Shown here one piece after another: positions 1 through 64,000 of a stretch of DNA of 64,000 bases. The translations under genes and the position numbers were made by a program. Under the pieces are notes generated by a model, which saw only the letters and a list, made by a program, of their open reading frames with translations, was not told the DNA's origin and made no database searches. This DNA comes from Chitinophagaceae bacterium. GTDB lineage: Bacteria; Bacteroidota; Bacteroidia; Chitinophagales; UBA10324. Within the stretch, counting starts at the first letter, position 1. Each line of letters starts with the position of its first letter. The DNA is taken from the NCBI GenBank assembly GCA_947474435.1, contig CANJII010000002.1, forward strand, positions 34,202 to 98,201, in the 5' to 3' direction.

Positions 1-435
1 TGATTTCTACATGTGTATTTCTGTTTGGTTTTCGGAAGGAAGCAGGTACAGAACAACCAAACTTCAATCTTATCTTTCATTGTGTCTCGCTCAACTTAAA
101 AAGATAAAAGTTGAACCAACCTGATTTTTCGAAGTTCGAGATGCAGCTTCTCAGGTAAAATCTGCAAGGAACTGATGGCACTAAATCGCTCTGCGATTAA
201 GCAGCCATTCTGTAAGAAGTGTTGCCAATTATGGCGTTGAAGGATAGATATTAAAGAGCTTGCCCCACAATGCTCTACATGCTTACATACAAAGAACGAT
301 GCTGTCAATTCCGGTCAGCCCCGGTTAATGGAAGCAAAAATAGGTGTAATTAGTTCCACTGCGATGCTAAAAAAAATATTTGCCGATTACATTTGCGGCA
401 ATTCCGAAAAAATCGGATACGAAAAAAATAGTTTG

Positions 436-1629
436 ATGAAAATTGCATTGATAAGAGAAGGAAAAATTCCGGTTGATACACGGGTTGCATTTTCGCCCGA
501 GCAATGTGTGTGGCTCATGAATAAATATCCGGAATTGCAAATCGTAGTTCAGCCTTCATCGTTTCGTTGTTTTAAAGATGAAGAATATTCCAATGCAGGA
601 ATTGTGTTGCAGGAAGATATTTCGGATGCGGATGTGCTGATGGGAATTAAAGAAGTTCCGAAAGAGCAATTGATTCCCGGAAAAAAATATTTATTCTTTT
701 CGCACACCATAAAAAAGCAGCCGCACAATCAGGAATTATTAAAAACCATTCTGAAGAAAAAAATTCAGATGATAGATTACGAATGTCTGGTTTGGGAAAA
801 CGGCGAGCGCATTCTCGGGTTTGGATTTTTTGCGGGAATAGTTGGTACCCATAATGGATTTTTAACTTATGGAAAGCGTTACAAACTTTTTGATTTGAAA
901 CCTGCATATCAAAGTGCTGATTATGATGAGATGCTTGAACAATACAAGCACATAAAAATTCCACCGATAAAAATTGCAGTTACCGGAACCGGAAGAGTGG
1001 CGAGAGGTGTATTTGAAATTTTAGAGAAATTAAATATCAGAATAGTAAGTGTTCAGAATTACCTGACAAAAACTTTTGAGGAGCCTGTGTTTGTAGTTTT
1101 GAATACATCGCAATTATATGAACGCAAGGATGGAAAAACTTTTAACCGCGAAGATTTTCATAAGAATCCTGACCAATACGAATCAGCATTTCTTCCGTTT
1201 GCTAAAGTCACCAACTTATTCATCAATGCAATTTACTGGAGCCCGAAAGCACCACGCTTTTTTACCAAGGCAGATATGCGCTCACCAGATTTTAAAATAA
1301 AAGTGATTGCCGATATTACCTGCGATGTAAATGGTTCTGTGCCTTCAACCATTCGTGATACAAGTATTGAAAATTCGGTGTTCGGATACAATCCGAATTC
1401 AGAAGCTGAAGAAACGCCTTATCAGCCACAGGGAATTGATGTGATGGCAGTAAGTAATCTTCCAAATGAATTGCCGCGCGAAGCAAGTGAAGAATTCGGC
1501 GACAAACTGATTGAGTATGTAATGGAAGAATTGATTGAACAGGAAAGCAATATTATTGAACGCGCCACCATTGCCAAGAATGGTCAACTAATGCAAAAGT
1601 TTGAATACTTAACTGAGTATGTTAAATAA
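436..1629 (+). CDS. Lysine-ketoglutarate reductase-like saccharopine dehydrogenase family oxidoreductase (AlaDH/PNT fold)
   Basis: ORF 328..1629. The translation has blocks I recognise from the LKR half of AASS-type enzymes (IVVQPSsfRCFkDEEYsnAG, LQEDISDAD, YLFFSHTIKKQPHNqeLL, IDYE). I moved the start to ATG 436 (MKIALIREGK) because homologues begin there. 328 remains a possible start. Confidence 0.7.
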   Translation: MKIALIREGKIPVDTRVAFSPEQCVWLMNKYPELQIVVQPSSFRCFKDEEYSNAGIVLQEDISDADVLMGIKEVPKEQLIPGKKYLFFSHTIKKQPHNQELLKTILKKKIQMIDYECLVWENGERILGFGFFAGIVGTHNGFLTYGKRYKLFDLKPAYQSADYDEMLEQYKHIKIPPIKIAVTGTGRVARGVFEILEKLNIRIVSVQNYLTKTFEEPVFVVLNTSQLYERKDGKTFNREDFHKNPDQYESAFLPFAKVTNLFINAIYWSPKAPRFFTKADMRSPDFKIKVIADITCDVNGSVPSTIRDTSIENSVFGYNPNSEAEETPYQPQGIDVMAVSNLPNELPREASEEFGDKLIEYVMEELIEQESNIIERATIAKNGQLMQKFEYLTEYVK

Positions 1630-1640
1630 TATTTTCAAAA

Positions 1641-2486
1641 TTATCTAAAACACTTTTTCAAAAATTCAACTGCCGAAGTATTTGCATCTGCTGATGAAAC
1701 TTTATCGTAATGCGGATTGCTTGGGTTGGCAAATGCATGGTCGGCATCATAATTTTTTAAGGTTAAAACTTTACCTGCACTCTTCATATCCTTTTCAAAC
1801 TGCGCAACCACTTCAGGCGAAATCCATTTATCTCGTGTTCCAAAAATTCCAAGCACATCACAATTCAATTGCTTCAATTTATTTCCATCAGTAATCGGCA
1901 TACCATAATACAGCACGCAACCAACAGCTTGTTTTCCAGCGAGAGAAGTTCCTTTCAATGATAAGCCGCCACCGAAGCACCATCCTATTGTTGCAATGCG
2001 CGCATTCTTTCCAACATAAGTTATTGCACCATTAATAATATTTTCTATTCTGATATCTTTCGATTGACTCATAAAACTTCCTGCTGAATCAGCATTCGAA
2101 GTAACTCTACCATCATAAATATCAAGCGCAATCACATTCACATTTCCGATTTGCTTTTGCAATTCATCAGTGCGCTGTTTTATGTAATCATTCAATCCCC
2201 ACCATTCATGAAAAACAAAAAGATAATTATCCGTGGGTGAAGCAGCCTTCACAAAGTATGCATTCGCGTTCTTCCCATCAGTTGTAACAAACGAAATCAT
2301 CTTTCCAATCTGTTCTGAATAATTAAAAGGCATCGGACTTTCATGTGCCAATATAAACGAACGGTCATTCGCAAAAGCAACCATTCCATTAACTGATTTC
2401 GGGTTCGAACAACATGTTAGCTGCTGAGCTCTTGCAAAGGATACAGTTAAAAAAAGCAGTTCGAGAAATAATAATTGTTTTTTCAT
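1641..2486 (-). CDS. Dienelactone hydrolase family protein, secreted
   Basis: 281-aa ORF with an N-terminal signal peptide. It has the GWCFGG nucleophile motif, a C-terminal DHAF histidine motif and the FHEWWGLN block typical of DLH-fold hydrolases. Confidence 0.75.
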   Translation of the reverse strand: MKKQLLFLELLFLTVSFARAQQLTCCSNPKSVNGMVAFANDRSFILAHESPMPFNYSEQIGKMISFVTTDGKNANAYFVKAASPTDNYLFVFHEWWGLNDYIKQRTDELQKQIGNVNVIALDIYDGRVTSNADSAGSFMSQSKDIRIENIINGAITYVGKNARIATIGWCFGGGLSLKGTSLAGKQAVGCVLYYGMPITDGNKLKQLNCDVLGIFGTRDKWISPEVVAQFEKDMKSAGKVLTLKNYDADHAFANPSNPHYDKVSSADANTSAVEFLKKCFR

Positions 2487-2631
2487 AGAGTGGAGTTTTA
2501 TAATGCAAAATTGAAATTAATTTCTTCAATTTTTAATTTGAAAATTTTATCAACTGATATATACAGAACCATTTGTGGCGTGAATAAATACCATATTTGT
2601 TCCATGCAACCAAAAGGAGAAATACATATTC

Positions 2632-3081
2632 TTGATGAAAATAAATAATCCAATTATGATCAGAAAATTTCTAAAAGCTATTTCTTTCATCGCCATCGGT
2701 GTCTTTCTTTTCGGTGCTTGTTCAAAGGAAAATAAAATCAGAAAAAACCTTTCAGGAACATGGAAAGTTGTTTCAACTACAGATTCAACTATCAATGCGG
2801 CAATGACAGCGGGAACAACGGTGCAATATCAATTCAGCGATTGCAAAAAGAAAGACGAACCCTGCAATGGAGTTTACACTTTATCCTATAACCTGTTTGG
2901 ATTTCCATTGTCAGTTTCAGCGCCTTATACATGGATAGTGAAAGAAGATGTTTTATCCATCACTCCTTCAGATACACTTTTAACTGCCGGAAGTTTTCAC
3001 ATTGAATTTACTGATAAGAAAAAATTAACTGCAACTGATGTGGCTAATGCTGCAAACATTACCACACTCGAAGAATTATAA
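2632..3081 (+). CDS. Hypothetical lipoprotein
   Basis: 149-aa ORF with a signal peptide ending in FGAC (lipobox-like Cys). No domain recognised. Confidence 0.55.
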   Translation: MMKINNPIMIRKFLKAISFIAIGVFLFGACSKENKIRKNLSGTWKVVSTTDSTINAAMTAGTTVQYQFSDCKKKDEPCNGVYTLSYNLFGFPLSVSAPYTWIVKEDVLSITPSDTLLTAGSFHIEFTDKKKLTATDVANAANITTLEEL

Positions 3082-3103
3082 AACTGATTTATAATTTTAG
3101 TAA

Positions 3104-3145
3104 AAGACCGATACAATTTGAAATTATATCGGTCCTTTTATTTTG
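3104..3145 (+). terminator. Rho-independent terminator after the 2632..3081 gene
   Basis: Stem GACCGATA (3106-3113) pairs with TATCGGTC (3127-3134) and is followed by a T-rich run. Confidence 0.6.
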
Positions 3146-3274
3146 AAAAAAACATTCACTTTATTATGAATTGAAATTATTCATGTAGTGATTTTAAACA
3201 AAAACAATACATGATATAAATCCTGTTTCTGATTTATTTCCCCTTTTATATTTAGCCAAACCCTTTGAAACAGC

Positions 3275-5095
3275 ATGAACAGAATTTTTTTATTTATCAA
3301 TTTGATTTTATTTCCCTTTATTCTCACAGCACAAATTCAATTGCCTGAGGATACTGTGATGTGTCCCGATACACTTACAGTTGTGGCAAATGTTTCTTCA
3401 TCTGCAACCTTAGGAAGTTTGTTAACCGGAGGTGATGATATTATTACAACTCCTATCAACATTGGTTTTCCATTTGTGTTTTATGGAAACACTTATACTC
3501 AATGCAGACTATGTACAAATAATTATCTCACCTTTGAAATGACTCAGGGTGCATGGTGGGATGCATCAACAACTTTACCGAACGATACTGCAGCACCACT
3601 GAATGCAATTTTATTTCCATGGGAAGACTTGAATAGTTTGGGTGCAGGCACATTGATGTACGCAGTGGTTGGAAATGCTCCGGACAGAAAATTTATTTTT
3701 CAGATTTGTAATTCGCCTTTCTATGGTTGTGCTGCCGAATATTTCAGCGGGCAGGTTGTGTTATGTGAAACAACCAACATCATTGAAACATATATTTTTC
3801 ACAAAGGATTATGCGCAGGAAGTAATGAAGGATCAGGCATTCATGGATTGCACAATGCAACCGGCACCATTGCCGATATTGTTGCGGGCAGAAATTATCC
3901 AACCAACTGGATTACCAATAATGAAGGAATGCGATTTACACCAAACGGACCGAATGATTATCTGATAACAACTATTCCCTTTACTCCATACAATCCATCT
4001 TTTGTTACTTGGACCTTAAATGGAACGAATGCCGGTACGGGCGACTCGATAACATTTTTAGCGAGTGATACCACAATTATTATTGCAGGCACTGCTTCTT
4101 GTTCCGGAAATTTAACTGATACGATGCTTGTGTTTGTTCCATCAGTAAATCTGCAGGTGTCAGCAACACAGTATTCAATTTGTTATGGTAATGAAATTGA
4201 TTTGTCGGCCACCGGTGCTGAAAATTATTTATGGGTTCCGGGAAATATTTCTTCACCTGTTTTTACTGATGCGCCTGCAGTAAGTACTACATATACAGTA
4301 TATGGAAGTAATACTTCCGCCTGTTTAATTGTTGATTCGGCAACCATTGAAGTGACTGTAAATCCGCTACCTGATTTGAATGTGAATGCACTTACTGATT
4401 CTATTTGTATTGGTGATCCGGTATTGTTCAGTGCAACAGGTGCTGATACTTATTTGTGGTATCCGGGTTTTCAAACTACACCACTGATATTTTTTTATCC
4501 GCTGACGAGTGTCACTCTTAATTGTACCGGTGTGGATACCACAACCGGATGTTCAATTCTAATTTCCTCACCCGTTACAGTATTTCAAAATCCTGAACTT
4601 GTTGTATCATCTGATACAATAATTTGTAAGGGCGATAGCGTGTTGTTGTTTGCACAAGGAGCAGTGTTTTATTCATGGTCATCAGTACAGTTATCAGGCA
4701 ATGTAGTTGGTGCATCCATTATGGTTTCTCCTGACAGTTCTGGTGTTTATTCTGTTAACGGAATGTCATTTGATGGTTGTCAGGTTTCTTCAACAATTGA
4801 GGTTCAGGTTACAATTTGTAATGCTGTTTATGCAAATGAAAAAAATACTTCGCTTCAATTATTTCCGAATCCGAGTAATGGAAATTTTTTAGTAAAAGGT
4901 GTTTCAAAAAATAATTCGTCAAAAATTTTCATTACCAATTTAGTTGGTCAAAAAATTATTGATTGGGAAATTTTATCAGAAAGAAATAATGATCTGTTTA
5001 TTCAATTGAACAGTGAAATTTCCAATGGAGTTTACTTACTTAATTCTGAAACAGAAGGCCGAAAAGAAATAATTAAGTTGATATTAATCCGGTAG
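3275..5095 (+). CDS. T9SS-sorted secreted protein with Ig-like repeats (type A C-terminal sorting domain)
   Basis: 606 aa with a signal peptide. It has about four repeats of the C.G..v.L.A.Ga..Y.W.P type. The C-terminus (LFPNPSNGNF...GVYLLN...) matches the Por secretion tail. Confidence 0.75.
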   Translation: MNRIFLFINLILFPFILTAQIQLPEDTVMCPDTLTVVANVSSSATLGSLLTGGDDIITTPINIGFPFVFYGNTYTQCRLCTNNYLTFEMTQGAWWDASTTLPNDTAAPLNAILFPWEDLNSLGAGTLMYAVVGNAPDRKFIFQICNSPFYGCAAEYFSGQVVLCETTNIIETYIFHKGLCAGSNEGSGIHGLHNATGTIADIVAGRNYPTNWITNNEGMRFTPNGPNDYLITTIPFTPYNPSFVTWTLNGTNAGTGDSITFLASDTTIIIAGTASCSGNLTDTMLVFVPSVNLQVSATQYSICYGNEIDLSATGAENYLWVPGNISSPVFTDAPAVSTTYTVYGSNTSACLIVDSATIEVTVNPLPDLNVNALTDSICIGDPVLFSATGADTYLWYPGFQTTPLIFFYPLTSVTLNCTGVDTTTGCSILISSPVTVFQNPELVVSSDTIICKGDSVLLFAQGAVFYSWSSVQLSGNVVGASIMVSPDSSGVYSVNGMSFDGCQVSSTIEVQVTICNAVYANEKNTSLQLFPNPSNGNFLVKGVSKNNSSKIFITNLVGQKIIDWEILSERNNDLFIQLNSEISNGVYLLNSETEGRKEIIKLILIR

Positions 5096-5144
5096 AAAAA
5101 TATTTTCTATCAGAATATTATTTTTGAAGCAAGTGGATTAGAAT

Positions 5145-5585
5145 TTAATTATCATGTGCACCTTCCGCCATCCAGGTGAAAATTATTTGCTTTAAGGAAT
5201 CAGTAAGATGTGGAGGGTCAGGAGGCATTTGTGACATTTCTACTCCTTCCAAGTGCAGGTATATTTTTGAATTGGCCGGATCAAGCGTATCAACATACGG
5301 CGCATGCGAGCCTGAAATCCATAGCTCGTGATAAGAGGTGCTTTCTCTCAAATCAAGAAAAGGATGATTTACATTATGACACTGAATGCAGTGATCATTA
5401 AAAATATGCTGAACATCATCAGCATACGAAACGGAATAAATATTCACTGTTGTATCAGTAGTATCCACTGGCGGTTTCGGTGGTGTAATGTTATAAGGGC
5501 CGCTGTCTTTTTCGCACGACTCCCATAAAATAAAAAGTAAAACCAGCGGTATTAAAATTTCATATCTGAAAATATATTTTTTCAT
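5145..5585 (-). CDS. Small heme-binding lipoprotein, PSCyt1-like (single CxxCH)
   Basis: 146 aa with a lipoprotein-type signal (..LWESC). It has one heme motif (HCIQCH) and a C-terminal MPP...LKQIIFTWMAEGA block, as in the Planctomycete cytochrome C domain family. Its start overlaps the upstream gene by 4 nt. Confidence 0.6.
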   Translation of the reverse strand: MKKYIFRYEILIPLVLLFILWESCEKDSGPYNITPPKPPVDTTDTTVNIYSVSYADDVQHIFNDHCIQCHNVNHPFLDLRESTSYHELWISGSHAPYVDTLDPANSKIYLHLEGVEMSQMPPDPPHLTDSLKQIIFTWMAEGAHDN

Positions 5586-6526
5586 CTATTGATTTTTTTC
5601 TTGAAATAAAAAGTTCGTTTCAAATTAAATCCAATTACAAAATTCTGTTTCAGATAATTGTATTGCGCTTTTGACTGAATCAGGTTCTCAGTAATTTCTG
5701 TTGTTGAACTCAGTACAATTTGAAAAATATGACTGGCGCTTGAAATTTCATACGCAATGGAAAGCGGGTAAATCGTATCAACAGGTTTGTTGTTAAACCG
5801 GTATGAATATTCAAGCAGCACTGAAGAATAAATTCCGGTTTTAAAAGCTGCACTCACAGGCAAAATAAAAGTTTGATTATTTTGTAAGGGCTCTACTAGA
5901 TTGCGATAGAGAAAGGAAGGAGAAAGCTGAACTGAAAATTTGCTTCCGAATTTTCGGGCAATTATGATCTGACTGTAGTAACTGAGCCTGTGATTGAATT
6001 TGTTTTTGAATGGAGTAATGCTATCCTGAAAGAATGAATATTTCTGCGGCTCTAAAAAATCATCCGTTGAAAATCCGGTATTAAAATACAACGCAACCGA
6101 TACCGGCATTTTGTTATTCTCTTTCTGTGCGAAGAGCAAATGCTTTATTTCTCCATCAACAGTTTTACCGTTTTTTGTTCTGCCGATTCCTATTGAACAA
6201 TTTTTTCCAAACGGAAAAGCAAACCCGAACCGGATGTTGGCAGGAAGATCAAAACCTAAAAACTGTTTGTAAAACGATTTATTAATTCCAATGCCCCCAA
6301 ACCTGTGCTTGATACTGAACTCCATTGAATGCTTCGGAAGCATTATTACTGTTTGTTCATTGATGTTCCAGTTGTTGCGGAAAGTATTTTCAACTAGAGC
6401 ATTCGCTTCATTCTCTTGCGAATATGTTTTTTTAGTTGCCATTAAAAAGCAGGTGAATGAAACGAAAAAAATAATTCGTTGCATACTGATAAAAGATGTT
6501 TTTGCAGAAAACATTTTCGAAATCAT
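5582..6526 (-). CDS. Putative outer-membrane beta-barrel protein (DUF5777-like)
   Basis: 314 aa with a signal peptide and alternating beta-strand-like composition. The IKHRFGGI motif is one I associate with the DUF5777 barrel family. It overlaps both neighbouring genes by 4 nt. Confidence 0.5.
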   Translation of the reverse strand: MISKMFSAKTSFISMQRIIFFVSFTCFLMATKKTYSQENEANALVENTFRNNWNINEQTVIMLPKHSMEFSIKHRFGGIGINKSFYKQFLGFDLPANIRFGFAFPFGKNCSIGIGRTKNGKTVDGEIKHLLFAQKENNKMPVSVALYFNTGFSTDDFLEPQKYSFFQDSITPFKNKFNHRLSYYSQIIIARKFGSKFSVQLSPSFLYRNLVEPLQNNQTFILPVSAAFKTGIYSSVLLEYSYRFNNKPVDTIYPLSIAYEISSASHIFQIVLSSTTEITENLIQSKAQYNYLKQNFVIGFNLKRTFYFKKKINR

Positions 6527-6933
6527 TTTTCAGAAACAGATTGTTGTTTACCAAGAAACCGGATATAGTTTACCAAATCCCATCGCAGCTTGCTTTCAAA
6601 TACTTTTTGGTAGGGTTGCATTTTCCCTCTGCCGTAAGTGAGTTTCCAGTATATGGCTCCATCTGATTCTTGTTGAACTTTTGAGGAAGTATGATCTGCA
6701 GGTTTAGGATTGAGTGCAGCTGCGGCAGGGCCGGTTCCTTTTCCATCCTGACCATGACACGACCAGCAAGCCTGATTGTAAATTTTTTTTCCTTTAGCAA
6801 TTGCATCATCATTATATGCAACCGGATTTTTTAAAGTATCAGCCCAAGCTGGAGCAATCCATTCAGTAGTTTGTATGTGACTGTAACTGCTGAATAGTAT
6901 TCCGACAAAAAAAAGTAGCAACAGGTACTTCAT
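6523..6933 (-). CDS. Class I c-type cytochrome (monoheme)
   Basis: 136 aa with a signal peptide, a CWSCHG heme-binding motif and a distal Met in GKMQPY. Confidence 0.8.
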   Translation of the reverse strand: MKYLLLLFFVGILFSSYSHIQTTEWIAPAWADTLKNPVAYNDDAIAKGKKIYNQACWSCHGQDGKGTGPAAAALNPKPADHTSSKVQQESDGAIYWKLTYGRGKMQPYQKVFESKLRWDLVNYIRFLGKQQSVSEK

Positions 6934-6936
6934 AAA

Positions 6937-8964
6937 TTACATTTTTACAAAATTTGATTTCAACTGATCTGATTTTTCATTCTCGCTTTTTCCCAATGAA
7001 GATTCATTTCCGTTCGCATAAATTTTACTTAACAAATCACGGGCTCCATTGAAATCAGGTTTTAATTTTAAAACAAATTCCAATGGAGCAATGGCTTCTG
7101 AAATTTTATTCTGATTAAATAAAATCAAACCCTTGTTGTAGTAACCAATGTAATTCTGTGGTTCCAGATGTATGAGTTTATTGGTATGAGCCAATGCTTC
7201 ATCATATCTTTTTTGCGCAATCAGCATCATACTGAAATGCGCTTCGGCAATGGCTGATTCAGGAATTAGTTTTTGATATTCATTAAAATAATTTTCAGCA
7301 GGAATAAAATTCTTGCTTCGCGATAAAAGAATGGCCGTGGCAAGCAAGGCATCTGCATTGTCAGCATTGTCCTTTATAGCATTCTGGTAGTGAGCGAGAG
7401 CGTTCTTATAATTTCGGTTTTTTTCTTCAATGTGTCCGAGCATTAATTCAGCCTCACTTTTAATGGCGTATTCTTTTGCAGTAAAAATCAATGGGTAATT
7501 GATAATAGCAGTTAATACAGGCACCGCTTCAATTTCGTTTTGAGTGGAAATTAAAAGTTTAGCCAATCGGTTTTTTGCTTCAATATCATCTGCTTCATTT
7601 GTTACTACCTGTTTAAGATACTGAATGGCGAGCGGATAATTTTTTTCATAAATGGAAATAGTTGCGAGGTATCTGCTCAATGAAGCGGGTGTAAACAATC
7701 CATATTTTAAAGCAAACTCAAAATGTTTTTTTGCTTCAGTTAATGTTTGATTATTGACAGATGTGTTAGCAGCGGCAAGATTTCCAATATCCGCTGATGC
7801 GCCTGATAATAAATTTTTTCCTTTTAAATAATGGTATTGATAAAAAGCATGATAACCTGAAAACAAAAGCATAAAGACTGAAAGTGAAATAAAAAATTTT
7901 CCGTTCAGCGAAAATTTACCTGCTTGTTTCAATACGATAGTGCCAAGCGGAACATATTCGTAAGAAAATAACCGCAATAGCCAGATGGTTAAAAAAGAAA
8001 AAATAAGTCCAAGCGAAAGTGCAAGTAAAAATGGAATTGTATTGTACAAGCCGCGATAGATAAAAAAGAAAATAAAAAACAAAACAACAGCAATCAGTTC
8101 TTCACGCAACGAAAAAGTATATTTTTTCTTTATAGATTTTATCTGACTCAATGATTTGAAAAATGATGGTTTGGTAAATCCATATTCCAGTGCGTTGGTT
8201 GGGCAACTCGCCACACAGTCCAGATCTTTCAAACAATTGTGATCAACTACTTTACTGAAATGATTAACTTCCTGATGAACCTGTATGTGCGAATTGCAAA
8301 CCGTGGTACAAATTCCGCATTGATTGCAATCACCGGTCAACACAATTTTCCCCCTGGAAAGACGATCCATTCCGGCAAACAAAACTCCATACGGACAACC
8401 ATACTGACAAAAACTTCTTGAGCCGAGAAAATAAACCGTTCCGAATCCAACTGTAATAAAAGTGATGGTAGTAATTAACGGGCTTGGTAAATTTCTCCAG
8501 AAGTTAGCAGTAATAAATGATGCCCATCCATCTTTATCGGTGGTGATTTTCAGTTGAACGAATGGCATTCCGTAATATAATTTTTCAACTATCGGAACTC
8601 CGAATAAATACAACACCGCTATTACAGGAATCAAAATAAAAAACCGCGACTTAATTTGTTTGGGTTTGATATTTATTTTTTCCAGCAGCCATGCCGATAA
8701 ATCCTGCAACGCAAGAATGTGACAACCCCATGAACAAAAAAATCGCCCGAATATTAAAGTGGCAATAACAGTGATTGCCATCAAAATAAATCCCGCAGTT
8801 ATTATTCCCTGATGAACCGTAAATAATACTTCATTGAATTCAAGAGGGGCAAGCGCTCTTCCGGCTAACTTCCAGTAAACAATGTGCACCACCATTAAAA
8901 CATATACTGAAATTAATGTTGCGACTCTCCACCTGGTATATTTATTTGAGAGTTCGTGCTTCAT
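6937..8964 (-). CDS. Membrane polyferredoxin (NapH/CcoG/MauN-like 4Fe-4S protein) fused to a C-terminal TPR domain
   Basis: 675 aa with multiple TM helices. It has CxxxC(P/H) motifs (FFCSWGCH, FCQYGCPYG) and ferredoxin motifs (CNQCGICTTVC and CVASCP). The C-terminal ~300 aa are TPR-like. Confidence 0.7.
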   Translation of the reverse strand: MKHELSNKYTRWRVATLISVYVLMVVHIVYWKLAGRALAPLEFNEVLFTVHQGIITAGFILMAITVIATLIFGRFFCSWGCHILALQDLSAWLLEKINIKPKQIKSRFFILIPVIAVLYLFGVPIVEKLYYGMPFVQLKITTDKDGWASFITANFWRNLPSPLITTITFITVGFGTVYFLGSRSFCQYGCPYGVLFAGMDRLSRGKIVLTGDCNQCGICTTVCNSHIQVHQEVNHFSKVVDHNCLKDLDCVASCPTNALEYGFTKPSFFKSLSQIKSIKKKYTFSLREELIAVVLFFIFFFIYRGLYNTIPFLLALSLGLIFSFLTIWLLRLFSYEYVPLGTIVLKQAGKFSLNGKFFISLSVFMLLFSGYHAFYQYHYLKGKNLLSGASADIGNLAAANTSVNNQTLTEAKKHFEFALKYGLFTPASLSRYLATISIYEKNYPLAIQYLKQVVTNEADDIEAKNRLAKLLISTQNEIEAVPVLTAIINYPLIFTAKEYAIKSEAELMLGHIEEKNRNYKNALAHYQNAIKDNADNADALLATAILLSRSKNFIPAENYFNEYQKLIPESAIAEAHFSMMLIAQKRYDEALAHTNKLIHLEPQNYIGYYNKGLILFNQNKISEAIAPLEFVLKLKPDFNGARDLLSKIYANGNESSLGKSENEKSDQLKSNFVKM

Positions 8965-9007
8965 TATTCCTCAGTTTAGTAATTCAAAAAATCAACCCGC
9001 AAAAAAT

Positions 9008-11056
9008 TTATTCAATCACCAGCTTTTTGAAATATCTGCGACCACCAATTTCAATAGCAAGCAGGTAAACTCCCTTGCTCGCTTCTTTTAAATTCAAGGT
9101 GGTGAAATATTTTCCTGAAATATTATGCAGGTTCTCATTGTAAATTTTTCTTCCCGAAACATCAAAAACTGAAATTAAAAAATCACTTGACGAAGGAACA
9201 ACCATGCTTAAATCAAAAACTCCGTTTGATGGAATTGGTTTTACAATAAAATTATTGGTGAGGTCAACTTCAGGAGCTATGCCATCACAAATTTTTGCAG
9301 TGGCAGTTACCGGAATTTTTAAACTGCTGCAGGTGTGACCTCCAATTTCAATTTTCCAATCATAAAAGAAATAATAAAAAGCAGTTCCCGCAGTTGTTCC
9401 TGTAATAGAAAATGTGTCGGTCACTGTATATGGAAATGAAACGGCCGCATTGTTTCTGTACAAATCAGAGTTGCCATTTATTCCTAAAGAATAACTGTTT
9501 CCGGCCGGAACAAAATAATTAAGATTAACGATTTGCTCTCCAACAGTCATATTATACGCCTGACCATGAATTACAGTACCACCTGCATCTTTCATTTCAA
9601 TGGTTCGCTGTCCGGCAGTGTGTGCATATACTTTCACTGATTTTAAAGTCAGTGACATAAGCGCATCGAAAATTAAAGATTGATTGCCGGTGAAATAACT
9701 TCCACCACCACTGCTGTCAGTTTTCCCCACAAATTTTATATCGCCTGAAATGTTTGAAATATCCTGAACATAATAAGTTTCAGAAGCAGAAAGTGGTGGC
9801 GTGGTAAATGTATTTCCCAAACCAACTACACTATTATTTAAATCGAACCACGATAAATTATTTCCGGTAGATGTAAGCGTGGCGCTGGTTCCAACGCAAG
9901 CTGTATCATCTGTTGCAACCGGATCATTGGGAGTAGGAAGTGATGTAACAATAAAAGGTGTTGAAGATGCAGTGCCGCAATGATTGGTAACTGTACATGA
10001 ATAAGAACCCGGACCCGCTTTTATTATTTGCGATGTTTGACCTGTTGACCATATGAAATTAAATCCGGCACTTGCAGTAAGTGTAACTGAATCATTGCCA
10101 CAAATAGTTGGATCACTGTCAGACACAATTGTTGCTACCGCATTTCCTGGAGCATCCTGCAAGGTTAAAGTTATTGGTACTGCGCAATAATTATTCAAAT
10201 CATTTTCTTCTAAAAAATAATTGTTCGGATCAATTTCATAAACAATCCAGTAATCGCCATTGCAGGTTCCGGGCGGAATGTTAATCCACATGCCATTCAG
10301 GTTCTCACTATATATATCAGTATAACCGGAAGCAATTCCCTGTTCAATAGTTGAACATCCATAACCATTTCCTAAACCCCAGTTTGGAAAATCTGCATTC
10401 ACTAAAATATTTCCCTGATTATAAACTGATTGATCATCGCGGCAATGACCATTGTATGTTGAGCATGATCCATAATCCATCAAACAAAATGCGGTCTTGG
10501 TTCCACTGCCAACAATTGGCCAGTCGCGCGGATCTGTAATACCGGCTACTTCATATCGCAACGACATTTTTCCCCATTCATCAATGTACATTGTTCCGGC
10601 GTTGTATGTAAATGGACCAATTAATCTTTCCCAAAAAGACATGATGCCAGTATTCTTGTGGTAGATGCGTTGGTATAAAAATTTCTTCGCGGTTTCGCCA
10701 TTCGGGCAAGTGAATGGATCTGATGCAAGTGCAGTGAAAGTATCAGTGCCGCATAAATATTTCGCCATGCTGTTTGCATCCTGACCTTCAACAACAAGTG
10801 GTCCGAGACCAATGTTTGGAGTTGAACCTGTTACCCGAATTTTTCCGTCATTGGCACCATTCCCGGCTTGTGAATATTCTGTGGGGCCTCCACTGTATGT
10901 AGAAAGCGCATACCATGAAATCGTTATATCAGGCAGCAAGTCACAAATCTGAGTTCCGTCGTTGCACAGGCAATCGGTTGCATTATTTAAAGTGCATTGA
11001 GAAAAGGAAGTGAACGAATTCACTATTAGTAATCCAAGGAAGAAAAGTTTTTTCAT
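9008..11056 (-). CDS. T9SS-sorted secreted protein with lysyl-oxidase-like domain
   Basis: 682 aa with a signal peptide. LLPDITISWYALSTY, KIRVTGSTPNIG, KTAFCLMDYGSC and GYTDIY...MWINIPPGtcnGDYWIVYEIDPNNyfLEENdlNNY align by eye with the LOX catalytic domain (PDLV..ASTY, LRFPQRVKNQG, KASFCLEDTSC, CYDTY..[33 protein letters not shown]). The C-terminus is a type A Por secretion tail. Confidence 0.5.
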   Translation of the reverse strand: MKKLFFLGLLIVNSFTSFSQCTLNNATDCLCNDGTQICDLLPDITISWYALSTYSGGPTEYSQAGNGANDGKIRVTGSTPNIGLGPLVVEGQDANSMAKYLCGTDTFTALASDPFTCPNGETAKKFLYQRIYHKNTGIMSFWERLIGPFTYNAGTMYIDEWGKMSLRYEVAGITDPRDWPIVGSGTKTAFCLMDYGSCSTYNGHCRDDQSVYNQGNILVNADFPNWGLGNGYGCSTIEQGIASGYTDIYSENLNGMWINIPPGTCNGDYWIVYEIDPNNYFLEENDLNNYCAVPITLTLQDAPGNAVATIVSDSDPTICGNDSVTLTASAGFNFIWSTGQTSQIIKAGPGSYSCTVTNHCGTASSTPFIVTSLPTPNDPVATDDTACVGTSATLTSTGNNLSWFDLNNSVVGLGNTFTTPPLSASETYYVQDISNISGDIKFVGKTDSSGGGSYFTGNQSLIFDALMSLTLKSVKVYAHTAGQRTIEMKDAGGTVIHGQAYNMTVGEQIVNLNYFVPAGNSYSLGINGNSDLYRNNAAVSFPYTVTDTFSITGTTAGTAFYYFFYDWKIEIGGHTCSSLKIPVTATAKICDGIAPEVDLTNNFIVKPIPSNGVFDLSMVVPSSSDFLISVFDVSGRKIYNENLHNISGKYFTTLNLKEASKGVYLLAIEIGGRRYFKKLVIE

Positions 11057-11230
11057 TTGGAAAATTTATTTGCTCCGAAGATTGGGCAATAAAATAGTTT
11101 GAGATATGACACAAATCATATTCAGATTTATTAAATCGTAAACTTTGAAACTTCAAGACAAATTATTTTATAAAATAATTGAGAGCCTGTTTTTAATGTT
11201 CAACTATACTTGACCAAATAAAAATATTTT

Positions 11231-11740
11231 TTATTCACTCAGCAATTCCATTTTCTTTTTACAACGGGCAATTGATTTTGAATAAGTATCAACATTCGCA
11301 TCACTCAGCGAAAAGCGAACGGCATTTTTAAATTGTTCAATTGCATTGATGTAATCTCCTTTCAATTCAAACATTATCGCATACTCATTGTACAAAGCGG
11401 CTTTATCAGTGCCGGCAACTTCCAATCCTTTTTTAATAAAACTTTCCAACTCATCATACTTGCCAAGTGTAGACAGCAGGATAGATAGATTGGTATAAAT
11501 AGCAGGATATTCCGGTGCGTATGCATAACATTTTTTATAAAACTCTTCGGCTTTATTATAGTCCTTGAATTTAGTTTCATAAATCCATCCCAGGTGATTA
11601 TATGCTTTACCATAAGTGGGGTCTTCCAGCAAAATGGCTTCGAGCGTGGTGAGTGCTTCACTTATTTTTCCCTGAGCAATTTGCCCGTCAGCCTCAAAAA
11701 AAAGCTCGTCGTTTTGTAAACTGTTAATCGGGTCGCTCAT
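11231..11740 (-). CDS. TPR repeat protein
   Basis: 169 aa with about four TPR-like units (A..Y..lG..Y). Confidence 0.7.
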   Translation of the reverse strand: MSDPINSLQNDELFFEADGQIAQGKISEALTTLEAILLEDPTYGKAYNHLGWIYETKFKDYNKAEEFYKKCYAYAPEYPAIYTNLSILLSTLGKYDELESFIKKGLEVAGTDKAALYNEYAIMFELKGDYINAIEQFKNAVRFSLSDANVDTYSKSIARCKKKMELLSE

Positions 11741-11839
11741 ACATTTAAAGTTATTGTGATTGCAAATTAAATCAACTGTTTTTCCTTTTGTAATTTCTTT
11801 TGAAATTATTTTCTATTTTTCTGATACCAAATAATAATC

Positions 11840-12499
11840 ATGAAAACAATTCTCATAACAGGAGCCGCTGGAAATTTAGGAACAGCAGTAGTAAAAAAAT
11901 TTTTGACAGAAGGATACTTTGTAATTGCAACTGCTCAACACAAGAGTGAAATCCCTGCAACAGAAAAATTAGAAGTAGTTGAGTTAAATGTGTTTGATGA
12001 AAAAGCTTGTCGTGATTTTGTGGATGAACTGATAAAAAAATATTCGCACATTGATGCATCCGCTTTATTGGTTGGCGGATTTGCCATGGGGAAACTGGAA
12101 GATACAAGTGAAGAAAGTTTACAGAAAATGATTCAATTTAATTTTCTATCGGCGTTTCATTTATCTGCCCCGCTCTTTGCTCACATGAAAGAAAATAAAT
12201 CAGGAAAAATTATTCTGATGGGAGCAATGGGTGCATTGAATCCTATTGCAGGAAAAAACATGATAGCATACAGTTTATCAAAATCATTGTTGTTTCAGTT
12301 TAATGGTTTGCTAAATGCCGCTGGAAAAGAGCTGAATGTAAATTCACTGGTGATTGCCCCATCAACTATTGATACCCCTCAAAACAGAACCGCTATGCCC
12401 AATGCTGATTTCAGTACTTGGAATAAACCAACAGACATTGCTGCAATGATGTTTGAGTTTTGTGAAGGGAAGAGAATTGATGAAGTGATTAAACTATAA
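11840..12499 (+). CDS. SDR family NAD(P)-dependent oxidoreductase
   Basis: 219 aa with the TGAAGNLG dinucleotide-binding motif and YSLSK (YxxxK) catalytic motif. Confidence 0.8.
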
Positions 12500-12587
12500 C
12501 GGCAATTGTTTTCAGCTTTCAATTACTTGCTACTTGATACTGTATGAATTAAGTTTGCGCCTCCTTAAAAAAATTAAACCTACAATC

Positions 12588-13910
12588 ATGATGACCAAAA
12601 GTGTAATTGACATTAAGTTGCCTTACAAAGTAGCTGATATTTCATTGGCTGAATGGGGCCGTAAAGAAATCGGATTAGCTGAAGCCGAAATGCCCGGGTT
12701 GATGGCTATTCGTGCGGAGCATAAAGGAAAAAAACCATTGAAAGGTGCTCGCGTTGCGGGTTGCCTTCATATGACCATACAAACAGCAGTGCTTATTGAA
12801 ACATTGGTTGATCTTGGTGCAGAAGTTCGTTGGTCGAGTTGCAATATTTTTTCAACGCAAGATCATGCTGCTGCTGCTGTGGCTGCTGCGGGTGTTCCGG
12901 TGTTTGCCTGGAAAGGTCAGAACGAAGCAGATTTTAACTGGTGCATTGAGCAAACTCTTTTCTTCGGAAGTTATGACAAGCCGTTGAACATGATTCTGGA
13001 TGATGGTGGAGATTTAACCAACATGGTGTTTGATGTTTATACTGAATTAATCAGTGGCATTAAGGGATTGAGTGAAGAAACCACAACAGGTGTTCACCGC
13101 CTTTATGATAGAATGAAAAACGGAACTCTTCACATGCCTGCTATCAATGTGAATGACAGTGTGACTAAATCAAAATTCGATAACAAGTATGGTTGCCGCG
13201 AAAGTCTGGTTGATGCCATTCGTCGTGCGACTGATGTAATGATTGCCGGTAAAGTGGCAGTGGTTGCAGGTTACGGTGATGTAGGAAAAGGCTCTGCCGA
13301 ATCATTAAGCGGAGCAGGTGCGCGTGTAATTGTTACTGAGATTGATCCTATCTGTGCACTCCAGGCCGCAATGGATGGATACGAAGTTAAGAAGATGACT
13401 GACGCGGTGAAAGAAGCTGACATTGTTGTTACTGCAACCGGTTGCATGGGGGTTATAAACGAAACTCACTTCCGTAGTATGAAGGATAAAGCAATTGTTT
13501 GCAACATCGGTCACTTCGATATTGAAATTGATATGGCCTGGTTGAATGATAATTACGGAACTACAAAGAACACCATTAAGCCACAGGTTGACATGTACAC
13601 CATCAATGGAAAAGATGTGATTGTGTTAGCTGAAGGACGATTGGTAAATCTTGGTTGCGCCATGGGGCATCCATCATTTGTAATGAGTAATTCATTTTCA
13701 AACCAGACTCTTGCTCAATTAGAATTGTGGCAGAACTCAGCCAACTATGAAAATAAAGTTTACATGCTTCCAAAATCGTTGGACGAAAAAGTTGCTAAAC
13801 TTCATCTTGCTAAAATCGGTGTTGAGTTGGATGAACTTTCAAACAATCAGTCAGAGTATTTAGGAATTCCGAAAGAAGGTCCTTACAAGCCTGATTACTA
13901 TAGATACTAG
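12588..13910 (+). CDS. ahcY: Adenosylhomocysteinase
   Basis: The ORF 12534..13910 is highly recognisable as SAH hydrolase ([46 protein letters not shown]). I moved the start to ATG 12588 (MMTKS..) because the upstream 18 codons begin at TTG and look non-native. Confidence 0.95.
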
Positions 13911-13914
13911 GTTT

Positions 13915-13940
13915 TTAGCTGTTAGCATTTAGCTATTAGC
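13915..13940 (+). repeat. (TTAGCNN)x4 heptamer tandem repeat just after the ahcY stop
   Basis: TTAGC-TG-TTAGC-AT-TTAGC-TA-TTAGC read directly from the sequence. It gives four UAG triplets with exact 4-nt spacers. Confidence 0.6.
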
Positions 13941-13960
13941 GATAAATATTTAAAAATTTC

Positions 13961-13991
13961 AAAACCGCTTTCGAATGAGAGCGGTTTTTTT
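13961..13991. terminator. Bidirectional rho-independent terminator between convergent genes
   Basis: AAAACCGCT / AGCGGTTTT stem with an A-run on one side and T7 on the other. It sits between ahcY (+) and the 13990..14412 gene (-). Confidence 0.65.
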
Positions 13992-14412
13992 ATTTCTCTT
14001 TTGTCATCAGTAGCAGGCTACCGCTTTTCTTTTGTTTGAGTATATAATTTTCGCTGTCCACCATTAATGCAGTAAACTCATATTCGTTTCCTTCAAACTT
14101 GAATTCAATTGATTGTTCGTCGCTTTCGATTTTGCACTTCACATCAACACTTTCCTTTTCGTTCTCTTTTGTTATTGTTAAAGTGTTCTTATTAAAATCA
14201 AAAGACAATCCGTTAATGGTCATTGAAGATTTTGACGAATCAATTTTTGTTGGACAAATACTGCAAAAGTTAATACTCGCTTTATCACTTCGTTCTAACG
14301 CACATCTCACCATCCATTTACCTGTCAAATTCAATTGTGCATTGCAAGTATTTTCCTGAAATAAAACAATTACAATAATTGAAAAGATTGATTTTAAAAA
14401 AGTGTTTTTCAT
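13990..14412 (-). CDS. Hypothetical secreted protein
   Basis: 140 aa with a signal peptide. No domain recognised. Confidence 0.55.
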   Translation of the reverse strand: MKNTFLKSIFSIIVIVLFQENTCNAQLNLTGKWMVRCALERSDKASINFCSICPTKIDSSKSSMTINGLSFDFNKNTLTITKENEKESVDVKCKIESDEQSIEFKFEGNEYEFTALMVDSENYILKQKKSGSLLLMTKEK

Positions 14413-14440
14413 TCTGTTTTTTTTAAAAGATTTTTCTCTC

Positions 14441-15730
14441 CTACATTAATTTTGAAAGTGCAGTATCTAATTTGTTTATCACTTCAGCAATTTCTTCGCG
14501 AGTACAAGTGCCAACTGAAAGACGATACCAGATAGAATTGTTTGATGCACCAAAAGCAGAAAATGGAACAAGTGCCACTTTCGCTTCATCAATTAAATAG
14601 TAAAGTATATCGTTTGAGTCTTGGAGTGTTTTTCCTTCAGAAGTTTTTTTACCAATCAAATTAAATTGCACTGTGAGATAGATTGCTGCTTGTGGTGCAA
14701 TGGCATCTACCGCATATCCTTTATTTTTCAGTTGTTGAATTCCATTGTAAAAATGTTCGAGACGAAAATCAACTTCGTTTTTAAAGTGAAATAAAAATTC
14801 ATCGATGCGCGCTTCCTGTGTTAAGTATCTTGCTGATGCAATTTGTTCTGCCTTGGGTGCCCATGCGCCGACATGTGAGAGAATGGCTTTCATTTTATCA
14901 ATGATGCTTTGCGGACCAAAAGTCCATCCGACGCGGATACCGGTTGCGGCGAATGCTTTTGAAAGTCCATCAACGAAGATGGTGTAGTTGCGCATTTCAG
15001 GTCGGAGCGAAACAGGATTCACATGCACTGTATCTCTGAAAGTTAAAGCCCAATAAATCTGATCATACAATAAGTACAATGGTTTTTCATCAGCATTTCT
15101 TTTGTTGTTTTCTTCCAGAATCATATCACAAATTTCAGCAAGCGTATCAGCAGTGAAAGTTGTTCCGGTTGGGTTGAGTGGTGAACACAACGCAATTAAT
15201 GTCGCATCACAAATGTGTGGACGAATATCATCGGCAGTGGGCATGAAATTATTTTCCACTGTGGTTTCAACCATCACTCCTCTTGCTCTTGACAGATGTA
15301 TGTAGTGATTGTTGTTCCAACTTGGTACCGGATAAATTACTTTATCGCCTTCATCTAAAAGAGTAATGTATGCTGCATAAATAGCAGGTCGCGCACCACT
15401 GGTAATTAATATTTCGTCGCTGCTGTAATCAAGTTTTAAAAAACGATTGAGAAATGCTGCAACTGCTTTTCTTAATTCTATAATTCCATTTGCTGTTGGA
15501 TAATTGGTGTGACCTTCGCGCATGGCGCGGATAATTTCATCAGTTAATTCCTGTGGGATTGGAAAAACTTTCGGGTCAAAATCACCGATGGTGTAGTTAT
15601 TTATCTTCTCTCCTTTTTTTATGCGCTCGTTTATTTCTCCGCCGAGTTTTATTATTTCAGAACCAATGAGGTTCTCGGCCATTGTGGAAACTATCAGGTT
15701 TCTTTTTTCTGTGGTGAGTGTTGTTGTCAT
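14441..15730 (-). CDS. Class I/II PLP-dependent aminotransferase
   Basis: 429 aa with the SKAFAATGIRVGW PLP-lysine motif and overall aspartate-aminotransferase-fold blocks (SPLNPTG). Confidence 0.85.
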   Translation of the reverse strand: MTTTLTTEKRNLIVSTMAENLIGSEIIKLGGEINERIKKGEKINNYTIGDFDPKVFPIPQELTDEIIRAMREGHTNYPTANGIIELRKAVAAFLNRFLKLDYSSDEILITSGARPAIYAAYITLLDEGDKVIYPVPSWNNNHYIHLSRARGVMVETTVENNFMPTADDIRPHICDATLIALCSPLNPTGTTFTADTLAEICDMILEENNKRNADEKPLYLLYDQIYWALTFRDTVHVNPVSLRPEMRNYTIFVDGLSKAFAATGIRVGWTFGPQSIIDKMKAILSHVGAWAPKAEQIASARYLTQEARIDEFLFHFKNEVDFRLEHFYNGIQQLKNKGYAVDAIAPQAAIYLTVQFNLIGKKTSEGKTLQDSNDILYYLIDEAKVALVPFSAFGASNNSIWYRLSVGTCTREEIAEVINKLDTALSKLM

Positions 15731-15789
15731 CTTACAATCATGTTATCCCTTCGGGATTATTTTTTCATTTTCAAATTCAAAAAAATTAT

Positions 15790-18426
15790 TTAAACCAGTT
15801 TTCCATTTGACTCCACTAAATCATCTGCTTCTTTTAAGCGCATGATTTGATCTAATGCATCGGGCACTACATCGCTGCAAATAATAACGAACGAACCTTT
15901 CACAGCATTGCTGATTGCGTAATCAATGGCTTCGCTTTCTTTGCGGAATACTTCGGCTACTTTGCTTACATCTACCTGCGCAATTCCCTGTTTCATGAGA
16001 TCTATAATTTCGTCTTCGGAACGGCCGCGGAGATTTTTATCCTGTCGAATAATTATTTGGTCGAACATTTTTGCGGCGGTGGTTCCGAGTGCGATGATGT
16101 CTTCATCTCTTCTGTCGCCAACTCCGGCAATGATTCCGACTTTGGGATGTGCATCTACTTTCTCTAAAAATTTTCCGATGGCTTCGAAGCCTGCAGTGTT
16201 GTGCGCATAATCGACCATGACAGAAAAATTGCGGAACTGAAACATGTTCATGCGACCGGGAGTTTGTCCGGGTGATGGAATAAAAGTTTCGAGCGCCTGC
16301 TTGATGTCTTCGATTTTGAAACCGCGAATGAAACCGGCGAGTACTGATGGCAAAACATTTAACACATTGAACACCGCACGACCACCAAAGGTGAGCGGGA
16401 TGTTGCTGATTTTGTCCACTCGGATTTTCCATGTGCCCTTGCAAATTGTTACATAACCGTTTTCGGCAATGGCTGCGAGGCCGCCCGCGGCACAGTGTGC
16501 TTTGATGCGAGGATTATTTTCGTCCATGCTGAAGAACGCGACTTTGCAATTTAAACTCTCGCGCATTTTATAAACCAAATCATCGTCGGCATTGAGTATT
16601 GCATAACCACCTGGCAAAACTGTTTCGGGCACCACACCTTTCACTCTTGCTAATTGTTCCAATGTATCAATGCCCTGCAAGCCGAGGTGATCGGCGGCAA
16701 CATTTGTTACGATGGCAATATCGCAATTGTGAAATCCTAAACCGGCGCGAAGTATTCCGCCACGCGCACATTCCAACACGGCGAAATCAACGGAAGGATC
16801 TTTCAACACAAACTCTGATGATACAGGGCCGGTGCAATCGCCGCGCATGAGCATTTGATTCTGAATATAAATTCCATCGGTAGTGGTGAAACCAACTTTG
16901 TAGCCCATTGATTTTACAATGTGCGCAGTTAATCGTGTGGTTGTTGTTTTTCCATTGGTGCCTGTAACCGCAATGATTGGAATGCGCGCTGATGTGCCGG
17001 GCGGAAACAACATATCAATTACAGGTTCGGCTACATTGCGTGGTAAACCTTCGGCAGGCGAAATGTGCATTCGGAAACCGGGAGCTGCATTTACTTCGAG
17101 CACCGCACCACCGTTTTCGGTAACGGGAACACTTAAACTTGATGCCATGATATCGATACCGCAAATATCGAGACCGATGATGCGCGCAATTCGTTCGCAC
17201 ATAAAAATATTATCGGGATGAACGAGATCAGTTATATCAGTTGATGTTCCGCCGGTGCTGAGATTTGCCGTGGGCTTTAACCACAACTCTTTATCTTTTG
17301 CAAGAACAGAATCGAGCGTGAGATTTTTATCGGTGAGAATTTTCAGTGTATGATCATCTACTTTAATAGATGTCAAAACTTTTTCGTGACCGTAACCTCT
17401 GCGTGGATCTGTATTTACTTTATCAATCAATTGCTGAATCGTAGATTTTCCATCGCCCATAACAGCGGCAGGTTTCCGGATTGCTGCTGCTACGAATTTG
17501 TAATTGATAACTAACACGCGATGATCTAACCCAGTGATGAAGCGCTCGACAATGATGCCGCGACCGTATTTTTTTGCTGCGTGAAATCCAACAAGCAACT
17601 CATCCCAGTTTTTTAAATCAGTTGATGCACCCTTGCCATGATTTCCGTTCACCGGTTTTGTGACTAACGGATAACCATATTTTTTCGCAGCCAATTCTAA
17701 ATCTTCTTCATCGTAACAAATAATTCCGCGCGGAACGGGAATCTCGGCTGCTTCCAATAAATTTTTTGTTTCTTCTTTATCGCATGCAATTTCTACTGCT
17801 ATGCTGCTGGTGGTGCTTGCTACTGTTGCCTGAATTCTTTTTTGATTCATGGCATAACCCAACTGCACCAATGAATGACGATTCAAGCGGATGAACGGAA
17901 TGCCTCTTGCGATTGCTTCTTCCACTATGGAACCGGTGGATGGCCCGAGCCGTTCGTCTTCGCGAATTTCGCGAAGGGTTTGTATATCGTTTGCTAAATC
18001 GTATTCGGTTCCGGCTATTAATGCTGCGGCAATACTTACTGCTGCATTGGCTGTGTAGATGCCCGCCTTTTTTTCCATATAAGCAAACACTACATTGTAA
18101 ACTCCCTTGGTGCTGGTTTCGCGGGTGCGACCGAAACCTACATCCATACCCGCAAGTGTTTGCAGTTCGAGTGCGATGTGTTCAACCACATGTCCCATCC
18201 AGGTGCCTTCTTCCACGCGGTGAAAAAATCCACCCGCATAATTTTCGCTGCAGCGATGTTCCTGCAACGAGGGCATTAATTTTTTTAAGCGATCAATAAA
18301 CCCCGGGATTTTATTGGTTGGTTTTTCTTCCAACCCTTCGAGGTCTAAGCGCATGACTATGAGTTTGTGCCGGCGAATGCTCCAGTAGTTTGGACCATTC
18401 ATTACTTTGATGTCAATGATTTTCAT
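15790..18426 (-). CDS. cphA: Cyanophycin synthetase
   Basis: 878 aa with the characteristic N-terminus MKIIDIKVMNGPNYWS. It has an ATP-grasp segment followed by a Mur-ligase-like segment (VTGTNGKTTT). Confidence 0.9.
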   Translation of the reverse strand: MKIIDIKVMNGPNYWSIRRHKLIVMRLDLEGLEEKPTNKIPGFIDRLKKLMPSLQEHRCSENYAGGFFHRVEEGTWMGHVVEHIALELQTLAGMDVGFGRTRETSTKGVYNVVFAYMEKKAGIYTANAAVSIAAALIAGTEYDLANDIQTLREIREDERLGPSTGSIVEEAIARGIPFIRLNRHSLVQLGYAMNQKRIQATVASTTSSIAVEIACDKEETKNLLEAAEIPVPRGIICYDEEDLELAAKKYGYPLVTKPVNGNHGKGASTDLKNWDELLVGFHAAKKYGRGIIVERFITGLDHRVLVINYKFVAAAIRKPAAVMGDGKSTIQQLIDKVNTDPRRGYGHEKVLTSIKVDDHTLKILTDKNLTLDSVLAKDKELWLKPTANLSTGGTSTDITDLVHPDNIFMCERIARIIGLDICGIDIMASSLSVPVTENGGAVLEVNAAPGFRMHISPAEGLPRNVAEPVIDMLFPPGTSARIPIIAVTGTNGKTTTTRLTAHIVKSMGYKVGFTTTDGIYIQNQMLMRGDCTGPVSSEFVLKDPSVDFAVLECARGGILRAGLGFHNCDIAIVTNVAADHLGLQGIDTLEQLARVKGVVPETVLPGGYAILNADDDLVYKMRESLNCKVAFFSMDENNPRIKAHCAAGGLAAIAENGYVTICKGTWKIRVDKISNIPLTFGGRAVFNVLNVLPSVLAGFIRGFKIEDIKQALETFIPSPGQTPGRMNMFQFRNFSVMVDYAHNTAGFEAIGKFLEKVDAHPKVGIIAGVGDRRDEDIIALGTTAAKMFDQIIIRQDKNLRGRSEDEIIDLMKQGIAQVDVSKVAEVFRKESEAIDYAISNAVKGSFVIICSDVVPDALDQIMRLKEADDLVESNGKLV

Positions 18427-18801
18427 AGTGAGTGCAGGTTATTCGTTTAATGTATTCTGTTACTTGTAATACAGTTTACCATTTGTGTCGATGACCGTAT
18501 TGATGATGTAACAGTTTGCAAATTAACGGATGAAAAAATGTTTGTGTTAAAAATGGAATAAAAATCCGGATTGTGATGGATTGGAAGGGAAATATTTTTT
18601 TATCAAGGAATAAAGGTTGGAAATAATTTTACTTTTTTAAATACAATATATCGTTCTGAAAATAGATTTTATAATAAATATTTTTTGAGTTATTAAATTT
18701 TTAAGGTCTAAAATAAAGGAATAAGCTAATTTCATGAACCTATCAGCTTTTAGCTTGCTTCAATAATCATTGGTACTTTTCGTTTTAAAATCAAAACCTA
18801 T

Positions 18802-19845
18802 ATGCGAATAAAAAAAATATTTATTTTAATGCTGTTAATCTCATTCGCTTCATTTGTGTCTGCACAAAAAGGGCATTTCGGTTTTGATACAATAACCAGA
18901 GGAACAGAATATTCATTTCCAGTTTTTCATTCTCCTGCTGATTCAATCGTTGAAATAAAAATCAATGTTTTTCTTCAGCTGTTTGAATTGCAGTTGCTGG
19001 CTGATAAAGATGAAACAAACCTATTCAAAGAATTGCGGATCACTGACGATTCAATAGTTTTTGGTGCAACCAGTTTGATATTTGAGGTAATTGAAAATTC
19101 AGATAAAATTTTATCGGTTGCTGTTTCGAAAGAGTGGTGTGGGGCATCTTGCAATCACTGGACAGCCTATTATAATTTTAATTCAGGGAATGGTGATATG
19201 ATGAGTATTTATGATTTTATTGAAAAAGATAAAATCAATATTGCCATTTCTGTTATTAACGGTAAGAGGACATTCAATTTTCTTAATCAATTAAAAAATT
19301 TAAATTCCGAACAGGCAATTGACACCACCGCAGTATTTAATGAAATAGACAATAGCAATCTTGATTTCTTCTATTTTAGAAACGACTCGTTGTTTATCAG
19401 CGATGAAGAATGCCTGTCTAAATTTGAAAAAGCATACTACGATCTGAATATGATTACCGGATTCAGTACCGCAGAATTAAAACCCTATTTAAATGAATAT
19501 GGAAAAACTGTTTTATCGATTTCAAAAAAAGATATTTCAAAATTCAGTGGAAATAAATTTCCACAATTGTATAAAGGCAAAACAAATGATTCAATTGAGT
19601 TCTATTTCACCTTCGATTTTTATTATGATTTTAACGGCTCCGGATTCATAGCAATGGAAAAAGAAAGAACGATACATTCTTTTGATGGTAGATTCGAAAA
19701 CAATAATTTCGATTTAACCGAACACGATAACAATTACTACGATGTTGGTTTTATTAAAGCTGCTTTAGTCAATGGAAAAATTATTGGCTCCTATAAAAGT
19801 GTGAACGGAAAAATCAATTATACTTTCTCAGCAACAAAAATGTAA
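18802..19845 (+). CDS. Hypothetical secreted protein (weak DUF3298/RsiV-like resemblance)
   Basis: 347 aa with a signal peptide. The segment CGASCNHWTAYYNFNSGNGDMMSIYDF resembles the DUF3298 core. The resemblance is weak. Confidence 0.5.
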   Translation: MRIKKIFILMLLISFASFVSAQKGHFGFDTITRGTEYSFPVFHSPADSIVEIKINVFLQLFELQLLADKDETNLFKELRITDDSIVFGATSLIFEVIENSDKILSVAVSKEWCGASCNHWTAYYNFNSGNGDMMSIYDFIEKDKINIAISVINGKRTFNFLNQLKNLNSEQAIDTTAVFNEIDNSNLDFFYFRNDSLFISDEECLSKFEKAYYDLNMITGFSTAELKPYLNEYGKTVLSISKKDISKFSGNKFPQLYKGKTNDSIEFYFTFDFYYDFNGSGFIAMEKERTIHSFDGRFENNNFDLTEHDNNYYDVGFIKAALVNGKIIGSYKSVNGKINYTFSATKM

Positions 19846-20120
19846 CAACTGTTTTATACACTTTTTCTTTTCAGATTTTTTAATACTTCTTTTAATTTAT
19901 TGAATTTGTTTCCTCATCTCATCAAACATAATAAAGTTCGGATTGATGTTTTGTTGGGTTGAAGGGAAATGTCAGAATCACAGATAAAACGAATTAAAAA
20001 TTTAAGCTGAATTATGATCACAGTAATATTTTCAATTTAATTCCTGTACCGATCAGCAAAAGTCATTTTTATACTAAGAATAAATTCCTTTACTTTGAGC
20101 ACATAGTTTTTTCGACAATC

Positions 20121-23100
20121 ATGAAGGTTCTGCGCATTTTAATTTTTCTGTTAATATCCGTTATTTCTTATAAAGCTGAAGCACAGGTAACAGCTGCATT
20201 TACTGTTAATTATACAAATCCAAACTGTGCCCCAACTTCGGTATTGTTTACCAATCAATCTACCGGAGCAGGAATTACTTACGAATGGAATTTCGGAGTT
20301 AATCCGGGTGTAAATTCAACACTGTTTTCACCATCAGCTTTATATTTAAATTGTGGTAATTTTATTGTCACATTAATTGTAACTGACGGTACTGATTCTG
20401 ATACTGCAACTCAAACCATCGATATTTTTTGCAGTCCGATAGCATCGTTAAATGCAAATCCGTTGAGTGGTTGTATTCCATTGAATGTTCAATTTACCAG
20501 TACCACCACAACTTTTTCATCACCTATCAGCACTTATTTCTGGGATTTTGGTGATGGCAACACCGGAAATTTTGCAAATACAAATCATACTTATTCAATC
20601 TCCGGATGTAAGAATGTAACCCTAATAGTCACCGATGCCAATGGTTGTAATGATGATACAACCATGACCAATCTTATTTGCGTAGATGACCAACCGGTTG
20701 CTTCTTTCACTTCAACTACAAATGTTTCGTGCAGCGCACCCTATACAATTGATTATACTAATTCCTCAACAGGTAATGGTGTTTTAAATTATCAATGGAT
20801 TTTTGCCGGCGGAACTCCGGCCACTTCTGTTCAAACAAACCCGTCAGTAACTTATAACACTCCCGGTATTTATGATGTAACGCTTATAGTCACAAATGCT
20901 TCAGGTTGCAGTGATACTTTAGTGCAAACAAATTTTGCAGCCATTGCAAGCAATACTGCAGATTTCACTCTGAGCTCAGCAAGCGGATGCATACCGTTTG
21001 TTTTAGATGTACAGGGTATTTCTTCAACACCACCATTAGCCTGGGATTGGACCACCACACCAAATGCAATTCCTGCAACAGCCAATACACAGAATGCACA
21101 ATTCACCTTTAACAGTGCAGGCAATTTTCAGGTTTGTTTGCAAATTACTTATCCCGGTGGATGCATCGCAAATAAATGTACTACGATAGTTGTATCAAAC
21201 TTTCCGCATGCAAATTTTACATTAACCGGAAATGTATATACCTGCACACCACCCCAAACAATTGATTATAACAATTCATCAACCGGTGGACCGGGATTGA
21301 GTTACAACTGGCAATTTCCAGGAGGCATTCCATCTTCCTGGAGTAACCCAAACCCACCCAATATAATTTATAATACTTGTGGAATTTATACAGCTACACT
21401 TACTGTAACCAATCCATCCGGTTGTTCTGATACTTATGTTTATGACAGCGCTGCCATAATTGATTGTCCGGTTTCAAGTTTTGTTTCTTTGCCAAATTAT
21501 GGGTGCAGCCCACTCAATACAAATTTTCTTTATACCGGTACAACCGGTTCTCCAACTAACTGGGAATGGACTTTTGGTGATCCGGCAAGTGGTGCTTTAA
21601 ATAGTTCAAATCTTCAAAACCCATCTCACACTTATATTACTGTTGGTTGTTATAATGTTAAATTAATTGTTAGCAATGCACAGGGATGTTCTGATACCAT
21701 TGTTCATCAAAATGAAGTTTGCGTAGGTACTAATCCGGATGCAAATTTTTCAGCTGACCCACCGGTTAGTTGCGCTTATCAGGAAATTGCTTTTACAGAT
21801 TTATCAACCGGTATTGATTCAACAACCACTTATCAATGGGATTTTATGGGAAGTCCTCCATTTGATATTATGAGTAACGCTTCTGATCCTACTTATTTAT
21901 ATCCTGATACAGGCTGGTTTGATGTAACTCTTGTATTGTGCAATAATGGTTGTTGCGATACACTCACTATTGATTCCATGGTAAATATTCTTCCGCCAAT
22001 CGCAGATTTTTTTATTGTCAGTTCCTGTGCCGATCCTAATACCATTACTTTGCATGGAGGAAGTTCAATTGCCGCAGACTCATTTATATGGAGTGTTCCT
22101 GGTGGAGTTTTTACATTGTTATCTGACTCTGTTATTTCCGTCAACTATCCGGCAAACGGATCTTACTCGGTTCAATTAATCGTACAGAATTTTCAAACCG
22201 GATGTTATGATACATCGAACCAAACAATAATTATTAATAATGTAATTGCTGATTTTATTGCCGATGATTCTATAGTTTGTTCTTCAGATCAGGTTTGTTT
22301 TACTAATCTGTCACAAAATGCAAGTTCTTATCAATGGGCTATTTATAATTCACTTGGAAATCAAATCTGGACCAATACCGGAATAAATCCCTGCCGCATT
22401 TTTAATTTTCCTGGGTTGTTTGATGTTGAATTGGTTGCAACAGACATCAATGGATGCACTGATACTTTATTTATTCCTCAATACATTATTGTCTATGGAT
22501 TGAATTTAAATTTTACAGGGATACCATTAAGCGGATGCATTCCATTGGCGGTTGATTTTTCAGCGGCGGTTACAAGTTCAGTTTCAACAGCAGCATCTTA
22601 TTTATGGAATTTCGGTGATACGACAAGTGGTGTTCTTGATACTTCTACATTTCAGAACCCAAATCATATTTATTATAACATTGGAAGTTATGATGTATCA
22701 TTAATTACATTGGATAATCATGGATGTTACGATACACTGATTGTTCCTCAATATGTCAATCCTTATCAACCCGATGTTTCATTTATCGCTCTTGATTCAA
22801 CCGTTTGTTTAGGCGAAAACACTTGCTTCTTCAATACTTCATTTGGTGGCAGTCTTTCGTACTTATGGGATTTTGGTGATAACACCACTTCAGTTCAATT
22901 TAATCCATGCCATACTTATTTAAGTGTTGGAGATTACACTGTGTCTTTAATTGGCACTGATACCTCAGGTTGTGCCGATACGCTGATTCGCACATTATAT
23001 ATTCATGTAACTGATCCACAAGCAAATTTTATTGCCGACAGTACTTACTCCAGTTGTCCGCCATTGCCTGTAAATTTCACAAGCACATCAACAGGTATTG

Positions 23101-25694
23101 ATGCAAGTACAACCTACGAATGGCTTTTTGGCGACGGATCAAACAGCAATGTTCAAAATCCATTTCACATCTATAACATTCCAGGGTTTTATGATGTTAC
23201 GCTTATCATTCACAATCAATATGGATGTGATGATACTTTGGTAATTGATTCCATGATTTCAATTACCGGCCCCACAGCAACAGTTTCCGTTACGCCAACA
23301 AGTGGTTGCAACCCATTAACGGTTTGTTTCATTGGCAATTCCAATACAACTACTTCTTATACATGGGATTTTGGCGATGGAAATGTTGTTCCGTTTGCCA
23401 ACGATAGTATTTGTTATGTTTATACTATTCCCGGCACATTTTATCCATCATTGATTTTGGATGACGGAGCTGGTTGTATCTATTCATTTCCTATTGATTC
23501 AATTGTTGCCGGTGGGCCCAATGTTTATTGGAATCCTGATATTCCATTCTTGTGTAATTCAGGAACTGTAACATTTAATGATTCAACATTTGGAATTTCT
23601 CCGATCACATCATGGTTCTGGACTTTTGGAGATTCAACAAGCGGACTTAATGATACCAGTATCCTACAAAATCCGTCGCATTTTTATGATACTATAGGAG
23701 TTTATATTGTAACACTTTTTGTAAATACACAAAATGGTTGCACCGGAATATTATCGGATACAGTAAATGTTTTTCCACCACCTGTAATTGGAATTATTGC
23801 CGACGATATTACACCTTGTTTAAATTCAATAGTCAGTTTTAATTATAACGCCACCCAAACAATAACCACCTGGCATTGGAATTTTGGCGATCCTTTAAGT
23901 GGTTCAAATGATTCATCTTCTATTTCAAATCCAACACATAATTTTTCTTCGGCTGGGAATTTTAATGTTACACTCATTGCATCCGGAATAGGTTCGTGTG
24001 CTGATACAACTGTGATAAATATAAATGTACTTGCTCTTCCAAATCCCAATGTAGCAGCCAATACTTTTGTTTGCCCGGGTAGCAGTACTCAACTTTCGTC
24101 GGCTAATGGCGTTTCTTATTCATGGTCACCTGCAAACTACCTTGATAACATAAATATTTCAAATCCTGTTTCAACCCCTTTAGCCAACATCACATATACT
24201 GTAACTATAACTGATGTTAACGGGTGTATAAATTCCGATAGTGTTTCGGTTTCCATTTTTAATGCTCCTGTAATTTCTGCCACTTCTTTGGCAAGTGATA
24301 CAACTTGCTCAGGTGTGGCTATTCAATTATCAGCAGCAGGTGGAGTACAATATGTTTGGCAACCAACCGCAGTGTTAAACAACAATACACTCCAAAACCC
24401 CACCGCAACAATTTTTAACAACAGCACTTTTACAGTAACAGGTACAGATGCAAATGGTTGCACCGGAACAGACACTACAACAATAATTGTGTTGCCAAAT
24501 CCTATAATGAGCGGTGGATCAAATGCTACTATTTGTTTTGGAAATTCAGCTCAACTTAATGCCACCGGAGGCATTAATTATTTCTGGTCACCTTCAGTTG
24601 GATTAAGTAATACTTCTATTCCAAATCCAATTGCAAATCCAATTATTACTTCAACCTATACTGTTACAACAATTGATAGTAATAATTGCAGTGGCACTGC
24701 AAATGTTATTGTTACTGTTAATCCATTGCCCAATGCAAATGCAGGAACTGATGATACAATTTGCATAAGTTTCTCCAATCAATTAAATGCAAGCGGCGGT
24801 GTTTTTTACAATTGGCAACCGGCAACTTATTTAGATAACAATTTAATTTCTAATCCAAATTGCACTCCATTAACGAACATAACTTACACCGTTACAGTAA
24901 CCGATGCAAATACTTGTTCGGCACAGGATTCAGTGGTGATAAATGTTTTGCCACCCCCGGTATTTAATGCATGGGGTGATACAACAATATGTCAATTGCA
25001 AGCAGTTCAGCTTTTTGCAAATGGTGGCACATCTTATTCCTGGAGTCCGACATTAAGTTTAACCAGCCCGAATGCCTCTAATACATTTGCCACGCCTTTG
25101 GCAACAACTGTTTACTCCGTAATTATTACGGATGATGTGTGTGAAGCAAGTGATACACTACAAGTAATAATTACCATTGAACCAATTCCGGACGCATATG
25201 CCGGACCTGATGTATCAATAATTGCCGGAGAAAGTTATACCATAAATGCTGATGCTTCCGGAAATTTTACATGGAACCCTCCGCTTGGTTTGAGTTGTAC
25301 TGACTGTGAAGATCCAGTTGCAACTCCCCTTGAAAACACAACTTACACCCTCACAGCTGAAAATGATTTTGGTTGCCGTGCAGAAGATTCAATGGTGATA
25401 ATGGTAACCTGCAGTGATAATATTTTATACATTCCGAATGTTTTTTCTCCAAATGGAAACGGAAAAAATGATGTATTCAAAGTTCGATCATCAGGAATAC
25501 GCGAATTAAATTTTTTAAGAGTGTATGATCGTTGGGGCGAATTGGTTTTTGAAACTTCAGATCAAAACATTGGATGGAATGGAACCTATAAAGGCGCACC
25601 ACTACCTCCTGCAGTTTATGTGTTTTACTTAAAAGCAGTTTGTGGTGAAGGGTTTATTATTGAACGACATGGAAATGTTACATTAGTAAGATAA
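20121..25694 (+). CDS. Giant PKD-repeat surface protein with T9SS type B (gliding-motility-associated) C-terminal domain
   Basis: 1857 aa with a signal peptide. It has more than 12 PKD-like repeats (WDFGDG..S...NP.H.Y...G.Y.V.L) and about 8 Ig-like C.G....L.A.GG..Y.W.P repeats. The C-terminus YIPNVFSPNGNGKNDVFKV is a CHU_C/type B sorting domain. Confidence 0.9.
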   Translation: MKVLRILIFLLISVISYKAEAQVTAAFTVNYTNPNCAPTSVLFTNQSTGAGITYEWNFGVNPGVNSTLFSPSALYLNCGNFIVTLIVTDGTDSDTATQTIDIFCSPIASLNANPLSGCIPLNVQFTSTTTTFSSPISTYFWDFGDGNTGNFANTNHTYSISGCKNVTLIVTDANGCNDDTTMTNLICVDDQPVASFTSTTNVSCSAPYTIDYTNSSTGNGVLNYQWIFAGGTPATSVQTNPSVTYNTPGIYDVTLIVTNASGCSDTLVQTNFAAIASNTADFTLSSASGCIPFVLDVQGISSTPPLAWDWTTTPNAIPATANTQNAQFTFNSAGNFQVCLQITYPGGCIANKCTTIVVSNFPHANFTLTGNVYTCTPPQTIDYNNSSTGGPGLSYNWQFPGGIPSSWSNPNPPNIIYNTCGIYTATLTVTNPSGCSDTYVYDSAAIIDCPVSSFVSLPNYGCSPLNTNFLYTGTTGSPTNWEWTFGDPASGALNSSNLQNPSHTYITVGCYNVKLIVSNAQGCSDTIVHQNEVCVGTNPDANFSADPPVSCAYQEIAFTDLSTGIDSTTTYQWDFMGSPPFDIMSNASDPTYLYPDTGWFDVTLVLCNNGCCDTLTIDSMVNILPPIADFFIVSSCADPNTITLHGGSSIAADSFIWSVPGGVFTLLSDSVISVNYPANGSYSVQLIVQNFQTGCYDTSNQTIIINNVIADFIADDSIVCSSDQVCFTNLSQNASSYQWAIYNSLGNQIWTNTGINPCRIFNFPGLFDVELVATDINGCTDTLFIPQYIIVYGLNLNFTGIPLSGCIPLAVDFSAAVTSSVSTAASYLWNFGDTTSGVLDTSTFQNPNHIYYNIGSYDVSLITLDNHGCYDTLIVPQYVNPYQPDVSFIALDSTVCLGENTCFFNTSFGGSLSYLWDFGDNTTSVQFNPCHTYLSVGDYTVSLIGTDTSGCADTLIRTLYIHVTDPQANFIADSTYSSCPPLPVNFTSTSTGIDASTTYEWLFGDGSNSNVQNPFHIYNIPGFYDVTLIIHNQYGCDDTLVIDSMISITGPTATVSVTPTSGCNPLTVCFIGNSNTTTSYTWDFGDGNVVPFANDSICYVYTIPGTFYPSLILDDGAGCIYSFPIDSIVAGGPNVYWNPDIPFLCNSGTVTFNDSTFGISPITSWFWTFGDSTSGLNDTSILQNPSHFYDTIGVYIVTLFVNTQNGCTGILSDTVNVFPPPVIGIIADDITPCLNSIVSFNYNATQTITTWHWNFGDPLSGSNDSSSISNPTHNFSSAGNFNVTLIASGIGSCADTTVININVLALPNPNVAANTFVCPGSSTQLSSANGVSYSWSPANYLDNINISNPVSTPLANITYTVTITDVNGCINSDSVSVSIFNAPVISATSLASDTTCSGVAIQLSAAGGVQYVWQPTAVLNNNTLQNPTATIFNNSTFTVTGTDANGCTGTDTTTIIVLPNPIMSGGSNATICFGNSAQLNATGGINYFWSPSVGLSNTSIPNPIANPIITSTYTVTTIDSNNCSGTANVIVTVNPLPNANAGTDDTICISFSNQLNASGGVFYNWQPATYLDNNLISNPNCTPLTNITYTVTVTDANTCSAQDSVVINVLPPPVFNAWGDTTICQLQAVQLFANGGTSYSWSPTLSLTSPNASNTFATPLATTVYSVIITDDVCEASDTLQVIITIEPIPDAYAGPDVSIIAGESYTINADASGNFTWNPPLGLSCTDCEDPVATPLENTTYTLTAENDFGCRAEDSMVIMVTCSDNILYIPNVFSPNGNGKNDVFKVRSSGIRELNFLRVYDRWGELVFETSDQNIGWNGTYKGAPLPPAVYVFYLKAVCGEGFIIERHGNVTLVR

Positions 25695-25755
25695 TAGCTA
25701 ATCTGATTTGATAAAAGATTGTAAAAAGTAAAAACTGATTTAAATAGAATTTTAA

Positions 25756-26757
25756 ATGCTGAGAATATCAAAACTTTTTATAACCATACTTTTTTCTTTG
25801 CTGTTGTTTAACACATCGGCACAGGACATACATTTCACACAATTTTATGCAGCTCCGCTACAAATAAATCCCGCCAAAACAGGATTTATCACCGGCGATT
25901 ATCGCTTAGCTGCCAGTTATCGCAATCAATGGTCAAGCGTTACTATTCCTTATGTAACAGCAATAGGAAGCATGGAACTTTCTTTTACCACCGGAAAAAA
26001 AAAGAAAGATATTTTCGGAACCGGTTTTATGTTATTTAATGATAAAGCAGGTGACTCTCGCTTCAATACTACATACATCGGAATACCGCTTGCCCTTAAT
26101 TTTTCAATAGATAAATTCAACAAGCAATATTTTGGAATTGGAATAATGGGTGCTTATTGTTTAAGTAATATAAGTTACGATCAACTTCGCTGGGATGAGC
26201 AATACGAAGGCGGAACATTTACTGAAGTGTTTCCGATTGGAACAAATGATTTTTACGATGTATCAGCTGGTTTGGAATACAATACATTGATTGATAAATC
26301 AAATAATTTTACTGCCGGTGTTGCAGTTTATCATTTGTTAAAACCGAATCAAACATTTAATGATGATGCATCATCAAGAGTTTTCAGAAAACTGATTGTC
26401 AATGCAGGAGCCAACCTTGGCATGGGAAATAAATTTTCTGCCTATCCGAAACTGATGTATGTAAGGCAAGGTCCGTATCAGGAAATAATAGTTGGATACC
26501 TGCAACGGTATAGTTTAAATTATAATTACCTGAATGATTATGGAATTTATTTTGGTGCCATGATGCGTTGGGACGATGCATTTATTTTTGTTACAAAACT
26601 CGACCTCAATAAATTTTCGATGGGAATATCTTATGATGTTAATTTCAGCCGGCTTGCTTTAGTAAGTAAAGGAAGAGGTGGTCCTGAAATTTCAGTGATG
26701 TACACCAATCATATTCCCGGTATGCATAAAAAGAAAATTTTCTGTCCGCGATTTTAA
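25756..26757 (+). CDS. PorP/SprF family T9SS membrane protein
   Basis: 333 aa. QDIHFTQFYAAPLQINPAKTG and YRNQW motifs are typical of PorP/SprF. It lies immediately downstream of a type B cargo gene. Confidence 0.85.
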   Translation: MLRISKLFITILFSLLLFNTSAQDIHFTQFYAAPLQINPAKTGFITGDYRLAASYRNQWSSVTIPYVTAIGSMELSFTTGKKKKDIFGTGFMLFNDKAGDSRFNTTYIGIPLALNFSIDKFNKQYFGIGIMGAYCLSNISYDQLRWDEQYEGGTFTEVFPIGTNDFYDVSAGLEYNTLIDKSNNFTAGVAVYHLLKPNQTFNDDASSRVFRKLIVNAGANLGMGNKFSAYPKLMYVRQGPYQEIIVGYLQRYSLNYNYLNDYGIYFGAMMRWDDAFIFVTKLDLNKFSMGISYDVNFSRLALVSKGRGGPEISVMYTNHIPGMHKKKIFCPRF

Positions 26758-26833
26758 TAACGGTTTTTCAAGCACACTTTATTTTGTTAAATATTGGTTA
26801 AACAATTTTTAGGAGCCAGGAAAAACAAATTCG

Positions 26834-27529
26834 CTACTCCACAAACTTATATCCCACACCTCTGATTGAAAAAAAGTGTTTTGGATTGCGCGAATCTTTT
26901 TCAAAGTATCTGCGGAAAGCAAGAATGAAATTATCAATGGTGCGGGTGCTTGGTGTTACATCATAGCCCCATGCGGTTTGTAAAATATGCTGGCGCGACA
27001 CCACTTGATTCTTCCGGTCGATTAATAATTTTAAGAGCGCCGCTTCTTTTTGTGTAAGCTGAATTTTTTTTCCACTTGTTCCTTTTGCAGTGAAAGTTTT
27101 AAAATCAACCATGCAATTTCCAAACTCAACGGTTGCTGATTTTTTATCCTTGCCGGTTCCTTTCAAACTGTGCTTCACTAATATCTTTACACGAAGCAAC
27201 AATTCTTCAAGGTTAAATGGTTTGGTTAGATAATCATCTGCTCCAAGTTTCAATCCCATCACTTTATCTTCATGCGTATCTTTTGCAGTGAGAAATAATA
27301 TGGGAGTTTCAGAATCTGATAACCGTATTTTCTCGCACACCTGAAAACCATCCATCTCCGGCATCATAACATCGAGTATGATTAAATTAAATCGTTGCTC
27401 TTTAAAAATTTTCAAGGCATCAATTCCATTGGTGGCACTCACTACTTCATAATCTTCCATTTCAAGATTCATGCGAATGGCATCGAGTAAACTCTTCTCG
27501 TCTTCAACAACTAAAATTCTGTTAAGCAT
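26834..27529 (-). CDS. OmpR-family response regulator
   Basis: 231 aa with a receiver domain (ILDVMMPEMDG, KP) and a winged-helix C-terminus (IRGVGYKF). Confidence 0.9.
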   Translation of the reverse strand: MLNRILVVEDEKSLLDAIRMNLEMEDYEVVSATNGIDALKIFKEQRFNLIILDVMMPEMDGFQVCEKIRLSDSETPILFLTAKDTHEDKVMGLKLGADDYLTKPFNLEELLLRVKILVKHSLKGTGKDKKSATVEFGNCMVDFKTFTAKGTSGKKIQLTQKEAALLKLLIDRKNQVVSRQHILQTAWGYDVTPSTRTIDNFILAFRRYFEKDSRNPKHFFSIRGVGYKFVE

Positions 27530-27571
27530 GTGATGTTGATTTAAAAGTGAACAAAATTTTTAACAAACTAA

Positions 27572-28570
27572 TCATGTCAACTGTGCTTTTGGTAAACTGA
27601 TTTCGAACACAGTTCCTTTCGGTGAATTGTTTTTTACTTCCACTTTTCCTTTTAACAATTTCAGTAACTCTTTTACCATGTATAATCCAAGCCCGGTTCC
27701 TGTTGTGCTGCGGGTGTCTTCGTTACCTACTCTGTAAAACTTGCTGAATATCTTTTGCTTTTCTGCATCCGGAATTCCAAACCCATCATCGGCAACTGCA
27801 AGCACCACATCATTTACATCTTCATACAAATGACAATGAATGGTAGCTCCTTCGGGAGTGTATTTTATAGCATTGTCAATCAAATTGTTTACGATGGTTT
27901 GAAGGGCGAGTGTATCACCACTCACCAATAAATTTGGCTGAATGGTAAATTCTATTTTTTTTCGGGAAGAATAAACCATGCTCGACTTACTGAAAATTTC
28001 GTCAGTGATATCAGAAATATTGCACAACTCAAAAGCAGGCTGGTAGGTGTGGTCCTCTATCCGTGCAGAAAGCAATAAATTATCAACTAAAATTTTTAAT
28101 CGCTCAACATCATTCAAACTGTTTGCTATCAGTTTGAAATATTTTTCATCGTCCAGTTTATTTCGTTTCATTAATGTTTGCAACGAAAGTTTTGTTGACG
28201 ACAACGGACTTTTCAATTCATGTGTAATTGATAGCAGAAAGTTTTTCTGCCGGCGATTCAATTCCATTTCTTTTGTGAGTGTTCTGAATAACTGAAAAGT
28301 TCCCGCCATTAATAGTATCATCATCACCACGGCTTCACTCAAAATCATGCGCCTTTGCTGCGCATATTCTTTTTCCAAAGATTGAATTCGCATTTCATTC
28401 AATAGAGTTTTTTGCGAATCCAGCTGCAACGAATTTTGTAATTCAATGGATGCGCGTTCATGAATAAATGCATCGTTGTTTTTTTCAAGTAATAAAATAG
28501 TCCACCAGCTGAATGAGATAAACATATAAATCACCATCACATAAAATAAAATCACTGAGCCTTTTCTCAT
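27572..28570 (-). CDS. Sensor histidine kinase
   Basis: 332 aa with two TM segments, an H-box (SITHELKSPL), and N/G boxes (DNAIKYT, DDGFGIP, GTGLGLYMV). Confidence 0.9.
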   Translation of the reverse strand: MRKGSVILFYVMVIYMFISFSWWTILLLEKNNDAFIHERASIELQNSLQLDSQKTLLNEMRIQSLEKEYAQQRRMILSEAVVMMILLMAGTFQLFRTLTKEMELNRRQKNFLLSITHELKSPLSSTKLSLQTLMKRNKLDDEKYFKLIANSLNDVERLKILVDNLLLSARIEDHTYQPAFELCNISDITDEIFSKSSMVYSSRKKIEFTIQPNLLVSGDTLALQTIVNNLIDNAIKYTPEGATIHCHLYEDVNDVVLAVADDGFGIPDAEKQKIFSKFYRVGNEDTRSTTGTGLGLYMVKELLKLLKGKVEVKNNSPKGTVFEISLPKAQLT

Positions 28571-28644
28571 GCAACTAACTTAAAACTTGTTTGTGAAGAA
28601 TACTTATTTCTGGAATGAAACTGACAGGAAGATGACAAATCATT

Positions 28645-31600
28645 TCATGCATTTAATACCGGAAGTGTTACATAAAAAGTTGTTCCGGAATTTTCAACCG
28701 ATTCAAATCGTATGGTACCACCGGCGAGTTCAATAATGTTTTGAGTGATGGCTAACCCCAATCCCATGCCCGAAGATTTGGTGGTGAAATTCGGAACAAA
28801 AACTTTTTTCGCTTTCTCTTCACTGATGCCTATTCCATTGTCGCTCACGCTAACAATAATATTATTTTCATGATTAATTGCTTTCACTAACACTTCACCA
28901 TTTCTGTCTTCCGGTATTGCCTGAATGGAATTCAGAATAAGATTATTGAACACACGAAGCAATTGATTTTTATCACCAAAAACCAGATCATTTATTCTTC
29001 CTTCAGTCTGAACAGCCACATTAACCTCTTCATTCTGTTTGTACAAATTAGCTGAGTGATAAACTACTTCGAGCAAGTGCATTTTTTCATTTTCAGGCTG
29101 CGGCATTTTTGCGAATGACGAAAACTCAGTTGCAATTTTTGATAAGTTTTCAATTTGCTCAATCAATGTTTTTGAAACTCTTGCTGCTAATTCAGGAGCG
29201 CGCGGGTCGTTATTATCATAAGCGCGTTGCAGGTGTTGAATGCTCAGCTTCATTGGAGTCAATGGATTTTTTATTTCATGCGCCACCTGCTGCGCCATTT
29301 CTCTCCAAGCCGATTCGCGTTCAGAGCGGGCGAGTTGTTTCGCACTTTCATCCAACTTCGTAATCATTTTATTGAACTCATTTACCAGCACCGCTATCTC
29401 ATCGCGCGCCTGCCATTGAATGGGTTCATTTTTTCCGCCAATAGTAACTTGCTTGAATTTTTCAGCAATGTGCGAAAGCTTTCCTGTTATCTGTCGAGAA
29501 ATAAATGGTGCGAGAAAGCCGGCAAGAATCAATGCGGTTACTAAAATATTTATCAATGCCGAAAAGAAAACCCCGATTTGTTCATTGAGTAAACGATAAG
29601 TATTGAAGTATGGAATATTTAAGTATGCGAGCAACTGACCTTCTTCATTATATACAGGTTTGTAACCGCTTAAATATTTCAGCTCACCGATTTTTTCCTG
29701 TTGAATAATTTCTGATGGCAATTCAGCCCTCATTTTACGAAATGCTTTTGCATCCATCATTCGCGATTGCAATCCTTTTTCAAAAATACTTGGTTGTGAT
29801 GAAGTGAGCAATGCACCATGCATGTCATAAAAATTCACATCCATATCATGCAGTTCACTGAAGTCGTTGATATTAATATTAAGAATAGTTGAAAGGTCGC
29901 GCGGAGTAAATCCACAGAGTGAATCAAACGAAACAGTATTGCTCACCACATAGCGAACCGATTGTTCCACCTCTTTTAATTTCTCGGAAAGTTTTTCAGT
30001 TGTGTTGCTGTTGAATTGTTGCTGAAATAAATTTCCAATGGTGATTCCGAGAAAAATAACAGAAAGAAAAATGATGAACACAAACGACAACTGAATGATG
30101 TTACGGAATGATGCTTCGGCAAAACTGAAAAAGTGTGCAGTGCCTTTTGAATATAAATAGAGATAAAGTAAAAACGCAATGAGCACCACAAATAAAAATG
30201 CAGCAACAAACAGATATGAGAAAGCAGAGAAAAATTCCTGCAACAAATCAATGTCTTTTGAAATTACAACTGTATCGCCGTCATCCTGTTTTAAAATAAT
30301 GTGTTCCAGGTTTCCCTGATGATAAACCAATGGTTCGTTTACTTCAGAAGTCTTAGGTCCGTATATATCATTTACCGGGTATGCAATGGTTCCGCTGCTT
30401 TCGCTCAGGCGATGATTGTTTTCATAAATGGCAAATGAATATCCTTCCGCTTCTTCCGGAATTTTATCTTTCTCTTCGAGCAATAATTCGGGATACACAT
30501 TTATGCGGTTCAATAATTTACTCCGCAATACAATGAACAACCTTCCAATGTAATTTCCGGAAACAATGATGGGATAGAAAGCGGCATAACCACTACCGGT
30601 TGAGTTGCTGTTGAAATAATAAAGTTTACCTGAGATTAATGTTTGAGCATTTCTGAAAATTTCATTTCCGAAATTATTGGCACTTGCACTTTCTTCAATA
30701 TTGAGTGGCAATCCATCGGCATTGAACGCCACAAAGTCTACTTCATATCGGCTGAAACCAAATGAAAAATACAATTGCCTTAACTGGTCAGAAAATTCTT
30801 TGTACGATAATGTGGGATAAACAAAATAATTTTTAATGAAATCATCAGCTTCAATTTGCGGTCGCATATCGGCCAGCAAGTACTCAGTAACATTATCGCG
30901 CTCGTTTATGAGTTTGCGTGCAAGAGTCATTCGGGCATTCAAATCTTTTTCCTGCCTGAAGTAAGTAGTAAGTACTGCGCATGATACCGAAAATACAATC
31001 AGTAAAATAAACAACCGCACCAAATCAATCCGCGCAACATTTTTTACTCCTAAAAAATAAATTATAATGCAGACAAGACAAATACCGGATGCAATCCAGA
31101 ATGGCGAAAGGTCGAAGTGAAACAACGGAAGATAAAACAGGGCAATCAATACCGAAAAAAATAAAAGTGCCATGCGAACAGTAAAAGATAATGAGAGCAA
31201 TCGGATATACTCAGCTGCCTTTTGTGCTAACAGATAAAAACAAAATGCAAAAACACTGATACAGAAAAGTGCTATGATGGATAAGTAGTCAGGTGTTATG
31301 GGATTTAAAAATCCAATAAGCAATTTTGAATCGCGCGATAATCCTTTGATGCAATAGACAAAGTAAATACCTAAGAAAAAAATAAAGGCCATCAATAACA
31401 GTGCAACCAATCCTTTAATAATTTTATTTTCAGGAACAGGAATCACAACAAAAAAATTAATAAATATTACCGACCAGATTGCGGCAATGCATTCAATAAA
31501 CAAACAACCAAGTGATGAACCAATATCAGGTGAGGCAAAAACATCAGCTGCAAATAATTTCCAATTTGAAACTGATGCCGGAATAAAGTTCGCGTGATTC

Positions 31601-32379
31601 AGTAAATAAAATATGAGAACAGGAATGGAAAAAGCAAGCAGCAATTTTATCTGCCACCAGATTTTATCGAGCGCATGTGTAAGTAAATAATGAATGAAGG
31701 CAAGCAGCAATATGAAACTGAGAAAATAAAATACAATGGAAAATGCTTGTGGTGCATGATTCTGAAAAGGCAATGCATAACTGAGATAAAATAATTTTTG
31801 ACCACTAACTGATTTTACTTCTTCCGACAAAGCTGTTTCAGTGTTTGAAATTTCAACCCACTCCGGAATTGAAAATCCCGGATTGTATTCATGATTCAGG
31901 TATTGATTTTCGGTTACATAGGCGTCACGAACCGGTATCATCATAAATAATTCGCGTCTGCGTATAGCTGATTTTTCTACAGCCTTGTTAAAAGTTAAGT
32001 AATAACCATTTTTGTATTTTTGAAAATCGTAGCCTTCGCTTCGCACCAAATTATTATTGCGCGGAAGAATTTTATTGTTGTTCCAGTAAACAAGAGAATC
32101 GTTTACATAATAAAGAACAGTAAATTGCGATTCAAATAAATTTTCGACAGAATCATATTTGCTTAAAATATTTCCATCGGTTTTAAGTTGATCAGCAAAG
32201 TACTGAAATTTATTTTCAAGAGATCTGATTTTTGATTCAGTATTAATTACTGCCTTATGCAATTCATCCTGCGGATTATAAAATTTCGGCAGATAAAAAG
32301 ACAAGAGTAAAAACAGTACTCCGAAAAAAATCAGCGCAACCGGAATCCAGCTTTTAAATTTTGAAAATTCAAATTTCAC
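28645..32379 (-). CDS. Large multi-pass membrane sensor histidine kinase (HAMP-HisKA-HATPase)
   Basis: 1244 aa with a block of many TM helices and at least two extracytoplasmic segments. It has a HAMP-like linker, an H-box (VAHEIKNPLTPM) and N/G boxes (NLILNSIQA, DNGIGIS, GMGLGLAI). Confidence 0.85.
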   Translation of the reverse strand: MKFEFSKFKSWIPVALIFFGVLFLLLSFYLPKFYNPQDELHKAVINTESKIRSLENKFQYFADQLKTDGNILSKYDSVENLFESQFTVLYYVNDSLVYWNNNKILPRNNNLVRSEGYDFQKYKNGYYLTFNKAVEKSAIRRRELFMMIPVRDAYVTENQYLNHEYNPGFSIPEWVEISNTETALSEEVKSVSGQKLFYLSYALPFQNHAPQAFSIVFYFLSFILLLAFIHYLLTHALDKIWWQIKLLLAFSIPVLIFYLLNHANFIPASVSNWKLFAADVFASPDIGSSLGCLFIECIAAIWSVIFINFFVVIPVPENKIIKGLVALLLMAFIFFLGIYFVYCIKGLSRDSKLLIGFLNPITPDYLSIIALFCISVFAFCFYLLAQKAAEYIRLLSLSFTVRMALLFFSVLIALFYLPLFHFDLSPFWIASGICLVCIIIYFLGVKNVARIDLVRLFILLIVFSVSCAVLTTYFRQEKDLNARMTLARKLINERDNVTEYLLADMRPQIEADDFIKNYFVYPTLSYKEFSDQLRQLYFSFGFSRYEVDFVAFNADGLPLNIEESASANNFGNEIFRNAQTLISGKLYYFNSNSTGSGYAAFYPIIVSGNYIGRLFIVLRSKLLNRINVYPELLLEEKDKIPEEAEGYSFAIYENNHRLSESSGTIAYPVNDIYGPKTSEVNEPLVYHQGNLEHIILKQDDGDTVVISKDIDLLQEFFSAFSYLFVAAFLFVVLIAFLLYLYLYSKGTAHFFSFAEASFRNIIQLSFVFIIFLSVIFLGITIGNLFQQQFNSNTTEKLSEKLKEVEQSVRYVVSNTVSFDSLCGFTPRDLSTILNININDFSELHDMDVNFYDMHGALLTSSQPSIFEKGLQSRMMDAKAFRKMRAELPSEIIQQEKIGELKYLSGYKPVYNEEGQLLAYLNIPYFNTYRLLNEQIGVFFSALINILVTALILAGFLAPFISRQITGKLSHIAEKFKQVTIGGKNEPIQWQARDEIAVLVNEFNKMITKLDESAKQLARSERESAWREMAQQVAHEIKNPLTPMKLSIQHLQRAYDNNDPRAPELAARVSKTLIEQIENLSKIATEFSSFAKMPQPENEKMHLLEVVYHSANLYKQNEEVNVAVQTEGRINDLVFGDKNQLLRVFNNLILNSIQAIPEDRNGEVLVKAINHENNIIVSVSDNGIGISEEKAKKVFVPNFTTKSSGMGLGLAITQNIIELAGGTIRFESVENSGTTFYVTLPVLNA

Positions 32380-33152
32380 GGAACCTGAGTCTTGGTTTTA
32401 TTCCACAATGCATCCATGTCTTCCAGTTTCATTTCGTGTAATTTTTTTTTCTGATCATTCGCCATTTTCTCCATCAGGTTAAAACGATTATAAAATTTAA
32501 GATTCGTTTTTTCCAATGCAGCTTCAGGGTCAATATTCAAGTAGCGTGAAAGATTTACCAATGAAAAAAGCAAATCTCCGAATTCTTTTTCCAAGTGTTC
32601 CTGATGAATTTCAGTAGCAAATGCTTCTTCCTTAAATTCATTTAATTCTTCTTCTACCTTCTCCCAAACCTGGTGCTTGTTCTCCCACTCAAATCCAACC
32701 TGCTTTGCTTTTTCCTGCATGCGATAGGCTTTCACCAATGCAGGCAATGAAACAGGAACACCTGCTAAAAGTGACTTCTTTGTTTTCTTTTGTTTTATCT
32801 GCTCCCAGTTTTGCTTTACCTGTTCTTCGTTTTCAACAACCACATCTCCATAAATATGGGGGTGCCGTTCAATCAGCTTTTCACATAAATCATTCATCAT
32901 ATTGGTAATGGTGAAGTCGCCGTTTTCAGTTGCAATTCTCGAATAGAAAACAATGTGTAATAACAAATCCCCCAGTTCTTCTTTAAGCGACGACATATTT
33001 TTTTGAGTAATTGCATCAGCCAGTTCATAAGTTTCTTCAATGGTTAAAATGCGCAACGACTCAATGGTTTGTTTTTTATCCCACGGACATTTTGTGCGCA
33101 GGTCATCCATTATGTTCAATACCCGTTCAAAGGCTTTTAACTTTTCTTCCAT
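32376..33152 (-). CDS. mazG: Nucleoside triphosphate pyrophosphohydrolase MazG
   Basis: The ORF 32376..33221 has tandem MazG domains (CPWDKKQT, EETYELADA, EELGDLL, EFGDLLFSLV). I moved the start to the internal ATG (MEEKLKAFERV). Its stop overlaps the kinase start by 4 nt. Confidence 0.85.
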   Translation of the reverse strand: MEEKLKAFERVLNIMDDLRTKCPWDKKQTIESLRILTIEETYELADAITQKNMSSLKEELGDLLLHIVFYSRIATENGDFTITNMMNDLCEKLIERHPHIYGDVVVENEEQVKQNWEQIKQKKTKKSLLAGVPVSLPALVKAYRMQEKAKQVGFEWENKHQVWEKVEEELNEFKEEAFATEIHQEHLEKEFGDLLFSLVNLSRYLNIDPEAALEKTNLKFYNRFNLMEKMANDQKKKLHEMKLEDMDALWNKTKTQVP

Positions 33153-33302
33153 TTCAATGCTTTGCAACAAATGTATGATTGCGTATTTGATTTGATAATT
33201 AAGCAACGAGAATTTAACCACTATGATTTTTAAAAAAATATTTTCGATTGAAGTAAATTGCTACTGATTACATTTGTTCCTCATTAAAATAAAATCAATT
33301 AC

Positions 33303-33773
33303 TTGGAATTATTCATCATCATCGCGCTATTGGCTATCGGTTGGTTGCTTGTTTATCTCGAAATATTTTTCATACCCGGTATTACTGTTTTTGGAATTTT
33401 AGGTGGAGGAATGATGATTGCCGGCTATTATTATTCATTTTCAAATTACGGAAATTCAGGCGGATGGATGACAATAGGAATTTCAATAGTGCTAATGATT
33501 GCATCGTTGGTTATAGGTTTTAAATCGGGCTTATGGAACAAACTGAGTTTGAAAGAATCATTGGAAGGAAGCAGAATGAATGAATGGGAAGCAGGAAGCG
33601 TGAAAGCCGGCGACATAGGTATAGCAGTAAGTAAAATTGCTTTATCCGGCACTGCCCGGTTTAATGATGTGAATTATGAAGTAAACTCAGAAGGAGAATT
33701 TATTAATCCGCATACCGCAATAGAAATTGTTAGAATAGAAAACAGAAAAATAATAGTTCAAACCAAAAAATAA
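33303..33773 (+). CDS. NfeD family membrane protein
   Basis: 156 aa with N-terminal TM helices and a C-terminal OB-like soluble domain. It lies directly upstream of floA, the usual NfeD-flotillin pairing. It uses a TTG start. Confidence 0.6.
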   Translation: MELFIIIALLAIGWLLVYLEIFFIPGITVFGILGGGMMIAGYYYSFSNYGNSGGWMTIGISIVLMIASLVIGFKSGLWNKLSLKESLEGSRMNEWEAGSVKAGDIGIAVSKIALSGTARFNDVNYEVNSEGEFINPHTAIEIVRIENRKIIVQTKK

Positions 33774-33779
33774 AAACTC

Positions 33780-34754
33780 ATGGAACCAGTAATGATTGCG
33801 TTAACCGCGCTCGGAATTTTTGTCTTTATCATTTTATTTTTTTACATCATTCCGCTCAACCTTTGGATTACTGCCATTTTCAGTGGAGTAAAAATCAGCA
33901 TTGCCAATCTGATATTCATGCGCATTCGTAAAGTGCCACCATCATTGGTAGTAAATGCATTAATCAACAGCACAAAAGCAGGTTTAAAAGTTACCAGCAA
34001 CGATGTGGAAACACATTACCTTGCAGGTGGCAATGTAAATTCAGTTATCCGCGCCATGATTTCTGCTGATAAAGCAAACATTGCATTGGATTGGAAAGCA
34101 GCAACAGCCATTAACCTCGCAGGTCGCGATGTGCTGGAAGCTGTACAGATGAGTGTAAATCCGAAAGTGATTGATACGCCACCGGTAACTGCTGTTGCAA
34201 AAGATGGTATTCAATTAATTTGTCGTGCGCGAGTTACTGTTCGTACAAACATTAATAAATTAGTTGGTGGTGCTGGTGAAGAAACAGTTTTGGCGAGAGT
34301 TGGTGAAGGTGTTGTCAGCTCCATTGGTTCAGCATTATCACATAAAGAAGTATTGGAACACCCAGATTCTATTTCGAAAGTTGTGTTGGCAAAAGGATTG
34401 GATGCAGGAACGGCATTTGAAATTTTATCAATTGACATTGCTGATATTGATGTAGGAAAAAACATTGGAGCTTATTTACAAATGGACCAGGCGAATGCCG
34501 ATAAGAATATTGCCCAGGCAAAAGCAGAAGAGCGCCGAGCAATGGCTGTTGCGTTAGAACAGGAAATGAAAGCAAAAGCACAGGAAGCAAGAGCAATGGT
34601 GATAGAAGCCGAAGCACAAATTCCGCAAGCAATGGCTGAAGCATTCCGCAGTGGCAACATGGGAATAATGGATTATTATAAAATGAAAAATGTGCAGGCC
34701 GATACTGAAATGCGTGAGAGCATTGCGAAACCAACTCCGAAAAAGGATAGTTGA
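33780..34754 (+). CDS. floA: Flotillin-like protein FloA (UPF0365 family)
   Basis: 324 aa with an N-terminal TM segment, an SPFH-like core and an Ala/Glu-rich coiled C-terminus. The sequence is recognisable as YqfA/FloA. Confidence 0.85.
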
Positions 34755-34780
34755 TTAGTTAATTGGTTTATTCGTTCATT

Positions 34781-34800
34781 GATTGATTGATTGATTGATT
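34781..34800. repeat. (GATT)5 tetranucleotide microsatellite
   Basis: gattgattgattgattgatt read directly. It is intergenic between floA and tRNA-Arg. Confidence 0.8.
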
Positions 34801-34940
34801 CATCCTTTCGTTCTTTGGTTCATTTGTTCAAAGTATTCTTCGTGAACTCAGTGCCTCCTTGCGATTTTTTTTCATTTTCAAATCATCAAATTACCAAATC
34901 ATCAAATTGTATTCTATTATTGCGCTCCCAAATAAAAATT

Positions 34941-35014
34941 GGCCCTGTAGCTCAACTGAATAGAGTATCTGACTACGGATCAGAAGGTTCAAGGTTTGAC
35001 TCCTTGCAGGGTCA
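34941..35014 (+). tRNA. tRNA-Arg (anticodon ACG)
   Basis: Cloverleaf folded by hand. The acceptor stem is GGCCCTG/CAGGGTC with one G-U pair. The D arm is GCTC..GAGT. The anticodon stem is TCTGA/TCAGA with loop CT-ACG-GA. The T arm is CAAGG-TTTGACT-CCTTG, followed by discriminator A. CCA is not encoded. Confidence 0.9.
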
Positions 35015-35016
35015 CA
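35001..35016 (+). repeat. attL core (direct repeat, part of the tRNA-Arg 3' end)
   Basis: TCCTTGCAGGGTCACA, identical to 42552-42567. Confidence 0.8.
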
Positions 35017-35028
35017 AATAAATTGGCT

Positions 35029-35066
35029 GAAAGCCTTGATGTCATTAGATTTCAAGGCTTTTTTTA
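35029..35066 (+). terminator. Element-borne surrogate terminator for tRNA-Arg
   Basis: AAGCCTTGA (35031-35039) pairs with TCAAGGCTT (35052-35060), followed by T6. It sits at the same distance from the tRNA end as the native hairpin at 42577-42612. Confidence 0.55.
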
Positions 35067-35072
35067 TATCAA

Positions 35073-35096
35073 TTACTGAAACTTTACTGAAACTTA
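35073..35096 (+). repeat. Tandem 11-bp TTTACTGAAAC repeats (left subterminal, candidate arm-type integrase sites)
   Basis: (a)TTACTGAAAC-TTTACTGAAAC-TTA. The same tandem pair occurs in the same orientation at 42407-42434. Confidence 0.5.
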
Positions 35097-35108
35097 TTGC
35101 CTTTTTTC

Positions 35109-35471
35109 TTAATGATCTGAAAGAACTGAATCAGAAATTATAACCTTTGTTTTATCTGATGATTCAGTTTGAAAAGATTTTTTACATTCAAAAAAATTAC
35201 CAGCAACTCCAAAATAGACTTCTCTATGAAGTTCTTTCTGTTCATTTATAAGATGAAATTCAGCCGCATCATTTTTATAATGATAGCTATAATAACTAAA
35301 AACAGAAAAGATAAAAAAATTCATTTCTTTTTTTAATCCTTTATTACTTGTAAGACCTAAATAATTTTTAAATGAAGTGTTTGAAGGATTTGTCACTAAT
35401 AAAAAAAGCACAATGAAAATTATAAAACTAAATAATTTTCTCTTTTTTATTGCATCGATGATTTGATTCAT
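35109..35471 (-). CDS. Hypothetical membrane-anchored protein (element cargo)
   Basis: 120 aa with KKRK followed by a single TM helix. No domain recognised. Confidence 0.5.
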   Translation of the reverse strand: MNQIIDAIKKRKLFSFIIFIVLFLLVTNPSNTSFKNYLGLTSNKGLKKEMNFFIFSVFSYYSYHYKNDAAEFHLINEQKELHREVYFGVAGNFFECKKSFQTESSDKTKVIISDSVLSDH

Positions 35472-35473
35472 AA

Positions 35474-36316
35474 TTATTTATTTTCTAATTGACTTATTAA
35501 TCTTTTAACCCCTAAAGCTGGATTTATACTTAAACCATGCTTAAACCATTTCAAAGCAAGTTCCTTGTTTTCCTTGCTAATATAGAAGTCACCAATTTTT
35601 CTATAGAAATTGGATAATGTTGAAGGCTGCAAATCAGTCTTAATGGTTGACACTAATTCAAATATTTTTTCAGCTATAATAGTATCACCTAATTCATAAA
35701 TAGAAACACCATCATCTATAAGACTTTCAGCCTTACTATAATTTAGTTTGTTTTCAAGCATTAAAATTTTTAAGAAGTCATTGTAATTTTCTCCTATATC
35801 AGTCTGCTTTTTACTTATAGCTTGATACAACTTACCATATCTATAACCAATATGTAAATTAATATTTGCTTCAATTTTTTTTAAACCGGATAAAGGTTCT
35901 TCATTTATTTCAGTTGTAATTACTCCATCTTTATTGAAAACAGTAACACAGGCAATCAATAAATATGTTTCAATTTCAAATCCTGTTTTTTCTTCAAAGT
36001 TATGCAATTCAACAGCATCAAAAATCTTATCTTTATTTTTTATTGAATTAAAAATCTTTTCTGCCTGATTAGAAGTTTTTTTTATTTCATCTTCATCTCC
36101 AAGTTCTAACAATTTAATTACTTCATTGTCTACCCCTAATATTTTATAACCCATTTTAATATTTGTTCTAAATGGTTCTACTGAAGGTGCAACAATCTTT
36201 TTTACTTCAATGTTCTTTTTATTCTTTCTTTTTTCTCTTCTGTTTCGAATTTTTAAAGCTACAAAATATGCAATGACCAATAGAATTAATAAACCTAAGA
36301 TTAAAACAGGATTCAT
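35474..36316 (-). CDS. Hypothetical membrane-anchored protein with TPR-like C-terminus (element cargo)
   Basis: 280 aa with an N-terminal TM helix followed by a strongly basic stretch (RNRREKRKNKKN). The C-terminal FYRKIGDFYISKENKELALKWFKHGLSINP is TPR-like. Confidence 0.55.
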   Translation of the reverse strand: MNPVLILGLLILLVIAYFVALKIRNRREKRKNKKNIEVKKIVAPSVEPFRTNIKMGYKILGVDNEVIKLLELGDEDEIKKTSNQAEKIFNSIKNKDKIFDAVELHNFEEKTGFEIETYLLIACVTVFNKDGVITTEINEEPLSGLKKIEANINLHIGYRYGKLYQAISKKQTDIGENYNDFLKILMLENKLNYSKAESLIDDGVSIYELGDTIIAEKIFELVSTIKTDLQPSTLSNFYRKIGDFYISKENKELALKWFKHGLSINPALGVKRLISQLENK

Positions 36317-36387
36317 TTTTTCATTTTATACAATCAAAACTAATAGACTATCTGAAAGCCAAGCATATTTTCAGATGGCAGCTTTAT

Positions 36388-37497
36388 TTATTTACAATAT
36401 TCTTTTTTTAAATCATAGGCAGTTGAAATTCCTAATTCACCAGCTTTACTCCAATCACTACAAGCACCTGATAAGTCTTGAAGTACATATTTTGCATTTC
36501 CTCTGTTATAATAAGCAATAGCATACTTAGGATCTAATGCTATTGCCTTTGTATAATCATCAATGGCTCCTGTGTAATCTTTAAGATTTTTTTTTGAAAT
36601 TCCTCTGTTAGTATAAGCATTAGCATACTTAGGATTTAATGCTATTGCTTTGGTGTAATCATCAATGGCTCCTGTGTAATCTTTAAGATAATATTTTGCT
36701 AGTCCTCTGTTATAATAAGCATCAGCATCATAAGGATCTAATGCTATTGCCTTTGTATAATCATCAATGGCTCCTGTGTAATCTTTAAGATTTTTTTTTG
36801 AAATTCCTCTGTTAGTATAAGCATTAGCATACTTAGGATCTAATTCTATTGCCTTTGTATAATCATCAATGGCTCCTGTGTAATCTTTAAGATCATCTTT
36901 TGTATTTCCTCTGTTATAATAAGCAATAACATACTCAGGATTTAATGCTATTGCCTTTGTATAATCATCAATGGCTCCTGTGTAGTCTTTAAGTTCATAT
37001 TTCATAATTCCTCTGTTATAATAAGAATCAGCAAACTCAGGAGCTATTGCTAATGCTTTAGTGAAGTCAGCAATAGCACCTGTGTAGTCATTTAGTTCTG
37101 ATTTTGAAAGTCCTCTAAAATTATAAGCAAAATCAAATTCAGGATCTATTGCTATTGCCTTTGTAAAGTCATCAATAGCTCCTGTGTAGTCTTTAAGCTT
37201 ATGTTTTACAAGTGCTCTGTTATGATAAGCAATAGAACCCTCAGGATCTATTGCTATTGCCTTTGTAAAGTCATCAATAGCTCCTGTGTAGTCTTGGATG
37301 AATTTTTTTGAAGTGCCTCTGTTATTATAAGCTTTAGCATATTCAGGATTTAATGCTATTGCTTTGGTGTAATCATCAATGGCTCCTTTGTAGTCATTTA
37401 GTTTTGATTTTGAAAGTCCTCTTTTATAATATTCTTCAGCTGTTTGGCTGTAGCTATTCAAACTCAAAAAAAGAAATAAGAAAAGTAATCCTCTCAT
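36388..37497 (-). CDS. Secreted TPR repeat protein (about 10 near-identical 34-aa units)
   Basis: 369 aa with a signal peptide and repeated DYTGAIDDYTKAIALNPKYANAYTNRGISKKNLK units. Confidence 0.85.
   Translation of the reverse strand: MRGLLFLFLFLSLNSYSQTAEEYYKRGLSKSKLNDYKGAIDDYTKAIALNPEYAKAYNNRGTSKKFIQDYTGAIDDFTKAIAIDPEGSIAYHNRALVKHKLKDYTGAIDDFTKAIAIDPEFDFAYNFRGLSKSELNDYTGAIADFTKALAIAPEFADSYYNRGIMKYELKDYTGAIDDYTKAIALNPEYVIAYYNRGNTKDDLKDYTGAIDDYTKAIELDPKYANAYTNRGISKKNLKDYTGAIDDYTKAIALDPYDADAYYNRGLAKYYLKDYTGAIDDYTKAIALNPKYANAYTNRGISKKNLKDYTGAIDDYTKAIALDPKYAIAYYNRGNAKYVLQDLSGACSDWSKAGELGISTAYDLKKEYCK
36420..37440. repeat. 102-bp tandem coding repeats (TPR units)
   Basis: The period is 102 bp. 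There is a 107-bp perfect duplicate at a 204-bp offset (36529-36635 versus 36733-36839). Confidence 0.85.
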
Positions 37498-37551
37498 AAA
37501 TTCAATTTATGATTTCAAATATAGTTATGAAGTCTAATAAGTTAATTGATT

Positions 37552-37824
37552 CTATAAAATCACTTCTGATTCACTTCTTGCAATTGGTTTGATAGCTGGA
37601 TTAATTATCAAAGTAATATTTTGAAGGCTTTCTTTATTCAGATCGCTTGTTGCTTCATATTCTTCTTTACTGATAGCTTTCCCATTCATCAGATAATTAC
37701 CATTTGATAAATCCATTAGAATAAGATTTACAGTTCCATCATTTGACTTCAGCTTCTTCGCAAATGATTTTTTATCCATTCCGGAATGAAGCACTTTTAA
37801 AAATAATTCTTTTGAATTTTTCAT
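37552..37824 (-). CDS. Hypothetical small protein, paralogue of 37821..38027
   Basis: 90 aa. It shares an N-terminal block KeLfLkvLHSGMdKksFakKlK with the upstream 68-aa ORF and overlaps it by 4 nt. Confidence 0.5.
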   Translation of the reverse strand: MKNSKELFLKVLHSGMDKKSFAKKLKSNDGTVNLILMDLSNGNYLMNGKAISKEEYEATSDLNKESLQNITLIINPAIKPIARSESEVIL

Positions 37825-38027
37825 CTGCTTTCAATTTTAAAATCATCATCAACAAAAAATGGAAGTTCAATCCCATCTTCAACATAAAATTCTTTCACAG
37901 TTCCATCAGCATAGAATACCGGCTGCATTTTTCCTATTCTAAATTCTTTGACTTTTTCTTGAAAAATATTCTTATTCATTCCGGAATGAAGAAGTGTAAG
38001 CAATAACTTCTTTGGATTCTTTTTCAT
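37821..38027 (-). CDS. Hypothetical small protein, paralogue of 37552..37824
   Basis: 68 aa. Its start codon overlaps the TerS stop (TGATG). Confidence 0.5.
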   Translation of the reverse strand: MKKNPKKLLLTLLHSGMNKNIFQEKVKEFRIGKMQPVFYADGTVKEFYVEDGIELPFFVDDDFKIESR

Positions 38028-38407
38028 CAGTCAGTAAGTTTTGCAAGTAGCTTTTCAGTAATTGAATTGACTTGCTTTTCATCTAATTCACTTATCATTT
38101 TAAATTCATTTACATATCCACCTAAGTGTTTCAAAAGCATGTCATAAGCCTTCAGCCTAATATAATCATTCTTACCCCTTACAGCTATCAGCCTGACTTC
38201 TTTTACAATTTGCTGAAGTGATATGTCAGCTGCTTTAGAAATGTCTTCTTGATGCTTTGTAATAGCCTGAATGATTTCAACATTCTTCAACAATCTTTGC
38301 CCCTGACTGTATGCTGTCTTTTCTGAATAGCCTGACTGTTTTGCTGATTCAGTTGCATTTCCTGACTTGATGTATTCACTTACAAAGATTTGATTTCTGT
38401 AATTCAT
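38027..38407 (-). CDS. Phage terminase small subunit (Terminase_2 type)
   Basis: 126 aa. The N-terminus QIFVSEYIKSGNATESAKQSGYSEKTAYSQGQRLLKNVEI matches the F..eY...gNat.Aa..AGYS.ktA..q...LL.n..v consensus of P27-type TerS. Confidence 0.8.
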   Translation of the reverse strand: MNYRNQIFVSEYIKSGNATESAKQSGYSEKTAYSQGQRLLKNVEIIQAITKHQEDISKAADISLQQIVKEVRLIAVRGKNDYIRLKAYDMLLKHLGGYVNEFKMISELDEKQVNSITEKLLAKLTD

Positions 38408-38450
38408 TTGGGGTAAGATTTGTTATCCTTTCCTTAGACAATAAAAGGGG

Positions 38451-39398
38451 TCAAGTAATTTCTTTGGCTGCCAGCATTTCAAAAATATCATATTGACTTA
38501 TTCCTTTTCCATCCAATTTTTTCAGGTTTGCTTTAATGTTTCTTGACCTTGCTTTCTTATCATTCCGGTTAAGAATTTCTTCAGGTATTGATTTCAACTT
38601 TTGCTTCAGTAATTCTTCAGGATTGAAGTCAAATAAAATTCCAAGTTCCTTCAATACAATCAAAGGAAGTGTTGATGAATTGATGTCAGCTTTCTTCTTT
38701 GGTAGTTGAATGATTCCTGTCTTCATAATGCTTTTGTAAGTAGTGATTAAATCTTCTTTGCAAATCTTCATGAATCCATCCTGAAGAATATCATCAACAT
38801 AAATATTTCTTTTCTTAAAATAGGCTTCAGGCTGCTTGTAGTGACTTTCTATTCTGATGTAATGTTTTGCTTTGTCGTATCCATATGAGTTGCTTAAATC
38901 AATTCTAATGGCTTCAGGAAGTGTTGATTTGATTCTGTGACCAGCATCATAAAGCTTTATTCTTTTAATGCTGTCTTCAAATCCTTTTCCGGTAAGTTTC
39001 TTTAGTTTGTAGAATGGCTGAAGTGGATTCTTATTTATGCTGATGTGATTTGATAAAAATTCCTGTGGATTGTGTTTAATATTTATCACAGTTCCAAATT
39101 CAAAAGCTTTGGCTTCAGCATTGAATAAATTTACATTAAGCAATTCAGAAGAATATTGAAGTCCATTAATCAAATCAATTTTTGAAGAATGGAAATTGTG
39201 TCCTTTTAAAAAGTAATGAAGATTTGCTTTCACTTTCATTTCATTAGTGCTTTCTTTTATCCAAACTTCCATCTTATTCATAGATTTCAAAACAAACTTT
39301 TCCCATCCTGAAGAATAACTTCCTTCATGTTCTAAGAAGTCATGACAAACATTATCTTTGTCAAGTCTTTTGGCTATGTCAATGAAGTCAAAGTTCAT
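38451..39398 (-). CDS. Possible replication initiator (gene II/X or Rep_trans-like)
   Basis: 315 aa. HYFLKGHNFHSS resembles the KFLQGHN motif of phage/plasmid gene II/X Rep proteins, and YIRIESHYK resembles the RxE strand of Rep_trans. This is a motif-level resemblance only. Confidence 0.4.
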   Translation of the reverse strand: MNFDFIDIAKRLDKDNVCHDFLEHEGSYSSGWEKFVLKSMNKMEVWIKESTNEMKVKANLHYFLKGHNFHSSKIDLINGLQYSSELLNVNLFNAEAKAFEFGTVINIKHNPQEFLSNHISINKNPLQPFYKLKKLTGKGFEDSIKRIKLYDAGHRIKSTLPEAIRIDLSNSYGYDKAKHYIRIESHYKQPEAYFKKRNIYVDDILQDGFMKICKEDLITTYKSIMKTGIIQLPKKKADINSSTLPLIVLKELGILFDFNPEELLKQKLKSIPEEILNRNDKKARSRNIKANLKKLDGKGISQYDIFEMLAAKEIT

Positions 39399-39425
39399 TT
39401 TAAAATCCCAAGCAGAAGCCAGCCA

Positions 39426-39887
39426 TCAGCTGGCTTTTTGCATTAAAAAAGATTGTAAATAATTACATACTGATTCCAGCAATTCAATCTTTGCAAGTCC
39501 TTTGAAATGATGAATTTGAAAGTCATGCTGGCAGCCATTAGCAGAATATAAAATCAGCAAATCATAGATTCTGAATCTTTCATCAATTTCACCCCATCCA
39601 ATAAATTGAGAATAATTTTTTACCGGAATAAGCTTTGTGTGAATCTTTCTTTCATTCATCAAATAGTAAAGACCAGGTTCATTGATTTTATATCTTCCAT
39701 CAATTTCTGAATAAGCTTTTCTGATTCCATCCTTACCGGAATATGGAATGAATGAAAGTCTTTCAGGAAGAAGTCCTTTGGTTCCATCCATCAAATAATA
39801 ACTTGACTTAGTTCCTTGCTTTAATTGGTAAGTAAGAATTTGATGTCTGCTTCTGATTGTGTCAATGTTAATTAAATCCCATCCCAT
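39426..39887 (-). CDS. Hypothetical protein (element)
   Basis: 153-aa ORF, 2 nt downstream of the HTH gene. No domain recognised. Confidence 0.55.
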   Translation of the reverse strand: MGWDLINIDTIRSRHQILTYQLKQGTKSSYYLMDGTKGLLPERLSFIPYSGKDGIRKAYSEIDGRYKINEPGLYYLMNERKIHTKLIPVKNYSQFIGWGEIDERFRIYDLLILYSANGCQHDFQIHHFKGLAKIELLESVCNYLQSFLMQKAS

Positions 39888-39889
39888 GA

Positions 39890-40195
39890 TTAAGCAGTTT
39901 TTTTGTTAGTGATATAATGCTTATCAAGGAAGGCTTCCAAGTCAATTCTTTTCACCCATATCTTAGAGCCAAACTGAATGAAAGGAATTTTTCTTTTGTC
40001 CCTGTAATTCTGCCAAGTCTTCAGGCTGATGTTTAACAGTTTCGGAATTTGTTTTGAATCAAGATATGATTCAGCAAAATTTTCTTCTTGCTTTTGGTCT
40101 AACCTTTCTAAGATTAGTTTCTGATCATTCAGAATTTGATTGACTGCTTCTTCAGGAAGCATAATCATGTTTACTTTAATTGCTTCAGTTTGCAT
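39890..40195 (-). CDS. Excisionase-family helix-turn-helix DNA-binding protein
   Basis: 101 aa. The C-terminal SKQIPKLLNISLKTWQNYRDKRKIPFIQFGSKIWVKRIDLEAFL fits the HTH_17/AlpA-Xis pattern. Confidence 0.7.
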   Translation of the reverse strand: MQTEAIKVNMIMLPEEAVNQILNDQKLILERLDQKQEENFAESYLDSKQIPKLLNISLKTWQNYRDKRKIPFIQFGSKIWVKRIDLEAFLDKHYITNKKTA

Positions 40196-40292
40196 CTGTA
40201 TTTATTTTTTACAGTTGCAAGAATATTTTTAATGAAGAAGCAGAATGGGAACTAACTAAGTGCTAATTTTTTTGATGTTAGTTCTAAAAAAT

Positions 40293-41123
40293 TCAATTGT
40301 TATTTCCTTTCAATATTTTCTTAATGGCTGATGATGTCCATTCAGAATTTGTTTTTTGTGTTTTTATTCCTGAACAGTTCAATAAAGCAGCAACTAATTC
40401 ATGTTTTTTATTTGAAGATTCATATTCATTTTTTATTTGAATATCTGTATTAATTATTTTATAAAGTTTGTGTACAGTTTCATTTAATACACTTGTTGAA
40501 TTAAGTTTTAGTGAATGATTTCTTTTTCCAAACTCTGATTTCCAATTTTCAATCCATTGTTTAATTTCAGAATCATTGCAAATGATTTTGACAATATGTT
40601 TTTTCATGAAGTCATTTGTGATTTCAACTGAACCTTTGCCGGTAAACTTTACTGAAGAAATATTTTCATCTGTGGCACATTCAATAAACTCATGAAGTTT
40701 CCTTAATTCTTTTAAAGTTTTCCTTCTGAAGTTTGAAGGAAATTTGTCCATCTTTTTTTCAACCAAATAATTGTTTTTAAACTTTACAAGTTCCTTCAGT
40801 ATTGTTTCTTTCAAATGTTTTGCTTTAGTATGAAATGACTTGATAGTTTCTGATAAGTCTGCTTCAATTTCCTTTCTTCTTTCAATCAATTCATCATTTT
40901 CTTTTCCATCCCATTTTTGAAATATATTTTTTGGAATGGCTGCCACCCTTTTTATTTCAGAATCAATTTTGTCTAAAATATATTTTTTATAAATTTCCTT
41001 TTGTTCATCATTTACTATGATGGCAGTTTGTCCAGCTGGCAGCTGTTCATTAAACTTCTGAAGGCTTGCTTCAATGTCAATTGCTTCATTCTTTACAGCT
41101 GGCAGCTTTGATTTCTTCTTCAT
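40293..41123 (-). CDS. Hypothetical protein (element)
   Basis: 276 aa, Lys/Glu-rich and probably helical. No P-loop and no recognised domain. Confidence 0.55.
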   Translation of the reverse strand: MKKKSKLPAVKNEAIDIEASLQKFNEQLPAGQTAIIVNDEQKEIYKKYILDKIDSEIKRVAAIPKNIFQKWDGKENDELIERRKEIEADLSETIKSFHTKAKHLKETILKELVKFKNNYLVEKKMDKFPSNFRRKTLKELRKLHEFIECATDENISSVKFTGKGSVEITNDFMKKHIVKIICNDSEIKQWIENWKSEFGKRNHSLKLNSTSVLNETVHKLYKIINTDIQIKNEYESSNKKHELVAALLNCSGIKTQKTNSEWTSSAIKKILKGNNN

Positions 41124-41136
41124 ACTCTTATAGTGA

Positions 41137-42375
41137 TTAAATACTTTCTAAAGCTTCTTCATGTACTTTGTCAGCTGTGATAGGGTCAAATCCTTTTAAG
41201 TAGTTTTCAGTTTGTCGGATGCTGGTATGTCCAAGTAAAGTTTTGATGTCATAAATTGATTTATCCTTTTGCCTAAGTATATCAGCAAATGAATGTCTGC
41301 TAATGTGAAATGAAATATTTGTTTCAATGGATAATAACTTTTGGATCTCCTTCAGATTTTTATTTATCACAGCATTTTTACTGTCAATCAAACTTCTTTT
41401 AGTATGCTTATCTATATTCCGGAATTTGTTATCAATGATTGGAAAGATATAATCTTCATTTTTTGCATCATCAGTTTTATAAAAATTCAAAATTGAAATA
41501 GCTTTCGGAATAAGTTTTACTGAATGTGTCCTTCCTGTTTTACCCATCTTAAAATCAAGTCTTCCTTCCTTGATGTTATTCCATTTGAGTTGCATAAAGT
41601 CAGCTATTCTTATTCCAGCACAATAGAAATCAAATAAGAAATAGTTTTTTGTGTGCCACAGAATAGAATATTCAGGAAGGATTAATTCTTCAATCTTTCT
41701 GATTTCATCAATGCTTAACTTTGTTTTGTTAGCCTTCATTGATTTTATTTTATAACCTTTGAATGGATTTTTTCCTTCATATAAATCTTCTTCCATTGCT
41801 TCATATAAAACACTTCTTATTTTTTTGAAGTGGTCAATCCTTGAATTTTCTTTTAAGCCTTCCTTCAATAAATAGTGTTCATAGTCCTTCAGGAATTTCA
41901 CATTTATTTCTTTGAATAATAAGTCAGTCACTTTGATTTCTTTCAGATACAATTTCAGCTTCTTCAGTTTTGCTTTTACATTTTTATAGTAGGAAGCAGA
42001 ATGTGAATCATAATATTTAGAAAGCCTGTCTTCATAGAATTTGATAAAACTTTCTGTGCTTTCTGTATTTCCTGTTTTGATAGCCTTTACAATATTTGAG
42101 GCTGATATGCTTTGATTATTTTTTTCAAACTGATTGTGAATTTCTTCAGCTTCAGAAATTTTTTCTTTCAGCAATTGATTCAGCTTCTGATATTTTGAAT
42201 TGCTTCTTCTTATCCATTTACCAAATTCAGCTTTTTTATTGAAGTCATTGTTGAAGACAAAGATTCCGGTGGAAAGTCTTTTGTGTCTTTTGTTTTGAGT
42301 AATTCTAAGAAGAATTAAATGTGTTTTGTCAAGTTTTGGCTTGCTGTTTAATTCCAGCTTGTAAGTAGTGTTCAT
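41137..42375 (-). CDS. Tyrosine-type site-specific integrase (Bacteroidota type with N-terminal arm-binding domain)
   Basis: 412 aa. Catalytic residues are recognisable in AGIRIAD (Arg), HISRHSFA (HxxR), LLGHTS (His) and TENYL (Tyr). It has the N-terminal LSTGIFV-type arm-binding domain. Confidence 0.9.
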   Translation of the reverse strand: MNTTYKLELNSKPKLDKTHLILLRITQNKRHKRLSTGIFVFNNDFNKKAEFGKWIRRSNSKYQKLNQLLKEKISEAEEIHNQFEKNNQSISASNIVKAIKTGNTESTESFIKFYEDRLSKYYDSHSASYYKNVKAKLKKLKLYLKEIKVTDLLFKEINVKFLKDYEHYLLKEGLKENSRIDHFKKIRSVLYEAMEEDLYEGKNPFKGYKIKSMKANKTKLSIDEIRKIEELILPEYSILWHTKNYFLFDFYCAGIRIADFMQLKWNNIKEGRLDFKMGKTGRTHSVKLIPKAISILNFYKTDDAKNEDYIFPIIDNKFRNIDKHTKRSLIDSKNAVINKNLKEIQKLLSIETNISFHISRHSFADILRQKDKSIYDIKTLLGHTSIRQTENYLKGFDPITADKVHEEALESI

Positions 42376-42406
42376 GATGTGTTATTTTAAAATCCACCAC
42401 AAACAT

Positions 42407-42434
42407 AAACTTTACTGAAACTTTACTGAAACTA
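42407..42434 (+). repeat. Tandem 11-bp TTTACTGAAAC repeats (right subterminal, upstream of int)
   Basis: AAAC-TTTACTGAAAC-TTTACTGAAAC-TA. It lies 32 bp upstream of the integrase start and 119 bp from attR. Confidence 0.5.
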
Positions 42435-42551
42435 TTTTTACATTCAGTTACTTTTAAATACTTTCAAAGGAAATCAATAGAATCAATATCTTTACAATGG
42501 AAATGATGATTTCAAGGAAGTTACCCAAGTAGCCAAAAGTATTGATTGTGT

Positions 42552-42567
42552 TCCTTGCAGGGTCACA
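42552..42567 (+). repeat. attR core (direct repeat)
   Basis: TCCTTGCAGGGTCACA, identical to the tRNA-Arg 3' end. No tRNA body lies upstream of it. Confidence 0.8.
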
Positions 42568-42576
42568 CAGTACAGT

Positions 42577-42612
42577 AAAGGGTTTCAGAGAATTGAAACC
42601 CTTTTTTCTTTT
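42577..42612 (+). terminator. Native tRNA-Arg terminator displaced by the insertion
   Basis: AAGGGTTTC (42578-42586) pairs with GAAACCCTT (42595-42603), followed by a T-run. Confidence 0.6.
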
Positions 42613-42755
42613 AAGAATTTCGTGGATAATAATTCCTGATTAACTGTTAAAAATTTTAATCAGCACCCTCAATATATAATATGCTTAATTAATAATTAAG
42701 TCATGCATTCAGCTCTTTCCCTAAACTGTTATTTTAGCCGCCGATACAAAACAAA

Positions 42756-45413
42756 ATGGAACTCGGCAAAACATATTCCCCTACTGAAGTTGAAACAAAG
42801 TGGTATGAGCAATGGATTGAAAATAAATTGTTCGAATCAAAACCCGACTCGCGTCCGCCATACACAATGGTCATTCCGCCTCCCAATGTAACAGGAGTGT
42901 TACACATGGGGCATCTGCTAAATAATTCGGTGCAGGATATTTTCATTCGTCGTGCACGGATGCAGGGTTTCAATGCAGTATGGGTTCCGGGTACCGACCA
43001 TGCTTCTATTGCTACCGAAGCAAAGGTTGTAAATTATTTAAAGGAACAAGGCATTGATAAAAAGAAACTGAGTCGCGAAGAGTTTTTGAAATATGCATGG
43101 GAGTGGAAAGAAAAATATGGCGGAATTATATTAAAGCAACTGCGCAAAATGGGTTGCTCATGTGATTGGAATCGCACCGCCTTCACCATGGATCCAAATT
43201 ATTACAAAGCAGTTATTCGTGTGTTCATTGAATTATATGAGAAGGGAAATATTTATCGCGGAGTGAAAATGATTAACTGGGACCCGAAAGCGAAAACTGC
43301 ATTGAGTGATGAAGAAGTGATTCATAAAGAAGTTCGCTCAAAACTTTACTATGTAAAATACAAGTTAGAAAATGCTGATGAATTTATCACTGTTGCCACT
43401 ACCCGACCTGAAACTATTTTAGGAGATACAGCCGTGTGCGTACATCCAAACGATTCAAGATATTCTCACCTGAAAGGAAAATTTTGTTTTGTTCCGCTCA
43501 TCAATCGCAGAGTCCCGATTATATATGACGACTACATTGATATTGAATTCGGAACCGGAGCTTTGAAAGTAACTCCTGCTCATGATTTAAACGATTACAA
43601 TCTCAGCATCAAGCATCATCTCGAAGTGATTGATGTATTGAATGATGATGGAACAATGAGCGCTGCCTCACAAATTTATATTGGTGAAGATCGCTTTGCT
43701 GTTCGAAAGAAAATTGCAATTGAATTAGAAGAAAAAGGTTTGCTGGCAAAGACCGAAGAGATAACCAACACCAATGGTTTCAGTGAACGAACAGATGCAG
43801 TAATTGAACCGCGCCTGTCCATGCAATGGTGGTGCAATATGACCGACATGGCAAAACCTGCATTGGAGAAAGTGATGAACGACGAAATAAAATTTCATCC
43901 GGCTAAATTCAAAAACACTTATCGTCACTGGATGGAAAACATCAAGGACTGGTGTATCAGTCGTCAGTTAATGTGGGGCCACCGCATTCCGGCATGGTAT
44001 GATTCGAAAGGAAATTTTGTTGTTGCAGAAACTGAAACCGAAGCAAGAAATCTTTATGCAGAGAAATTTCTTCAAACCAAAACTCTAAACTCAAAACCCG
44101 AAACTCAAAACCCGAAACCCGAAACTATTTCTCTCAAACAAGATGAAGATGTGCTCGACACATGGTTCAGCAGTTGGCTATGGCCATTCGAAGTTTTTAA
44201 CTGGAATGCCGAACCTGATAATGCCGAACTGAAATATTATTATCCTACAAAAACATTAGTAACTGCTCCTGAAATTATTTTCTTCTGGGTGGCTCGAATG
44301 ATAATGGCAGGATTGGAATTCAAAAGAGAAATTCCGTTTACCGATGTGTACTTCACTGGAATAGTTCGTGATAAACAAGGACGAAAAATGAGTAAGTCAT
44401 TGGGCAATTCACCTGACTTGCTTGATTTAATAGACCAGTATGGTGCAGATGCCTGTCGATTCGGAATTTTAATTTGTTCGCCTGCAGGAAATGATTTGTT
44501 GTATGATGAAAAATTAGTAGAGCAGGGAAGAAATTTCAACAACAAAATCTGGAATGCATTACGATTAATAAAAGGCTGGGAAATTGTTGAAGAAAAAAAC
44601 ACAGTAAACGATTATGCAATCAAATGGTTTGAAAACAAACTGATTCAATGCACCGAAGAAATTGAAAATCATTTTAAAGATTTCAATCCAACCGGCGCAC
44701 TTAAAGCATTATACAATTTAATATGGGATGATTTCTGTGCCTGGTACCTCGAAATGATAAAACCCGAATTCGGAAAACCGATTGACCGAAACACTTTTGA
44801 AAAAACCATTTTCTTCTATGAAGAATTAATGAAGTTGCTCCATCCGATACTTCCGTTCGTTACTGAAGAAATTTATCAGCACCTGAAAGAAAGAAAATCA
44901 GATGATTCCATTTGCATTGCATCATTTCCAACAATAAATAAATTCGATACAGAAATAATTGAACAGGGTGAAAGAGTGAAAGAAATTGTTTCGCATGTTC
45001 GCAACCAACGCAATCAGAATAACATTTCTCCGAAAGAAGCACTTGACTTATTTGTAATGGGAACTTCAGAAAATGGTTTTGCTGAAACTTCAATACTCAT
45101 TATCAAGTTGGCGAACCTGAAATCATTTGAACACACTGCAACTGAAATTGAAAGTTCAGTTTCATTCTTAGTAAAGCAGGATAGATTCTTTTTATTGCTG
45201 AATAAGAAAATTGATATCGAACAGGAAAAAATCAGATTAGAAAAAGACCTGCAACATCAACAAGGATTTTTAAACTCGGTGATGGTAAAACTCAGCAACG
45301 AAAAATTTGTTGCAAACGCAAAAGCAGAAGTATTGGAAAAGGAGAATCAAAAAAAAGCCGATGCCGAAAGCAAAATAAAATCACTGCACGAACAGCTTTC
45401 CAAATTGAATTAA
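42756..45413 (+). CDS. valS: Valine--tRNA ligase
   Basis: 885 aa with PPPNVTGVLHMGH (HIGH), KMSKS and a C-terminal coiled coil. Confidence 0.95.
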   Translation: MELGKTYSPTEVETKWYEQWIENKLFESKPDSRPPYTMVIPPPNVTGVLHMGHLLNNSVQDIFIRRARMQGFNAVWVPGTDHASIATEAKVVNYLKEQGIDKKKLSREEFLKYAWEWKEKYGGIILKQLRKMGCSCDWNRTAFTMDPNYYKAVIRVFIELYEKGNIYRGVKMINWDPKAKTALSDEEVIHKEVRSKLYYVKYKLENADEFITVATTRPETILGDTAVCVHPNDSRYSHLKGKFCFVPLINRRVPIIYDDYIDIEFGTGALKVTPAHDLNDYNLSIKHHLEVIDVLNDDGTMSAASQIYIGEDRFAVRKKIAIELEEKGLLAKTEEITNTNGFSERTDAVIEPRLSMQWWCNMTDMAKPALEKVMNDEIKFHPAKFKNTYRHWMENIKDWCISRQLMWGHRIPAWYDSKGNFVVAETETEARNLYAEKFLQTKTLNSKPETQNPKPETISLKQDEDVLDTWFSSWLWPFEVFNWNAEPDNAELKYYYPTKTLVTAPEIIFFWVARMIMAGLEFKREIPFTDVYFTGIVRDKQGRKMSKSLGNSPDLLDLIDQYGADACRFGILICSPAGNDLLYDEKLVEQGRNFNNKIWNALRLIKGWEIVEEKNTVNDYAIKWFENKLIQCTEEIENHFKDFNPTGALKALYNLIWDDFCAWYLEMIKPEFGKPIDRNTFEKTIFFYEELMKLLHPILPFVTEEIYQHLKERKSDDSICIASFPTINKFDTEIIEQGERVKEIVSHVRNQRNQNNISPKEALDLFVMGTSENGFAETSILIIKLANLKSFEHTATEIESSVSFLVKQDRFFLLLNKKIDIEQEKIRLEKDLQHQQGFLNSVMVKLSNEKFVANAKAEVLEKENQKKADAESKIKSLHEQLSKLN

Positions 45414-45415
45414 AC

Positions 45416-45934
45416 ATGCGGATAATTTTTCTTTCCTTAATCATCGCAGCAATCGCATTCACTTCAAATGCCCAACAGGTATTAATGCTTCAAAGAAAAA
45501 GCAACCCAAGAAATTTTTTAGTAGTACCAACTCCAAAGGAAGTGAAATTGAAAATGTGGAATGGAAATGTATTTAAAGGGCAACTGACTTCAATAGAGAA
45601 TAATGAATTTGTAATTGATGGCAGTGAATCTTTTTTATTTGATTCAGTTCAGTTTTTTTATTTCTATAATCCCAACACTTACAAATACCTGCTTGGAACT
45701 TATACCGGATTTTCCTTTTTAGGAAGCACAATGTTAACGCTCGCTATTGCAGCAAATGATCGTGCAATGATTGAATACGGTGAACTGATTCCTGCTTTGG
45801 TATTTATTGATGTGTTGTATTTCACAACCTCCTATCTTACATTAAACCTGAAACGAAAAGTAGATTTAAGAAGCTGGAATAAAATTGTAGTGGTTTCACC
45901 TGAAGGGAATAACATGCGCTATCACCTTGAATAA
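45416..45934 (+). CDS. Hypothetical membrane protein
   Basis: 172 aa with a signal peptide and C-terminal TM helices. It starts 2 nt after the valS stop. Confidence 0.5.
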   Translation: MRIIFLSLIIAAIAFTSNAQQVLMLQRKSNPRNFLVVPTPKEVKLKMWNGNVFKGQLTSIENNEFVIDGSESFLFDSVQFFYFYNPNTYKYLLGTYTGFSFLGSTMLTLAIAANDRAMIEYGELIPALVFIDVLYFTTSYLTLNLKRKVDLRSWNKIVVVSPEGNNMRYHLE

Positions 45935-46044
45935 TTTTATAAAAAACATTTTTCTTTTTCATATTTTTTAAAATTATTTACCAAGTATCAAAAATACTTT
46001 TACCTTAACCCTCCTAAATTCATAACCAAACCCAAATTTTTACT

Positions 46045-46230
46045 ATGAACCGTTTAGAAGAAATCAAAACTTTTCTTGCTGCTGCAGAAGAAGACTTTCG
46101 TAAATTTTATGAAAAATCAAACAATGCTGCCGGCACCAGAGCCCGTAAACACATGCAGGAATTAAAAAAACTGGCTAACACTATAAGAACCGAAATTCAA
46201 ACAATGAAGGAAGACCTTAAAAAGAAATAA
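46045..46230 (+). CDS. Histone H1-like small basic DNA-binding protein
   Basis: 61 aa. The AAEEDFRKFYEKSNNAAGTRARKHMQELKKLA pattern is the one I recall for the Bacteroidota 'histone H1' family. Confidence 0.7.
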   Translation: MNRLEEIKTFLAAAEEDFRKFYEKSNNAAGTRARKHMQELKKLANTIRTEIQTMKEDLKKK

Positions 46231-46249
46231 TTCATTCTTAAAAATTTTA

Positions 46250-46288
46250 AAAATCCTCTACGGTGCATGCTGCAGAGGATTTTTTTTA
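46250..46288 (+). terminator. Rho-independent terminator
   Basis: ATCCTCT pairs with AGAGGAT and is followed by T8. Confidence 0.7.
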
Positions 46289-46327
46289 GCTTTTTTTTCA
46301 ATCAAAACAATGTTCGTTATTTGACGC

Positions 46328-47374
46328 ATGAAACATTTTAAACTTTTAATGTTAATTTTTTTCGGAACTATATTTCAATCAACTGCTCAGCATTTTATTC
46401 CAGGTCATTTTTTTCATCCTGCATTTGAAAAAGGAAAATATGGTTATATAAACAGCACGGGCCAGTGGGTCATCAATCCGAAATTTGAATGGTGCGATTA
46501 TTTTTATGAAGGTAAAGCAATTGCAAAAGAGAAAGGGAAATATGGTTTTATTGATGTGAAAGGTGAATGGATTGTTAAACCAACATATGATACAGTTAAA
46601 CATTATTCTGAAGGGTTTGCCGCGGTAGCTGCCAAAAGCGAAGAGGGTAGATTATACTGGGAACTACTTGACACTACTGGAAGACAGCTGAATTTAAAAG
46701 TTCCGGCACTCTCAAATATCACATCAGTAAAAAACGGAAGAGCAATTGGTACAGAAGATGGTTTCATGAATTTTTATTTCTTCAATAAGAAAGGTGATAC
46801 CGCATTTTCTGCTCGTGGATTTTACCTGGATGAAAACAGAATTTCTGATTTTTCTGAAGGTTTGCTGCATGTGTATTTTGGTGAATACCGTTCAACTTTT
46901 ATTGATACATCAGGCAAAAACTGGGGGAAAGGCGATTATGATTTATGTGGAGATTTTCATGATGGTATGGCGTGGGTCCAAAGTGAATTAAAATACGGAT
47001 ACATAAATACATCAGGTAAACTAACTATTGCTTCACAATATGATAGCGTTGGAGATTTTTCAGAAGGAATTGCATTGGTAAAACTGAAAATGAAAATAGA
47101 ACCAAATGAAATGCAATTGAAAGACGGCGTGGCAGGTTATATTGATAAAGAAGGAAAAACCATCACCCCACCAATCTATACAGCCGGAACCGGTTTTAAT
47201 GATGGGTTGGCATTTGTAAAATACAAGGGCCTGTATGGCTTTATAGATACGGATGGCAAAGTGGTGATTGATTATCAATATGAAACCGGATTCAATTTTT
47301 TCAGGGGTTTAGCTTATGTAAAAAAAGATAACCATTGGGAATACATTAATACAAAGGGCAATAAAGTTTTTTAA
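46328..47374 (+). CDS. WG (KWG) repeat-containing protein
   Basis: 348 aa with a signal peptide and repeated kYGyId.tGk.vI.p.Yd....FseG.A units. Confidence 0.8.
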   Translation: MKHFKLLMLIFFGTIFQSTAQHFIPGHFFHPAFEKGKYGYINSTGQWVINPKFEWCDYFYEGKAIAKEKGKYGFIDVKGEWIVKPTYDTVKHYSEGFAAVAAKSEEGRLYWELLDTTGRQLNLKVPALSNITSVKNGRAIGTEDGFMNFYFFNKKGDTAFSARGFYLDENRISDFSEGLLHVYFGEYRSTFIDTSGKNWGKGDYDLCGDFHDGMAWVQSELKYGYINTSGKLTIASQYDSVGDFSEGIALVKLKMKIEPNEMQLKDGVAGYIDKEGKTITPPIYTAGTGFNDGLAFVKYKGLYGFIDTDGKVVIDYQYETGFNFFRGLAYVKKDNHWEYINTKGNKVF

Positions 47375-47436
47375 AAAACTATTTTAACAAAGTAATTTCT
47401 ACGGCACAGTTCTATCTGAACCAATTCAATAAATAA

Positions 47437-48297
47437 TTATTGCAGAAAATATCGTTTACATTCTTCCCCCGGAATCTGAACAACATAAATTCCGGCAGGA
47501 GTGTCAATATTCAAATCAAAATAAATTGCGGCAGAATTTGATGAAGCAGGTTTAATATTTGATACCACCTGACCAAGTGTATTTATCAATTTTGCGCTCG
47601 CAAACATTTTAGGATTTATTTTAGAATCAGATGAAACAGAATTATTATCGGAATATTCTAACCTTTCAAAATCGTTTTGAAGGAATGAATAAGTAGAAAA
47701 AGTTTCCGATTCAGAAAAAACCGAACCGGTTAAATCAGTTTCATTACAAAATGAACTGATTGCAATTTCATATTCAGTATATGGTAACAGATTATCAATT
47801 CGTATTGTACTGTTTTGTGTAAAATAAATTTTCTTGTCTGTTACGCCCGATTCGTGAATTTTTACTTCATACTTCACTGCTCCATTATCTTCCCAGTTCA
47901 CAATTAGGTAATCCAATCCACTGCGAACCATTGTAATTTCCTGTGGAGCGATGCAATCTGTAAAAGTGATAAAGTCTTCACCTTTTATAAATCCGGATAC
48001 ATCCTTTTTCGACTTCCCGCAACACTGAACTTCCCAACAATATGCCGTGCCTTCCTTTAAATTATTAATTCTGCGGTTGGTACTTGGCGCGGTTACAATA
48101 AATTCACTCCAGGTAGTTTCACTTATTGCTTTCACCCGCACCTGATAACTATAATCATCAATGCTTCCCGACCAGATTAACTTAACCTGTGTTGGACTTG
48201 TAACTTCCGTTCTCAGATTAGCAGGTGGCGATATTCCTGCAGTAACATTTTTCTGAAATAAAACCGACAAGAATGCAATGGTTAAAAAACATTTCAT
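47437..48297 (-). CDS. Secreted fibronectin type III repeat protein with T9SS type A C-terminal domain
   Basis: 286 aa with a signal peptide and two FN3-like units. The C-terminus (LINTLGQVV...AGIYVVQI) resembles the Por tail. Confidence 0.7.
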   Translation of the reverse strand: MKCFLTIAFLSVLFQKNVTAGISPPANLRTEVTSPTQVKLIWSGSIDDYSYQVRVKAISETTWSEFIVTAPSTNRRINNLKEGTAYCWEVQCCGKSKKDVSGFIKGEDFITFTDCIAPQEITMVRSGLDYLIVNWEDNGAVKYEVKIHESGVTDKKIYFTQNSTIRIDNLLPYTEYEIAISSFCNETDLTGSVFSESETFSTYSFLQNDFERLEYSDNNSVSSDSKINPKMFASAKLINTLGQVVSNIKPASSNSAAIYFDLNIDTPAGIYVVQIPGEECKRYFLQ

Positions 48298-48348
48298 AAG
48301 ATTCCCTTTTATTCGGAAACCGTTATTACTTACCGATTATAAAAAAGT

Positions 48349-48783
48349 TTACCTTCTAAGCAAAGAAAGTGAGGCGCTGTAATTTGAACTTACTTCACTC
48401 ATCTTCAACGAAAAAGTAGTTGTGGCTGCATCATCGGTTTCAAACGGAATGGAATTAATTCCTTCCTGCAATTCAATTTCCTGAAACAACAACACATCTT
48501 CTAAACCATTTTTCAGTTCAAGCAATAGTATCCAACGCTTGGTCGAATAAATTTCGAGCGACAACATTCCCTTTGAATCATTGGGTGCAATGTTGATTTT
48601 TAATTCTCTGAAATCGCTCCTCAGTTTTTTGTCGGTTGCGTTCATTACAATATAGTCCAATGTTTTTTCGGTTGATGAAATATTTGTATCCTGATTTGAA
48701 ACCAGCGACGAAGTGAGTGATTGTGCATGAACACAAAAACTTATGTTACCTGCAATTACAATTGTGTAAAGAATTTTTTTCAT
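48349..48783 (-). CDS. Hypothetical secreted protein
   Basis: 144 aa with a signal peptide. No domain recognised. Confidence 0.5.
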   Translation of the reverse strand: MKKILYTIVIAGNISFCVHAQSLTSSLVSNQDTNISSTEKTLDYIVMNATDKKLRSDFRELKINIAPNDSKGMLSLEIYSTKRWILLLELKNGLEDVLLFQEIELQEGINSIPFETDDAATTTFSLKMSEVSSNYSASLSLLRR

Positions 48784-48942
48784 AGGCCATCAAATTTTGA
48801 TTTGTCTTTTCAGACTTACCGAAATTAGATGACCTGACAGCAGATTGATTCAATTTATTTATAAATCGCCCTGAATCGTCGTTGAAAGAAATATTTTCTC
48901 TGTTAACCGGTCAATATTTTATTAAATAGAAAAAATATTTTT

Positions 48943-50121
48943 TTACTTGAACGCATTAATTCCGGTAATATCCATTCCGGTAATTAATAAATGAATGTCG
49001 TGCGTGCCTTCGTAAGTAACTACTGATTCTAAATTCATCATGTGTCGCATAATGGAATATTCGCCGGTGATGCCCATTCCTCCATGTATTTGTCGCGCTT
49101 CACGCGATACATTCAACGCGGTTTCAACACTGTTTCTTTTTGCCATGCTTATCTGAGCAGGTGTTGCACGGTTTTCGTTTTTCAGTAATCCCAATCGCCA
49201 AACAAGCAATTGACCTTTGGTTATTTCAGTAATCATCTCGGCCAATTTTTTTTGAGTTAACTGAAATCCGCCTATTGGTTTACCGAACTGAATCCGTTGT
49301 TGCGAATACCTTAATGCTGAATCATAACAATCCATTGCTGCACCCAATGCTCCCCATGCAATTCCGTATCGCGCACTGCTCAGGCAACTCAATGGGCCTT
49401 TCAATCCTTTCACATTCGGAAGAATGTTTTCTTTCGGAACTTTTACATTATCAAAAACCAATTCGCCGGTAGCAGATGCACGAAGCGACCACTTGCCATG
49501 GGTTTCAGGAGTAGTGAAGCCGGGCATGCCACGCTCTACTATTAAACCGCGAATATCTCCTTGTTCATCCTTTGCCCACACTACTGCAATATCGGCAAAC
49601 GGCGAATTGCTGATCCACATTTTTGCGCCATTGAGAATCACATGATCGCCATGCTCTTTAAAATGTGTAATCATGCTCGATGGGTCAGAGCCATGATCGG
49701 GTTCGGTTAATCCGAAACAGCCTATCAACTCACCCTTTGCAAGCTTGGGTAAATATTTTTTCTTCTGGGCTTCACTGCCAAAAGCATAAATCGGATACAT
49801 TACTAACGAACCCTGCACTGATGCTGTTGAACGAATTCCGGAATCGCATCTTTCCAATTCCTGCATAATTATTCCGTACGAAATATAATCGAGTCCAGCG
49901 CCGCCATACTCCACCGGAATGGTGGGACCGAATGCACCAATCTCTGCCAATCCCGGAATCAGGTGTTTCGGAAACTCAGCACGCTGCGCATAATCTTCAA
50001 TAACAGGCGAACAATTTTCTTTTACCCACGCCCTTGCGGTATCACGAATCAGTTTATGTTCATCAGTTAAAAATTCATCTAACAGGTAGTAATCGGGGTG
50101 CTGGTACTGGTCTTTATACAT
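48943..50121 (-). CDS. gcdH: Glutaryl-CoA dehydrogenase (acyl-CoA dehydrogenase family)
   Basis: 392 aa with ACAD blocks. GCFGLTEPDHGSDPSSM and the N-terminal DYYLLDE.LT.E are typical of GCDH. Confidence 0.8.
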   Translation of the reverse strand: MYKDQYQHPDYYLLDEFLTDEHKLIRDTARAWVKENCSPVIEDYAQRAEFPKHLIPGLAEIGAFGPTIPVEYGGAGLDYISYGIIMQELERCDSGIRSTASVQGSLVMYPIYAFGSEAQKKKYLPKLAKGELIGCFGLTEPDHGSDPSSMITHFKEHGDHVILNGAKMWISNSPFADIAVVWAKDEQGDIRGLIVERGMPGFTTPETHGKWSLRASATGELVFDNVKVPKENILPNVKGLKGPLSCLSSARYGIAWGALGAAMDCYDSALRYSQQRIQFGKPIGGFQLTQKKLAEMITEITKGQLLVWRLGLLKNENRATPAQISMAKRNSVETALNVSREARQIHGGMGITGEYSIMRHMMNLESVVTYEGTHDIHLLITGMDITGINAFK

Positions 50122-50265
50122 AATTGCTTTTTAAAGTGCGGCAAAAATAGAATTGATTTCAGCATGTGATAATTTACGAAGGTTAATATTTTTAAAAAGA
50201 AAATTTGTGTCATTTGAAAATAGTTCGATTATAAATTTTCTATTTGCAGTTATAAAATAAACTAT

Positions 50266-50613
50266 ATGATTGTAAATCTGGAAGGAATGAAGTTTCACTC
50301 TCCCATTGGATATTATGAAGAAGAACAAGTAGTAGGGAACGAAATTGTTATTGATCTGGAAGTAGAATTAAATCTGGCGGTGCAAACCAACGACCAACTT
50401 ACCCGCACCATTAATTATGAGACACTGTATGATATGTGTAAAAAAATTTCGCAGAAACCTTTCCGTTTAATTGAAACTTATTGTAGTGAAATTATCAACC
50501 TTATTATTCTGCAACTTCGAGTGAACCGCATAAAAATAAAAGTATCGAAATTAAATCCTGCTCTCGGCGGTGTTATTGATAAGGCGAGTGTGACGATGGA
50601 ACGGGTGTTTTAA
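50266..50613 (+). CDS. folB: Dihydroneopterin aldolase
   Basis: 115 aa. G..F...IGyyEEEq..Gn...iDle followed by INYE is the FolB pattern. Confidence 0.8.
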   Translation: MIVNLEGMKFHSPIGYYEEEQVVGNEIVIDLEVELNLAVQTNDQLTRTINYETLYDMCKKISQKPFRLIETYCSEIINLIILQLRVNRIKIKVSKLNPALGGVIDKASVTMERVF

Positions 50614-50620
50614 TAAATAT

Positions 50621-50777
50621 TTTTTTTGGGGAAAAGAATACAGCGCACGCTGGTTTGTTGTTGCTGGTTTGTCGGAACGCGGTTTTGTCTTTGCTGTAGC
50701 TGCCTCGCGGCAGGGGGTTTTGCGTTATTTCGTTTTTGTTAAGTTATTTCGCAGCACGGAAACATTCCGTGCCGAGC
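50621..50777 (+). repeat. Left copy of a GC-rich ~157-bp inverted repeat
   Basis: Its reverse-complement partner is at 52241-52398. The terminal ~22 nt (GAATACAGCGCACGCTGGTTTG) and inner 27 nt (GCAGCACGGAAACATTCCGTGCCGAGC) are identical between copies, while the middle is diverged. Confidence 0.8.
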
Positions 50778-50947
50778 TGATTTACCATCCGGAAATTATA
50801 CCCTCAGATACCGATTAACTGATTACACCCCACAACAATTTGTGATTGCCGTAGCAGCAGGTGCACCTGCCACACAGGATGTAGTGTTGGTTCATGTGTA
50901 AAGAGCGAACACATCAAATTAAATTTAGGGCAACAAAAAAAATAATT

Positions 50948-51508
50948 ATGAATGACAACGAACTTGAAAACTATATTGGAAAATATTCTACCGACAAACT
51001 TCTTGAAATCATTAGTTCTAAAGCAAAAAGTTATAGCGAAAGATTTTTAGACTTTAGTAAAAACGAATTGGTCAGGCGAAATGTAAAGTTTGAATACAAT
51101 AAGGAACATAATGCACTTGTTGAAAAACTTTCAGATGAAGAATTGAAAAAAATTGTTGAAGTAGAATTCCTTGATTATAATCTTGAATACATGGAGGCAA
51201 TAAGATCTGAATATTTGAAAAGAAATTTTTTAAATGTGTCTGGTTACAATGATGATAGCACAAAAGAAAATAAATCGAAATACCCTTCATTGAATATTCT
51301 AATAGGTATGTATTCATTTTTTGGATGGGTTAGTTTAATTGTAGCGGCATTTGGTGCATTTGGATTAATGAGCTCTTATGATGCGTCAAAAGTTTACATT
51401 AATGCATTACTATTAATAGTAGGATTATTTTCAGCATTGGTTTCTTTTGCCACAGCTGAAGGTTTTAAATTATTTATTGATATTGAAAAAAATACAAGAA
51501 ATAAATAA
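50948..51508 (+). CDS. Hypothetical membrane protein (cassette gene 1)
   Basis: The ORF is 50894..51508. I moved the start to ATG 50948 (MNDNELENY). It has two C-terminal TM helices and is very AT-rich. Confidence 0.55.
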   Translation: MNDNELENYIGKYSTDKLLEIISSKAKSYSERFLDFSKNELVRRNVKFEYNKEHNALVEKLSDEELKKIVEVEFLDYNLEYMEAIRSEYLKRNFLNVSGYNDDSTKENKSKYPSLNILIGMYSFFGWVSLIVAAFGAFGLMSSYDASKVYINALLLIVGLFSALVSFATAEGFKLFIDIEKNTRNK

Positions 51509-51523
51509 TAAAACGATGATAAA

Positions 51524-52219
51524 ATGAAAAACATGGGGTTAACATCATTTCTATTGTCATTATGTTTTGTATTGCCAAATATTAGTATGACATCACCTAA
51601 AGATTTTATGTCAAAGGATTTAAATGGTTGGGTAAAATCAACTACAATAAAAAGATATAGTATCTACATGCAATCTGGAGAAATAAAAAAAAATGAATTG
51701 ATAGGAAAAACTATTTCAAAATATTCTACAAATGGAAATATAACAGAAGAACTACATTATAAATCAGATTGGAATTTGGAAAATAAAATAATCTATTTCT
51801 ATAATGAAAATGGCGTTGGTATTTTAGAGAATTTGTATAGTTCAGATGGATATTTGAGCTATAAACAATCTTATAATTATGATGATAAAGGAAATAAGAT
51901 TGAGATTGATATTTATGATTCTAAAGAAAAATTCTGTTCAAAAACAATAAATAAATATGATGAATTAAGCAATCTGATTGAAATTAATTATTACATAACA
52001 AAACCAACGGAAGATGTTTTTGATATTAAAATGATTATGAAATATAATGAAAAAGGAAATTTGATTCAGGAAATTTCTTATGACGCAAAAGGTACCTTAT
52101 TAGAAACCTGGACTTGGAGTTATGAAACATATGATGAAAATAAAAATTGGACTAAAAAAATTGGATATGATAACGGTGAACCAATGAATATTTGCGAAAG
52201 AGAAATTGAATATTATTAA
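51524..52219 (+). CDS. Hypothetical lipoprotein-like protein with short YD/RHS-like repeats (cassette gene 2)
   Basis: 231 aa with a signal peptide. Motifs such as YNYDDKGNKIEIDIYD and KYNEKGNLIQEISYD recur. Confidence 0.55.
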   Translation: MKNMGLTSFLLSLCFVLPNISMTSPKDFMSKDLNGWVKSTTIKRYSIYMQSGEIKKNELIGKTISKYSTNGNITEELHYKSDWNLENKIIYFYNENGVGILENLYSSDGYLSYKQSYNYDDKGNKIEIDIYDSKEKFCSKTINKYDELSNLIEINYYITKPTEDVFDIKMIMKYNEKGNLIQEISYDAKGTLLETWTWSYETYDENKNWTKKIGYDNGEPMNICEREIEYY

Positions 52220-52240
52220 TCCTTGCTCGGAATATTTCCT

Positions 52241-52398
52241 GCTCGGCACGGAATGTTTCCGTGCTGCGGAATTACTTAACTTAAAAGATATAACGCAAAA
52301 CCAACTGTCGCAAGGCAGATGCGGCAAAGGCAAACCCGCGTTTTGACAAACCCGTGATGGCAAACCAGCGTGCGCTGTATTCTTTCCCCCCAAAAAAA
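52241..52398 (-). repeat. Right copy of the GC-rich ~157-bp inverted repeat
   Basis: Its reverse complement aligns end to end with 50621-50777. Confidence 0.8.
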
Positions 52399-52451
52399 TC
52401 CTTCGACAAGCTCAGGATGACAGCGATAGAATAATTCAGTTTATAATAAAA

Positions 52452-54392
52452 TCACCTTCCAATTTTTTGTTTCAGCATATCAATGTACTGCTCATTTACA
52501 TTGAAGCCGAGTTGCTGCGCTTTGAGTGCATCGTTCAGGGCATTTTCAAACTGATTGAGATTAAAATAAACATCGGCACGAAGGGCATATAAATTTCCGG
52601 CAGTTGGCGAATATTGAATTGCGCTGTTTGCATCGGCTAATGCTTCGTTGTATTTATTCAGCTTTAGGTAACTGCGCGCACGGTTTCCATAACAATCGAA
52701 ATAAGCAGGGTTAATTTCTATTGCCTTTGAGTAAGCCCGGATGGCACTGTCAATTTTTCCCTTCATATCGAGCAGATTGCCAAGATTGCCATAGGCATTT
52801 GCATTGTTGGGTTCGGTTTTTAAAACCATTTTAAAATCGTGAAAAGCCGAATCGTACTTGCCGCCAATGCTGTAGGCAATGCCGCGGTTCATGAATGCAC
52901 CCGGATATTCGGGATTGAATTTTATGGCATTGCTGCAATCGTCAATGGCTTCGCGGATTTTTCCCTGCACGCGAAAAATATCGGAGCGGTTAATTAATGC
53001 TTCGGGATAATTTTTTTGTAACCGAATGGCTTCGTTGAATTGAACAAGTGCTTCATCTAACCGGTTATTTTTCTGATAAAAACTGCCGAGGTTATTGTGC
53101 GCGGTCGGAACATAACTGTATTTCTCAATGGTATCGAGCCAAAGCGATTCGGTGTTTTTCCAAACAGCAATTCTATCCATTGCCTGACTGCATTGAACGG
53201 CGATGATTGCAATCATGAACACCGAAACCAATTGCTTGTAAATTATTTTGATGGATTTATTTTTCAGTATCCAATCAACAAAATAAGCCATGAGAAAAAA
53301 CAAACCGAGGTAGGCGAGATAGGTATAACGGTCGGCCATAATTGCTGCACCAACAGGAAGTACCTGAAGTATGAGCGCCACATTCACTAAAAAAAATCCA
53401 AGTCCGAATAATATGGTTCGGTTTTTTCGGAAATAGAAAACAGTAATGGCGGCAATAATTAATAGCAAGATCGGAGAGCACCAGATTAACCAATCGTATC
53501 CGGCGCCCTTTAACGGATAAGGATAAAAAGCTGAAAGCGGACTTGCATAAATTGCTTTGTAGAAATAGCTGAACAATGAATAAGCGGCGAACAACATTTT
53601 CTCGGGGAAAGTATAGTACGGAATATCGGCAATGGATTTACTGAGCGATTGCGCTTTCACTGCCAATAATCCGAACGCGATGGATAAAACGAAGAATGGA
53701 ATTTTTTCAATCAACATTTTCCAATTCCATTTTCTTTTTTGCAGGAAATCAATTCCCAGCAAAACAACTGGCAGTGTAACGGCCTGCCCTTTTGAAAGCA
53801 GCGATAAAATAAAAGCGAGCAGGCATAACGAATAACTTACTGCTGATTTACTTTTTGAATAAAACAGGTAAGCAATTAAACTCATCATGTAAAAACACAA
53901 GTACATTAAATCTTTCCGTTCCGATATCCATGCAACCGATTCGGTGTGCGCCGGGTGAATGGCAAACAGCGCTGCAACAATTGTTGCCATCCATGCTGAT
54001 TGCATGAATAAGAAAATGAAAAAGAAAACCAATGCGGTATTGAGCAAGTGAAAAAACAACGCGGTGCGGTGATATCCTTTTGCATCTTCGCCATACAACT
54101 TCCAATCAACAGCAAGAGACAACATGGGCAGTGGGTGATAGTTGCCCATAACCTGTGTGGTGGTGAAAAACTGAGTGAAAGTAGTTGCGCTTAAATTTTT
54201 TGTTAATTCGTTATCGAGCACATAACCTCTGTCGTCCCAGTTGGTCCATTCGTTTTTTAGTGATGGATAATAAACAATGAGTGTTAGCAGAAATACGCAA
54301 GCCAGCAAGTACCATTTTAAATATTTAACAGCAGGTTTTTCAACTTTAGCTTTTATGGATGGTTGCCTGGTTTCCGATTTATTTTTTTTCAT
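52452..54392 (-). CDS. TMTC-like membrane protein (DUF1736 region plus C-terminal TPR repeats)
   Basis: 646 aa with about 10 TM helices. The HPAHTESVAWISERKDL motif is followed by about 7 TPR units. Confidence 0.75.
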   Translation of the reverse strand: MKKNKSETRQPSIKAKVEKPAVKYLKWYLLACVFLLTLIVYYPSLKNEWTNWDDRGYVLDNELTKNLSATTFTQFFTTTQVMGNYHPLPMLSLAVDWKLYGEDAKGYHRTALFFHLLNTALVFFFIFLFMQSAWMATIVAALFAIHPAHTESVAWISERKDLMYLCFYMMSLIAYLFYSKSKSAVSYSLCLLAFILSLLSKGQAVTLPVVLLGIDFLQKRKWNWKMLIEKIPFFVLSIAFGLLAVKAQSLSKSIADIPYYTFPEKMLFAAYSLFSYFYKAIYASPLSAFYPYPLKGAGYDWLIWCSPILLLIIAAITVFYFRKNRTILFGLGFFLVNVALILQVLPVGAAIMADRYTYLAYLGLFFLMAYFVDWILKNKSIKIIYKQLVSVFMIAIIAVQCSQAMDRIAVWKNTESLWLDTIEKYSYVPTAHNNLGSFYQKNNRLDEALVQFNEAIRLQKNYPEALINRSDIFRVQGKIREAIDDCSNAIKFNPEYPGAFMNRGIAYSIGGKYDSAFHDFKMVLKTEPNNANAYGNLGNLLDMKGKIDSAIRAYSKAIEINPAYFDCYGNRARSYLKLNKYNEALADANSAIQYSPTAGNLYALRADVYFNLNQFENALNDALKAQQLGFNVNEQYIDMLKQKIGR

Positions 54393-54446
54393 AATTGGAA
54401 GTTGCTTAATAAATCCTGACTACTTTTTAATTGCTGAAGCAAAAAT

Positions 54447-55031
54447 TTATTTATTCATTCCGGTTAATGAAAATTTCTTTAACACATCGGCAACTCTGCG
54501 AACCGGTAACCCCATAACATTAAAATAGCATCCTTCAATTCTCTCCACTATCCTCACTCCTATCCAATCCTGAATACCATAACCACCGGCTTTATCAAAT
54601 GGTCGGTGATTCTTAATGTAATATTCCAATTCTTCTTTTAACAGATTGCCAAAAACAACTTTGGTTTCATCGCTGAAAGATTCTTCGTGTTCAGCGGTGC
54701 GGATACACACCCCTGTAATAACTGAATGAGTTGTTCCGCTTAATGCCTGTAACATATAAAGTGCCTCTGCATCGTTACCCGGTTTGTTAAAAATTTTTCC
54801 GTTAAGAAATACGATGGTATCAGCTGCAATTACCACGGTTTCATTTCCCGGATGAAACTGTTCGAAAACCGATGCCGCCTTTTTTCTGGCCAGAATTTCC
54901 GGCGATTCAAATGTTTTCCAGTTATCATCTATTGTTTCATCAATATCAGGAATTTTAATTTCAAAATCAAAACCTGCCAGTTTCAGTAATTCCTTTCGTC
55001 GTGGTGATTGTGAGGCAAGAATTAATTTCAT
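54447..55031 (-). CDS. maf: Maf family nucleoside triphosphate pyrophosphatase
   Basis: 194 aa with LILASQSPRRKELL and KAGGYGIQ motifs. Confidence 0.9.
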   Translation of the reverse strand: MKLILASQSPRRKELLKLAGFDFEIKIPDIDETIDDNWKTFESPEILARKKAASVFEQFHPGNETVVIAADTIVFLNGKIFNKPGNDAEALYMLQALSGTTHSVITGVCIRTAEHEESFSDETKVVFGNLLKEELEYYIKNHRPFDKAGGYGIQDWIGVRIVERIEGCYFNVMGLPVRRVADVLKKFSLTGMNK

Positions 55032-55040
55032 GAAAAAAAG

Positions 55041-55985
55041 TTATGTCATCAAAAAATAGAAATATCCCATAGTCAGAATTCCCATCAGCATGACCACTTT
55101 CACCAAGGTACTGATCCGGTTAAAATCTTTTTGTGTGTCAGCTCTGTATAACAACCACATCATCACAAACATCGGAAACTGTACGGTCTGCATTAAATAA
55201 ATAACAGTTAAAAAATCATGTGCCTGAAATGGTTGCACTTCAACTAACCCAACTAAAATAATTACAATTATACCCAGCACATAAACAATTGTTTTTGTTT
55301 TGGGAATTCCAAAAACGATCGGTAGTGTTTTACAACCATATGTTTCATCGCCCTGAATATCTTCCATGTCTTTAACAATTTCTCTGATTAACGAAACAAT
55401 AAAAGCGAATAAAAAATAATAAAAAGCTCTGATAAATATTGAATAGGCCGCCATCAATTCAGCACTATCAGTGGGATGAAATAATGGTTGTTCAAAAAAC
55501 ACAACTACAAATACCACTAACCCGGTAAGCAGTGCAACAATAAAATTTCCGATAAATGGTTGTCTTTTATACCCTGTAGAATAAAACCATAACAGCGCTC
55601 CAACAATCGGATTAATCATGGCAAGACGATAATTGCCTATTCGCCAGGCTAAATAAATACCTATTATAACTGCAATGGAGGTGAGCATTTGATGAGCAAG
55701 AATTGCTGGTCGCCTTTTGATTGATTTACTGATAAACAATTTTCGGGGTTTATTAATCGCATCAATCTTAACATCGAAATAATCGTTAATAATGTATCCG
55801 CCTGCAGCTAAAAAAACGGTGGATATAACCAATAAACAAAATTCAAAATCACTCAGTGCAGATTGTAATCCCGAATTATTTAAAGCAGGTATTACAATCA
55901 GGTAATGAAAAAACGATTGAGTTAAAACAATAAAAAAAAGGTTCGGATATCGAATTAATTGCAGAAAGGAGTAAACGCTTTTCAT
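55041..55985 (-). CDS. UbiA family prenyltransferase
   Basis: The ORF is 55041..56021. I moved the start to the internal ATG (MKSVYSF). It has the NDYFDVKID (NDxxDxxxD) motif and about 8 TM helices. Confidence 0.8.
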   Translation of the reverse strand: MKSVYSFLQLIRYPNLFFIVLTQSFFHYLIVIPALNNSGLQSALSDFEFCLLVISTVFLAAGGYIINDYFDVKIDAINKPRKLFISKSIKRRPAILAHQMLTSIAVIIGIYLAWRIGNYRLAMINPIVGALLWFYSTGYKRQPFIGNFIVALLTGLVVFVVVFFEQPLFHPTDSAELMAAYSIFIRAFYYFLFAFIVSLIREIVKDMEDIQGDETYGCKTLPIVFGIPKTKTIVYVLGIIVIILVGLVEVQPFQAHDFLTVIYLMQTVQFPMFVMMWLLYRADTQKDFNRISTLVKVVMLMGILTMGYFYFLMT

Positions 55986-56055
55986 ATCGGCGGCAAAATA
56001 AAAACTAATACCTGAAACCACTTGGTAAAAATGATTTCAGGTAGTATTATATTGT

Positions 56056-56913
56056 TTATTCCTTAACAAATTTTATTGGCAGGTGGTATAAAACACTAAC
56101 AGTGTTTCCATTATTTTTTCCTGGTTTCCACTCCGGCATATTTTCAAATATGGAAAGGTTGAGTTCAGCAATGCCGTAATTTACGCCATCACGAATAATT
56201 TTTATGCCGCGTATTTTTCCATCGCGCCCAACAACAAATTCATAAACCACCTTTCCATCGTATCCACTTTCTCTCCACTGATTATTTGTTTTTGTTCGCT
56301 TCGAAATGAATTTATTCAACGCATCCAAACCTCCGGGGAATTCCGGCATTTCAGGTACCCACAATAGAGCGCTGTCTTTTTTAAATTCGCTCTTTCCTGT
56401 TTTTGTGTCAGAACCTTCTTGTTTCCCACTTCCCTTACCATTGAAATTGCCACTTGCTGTATCACTACCGATACCTTGTGTGCCTTTAAATATCGGGTGT
56501 TTAATTTCAGGTTGAATTTTTAATGTTGAATCTTTCGAAATAATTATGGGTGCATTTACTACAGGTTTAGAACATAATTGTGGCTTCGGCTTTTGTTTAT
56601 CCAATGGTGGAAAATCAAATATTTCGGGTTCAATAAACACATTCGGTAAAATATTATTTAATAATTGATGGTCTTTATTTTTCACGACTATCGTTAAAAG
56701 AAAAAACAATGTTAAAGTACTAACACTGATAAAAAATGCTTTAGATAACTGCTGATGATATTGATGCCTTAACTGATAAGCACCATATGTTTTGTTGTGA
56801 TTTTTAAATACTTCATCATTCCATTCATCATCAAAAATAGTGGGTTGCAAAAGGTTAAATTTTTTACTGAATTCGTTTTTTGCATGCTGATTAAATTGCT
56901 TTTTTGTTTTCAT
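56056..56913 (-). CDS. Energy transducer TonB
   Basis: 285 aa with an N-terminal TM helix, a Pro/Lys-rich linker and a C-terminal PEFPGG...GKVVYEFVV TonB domain. Confidence 0.75.
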   Translation of the reverse strand: MKTKKQFNQHAKNEFSKKFNLLQPTIFDDEWNDEVFKNHNKTYGAYQLRHQYHQQLSKAFFISVSTLTLFFLLTIVVKNKDHQLLNNILPNVFIEPEIFDFPPLDKQKPKPQLCSKPVVNAPIIISKDSTLKIQPEIKHPIFKGTQGIGSDTASGNFNGKGSGKQEGSDTKTGKSEFKKDSALLWVPEMPEFPGGLDALNKFISKRTKTNNQWRESGYDGKVVYEFVVGRDGKIRGIKIIRDGVNYGIAELNLSIFENMPEWKPGKNNGNTVSVLYHLPIKFVKE

Positions 56914-57004
56914 GATTGAAAGAGTTTATACTCATGAAACGCAAACTCTTTCTTTTCCATAAGTTAGTTTACAGAACTGACAATTTTATTACAATTGCTA
57001 TTTA

Positions 57005-57697
57005 TTAAAAAATATGCAACGCAACCAAAAAGAAAAACATAATAATAAAAACTGCAGGAGCAATTGGGTTGCGGAGTTTTGCTTTTGCATTGTTAAAATA
57101 TAATAACATTAAAAAAGAAAATAAAAACCATGCTGCGTAATTCTGCAGTGGAACCGGATTAATATGCGCCAAAGGATCTTTTTTAGTTAGCCAAAACCAC
57201 ATCTCGTATTTTTTTGCTATTGGCTCAAGTACTATGTCATACAATGTTAACATTGAAGCACCTAACAGTGATTTTTGCACGATTGTAAAAGCGAGATTTT
57301 TTAATAAAATTCCTATACAATAAATAAGTATCAGCCAGTAAACGCCAACCAATAAAGGAGTATTAAACAATTGAGGGCCTAAAGAACTTTTGGAATAAGT
57401 AAACGGTCCAAATGGATATCCTCCGCTAAAAACACTATTTGAAAAGTAAACAGTATTTACTCCTATTGCCTGTATTATAAATCCTGCACAAAATGTAAAA
57501 AAAATAAAAAGAATGTTCTTTATATTCCAATGCTGTTGATAGTAAAACAGAAATACAAAACTCAAACAAATAACAGCGGCCATATAAGGAAAATAAAAAT
57601 CCATAGCTGCTACTGACTTTAAACCCCAAACTGATATGATGTGAAGAACTGCTAAAGCCGCAATACCGTTAATTAATTTATCTTTTGATTTATCCAT
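57005..57697 (-). CDS. Polytopic membrane protein, possibly DUF422 (carotenoid biosynthesis-associated) family
   Basis: 230 aa with about 7 TM helices. GGYPFGPFTYS..LGPQL.NTPLLVGVYW resembles the DUF422 core. Confidence 0.45.
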   Translation of the reverse strand: MDKSKDKLINGIAALAVLHIISVWGLKSVAAMDFYFPYMAAVICLSFVFLFYYQQHWNIKNILFIFFTFCAGFIIQAIGVNTVYFSNSVFSGGYPFGPFTYSKSSLGPQLFNTPLLVGVYWLILIYCIGILLKNLAFTIVQKSLLGASMLTLYDIVLEPIAKKYEMWFWLTKKDPLAHINPVPLQNYAAWFLFSFLMLLYFNNAKAKLRNPIAPAVFIIMFFFLVALHIF

Positions 57698-57892
57698 TTA
57701 ATTTCGTGTTACCCTTATCAATGATCACACGCCAAAGTAAATAAACATTGGCATTTGAAAGACTGAGACAAAAAATATTTTATTTACATTTCAAATACTG
57801 AATATTTTAGGATTTATGGTTGTTACATTTATTATTAATTTAATGGACTTAAAATTAAATCACACTCCGGAAATATTTTTGCAAACAATAAT

Positions 57893-57912
57893 TTAAACTG
57901 AATTCAGTTTAA
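57893..57912. promoter_or_regulatory. 20-bp perfect palindrome upstream of the L,D-transpeptidase gene (candidate operator)
   Basis: TTAAACTGAATTCAGTTTAA, checked base by base. It lies 33 bp upstream of ATG 57946. Confidence 0.3.
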
Positions 57913-57945
57913 GTTTACTTACTGAAATATTCGCCCTGCTGATTG

Positions 57946-59571
57946 ATGATTCGACTTACACATTTCATTATTTTATTTCCATTAATTCTATTTTCCTGTA
58001 AGCCTCAAGCTCCTAAAGAAACTGATGTGGTAAAAAACCCTGTTCATCTTCGACATGCAATTACAGAAAACATAAAAGATCGTGTAAAATTTTTGCATAC
58101 TACTAATGAAGTAAATGAAGTTCTACCAAATGCGGAGGCGGTCTATTTATTTTACTATGAAAATAAATTTAAACCTGTTTGGTGCGATAGCAGTAGTTGG
58201 CTAAGCTATTCAGATTCACTTTTAAAAATATTATTTGATGCACCGGAAAAAGGAATTGACACACAATTTCTTCATCTGAATAAAATACTTTCACTTATCC
58301 TGCTTGCAAAAAACGATTCGCAAGCTACCAACGATGCTGCAATTTATGCGCACGCTGATGTTCTTATGACCGATGCCTATTTCAATTATGCAAACCGGCT
58401 TTGTTTCTCACAATATTCACCCGACAGCATTCGGTTGCGAAGTCAGAAACGATTTTCAGATTCAATGCTGTTGTTGCTTTTATTCAGAGGGGTTCATTCG
58501 GGTAATCTCACTCAAACTTTGTTGACTTTTGAACCAAAACTGAACCAATATTCCGACTTAAAAATTGCTTTAAAAAAATACCGGATGGATTATTTAAATG
58601 CTGAATTTTCAAAAGTTCCGGATACTCCTTCGGCTACATTATTATTTAAAACTTTATTGAAAATAAGGTTGCTCGAAAGTTGTGATTACGACAGCACGCT
58701 GCAAAAATCAGATTCTTTAAAACTTGCATTAGCCATAAAATCATTTCAGAAAAAACACGGATTGTTTGCCGATGGTGTGCCCGGTAAACGAACTTTGAAA
58801 GCCATGAATGTTTCTATTGCTCAACGAATCAATCAAATCAATCTGACCCTCGACCAATGGCGGGCCGAACCTGATACTTTCCCTTCAAGGTTTTTATTTG
58901 TCAACTTACCATCCTTTAATTTACAATTCTGGCAGAATGATACCCTTCGATTAGAATCGAAAATTATTTGTGGTTCACCCACTCATAATTCGCCGGTACT
59001 TAACTCCAAAATAAATTATTATGTACTTTATCCTTACTGGACTGTCCCTTTCAGTATTGCTACTAAAGAAATTCTCCCTCACTTAAAAAAAGACACTGCT
59101 TATTTAAGAAAACAAAACATGGAAGTATTGAATTCGCATCGCGAAGTTATCGATGCCACAAAAATCATTTGGAAAAAATATTCTAAAACCTACTTTCCTT
59201 TCATTCTCCGTCAGCGCGAAGGATTAGATAATTCATTGGGCGTTGTAAAATTTATTTTCCCGAGCAAGTATGGAATATATCTGCATGAAACAAATACGCG
59301 CACCCTGTTTAAAAAAGATTTCAGAGCTTTATCACATGGTTGTATTCGGGTAGAACAGGCTGTAAATCTTGCTTATCAGATTTCATATCCAGATTCTGTA
59401 AAATATCCTGCTGACAGTATTAAACATTGGTTAAGTACAAAAACTAAAAAGCAAATTAATCTGAGTACAAAAATTCCATTATTTATCCGATACAACCTTT
59501 GCGATATCAGAAACGGAGAAATTATTTTTTATGAAGACATATATAACTACTATACTGAAAACGCTAAATAA
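57946..59571 (+). CDS. L,D-transpeptidase family protein (YkuD domain plus PG-binding domain)
   Basis: It has a PG_binding_1-like segment (IKSFQKKHGLFADGVPGKRT) and a catalytic LHETN...SHGCIRV motif. The ORF track starts at TTG 57943. Confidence 0.85.
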   Translation: MIRLTHFIILFPLILFSCKPQAPKETDVVKNPVHLRHAITENIKDRVKFLHTTNEVNEVLPNAEAVYLFYYENKFKPVWCDSSSWLSYSDSLLKILFDAPEKGIDTQFLHLNKILSLILLAKNDSQATNDAAIYAHADVLMTDAYFNYANRLCFSQYSPDSIRLRSQKRFSDSMLLLLLFRGVHSGNLTQTLLTFEPKLNQYSDLKIALKKYRMDYLNAEFSKVPDTPSATLLFKTLLKIRLLESCDYDSTLQKSDSLKLALAIKSFQKKHGLFADGVPGKRTLKAMNVSIAQRINQINLTLDQWRAEPDTFPSRFLFVNLPSFNLQFWQNDTLRLESKIICGSPTHNSPVLNSKINYYVLYPYWTVPFSIATKEILPHLKKDTAYLRKQNMEVLNSHREVIDATKIIWKKYSKTYFPFILRQREGLDNSLGVVKFIFPSKYGIYLHETNTRTLFKKDFRALSHGCIRVEQAVNLAYQISYPDSVKYPADSIKHWLSTKTKKQINLSTKIPLFIRYNLCDIRNGEIIFYEDIYNYYTENAK

Positions 59572-59593
59572 TATTGTGGCTTTGTTAGCCAGA

Positions 59594-60406
59594 TCAGGCC
59601 TGAAAAGCAATTAACGGAACATCAGTATGATAAATCATTTGCCTGGTTAAGCTTCTGTCAAATAATTTTTTAAAGAATCCACGATGATGAGTCACCATTA
59701 CCAACGCATCTGTTTTCTGTAATCGAATGGCTTGTTCAATTCCTTCAACAATACTGCCGCTGAACTGGCGATAAAATGTTTTTACATTATACAATTTCGC
59801 ATCAGCCAATTCCTGAAACTGATTTAATTCCATCCGCTGTTTATCATCAGGATTAAAAGTGTGAACAACATGCACTTCGGCTCCAAAGTGTTTTAATAAT
59901 TCATTCAGTTTTTCAAGTGCTTGCAATTCTTCTTCATGCAATGCTGATGCAAAAATAATTTTATCAAATCCTCTGAACTGCGCATTCATTGGAATGGCAA
60001 TTACAGGTTTTTTTATTTTATCAATACAAGCAGCAGTGTTACTACCCATTATTACTCTTGTAATTCCTGATATTCCCGTTGTTCCCATCACTACATAATC
60101 AATATCAAAATCTTCTGTTGCCTGATTTATTGCATCTGCCGTAAAACCAAAACCCGAAGCAGTTTCAATGTGCAGATTTTCTTTCAGCAATAAATCATTT
60201 TTCAGATTTTCCAATCGGCCCATTACACTATCATGAATTGCATCAACAGAAATTTCAGGCAATGGCATATTTGGATCCATTACATGCAACTGGTAAGCAT
60301 GAAATAAAACAATACGCATATTGTTACGCTTTGCTATTTGTATTGCAAAATCAAGTGCATTCATTGAAGCATCAGAAAAATCAGTCGGAAAAAGTATACC
60401 TGCCAT
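59594..60406 (-). CDS. Universal stress protein (tandem UspA domains)
   Basis: The ORF is 59594..60445. I moved the start to ATG 60406 (MAGILFPTDFSDAS). It has two Usp units and a G..G.SG motif. Confidence 0.8.
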   Translation of the reverse strand: MAGILFPTDFSDASMNALDFAIQIAKRNNMRIVLFHAYQLHVMDPNMPLPEISVDAIHDSVMGRLENLKNDLLLKENLHIETASGFGFTADAINQATEDFDIDYVVMGTTGISGITRVIMGSNTAACIDKIKKPVIAIPMNAQFRGFDKIIFASALHEEELQALEKLNELLKHFGAEVHVVHTFNPDDKQRMELNQFQELADAKLYNVKTFYRQFSGSIVEGIEQAIRLQKTDALVMVTHHRGFFKKLFDRSLTRQMIYHTDVPLIAFQA

Positions 60407-60449
60407 ATTTTTTTGTTTTGATAAAGATAACATTATAATAAACAATTAC

Positions 60450-60469
60450 TCAATGACGATTGTCATTGA
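60450..60469. promoter_or_regulatory. 8-bp inverted repeat with 4-bp spacer upstream of usp (candidate regulator site)
   Basis: TCAATGAC-GATT-GTCATTGA, checked base by base. It lies 44 bp upstream of ATG 60406. Confidence 0.3.
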
Positions 60470-60837
60470 CCGATATTTATAGTTAAAAATGATTGTTGTT
60501 TGAGTTTATAATTTTATTTGATGCTTGAATTGAATCAACCTTTTTCTTAATATCAGCTTTTTCAAATTTGATGAGTTTAACTTTGTACTTACTGCTTATG
60601 AATTGTTTTTAAATTCAAATAAAACATAAGAGTAAAACCAAAATGAAATAAAAAAAACAGGAATGCGATGGAATATGAATTTGAAATAAATATAGTATTC
60701 AAGATTTTCTCAGCTTTGGTTGATTTTCAGACTATAAAAATATCTATTCGGTAATATTATTAATCGATTATTCAATGTGAAATTTTGAATGCGATTCTGT
60801 TACATTTGCCATTCTTAAAAAATAATCAAAACAAACA

Positions 60838-62880
60838 ATGCAAAAATTTTTAAAAGCCACTCTCCCCTTGCTGGCTATTGCCCTATTTTTTTTCGCCTGT
60901 GGTTCAGAAACAAAAACTGAAACAGCGAAGCCGGTTTTAATTGCCGCTGATTTTGACACAACCATGCATCCCGGTACTGATTTTTACCAGTATGTAAATG
61001 GCGGGTGGATGAAAAACAATCCGATACCTGGCGACGAAGCCCGCTGGGGTTCGTTCAGCGAAGTAGATAAACTCCGCTATGAAATATTGCACAAAATTTT
61101 AGACGATGCGTCAGCTGATACTAAGGCTGAGAAAGGAACCAACCGCCAAAAAGTGGGTGACTTTTATTTTACCGGAATGGATTCAGTAAACCTTAACAAG
61201 CAGGGAATTGAACCACTGAAAGAAGAATTAGCAATGATTGATGGTATAAAAGATATTAAAGGAATGATGAGTGTGATTGCACATGAAATGCGCAATGGCT
61301 CCGGTCCTTTATATGGTGTTTATGCAGGGCAGGATGATATGAATAGCAGTAAGATTGCTGTGTTTGTGGCACAAGGTGGAATTGGAATGCCTGAGAAAGA
61401 TTATTATTTCCGCAAAGACCCTAAGAGTGAAGAATTACGCAAACAATATGTGGCATTAATTGCTTCTGTATTAATGGAAACAGGTATTGATGCTGTTGCT
61501 GCGGAAGCCAAGGCAGCCAAGATTATGGCTTTTGAAACTTCGCTTGCAACTGCAAGCATGAGTCAGGTAGAAATGCGCGACCCGTATGCTACTTATCATA
61601 AAATGACTGTTGCTGATTTGCAAAAATTTAATCCATCGGTAGATTGGAAAGGTCACCTTGCTGAAATGGGAATTACGGTTGATACTATTATATGCGGTCA
61701 ACCTGATTTCTTTAAGTTGGTTGAAACACAAATGAAAAAAACTCCGCTTGATGTTTGGAAAGATTACTTAGTATGGAATGTAATTATTACAAATGCTCGC
61801 TACCTGAGTGATTCGTTAGCATTAAAGAGTTTTAATTTTTATGGAAAAGCATTGAACGGAACCAAGACCATGCAACCAAGATGGAAGCGTGTACTGAACA
61901 ACATTGACGGAAACATGGGTGAGGCATTGGGTGAAGAATATGTGAAAACAGCTTTTACTCCTGAAGCCAAGAAGCGCATGAACGAAATGATTGATAACAT
62001 GATTGGAACTTTTCGTGAGCGCATACAAGGTAGTGATTGGATGAACGACAGCACAAAAACAAAAGCCATAACCAAGTTAGATAAAATTACCCGCAAAATC
62101 GGATACCCTGATAAGTGGCGCGACTATTCTGCTTTAACTATTGATCGCAGTTCATATTGCGCAAATGTGTTGCGCTCTAATGAGTGGGGATGGAATTACA
62201 TGATAAACAAAATCGGTAAACCGGTTGACCGCACTGAGTGGGGAATGAGTCCGCAAACGGTGAATGCTTATTACAATCCTGCGAATAATGAAATTGTTTT
62301 TCCTGCCGGAATTTTACAACCACCCTTCTTTGATGCTAATGCAGATGATGCAATAAATTATGGTGGAATAGGTGCAGTTATCTGTCATGAAATAACTCAC
62401 GGTTTTGATGATCAGGGTTGCCAGTACGATGGTGATGGAAATTTAAAAATGTGGTGGAGTACTGATGATAAAGCAAACTTTGATGCGAAAGCAAAAAAAT
62501 TAGGCAATCAGTTTTTGCTTTACACATTGTTGGATTCCATGCATGTGAATCCTGATTTAACAATGGGTGAAAACATTGCTGACTTAGGTGGAGCCATGAT
62601 TGCTTATGCTGCATTCAAAAAAACCAAGGAAGGTCAGGATACCTCTAAGATGGAAGGTTACACTCCTGAACAGCGCTTCTTTATTTCATGGACCCGTGTT
62701 TGGAGAAACAATATTCGCCCTGATGCTTTGATATCAAGATTGAGAACCGATTACCACTCACCTGCTCAGGTTCGTGGTATTGCTCCGATTACCAACATGT
62801 CTGATTTCTTTACCGCATTCAATGTTAAAGCCGGTGATGCCATGTATCGCGATGATAGCTTGAGAGTTGCAATATGGTAA
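60838..62880 (+). CDS. M13 family metalloendopeptidase (PepO/neprilysin-like), lipoprotein
   Basis: 680 aa with lipobox FFACG. It has the HEITHGFD zinc motif plus NAYY and GENIADLGG motifs. Confidence 0.9.
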   Translation: MQKFLKATLPLLAIALFFFACGSETKTETAKPVLIAADFDTTMHPGTDFYQYVNGGWMKNNPIPGDEARWGSFSEVDKLRYEILHKILDDASADTKAEKGTNRQKVGDFYFTGMDSVNLNKQGIEPLKEELAMIDGIKDIKGMMSVIAHEMRNGSGPLYGVYAGQDDMNSSKIAVFVAQGGIGMPEKDYYFRKDPKSEELRKQYVALIASVLMETGIDAVAAEAKAAKIMAFETSLATASMSQVEMRDPYATYHKMTVADLQKFNPSVDWKGHLAEMGITVDTIICGQPDFFKLVETQMKKTPLDVWKDYLVWNVIITNARYLSDSLALKSFNFYGKALNGTKTMQPRWKRVLNNIDGNMGEALGEEYVKTAFTPEAKKRMNEMIDNMIGTFRERIQGSDWMNDSTKTKAITKLDKITRKIGYPDKWRDYSALTIDRSSYCANVLRSNEWGWNYMINKIGKPVDRTEWGMSPQTVNAYYNPANNEIVFPAGILQPPFFDANADDAINYGGIGAVICHEITHGFDDQGCQYDGDGNLKMWWSTDDKANFDAKAKKLGNQFLLYTLLDSMHVNPDLTMGENIADLGGAMIAYAAFKKTKEGQDTSKMEGYTPEQRFFISWTRVWRNNIRPDALISRLRTDYHSPAQVRGIAPITNMSDFFTAFNVKAGDAMYRDDSLRVAIW

Positions 62881-62904
62881 GATAGAAATTTTTTAAAAAA
62901 TTAT

Positions 62905-62938
62905 TAAACCGCCTTAGGAAACTTTGGCGGTTTTTTTT
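62905..62938 (+). terminator. Rho-independent terminator
   Basis: AAACCGCC pairs with GGCGGTTT and is followed by T8. Confidence 0.7.
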
Positions 62939-63050
62939 AAGATTCACTTCTTAAAATAATATTTCCGCATGTCGTTCTGAATATATTATAAATTGAAACA
63001 GCAAAATATTCCAGTTTTTTTTAAAAATTTGCCCTGTTTGTATAAGAACA

Positions 63051-64000
63051 CTAAACACCCTTAGGTATAGCAGCAATTAACCGCTTAGTATAATCACTTT
63101 TCGGGTGATAATAAATATCATCGGCTAAGCCCATCTCTTCTATTTTTCCTTTGTTCATCACAATCATTCGGTCGCTCATGAATTTCACCACCGATAAATC
63201 GTGAGAAATAAAAATGTAAGTGAAGCGGAAATCTTTTTGCAAATCTTTTAACAGGTTCAACACCTGCGCCTGAACCGATACATCCAATGCCGATACTGAT
63301 TCATCGCAAATAATAAAGCGCGGCTCTAATGCAAGCGCACGGGCAATACAAACCCGTTGCCGCTGCCCGCCTGAGAATTCGTGCGGATAACGATTGAAAT
63401 GTTCGGGTTTCATTTGCACCTTGCTTAACAGCTCCATCACTTTTGCTTTTCGGTTTTGGTTAGTGCTATGAAGATTGTGAACCTGCATAGGTTCCATTAT
63501 AGCATCGCCAATGGACATGCGTGGGTTGAGTGATGAATAAGGATCCTGAAAAATAATTTGCATGTTTTTTCGAAGCGGTCGCAATTGTTTTTCATCCAGC
63601 TTCGATAAATCATTTCCTTCAAATGAAATTGTTCCTGATGTTGGGCGTATGAGTTGGAGTATTGTTCTTCCTAAAGTTGTTTTTCCGCAACCACTCTCTC
63701 CCACCAATCCAAGAGTTTCTCCCGGATAAACATCAAATGAAATATCATCAACTGCCTTCACAAATTCTTTTGCACTGGAAAATAATCCTTTATGAACAGG
63801 ATACCACTTGCATACTCCATTTAATGAAAGTACAGGTGATAACTTTTGTTTTTCTTCCGATGCCTTTTTCCATTCATTTGGTTCCAATACTTTATATGAT
63901 TCAGGTTGAATCAATTTTTCTTTCCATCCACCTGCTGCATCTTCTTCCATAAAATCAGCAATCACCGGTAAACGATAAATCCTTTTATCCAAAGGTGGTC
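63051..64000 (-). CDS. ABC transporter ATP-binding protein (Opp/Dpp D/F type), 5'-truncated by the window edge
   Basis: It has Walker A (GESGCGKTT), signature (FSGGQRQR) and Walker B (FIICDE) motifs. The listed start is TTG and the frame stays open to 64000. The preceding linker suggests this is the second half of a fused double-ATPase protein. Confidence 0.85.
   Translation of the reverse strand, partial: PPLDKRIYRLPVIADFMEEDAAGGWKEKLIQPESYKVLEPNEWKKASEEKQKLSPVLSLNGVCKWYPVHKGLFSSAKEFVKAVDDISFDVYPGETLGLVGESGCGKTTLGRTILQLIRPTSGTISFEGNDLSKLDEKQLRPLRKNMQIIFQDPYSSLNPRMSIGDAIMEPMQVHNLHSTNQNRKAKVMELLSKVQMKPEHFNRYPHEFSGGQRQRVCIARALALEPRFIICDESVSALDVSVQAQVLNLLKDLQKDFRFTYIFISHDLSVVKFMSDRMIVMNKGKIEEMGLADDIYYHPKSDYTKRLIAAIPKGV

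Follow-up and report, generated by a model that had tools for sequence, protein, structure and literature searches.

In the 64-kb stretch of Chitinophagaceae DNA analysed here (the window), two inverted copies of a small non-coding repeat enclose the remnant of a gene and two AT-rich genes, and the resulting block separates folB from a gene for a membrane and TPR protein. We tentatively propose, stopping short of calling it probable, that this interval is a non-autonomous, composite-type mobile unit comparable with TIME-COMP1, which would be moved in trans by its outward-facing tips. Among the three alternatives offered by a first-pass annotation, a non-autonomous cassette mobilised in trans is the best supported because (i), related genomes carry empty sites, (ii), the arms belong to a dispersed family and (iii), a truncated gene abuts one arm. 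Against it, neither a target duplication nor another two-armed cargo unit nor a candidate transposase turned up in the searches.

Results

Two inverted repeats bound the unit

The inverted repeat first placed at 50621-50777 and 52241-52398 is real, and its arms are 159 nt long rather than 157 (Table 1); a repeat search of the window finds them 84% complementary with a spacing of 1463 nt. The small indels previously described between the copies do not exist, the blastn alignment of arm to arm being gapless, with 134 of 159 positions identical and 25 mismatches. Identical ends had also been described; both are present, but the fully matching blocks measure 28 nt at the inner end and 25 nt at the outer end. 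For a chance expectation of 0 in each case, the inner 27-mer has two sites in the 64-kb window with 0 mismatches, and the outer 30-mer two sites at ≤1 mismatch, only at the arms. The reported contrast in GC between the arms (48%) and the enclosed genes (24-28%) is genuine; with the remnant (45%), three compositional classes (arms, remnant and cargo) are packed into 1.8 kb of a window that averages 35.8%.

Table 1. Features of the unit and its flanks (positions in the window)
Feature	Position	Strand	Evidence
folB, dihydroneopterin aldolase, left flanking host gene; stop codon 5 nt before the left arm	50266..50613	+	Pfam PF02152, E 5.5e-25; ORF list
Left arm, ~160-nt repeat copy, tip to inner hairpin	50619..50777	+	repeat search; alignments; nhmmer E 5e-54
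Left-arm tip, ATTTTTTTT-GGGG-AAAAGAAT	50619..50639	+	alignment, consensus fold
Outer hairpin, CAGCG-CA-CGCTG	50641..50652	+	segment comparison, alignment
Three sub-repeats GC(T/G)GGTTT(T)GTY..., 14-16 nt	50649..50689	+	direct sequence reading
Central hairpin, CTGCC-TCGC-GGCAG, then conserved GGTTTTGCGTT; terminator-like	50700..50728	+	terminator-like match, alignment, folds
Inner end, 27-nt GCAGCACGGAAACATTCCGTGCCGAGC; 8-bp stem, 3-nt loop	50751..50777	+	motif search, segment comparison
3' remnant of a CarboxypepD_reg-domain gene; 39 codons and stop, no start codon	50782..50901	+	tblastn, DNA alignment, blastn E 4e-7
Cargo gene 1, GC 27.8%; the 186-aa product has two hydrophobic segments in its C-terminal part	50948..51508	+	ORF
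Cargo gene 2, GC 24.4%; the 231-aa product resembles a secreted protein or lipoprotein and has short repeats of YD type	51524..52219	+	ORF; weak TIGR01643 match
Putative second copy, degenerate and partial, of the inner end of the right arm, CCTTGCTCGGAATATTTCC against CCTGCTCGG[CACGG]AATGTTTCC	52221..52239	+	read by eye from sequence
Right arm, second repeat copy, inverted, tip towards the TPR gene	52241..52399	-	repeat search; alignments; nhmmer
~50 nt from right tip to TPR-gene stop, including 23-nt TCCTTCGACAAGCTCAGGATGAC	52399..52451	.	comparison with relatives
646-aa membrane and TPR protein (TMTC-like), right flanking host gene	52452..54392	-	TPR Pfam matches; orthologues 75-87% identical

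The block is absent from related genomes

The first-pass annotation had proposed a search for empty sites, and six relatives provide them: folB and the TPR gene follow each other with gaps of 27, 25, 24, -20, 7 and 3 nt, with neither arm nor cargo, in genomes whose TPR proteins are 87, 84, 84, 79, 75 and 75% identical to that of the window. The order UbiA-Maf-TPR-folB of locus L034 is also that of the window. Since the two genes abut in all six relatives, the whole ~1.8-kb block is, on this genomic comparison, a lineage-specific insertion between folB and the TPR gene. Its left neighbour is indeed folB. The right neighbour, announced as TMTC-like, has TPR matches but no other Pfam family, and its homologues are variously named TPR protein, O-GlcNAc transferase or O-mannosyl-transferase in their sources.

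The edges of the insertion are less sharp than its presence. The 23-nt TCCTTCGACAAGCTCAGGATGAC corresponds to nothing in the relatives' intergenic spacers of 3-27 nt, and ~40-50 nt on the far side of the right tip are likewise absent from the empty sites, so either the insertion does not end precisely at the tips or divergence has altered the spacer. No direct target duplication lies beside the two-armed unit or beside any solo copy; the T8 and A7 that flank the unit are part of the inverted repeat itself. In line with the first-pass annotation, no transposase or recombinase was recognised nearby: over a span reaching ~15 kb upstream and 20 kb downstream, none of the called genes has a Pfam family of this kind.

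The arms are members of a dispersed family

The first-pass annotation had allowed that the repeat might be unique to this locus. Because it recurs in other genomes, this is not the case: the search for copies elsewhere yielded four single ones in two other Chitinophagaceae MAGs, at L001 (4105-4285), L002 (3681-3836), L003 (43-224) and L004 (6182-6363), in unrelated contexts and on three contigs of one MAG and one contig of the other. The solo element measures ~155-160 nt. Five of the six copies have a gene upstream in the same orientation. Another hairpin and T8 come after the L001 copy; at L004 a full copy is joined to a 21-nt inverted tip, the nearest thing to a second two-armed unit. A nested origin of the latter, by insertion of a full copy into an L002-type copy, is unsupported, the upstream flanks matching over only 8 nt. 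The inner end is adjoined by differing extra DNA in three places, namely AT-rich ORFans including an HNH endonuclease at L001, the inverted tip fragment at L004 and the gene remnant in the window.

Seven members of the family are known in total, with one to three per MAG for the probe used; the genome under study has two copies in 82.6 kb, both at the folB/TPR locus. An nhmmer profile of six copies found no others in the window, in 18.6 kb more of the same genome, in ~100 kb from relatives or in the surroundings of cargo homologues, and scans for isolated tips or inner hairpins returned known copies only. Viral contigs gave no repeat match, and plasmid and phage collections none to the left arm plus remnant nor to the 343-aa protein described below. 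In the JGI metagenome the inner 23-mer had no match and a relaxed three-block pattern avoiding the hairpin had 14, which we read as chance matches; none is recognised by the repeat HMM (nhmmer E≤1). The loci compared had no housekeeping genes common to the window and the MAGs by which divergence could be gauged. The family looks rare and low-copy.

The repeat is modular

In every full copy the outer end is a T-run followed by GGGGAAAAGAAT or one of its variants GGGGGAAAGAAT, TGGGAAAAGAAT and GGTGGAAAAGAAT, and in the left arm the consensus fold allows this T-run to pair with AAAAGAAT. The outer hairpin is common to both window arms; the other MAGs carry CAGATGGGGCTG or CAGATAGGGCTG instead, and L002 another hairpin. 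L002 is a short variant that also lacks the three sub-repeats and, in place of the central hairpin, forms another stem of 9 bp (AGCTCCGAT/ATCGGAGTT); in the right arm the central hairpin contains one mismatch (GACAG). This hairpin is preceded by GTAG in the left arm and L002 only, and by GCAT in the other four copies. The inner 27 nt, in which two half-sites of 8 nt in inverted orientation enclose an asymmetric centre of 3 nt, are 100% identical in all six copies, and this invariance across genomes suggests recognition by a protein. In none of the six does the tip TTTTGGGGAAAAGAATACAG resemble the reverse complement of the inner end CCTGCTCGGCACGGAATG. Folded with ssDNA parameters, the repeat beats shuffled sequences (z -1.8 to -3.6).

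Stops break the translation frames of the repeat in most copies and no protein matched its translations; aligned six-frame translations, compared with 5.8 billion proteins for spurious ORFs over other copies, returned nothing. A promoter in the T-run was considered and rejected, the spacing to the G being variable and no upstream box conserved.

The two arms are no closer to each other over their whole length (84%) than to copies in other genomes (83-85%), and this average hides a mosaic. By segment comparison, the outer 30 nt agree at 29 of 30 positions between the arms and at 77-83% with other genomes, whereas the middles agree at 71% between the arms and at 78-86% with copies from other genomes. 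These alignments show tips matched within this genome while the arm interiors belong to different sub-lineages.

The enclosed DNA combines a gene remnant with two AT-rich genes

The stretch next to the left arm had been described as a leader with a perfect 14-bp palindrome. The palindrome exists (GCAGGTGCACCTGC, 50857-50870), but it lies within a gene remnant that begins 5 nt past the inner end of the arm and is no leader: its 39 residues (50782-50898) are 67% identical to residues 305-343 of a 343-aa protein encoded at L004 (tblastn E 1.2e-9), which carries Pfam PF13620. The same arrangement is found at both L004 and L002: variable genes come after a 343-like gene and before the repeat, whose hairpin end is turned towards them. 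The 343-aa gene family had no tblastn match at E≤10 in the rest of the window, L001, L003 or L011-L015, nor at E≤1e-3 in L034-L039. The AT-rich ORFan island and the supposed leader with a palindrome are explained as an insertion that carries a gene remnant.

The two ORFs first called in the island, of 186 and 231 aa, are both present. The 186-aa membrane protein belongs to a small uncharacterised family (27 cluster representatives at E<1e-10, ≤44% identity) and has no Pfam, NCBIfam, PHROG or PADLOC family. The 231-aa protein has distant homologues only (≤36% identity), and the YD-like repeats attributed to it amount to a weak YD-repeat match, many of these homologues having PF05593; neither the repeat nor a 186-aa partner nor a 343-like gene lies in their neighbourhoods. 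Beyond the weak TIGR01643 match, PADLOC, PHROGs and NCBIfam gave nothing for the cargo or the 343-aa protein, and the sole PHROG match is the HNH endonuclease of L001. The closest relatives of the cargo genes elsewhere reach 33-44% identity at best and there are no close copies, so there is no sign that the unit has moved more than once.

Discussion

A proposed mobile unit with outward-facing tips

If the interval is a mobile unit, the following sequence of events may be suggested. One copy of the repeat would have pre-existed downstream of a locus built like L004 and L002, with a 343-aa-like gene followed by variable genes, and a second copy would have landed in, or become fused to, the 343-aa-like gene. 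In the present layout the T-run/GGGGAAAAGAAT tips face outward and the invariant 27-nt hairpin ends inward, with passenger DNA from elsewhere between them. Everything from one outward tip to the other would have been transferred whole into the AT-rich stretch separating folB from the TPR gene. The enzyme would have acted in trans from a gene located elsewhere, with the tips as its recognition sites. Incidentally, each arm offers a hairpin and a U-tract to transcription arriving from the flanking gene. Because no target duplication is present, a classical DDE cut-and-paste event through staggered cuts is disfavoured. Against a mobile unit as such, individual copies lack terminal inverted repeats, which leaves the movement of solo copies unexplained; in addition, no second two-armed cargo unit was found in the sequence searched and no transposase or recombinase partner among the called genes around the unit.

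The closest parallel is TIME-COMP1, a 2469-bp unit shown to transpose, in which two oppositely oriented non-autonomous elements of 262 bp enclose two passenger ORFs of lower GC than their surroundings (PMC4133298). Both units have two small, non-coding, transposase-free repeats in opposite orientation around passenger ORFs, passenger GC unlike the surroundings and non-identical arms, and both could have formed when a second copy landed beside a resident one (PMC4133298). As in TIME-COMP units, the two non-autonomous elements bracket passenger genes that are absent from related sites. However, TIMEs have Tn3-family terminal inverted repeats of 38-40 bp and AT-rich direct repeats of 5-6 bp (PMC4133298), of which neither the repeat nor the unit has any: the tip begins GGGG, but no matching inverted repeat lies opposite and no 5-bp direct repeat is present. 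Tn3/TIME ends and Tn7-like ends were both rejected, direct repeats being absent. The unit also has no known Tn3-family partner, and its host is a member of the Chitinophagaceae whereas TIMEs come from Pseudomonas.

MITEs are defined as non-coding sequences of ~30-300 bp without a transposase gene (PMC4133298). At ~155-160 nt and with no protein match, the repeat agrees with this definition, but it has neither terminal inverted repeats in each copy nor a target-site duplication. The 439-bp MITEs around Acinetobacter integron fragments (PMC3934969) and MITEAba12 (PMC6382973) resemble the present arms as non-autonomous repeats at both ends of a passenger missing from related sequences; they differ by the terminal inverted repeats and target duplications that PMC4133298 gives as general MITE features. 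We found neither of these here.

Other families of ends and small repeats were compared as well. In the PATEs of IS200/IS605, one Y1 transposase recognises similar subterminal hairpins at both ends, and a constant target of 4-5 nt lies on the 5' side of the left end. The unit resembles them in its lack of terminal inverted repeats and target duplication, in its hairpins near both ends and in its ssDNA folds (z -1.8 to -3.6). It departs from them in that the end hairpins are unrelated (an AT-only tip and a GC-rich inner end), the sequences 5' of the T-run differ between copies and no TnpA was found among the called genes around the unit; moreover, an inverted unit with two tips is not the expected substrate of the strand-specific IS200/IS605 mechanism. 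Integron attC sites are imperfect palindromes from end to end with R''/R' cores, in cassettes of direct orientation with an integrase nearby. They were rejected, given that the copy ends are not complementary, the arms are inverted and the neighbouring genes contain no integrase Pfam family. A DGR has one repeat in a coding 3' end, mismatches confined to template adenines and a reverse transcriptase nearby. A TR/VR pair was discarded on the grounds that both arms are intergenic, that T>C, G>A and T>G are among the changes between them and that no reverse transcriptase is encoded by the neighbouring genes.

BOX, ERIC, RUP, SPRITE and REP/BIME are small structured intergenic repeats with no obvious transposase and typically many copies per genome; to our knowledge, none is known to bracket passenger genes. 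Their high copy number is at odds with the two copies in 82.6 kb, or one to three per MAG with the probe used, of the present repeat. The likeness lies in modular hairpin elements of ~100-160 nt, intergenic, often at the 3' ends of genes and in some cases terminator-like (abbreviations as in PMC10969869). REP/BIME, described in PMC2817692 and PMC3733652 as palindromes of 20-40 nt with a conserved GTAG or CGTC head and usually >100 copies, were rejected, since this head is not conserved and the copy number is low in the sequence examined.

Alternative origins of the locus

It is unlikely, in our estimation, that the locus was assembled in place, with folB and the TPR gene each receiving a solo copy downstream, independently of one another, and the passenger acquired separately at the inner hairpin ends, which would have served as a landing pad for illegitimate or site-specific recombination. 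Solo copies do exist, most lie downstream of a gene and co-oriented with it, and such a history agrees with arms that are no closer overall to each other than to foreign copies, with the variety of DNA adjoining the inner end at L001, L004 and the window and with the putative partial duplicate of the inner end beside the right arm. But three events would be needed within a spacer that measures 3-27 nt in relatives, no intermediate state is seen at the folB/TPR site in any of the six, and independent arrival from different sub-lineages leaves the genome-specific identity of the tips (29/30) unexplained.

A more doubtful idea is that each copy serves the gene upstream of it, the repeat being above all a structured RNA or a mobile 3' element akin to a terminator, and that the inversion merely reflects two convergent genes with one copy each. 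The first-pass annotation had raised this 3'-UTR or ncRNA possibility, and several features agree with it: most copies are co-oriented with the upstream gene, the central hairpin followed by conserved GGUUUUGCGUU scored as terminator-like, every copy contains a hairpin with a U-tract, another hairpin and T8 lie behind the L001 copy, and in L002 different sequences have taken the place of the outer and central hairpins and still fold into hairpins there. Yet the flanking genes of six relatives abut or overlap without any such element, and Rfam scans of the window and of L001-L004 returned no match that reaches gathering score, the matches at E≤10 in 50400-52600 being at chance level (E 2.8-9.8). 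Nor do the arms fold as RNA better than dinucleotide shuffles (z -0.6 to 0), and a covariance analysis returned no significant covariation, with an unfavourable RNAalifold covariation term and a double change in one of 44 pairs. No conserved promoter precedes the T-run in the flanks of the copies read, and the truncated gene fused to the arm is left unexplained.

Least probable, and without support for the earlier suggestion of an invertible or excisable segment, is that a site-specific recombinase flips the 1.46-kb cargo at the identical, inverted and nearly palindromic inner 27-mers with their two 8-nt half-sites around an asymmetric 3-nt centre: the assembled contigs (24 + 24, 41-45 sample blocks) all have a single orientation and are identical over 50560-52500, although minority variants could escape assembly; no invertase was found around the unit; solo copies in other genomes have no partner site; and flipping would be functionally symmetric because the unit lies between two convergent 3' ends with both arms pointing inward.

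Implications for Chitinophagaceae

Returning to the mobile unit, it is tempting to go one step further, although we think it improbable, and to speculate that the repeat is a previously undescribed small mobile element with asymmetric hairpin ends and neither terminal inverted repeats nor duplication, moved for example by a single-strand-specific HUH-type or a structure-specific recombinase. Pairs with their tips outward might then capture and transplant chromosomal genes, an IS-free route for gene shuttling in Chitinophagaceae. As a small mobile unit lacking a transposase, which is the likeliest reading, the block would be moderately interesting rather than a new principle, and the immediate impact is modest because the family appears rare and low-copy and the cargo is without known function. 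Passenger units of this sort have so far been documented mainly for Tn3-derived TIMEs and for Acinetobacter MITEs around resistance genes. If the mobile-unit reading is true, a Bacteroidota example would be added to this short list of passenger units built from non-autonomous repeats. The invariant 27-nt GCAGCACGGAAACATTCCGTGCCGAGC is a probe for further copies, and an arm family that stands outside the usual MITE rules, with no terminal inverted repeats and no target duplication, could point to an unrecognised mobilising enzyme.

Structure and distribution of the repeat

The inverted repeat reported in the first-pass annotation lies where it had been placed: its two arms, each 159 nt long, are 84% complementary and separated by 1463 nt. 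They align with 25 mismatches and without gaps, so there is no need for the small indels described at that stage. Within the 64 kb, two matches were obtained for the inner 27-mer and two for the outer 30-mer, all of them in the arms, with a chance expectation of none.

Coordinates of the unit, its surroundings and related loci (window mean GC, 35.8%)
Feature	Sequence	Position	Strand	GC (%)	Remark
Left arm	window	50619-50777		48
Gene remnant	window	50782-50898	+	45	in-frame stop at 50899-50901
186-aa cargo gene	window	50948-51508	+	28
231-aa cargo gene	window	51524-52219	+	24
CCTTGCTCGGAATATTTCC	window	52221-52239			between the 231-aa gene stop and the right arm
Right arm	window	52241-52399		48
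TCCTTCGACAAGCTCAGGATGAC (23 nt)	window	52399-52421			just outside the right tip
TPR gene	window	52452-54392	-		646 aa; L006 6929-8869 in sample ERZ28593245
End of homology to empty sites, left	window	~50613-50622
Restart of homology, right	window	~52443-52448
Interval identical in all spanning contigs	window	50560-52500
Assembly break, sample ERZ28593229	window	51307-51521			scaffold_268 ends at 51306, scaffold_987 starts at ~51522
tmRNA gene	window	1-322	-		cut by window start (Rfam RF00023, 66 bits); distant from the unit
tRNA gene	window	34941-35014	+		only one; distant from the unit
AT-rich island	L001	2224-4045			bounded by truA and the inner end of the repeat
Non-coding stretch, ~370 nt	L002	780-1150			extremely AT-rich; upstream of the 343-like homologue
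Contig end	L003	1-48			contig stops 45 nt past the repeat's inner end
Tip fragment TAGCTATTGGGATTCTTCCCC (21 nt)	L004	6359-6379			0 nt from the full copy's inner end
~55-nt unit, two tandem copies	L004	7745-7850			aatttgtacaagcaaggtt.ctgtaa.c.gaa.cctgcg.ttgc; overlaps the N-terminal end of the listed 343-aa ORF (TTG start 7849), upstream of the first in-frame ATG (~7745)

From its outer tip to its inner end, a repeat copy comprises 7-9 T, then GGGG (GGGGG, TGGG or GGTGG in three copies) and an A-rich AAAAGAAT (AAAGAAT in the right arm) with which the T-run is able to pair; an outer hairpin, variable in sequence between genomes and CAGCG-CA-CGCTG in both window arms; three sub-repeats of 14-16 nt of the form GC(T/G)GGTTTGYC; a central hairpin and then a conserved GGTTTTGCGTT, flagged by a terminator scan; an AT-rich spacer; and finally the 27-nt GCAGCACGGAAACATTCCGTGCCGAGC, the same in all six copies and followed by AGG. 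A short variant in L002 lacks the sub-repeats and carries other sequences at the outer and central positions, where hairpins are still formed.

On copy number, a point raised at first pass, scanning a 22-mer from the inner end against one genome per species recovered four copies beyond this locus, in two other Chitinophagaceae MAGs: one in nzgw146 (L001) and three on different contigs of TrH-25oct19-14 (L002-L004). Each of the four is single and their contexts are all unrelated. Because a profile of the six copies gave no more in the window, in 18.6 kb of extra same-genome sequence and in ~100 kb from relatives, and no members were found in the JGI metagenome, viral, plasmid and phage collections, the family is rare and, on present sequence, low-copy. 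Five of the copies follow a gene that has the same orientation as they do, the sixth (L001) facing a gene start. Direct repeats flank none of the six, and no terminal inverted repeats exist within a single copy; in the absence of both a target duplication and such termini, the element cannot be filed as either a MITE or a TIME, and its mechanism may be an unusual one.

The arms are mosaic. Overall they are 84% identical to each other, and each is no less similar to copies in other genomes (83-85%). The outer 30 nt agree at 29/30 positions between the arms versus 77-83% with other genomes, the middle 58 nt at 71% versus 78-86%, and the inner 27 nt at 100% in both comparisons. Because their middles resemble different foreign copies (L001 for the right arm, L003 and L004 for the left), the arms are not recent duplicates of each other; they come from different sub-lineages but have tips that match one another and are specific to this genome. 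These tips and the invariant inner site look like sequences recognised by a protein.

The unit is an insertion between folB and the TPR gene

Pfam confirms the identification of folB on the left. The right-hand neighbour, first called TMTC-like, has TPR matches, and the sources label its homologues as TPR, O-GlcNAc or O-mannosyl-transferase proteins. The empty sites envisaged at first pass exist: on the contigs of six TPR-protein orthologues (87, 84, 84, 79, 75 and 75% identity), folB and the TPR gene converge in every case and either adjoin or overlap (gaps of 27, 25, 24, -20, 7 and 3 nt), with neither arms nor cargo at the site, and L034, one of these relatives, retains the window's gene order UbiA-Maf-TPR-folB. 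The whole block between the two genes is an insertion. In the population that carries it, every contig read has one gene order (41-45 sample blocks), those spanning the interval are base-for-base identical, and the assembled contigs contain none of the inversion or excision variants that had been considered.

Some local observations may be added. The break in sample ERZ28593229 falls in the cargo, away from the arms, and is probably due to low coverage of 25%-GC DNA, not to rearrangement. The TPR gene is split into two ORF calls (172 and 444 aa) in sample ERZ28593245; since this split accompanies a single mismatch to the window across 8 kb, a variant with a disrupted TPR gene appears to exist in the population. 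TCCTTCGACAAGCTCAGGATGAC is matched by nothing in the empty sites, nor does it recur (≤5 mismatches) elsewhere in the window or in L001-L004 and L011-L015; it may resemble a type of short repeat that is frequent between Bacteroidota genes.

Passenger DNA

The ~170 nt read at first pass as a leader are a gene remnant instead. Positions 50782-50898 encode 39 residues that match, at 67% identity, the C-terminal CarboxypepD_reg-like domain of a 343-aa protein whose gene lies ~460 nt from the L004 repeat copy; the start codon is absent, and the remnant begins 5 nt past the left arm's inner end. The 14-bp palindrome noted earlier is real, lies within the remnant and is missing from the L004 gene. A homologue in L002 (24% identity over 269 residues, E 6e-12) is 1.75 kb from the repeat copy there; its tblastn alignment passes the ORF stop (1829 vs 1928), which suggests a frameshift or a pseudogene. 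One layout is common to L004, L002 and, when viewed from the right arm, the window: a 343-like gene is followed by one or two unrelated co-directional genes and then by an opposite-strand repeat whose hairpin end faces these intervening genes. With tblastn, no member of the 343-like family was detected elsewhere in the window or in L001, L003 and L011-L015 (E≤10), nor in L034-L039 (E≤1e-3).

The 186-aa cargo protein has two C-terminal hydrophobic segments; its family is small and uncharacterised (27 cluster representatives at E<1e-10, identity ≤44%). The 231-aa protein is secreted or lipoprotein-like with short YD-type repeats, and its best homologues (33-36% identity) are located in unrelated variable regions. 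Neither matched a defence, phage or named family. Next to the inner ends, CCTTGCTCGGAATATTTCC resembles an incomplete and degenerate copy of the inner end of the right arm and may be a recombination footprint; the L004 tip fragment, an inverted piece of an L002-type 5' tip, is what is left of a two-armed unit that collapsed, or else the product of a nested insertion; and the L001 island holds three unannotated ORFs (123, 238 and 182 aa), the last matching PHROG HNH endonucleases (E 1e-7).

Discussion

The family, the insertion, the gene remnant and the mosaic arms are demonstrated; the order of events and transfer as a single unit are inferred. The simplest history covering these findings and the anatomy of the copies is that the 1.8-kb block, the segment between two outward tips, was moved as one unit by an enzyme acting from elsewhere, an explanation that we favour tentatively and with somewhat less than even confidence. 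One repeat copy would have resided downstream of a locus made of a 343-like gene and then variable genes; a second would have become joined to the interior of the 343-like gene, its tip facing away; and the tip-to-tip segment would have been transferred in one step to the short AT-rich folB/TPR spacer, the mobilising enzyme being presumably encoded elsewhere. TIME-COMP2 has been observed to form in this way, and the size and layout of TIME-COMP1 are nearly those of the window unit (PMC4133298).

Stepwise assembly in place, by two independent solo insertions and later capture of the cargo at the inner ends, we consider unlikely: the inner ends do adjoin different DNA in L001, L004 and the window, but three hits would be required in a spacer no longer than 27 nt, no intermediate (one arm, or arms without cargo) occurs among the six relatives, and the matched tips are left unexplained. 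An RNA or terminator role of the repeat, akin to the structured RNA suggested at first pass, is more doubtful still; the orientation bias and the hairpin with its U-tract are compatible with it, but Rfam, folding energy and covariation among the copies lend no support and neither the insertion nor the remnant is accounted for, and such a role may be incidental. Inversion at the inner 27-mers, whose outcome would be functionally symmetric, finds no support in the assemblies and is very improbable.

It is conceivable, if unlikely, that the repeat belongs to a hitherto undescribed class of elements with hairpin ends and a putative mobilising enzyme. Non-autonomous repeats that bracket passenger genes have been described before; what is new here is a rare Chitinophagaceae repeat family that breaks the usual end rules.
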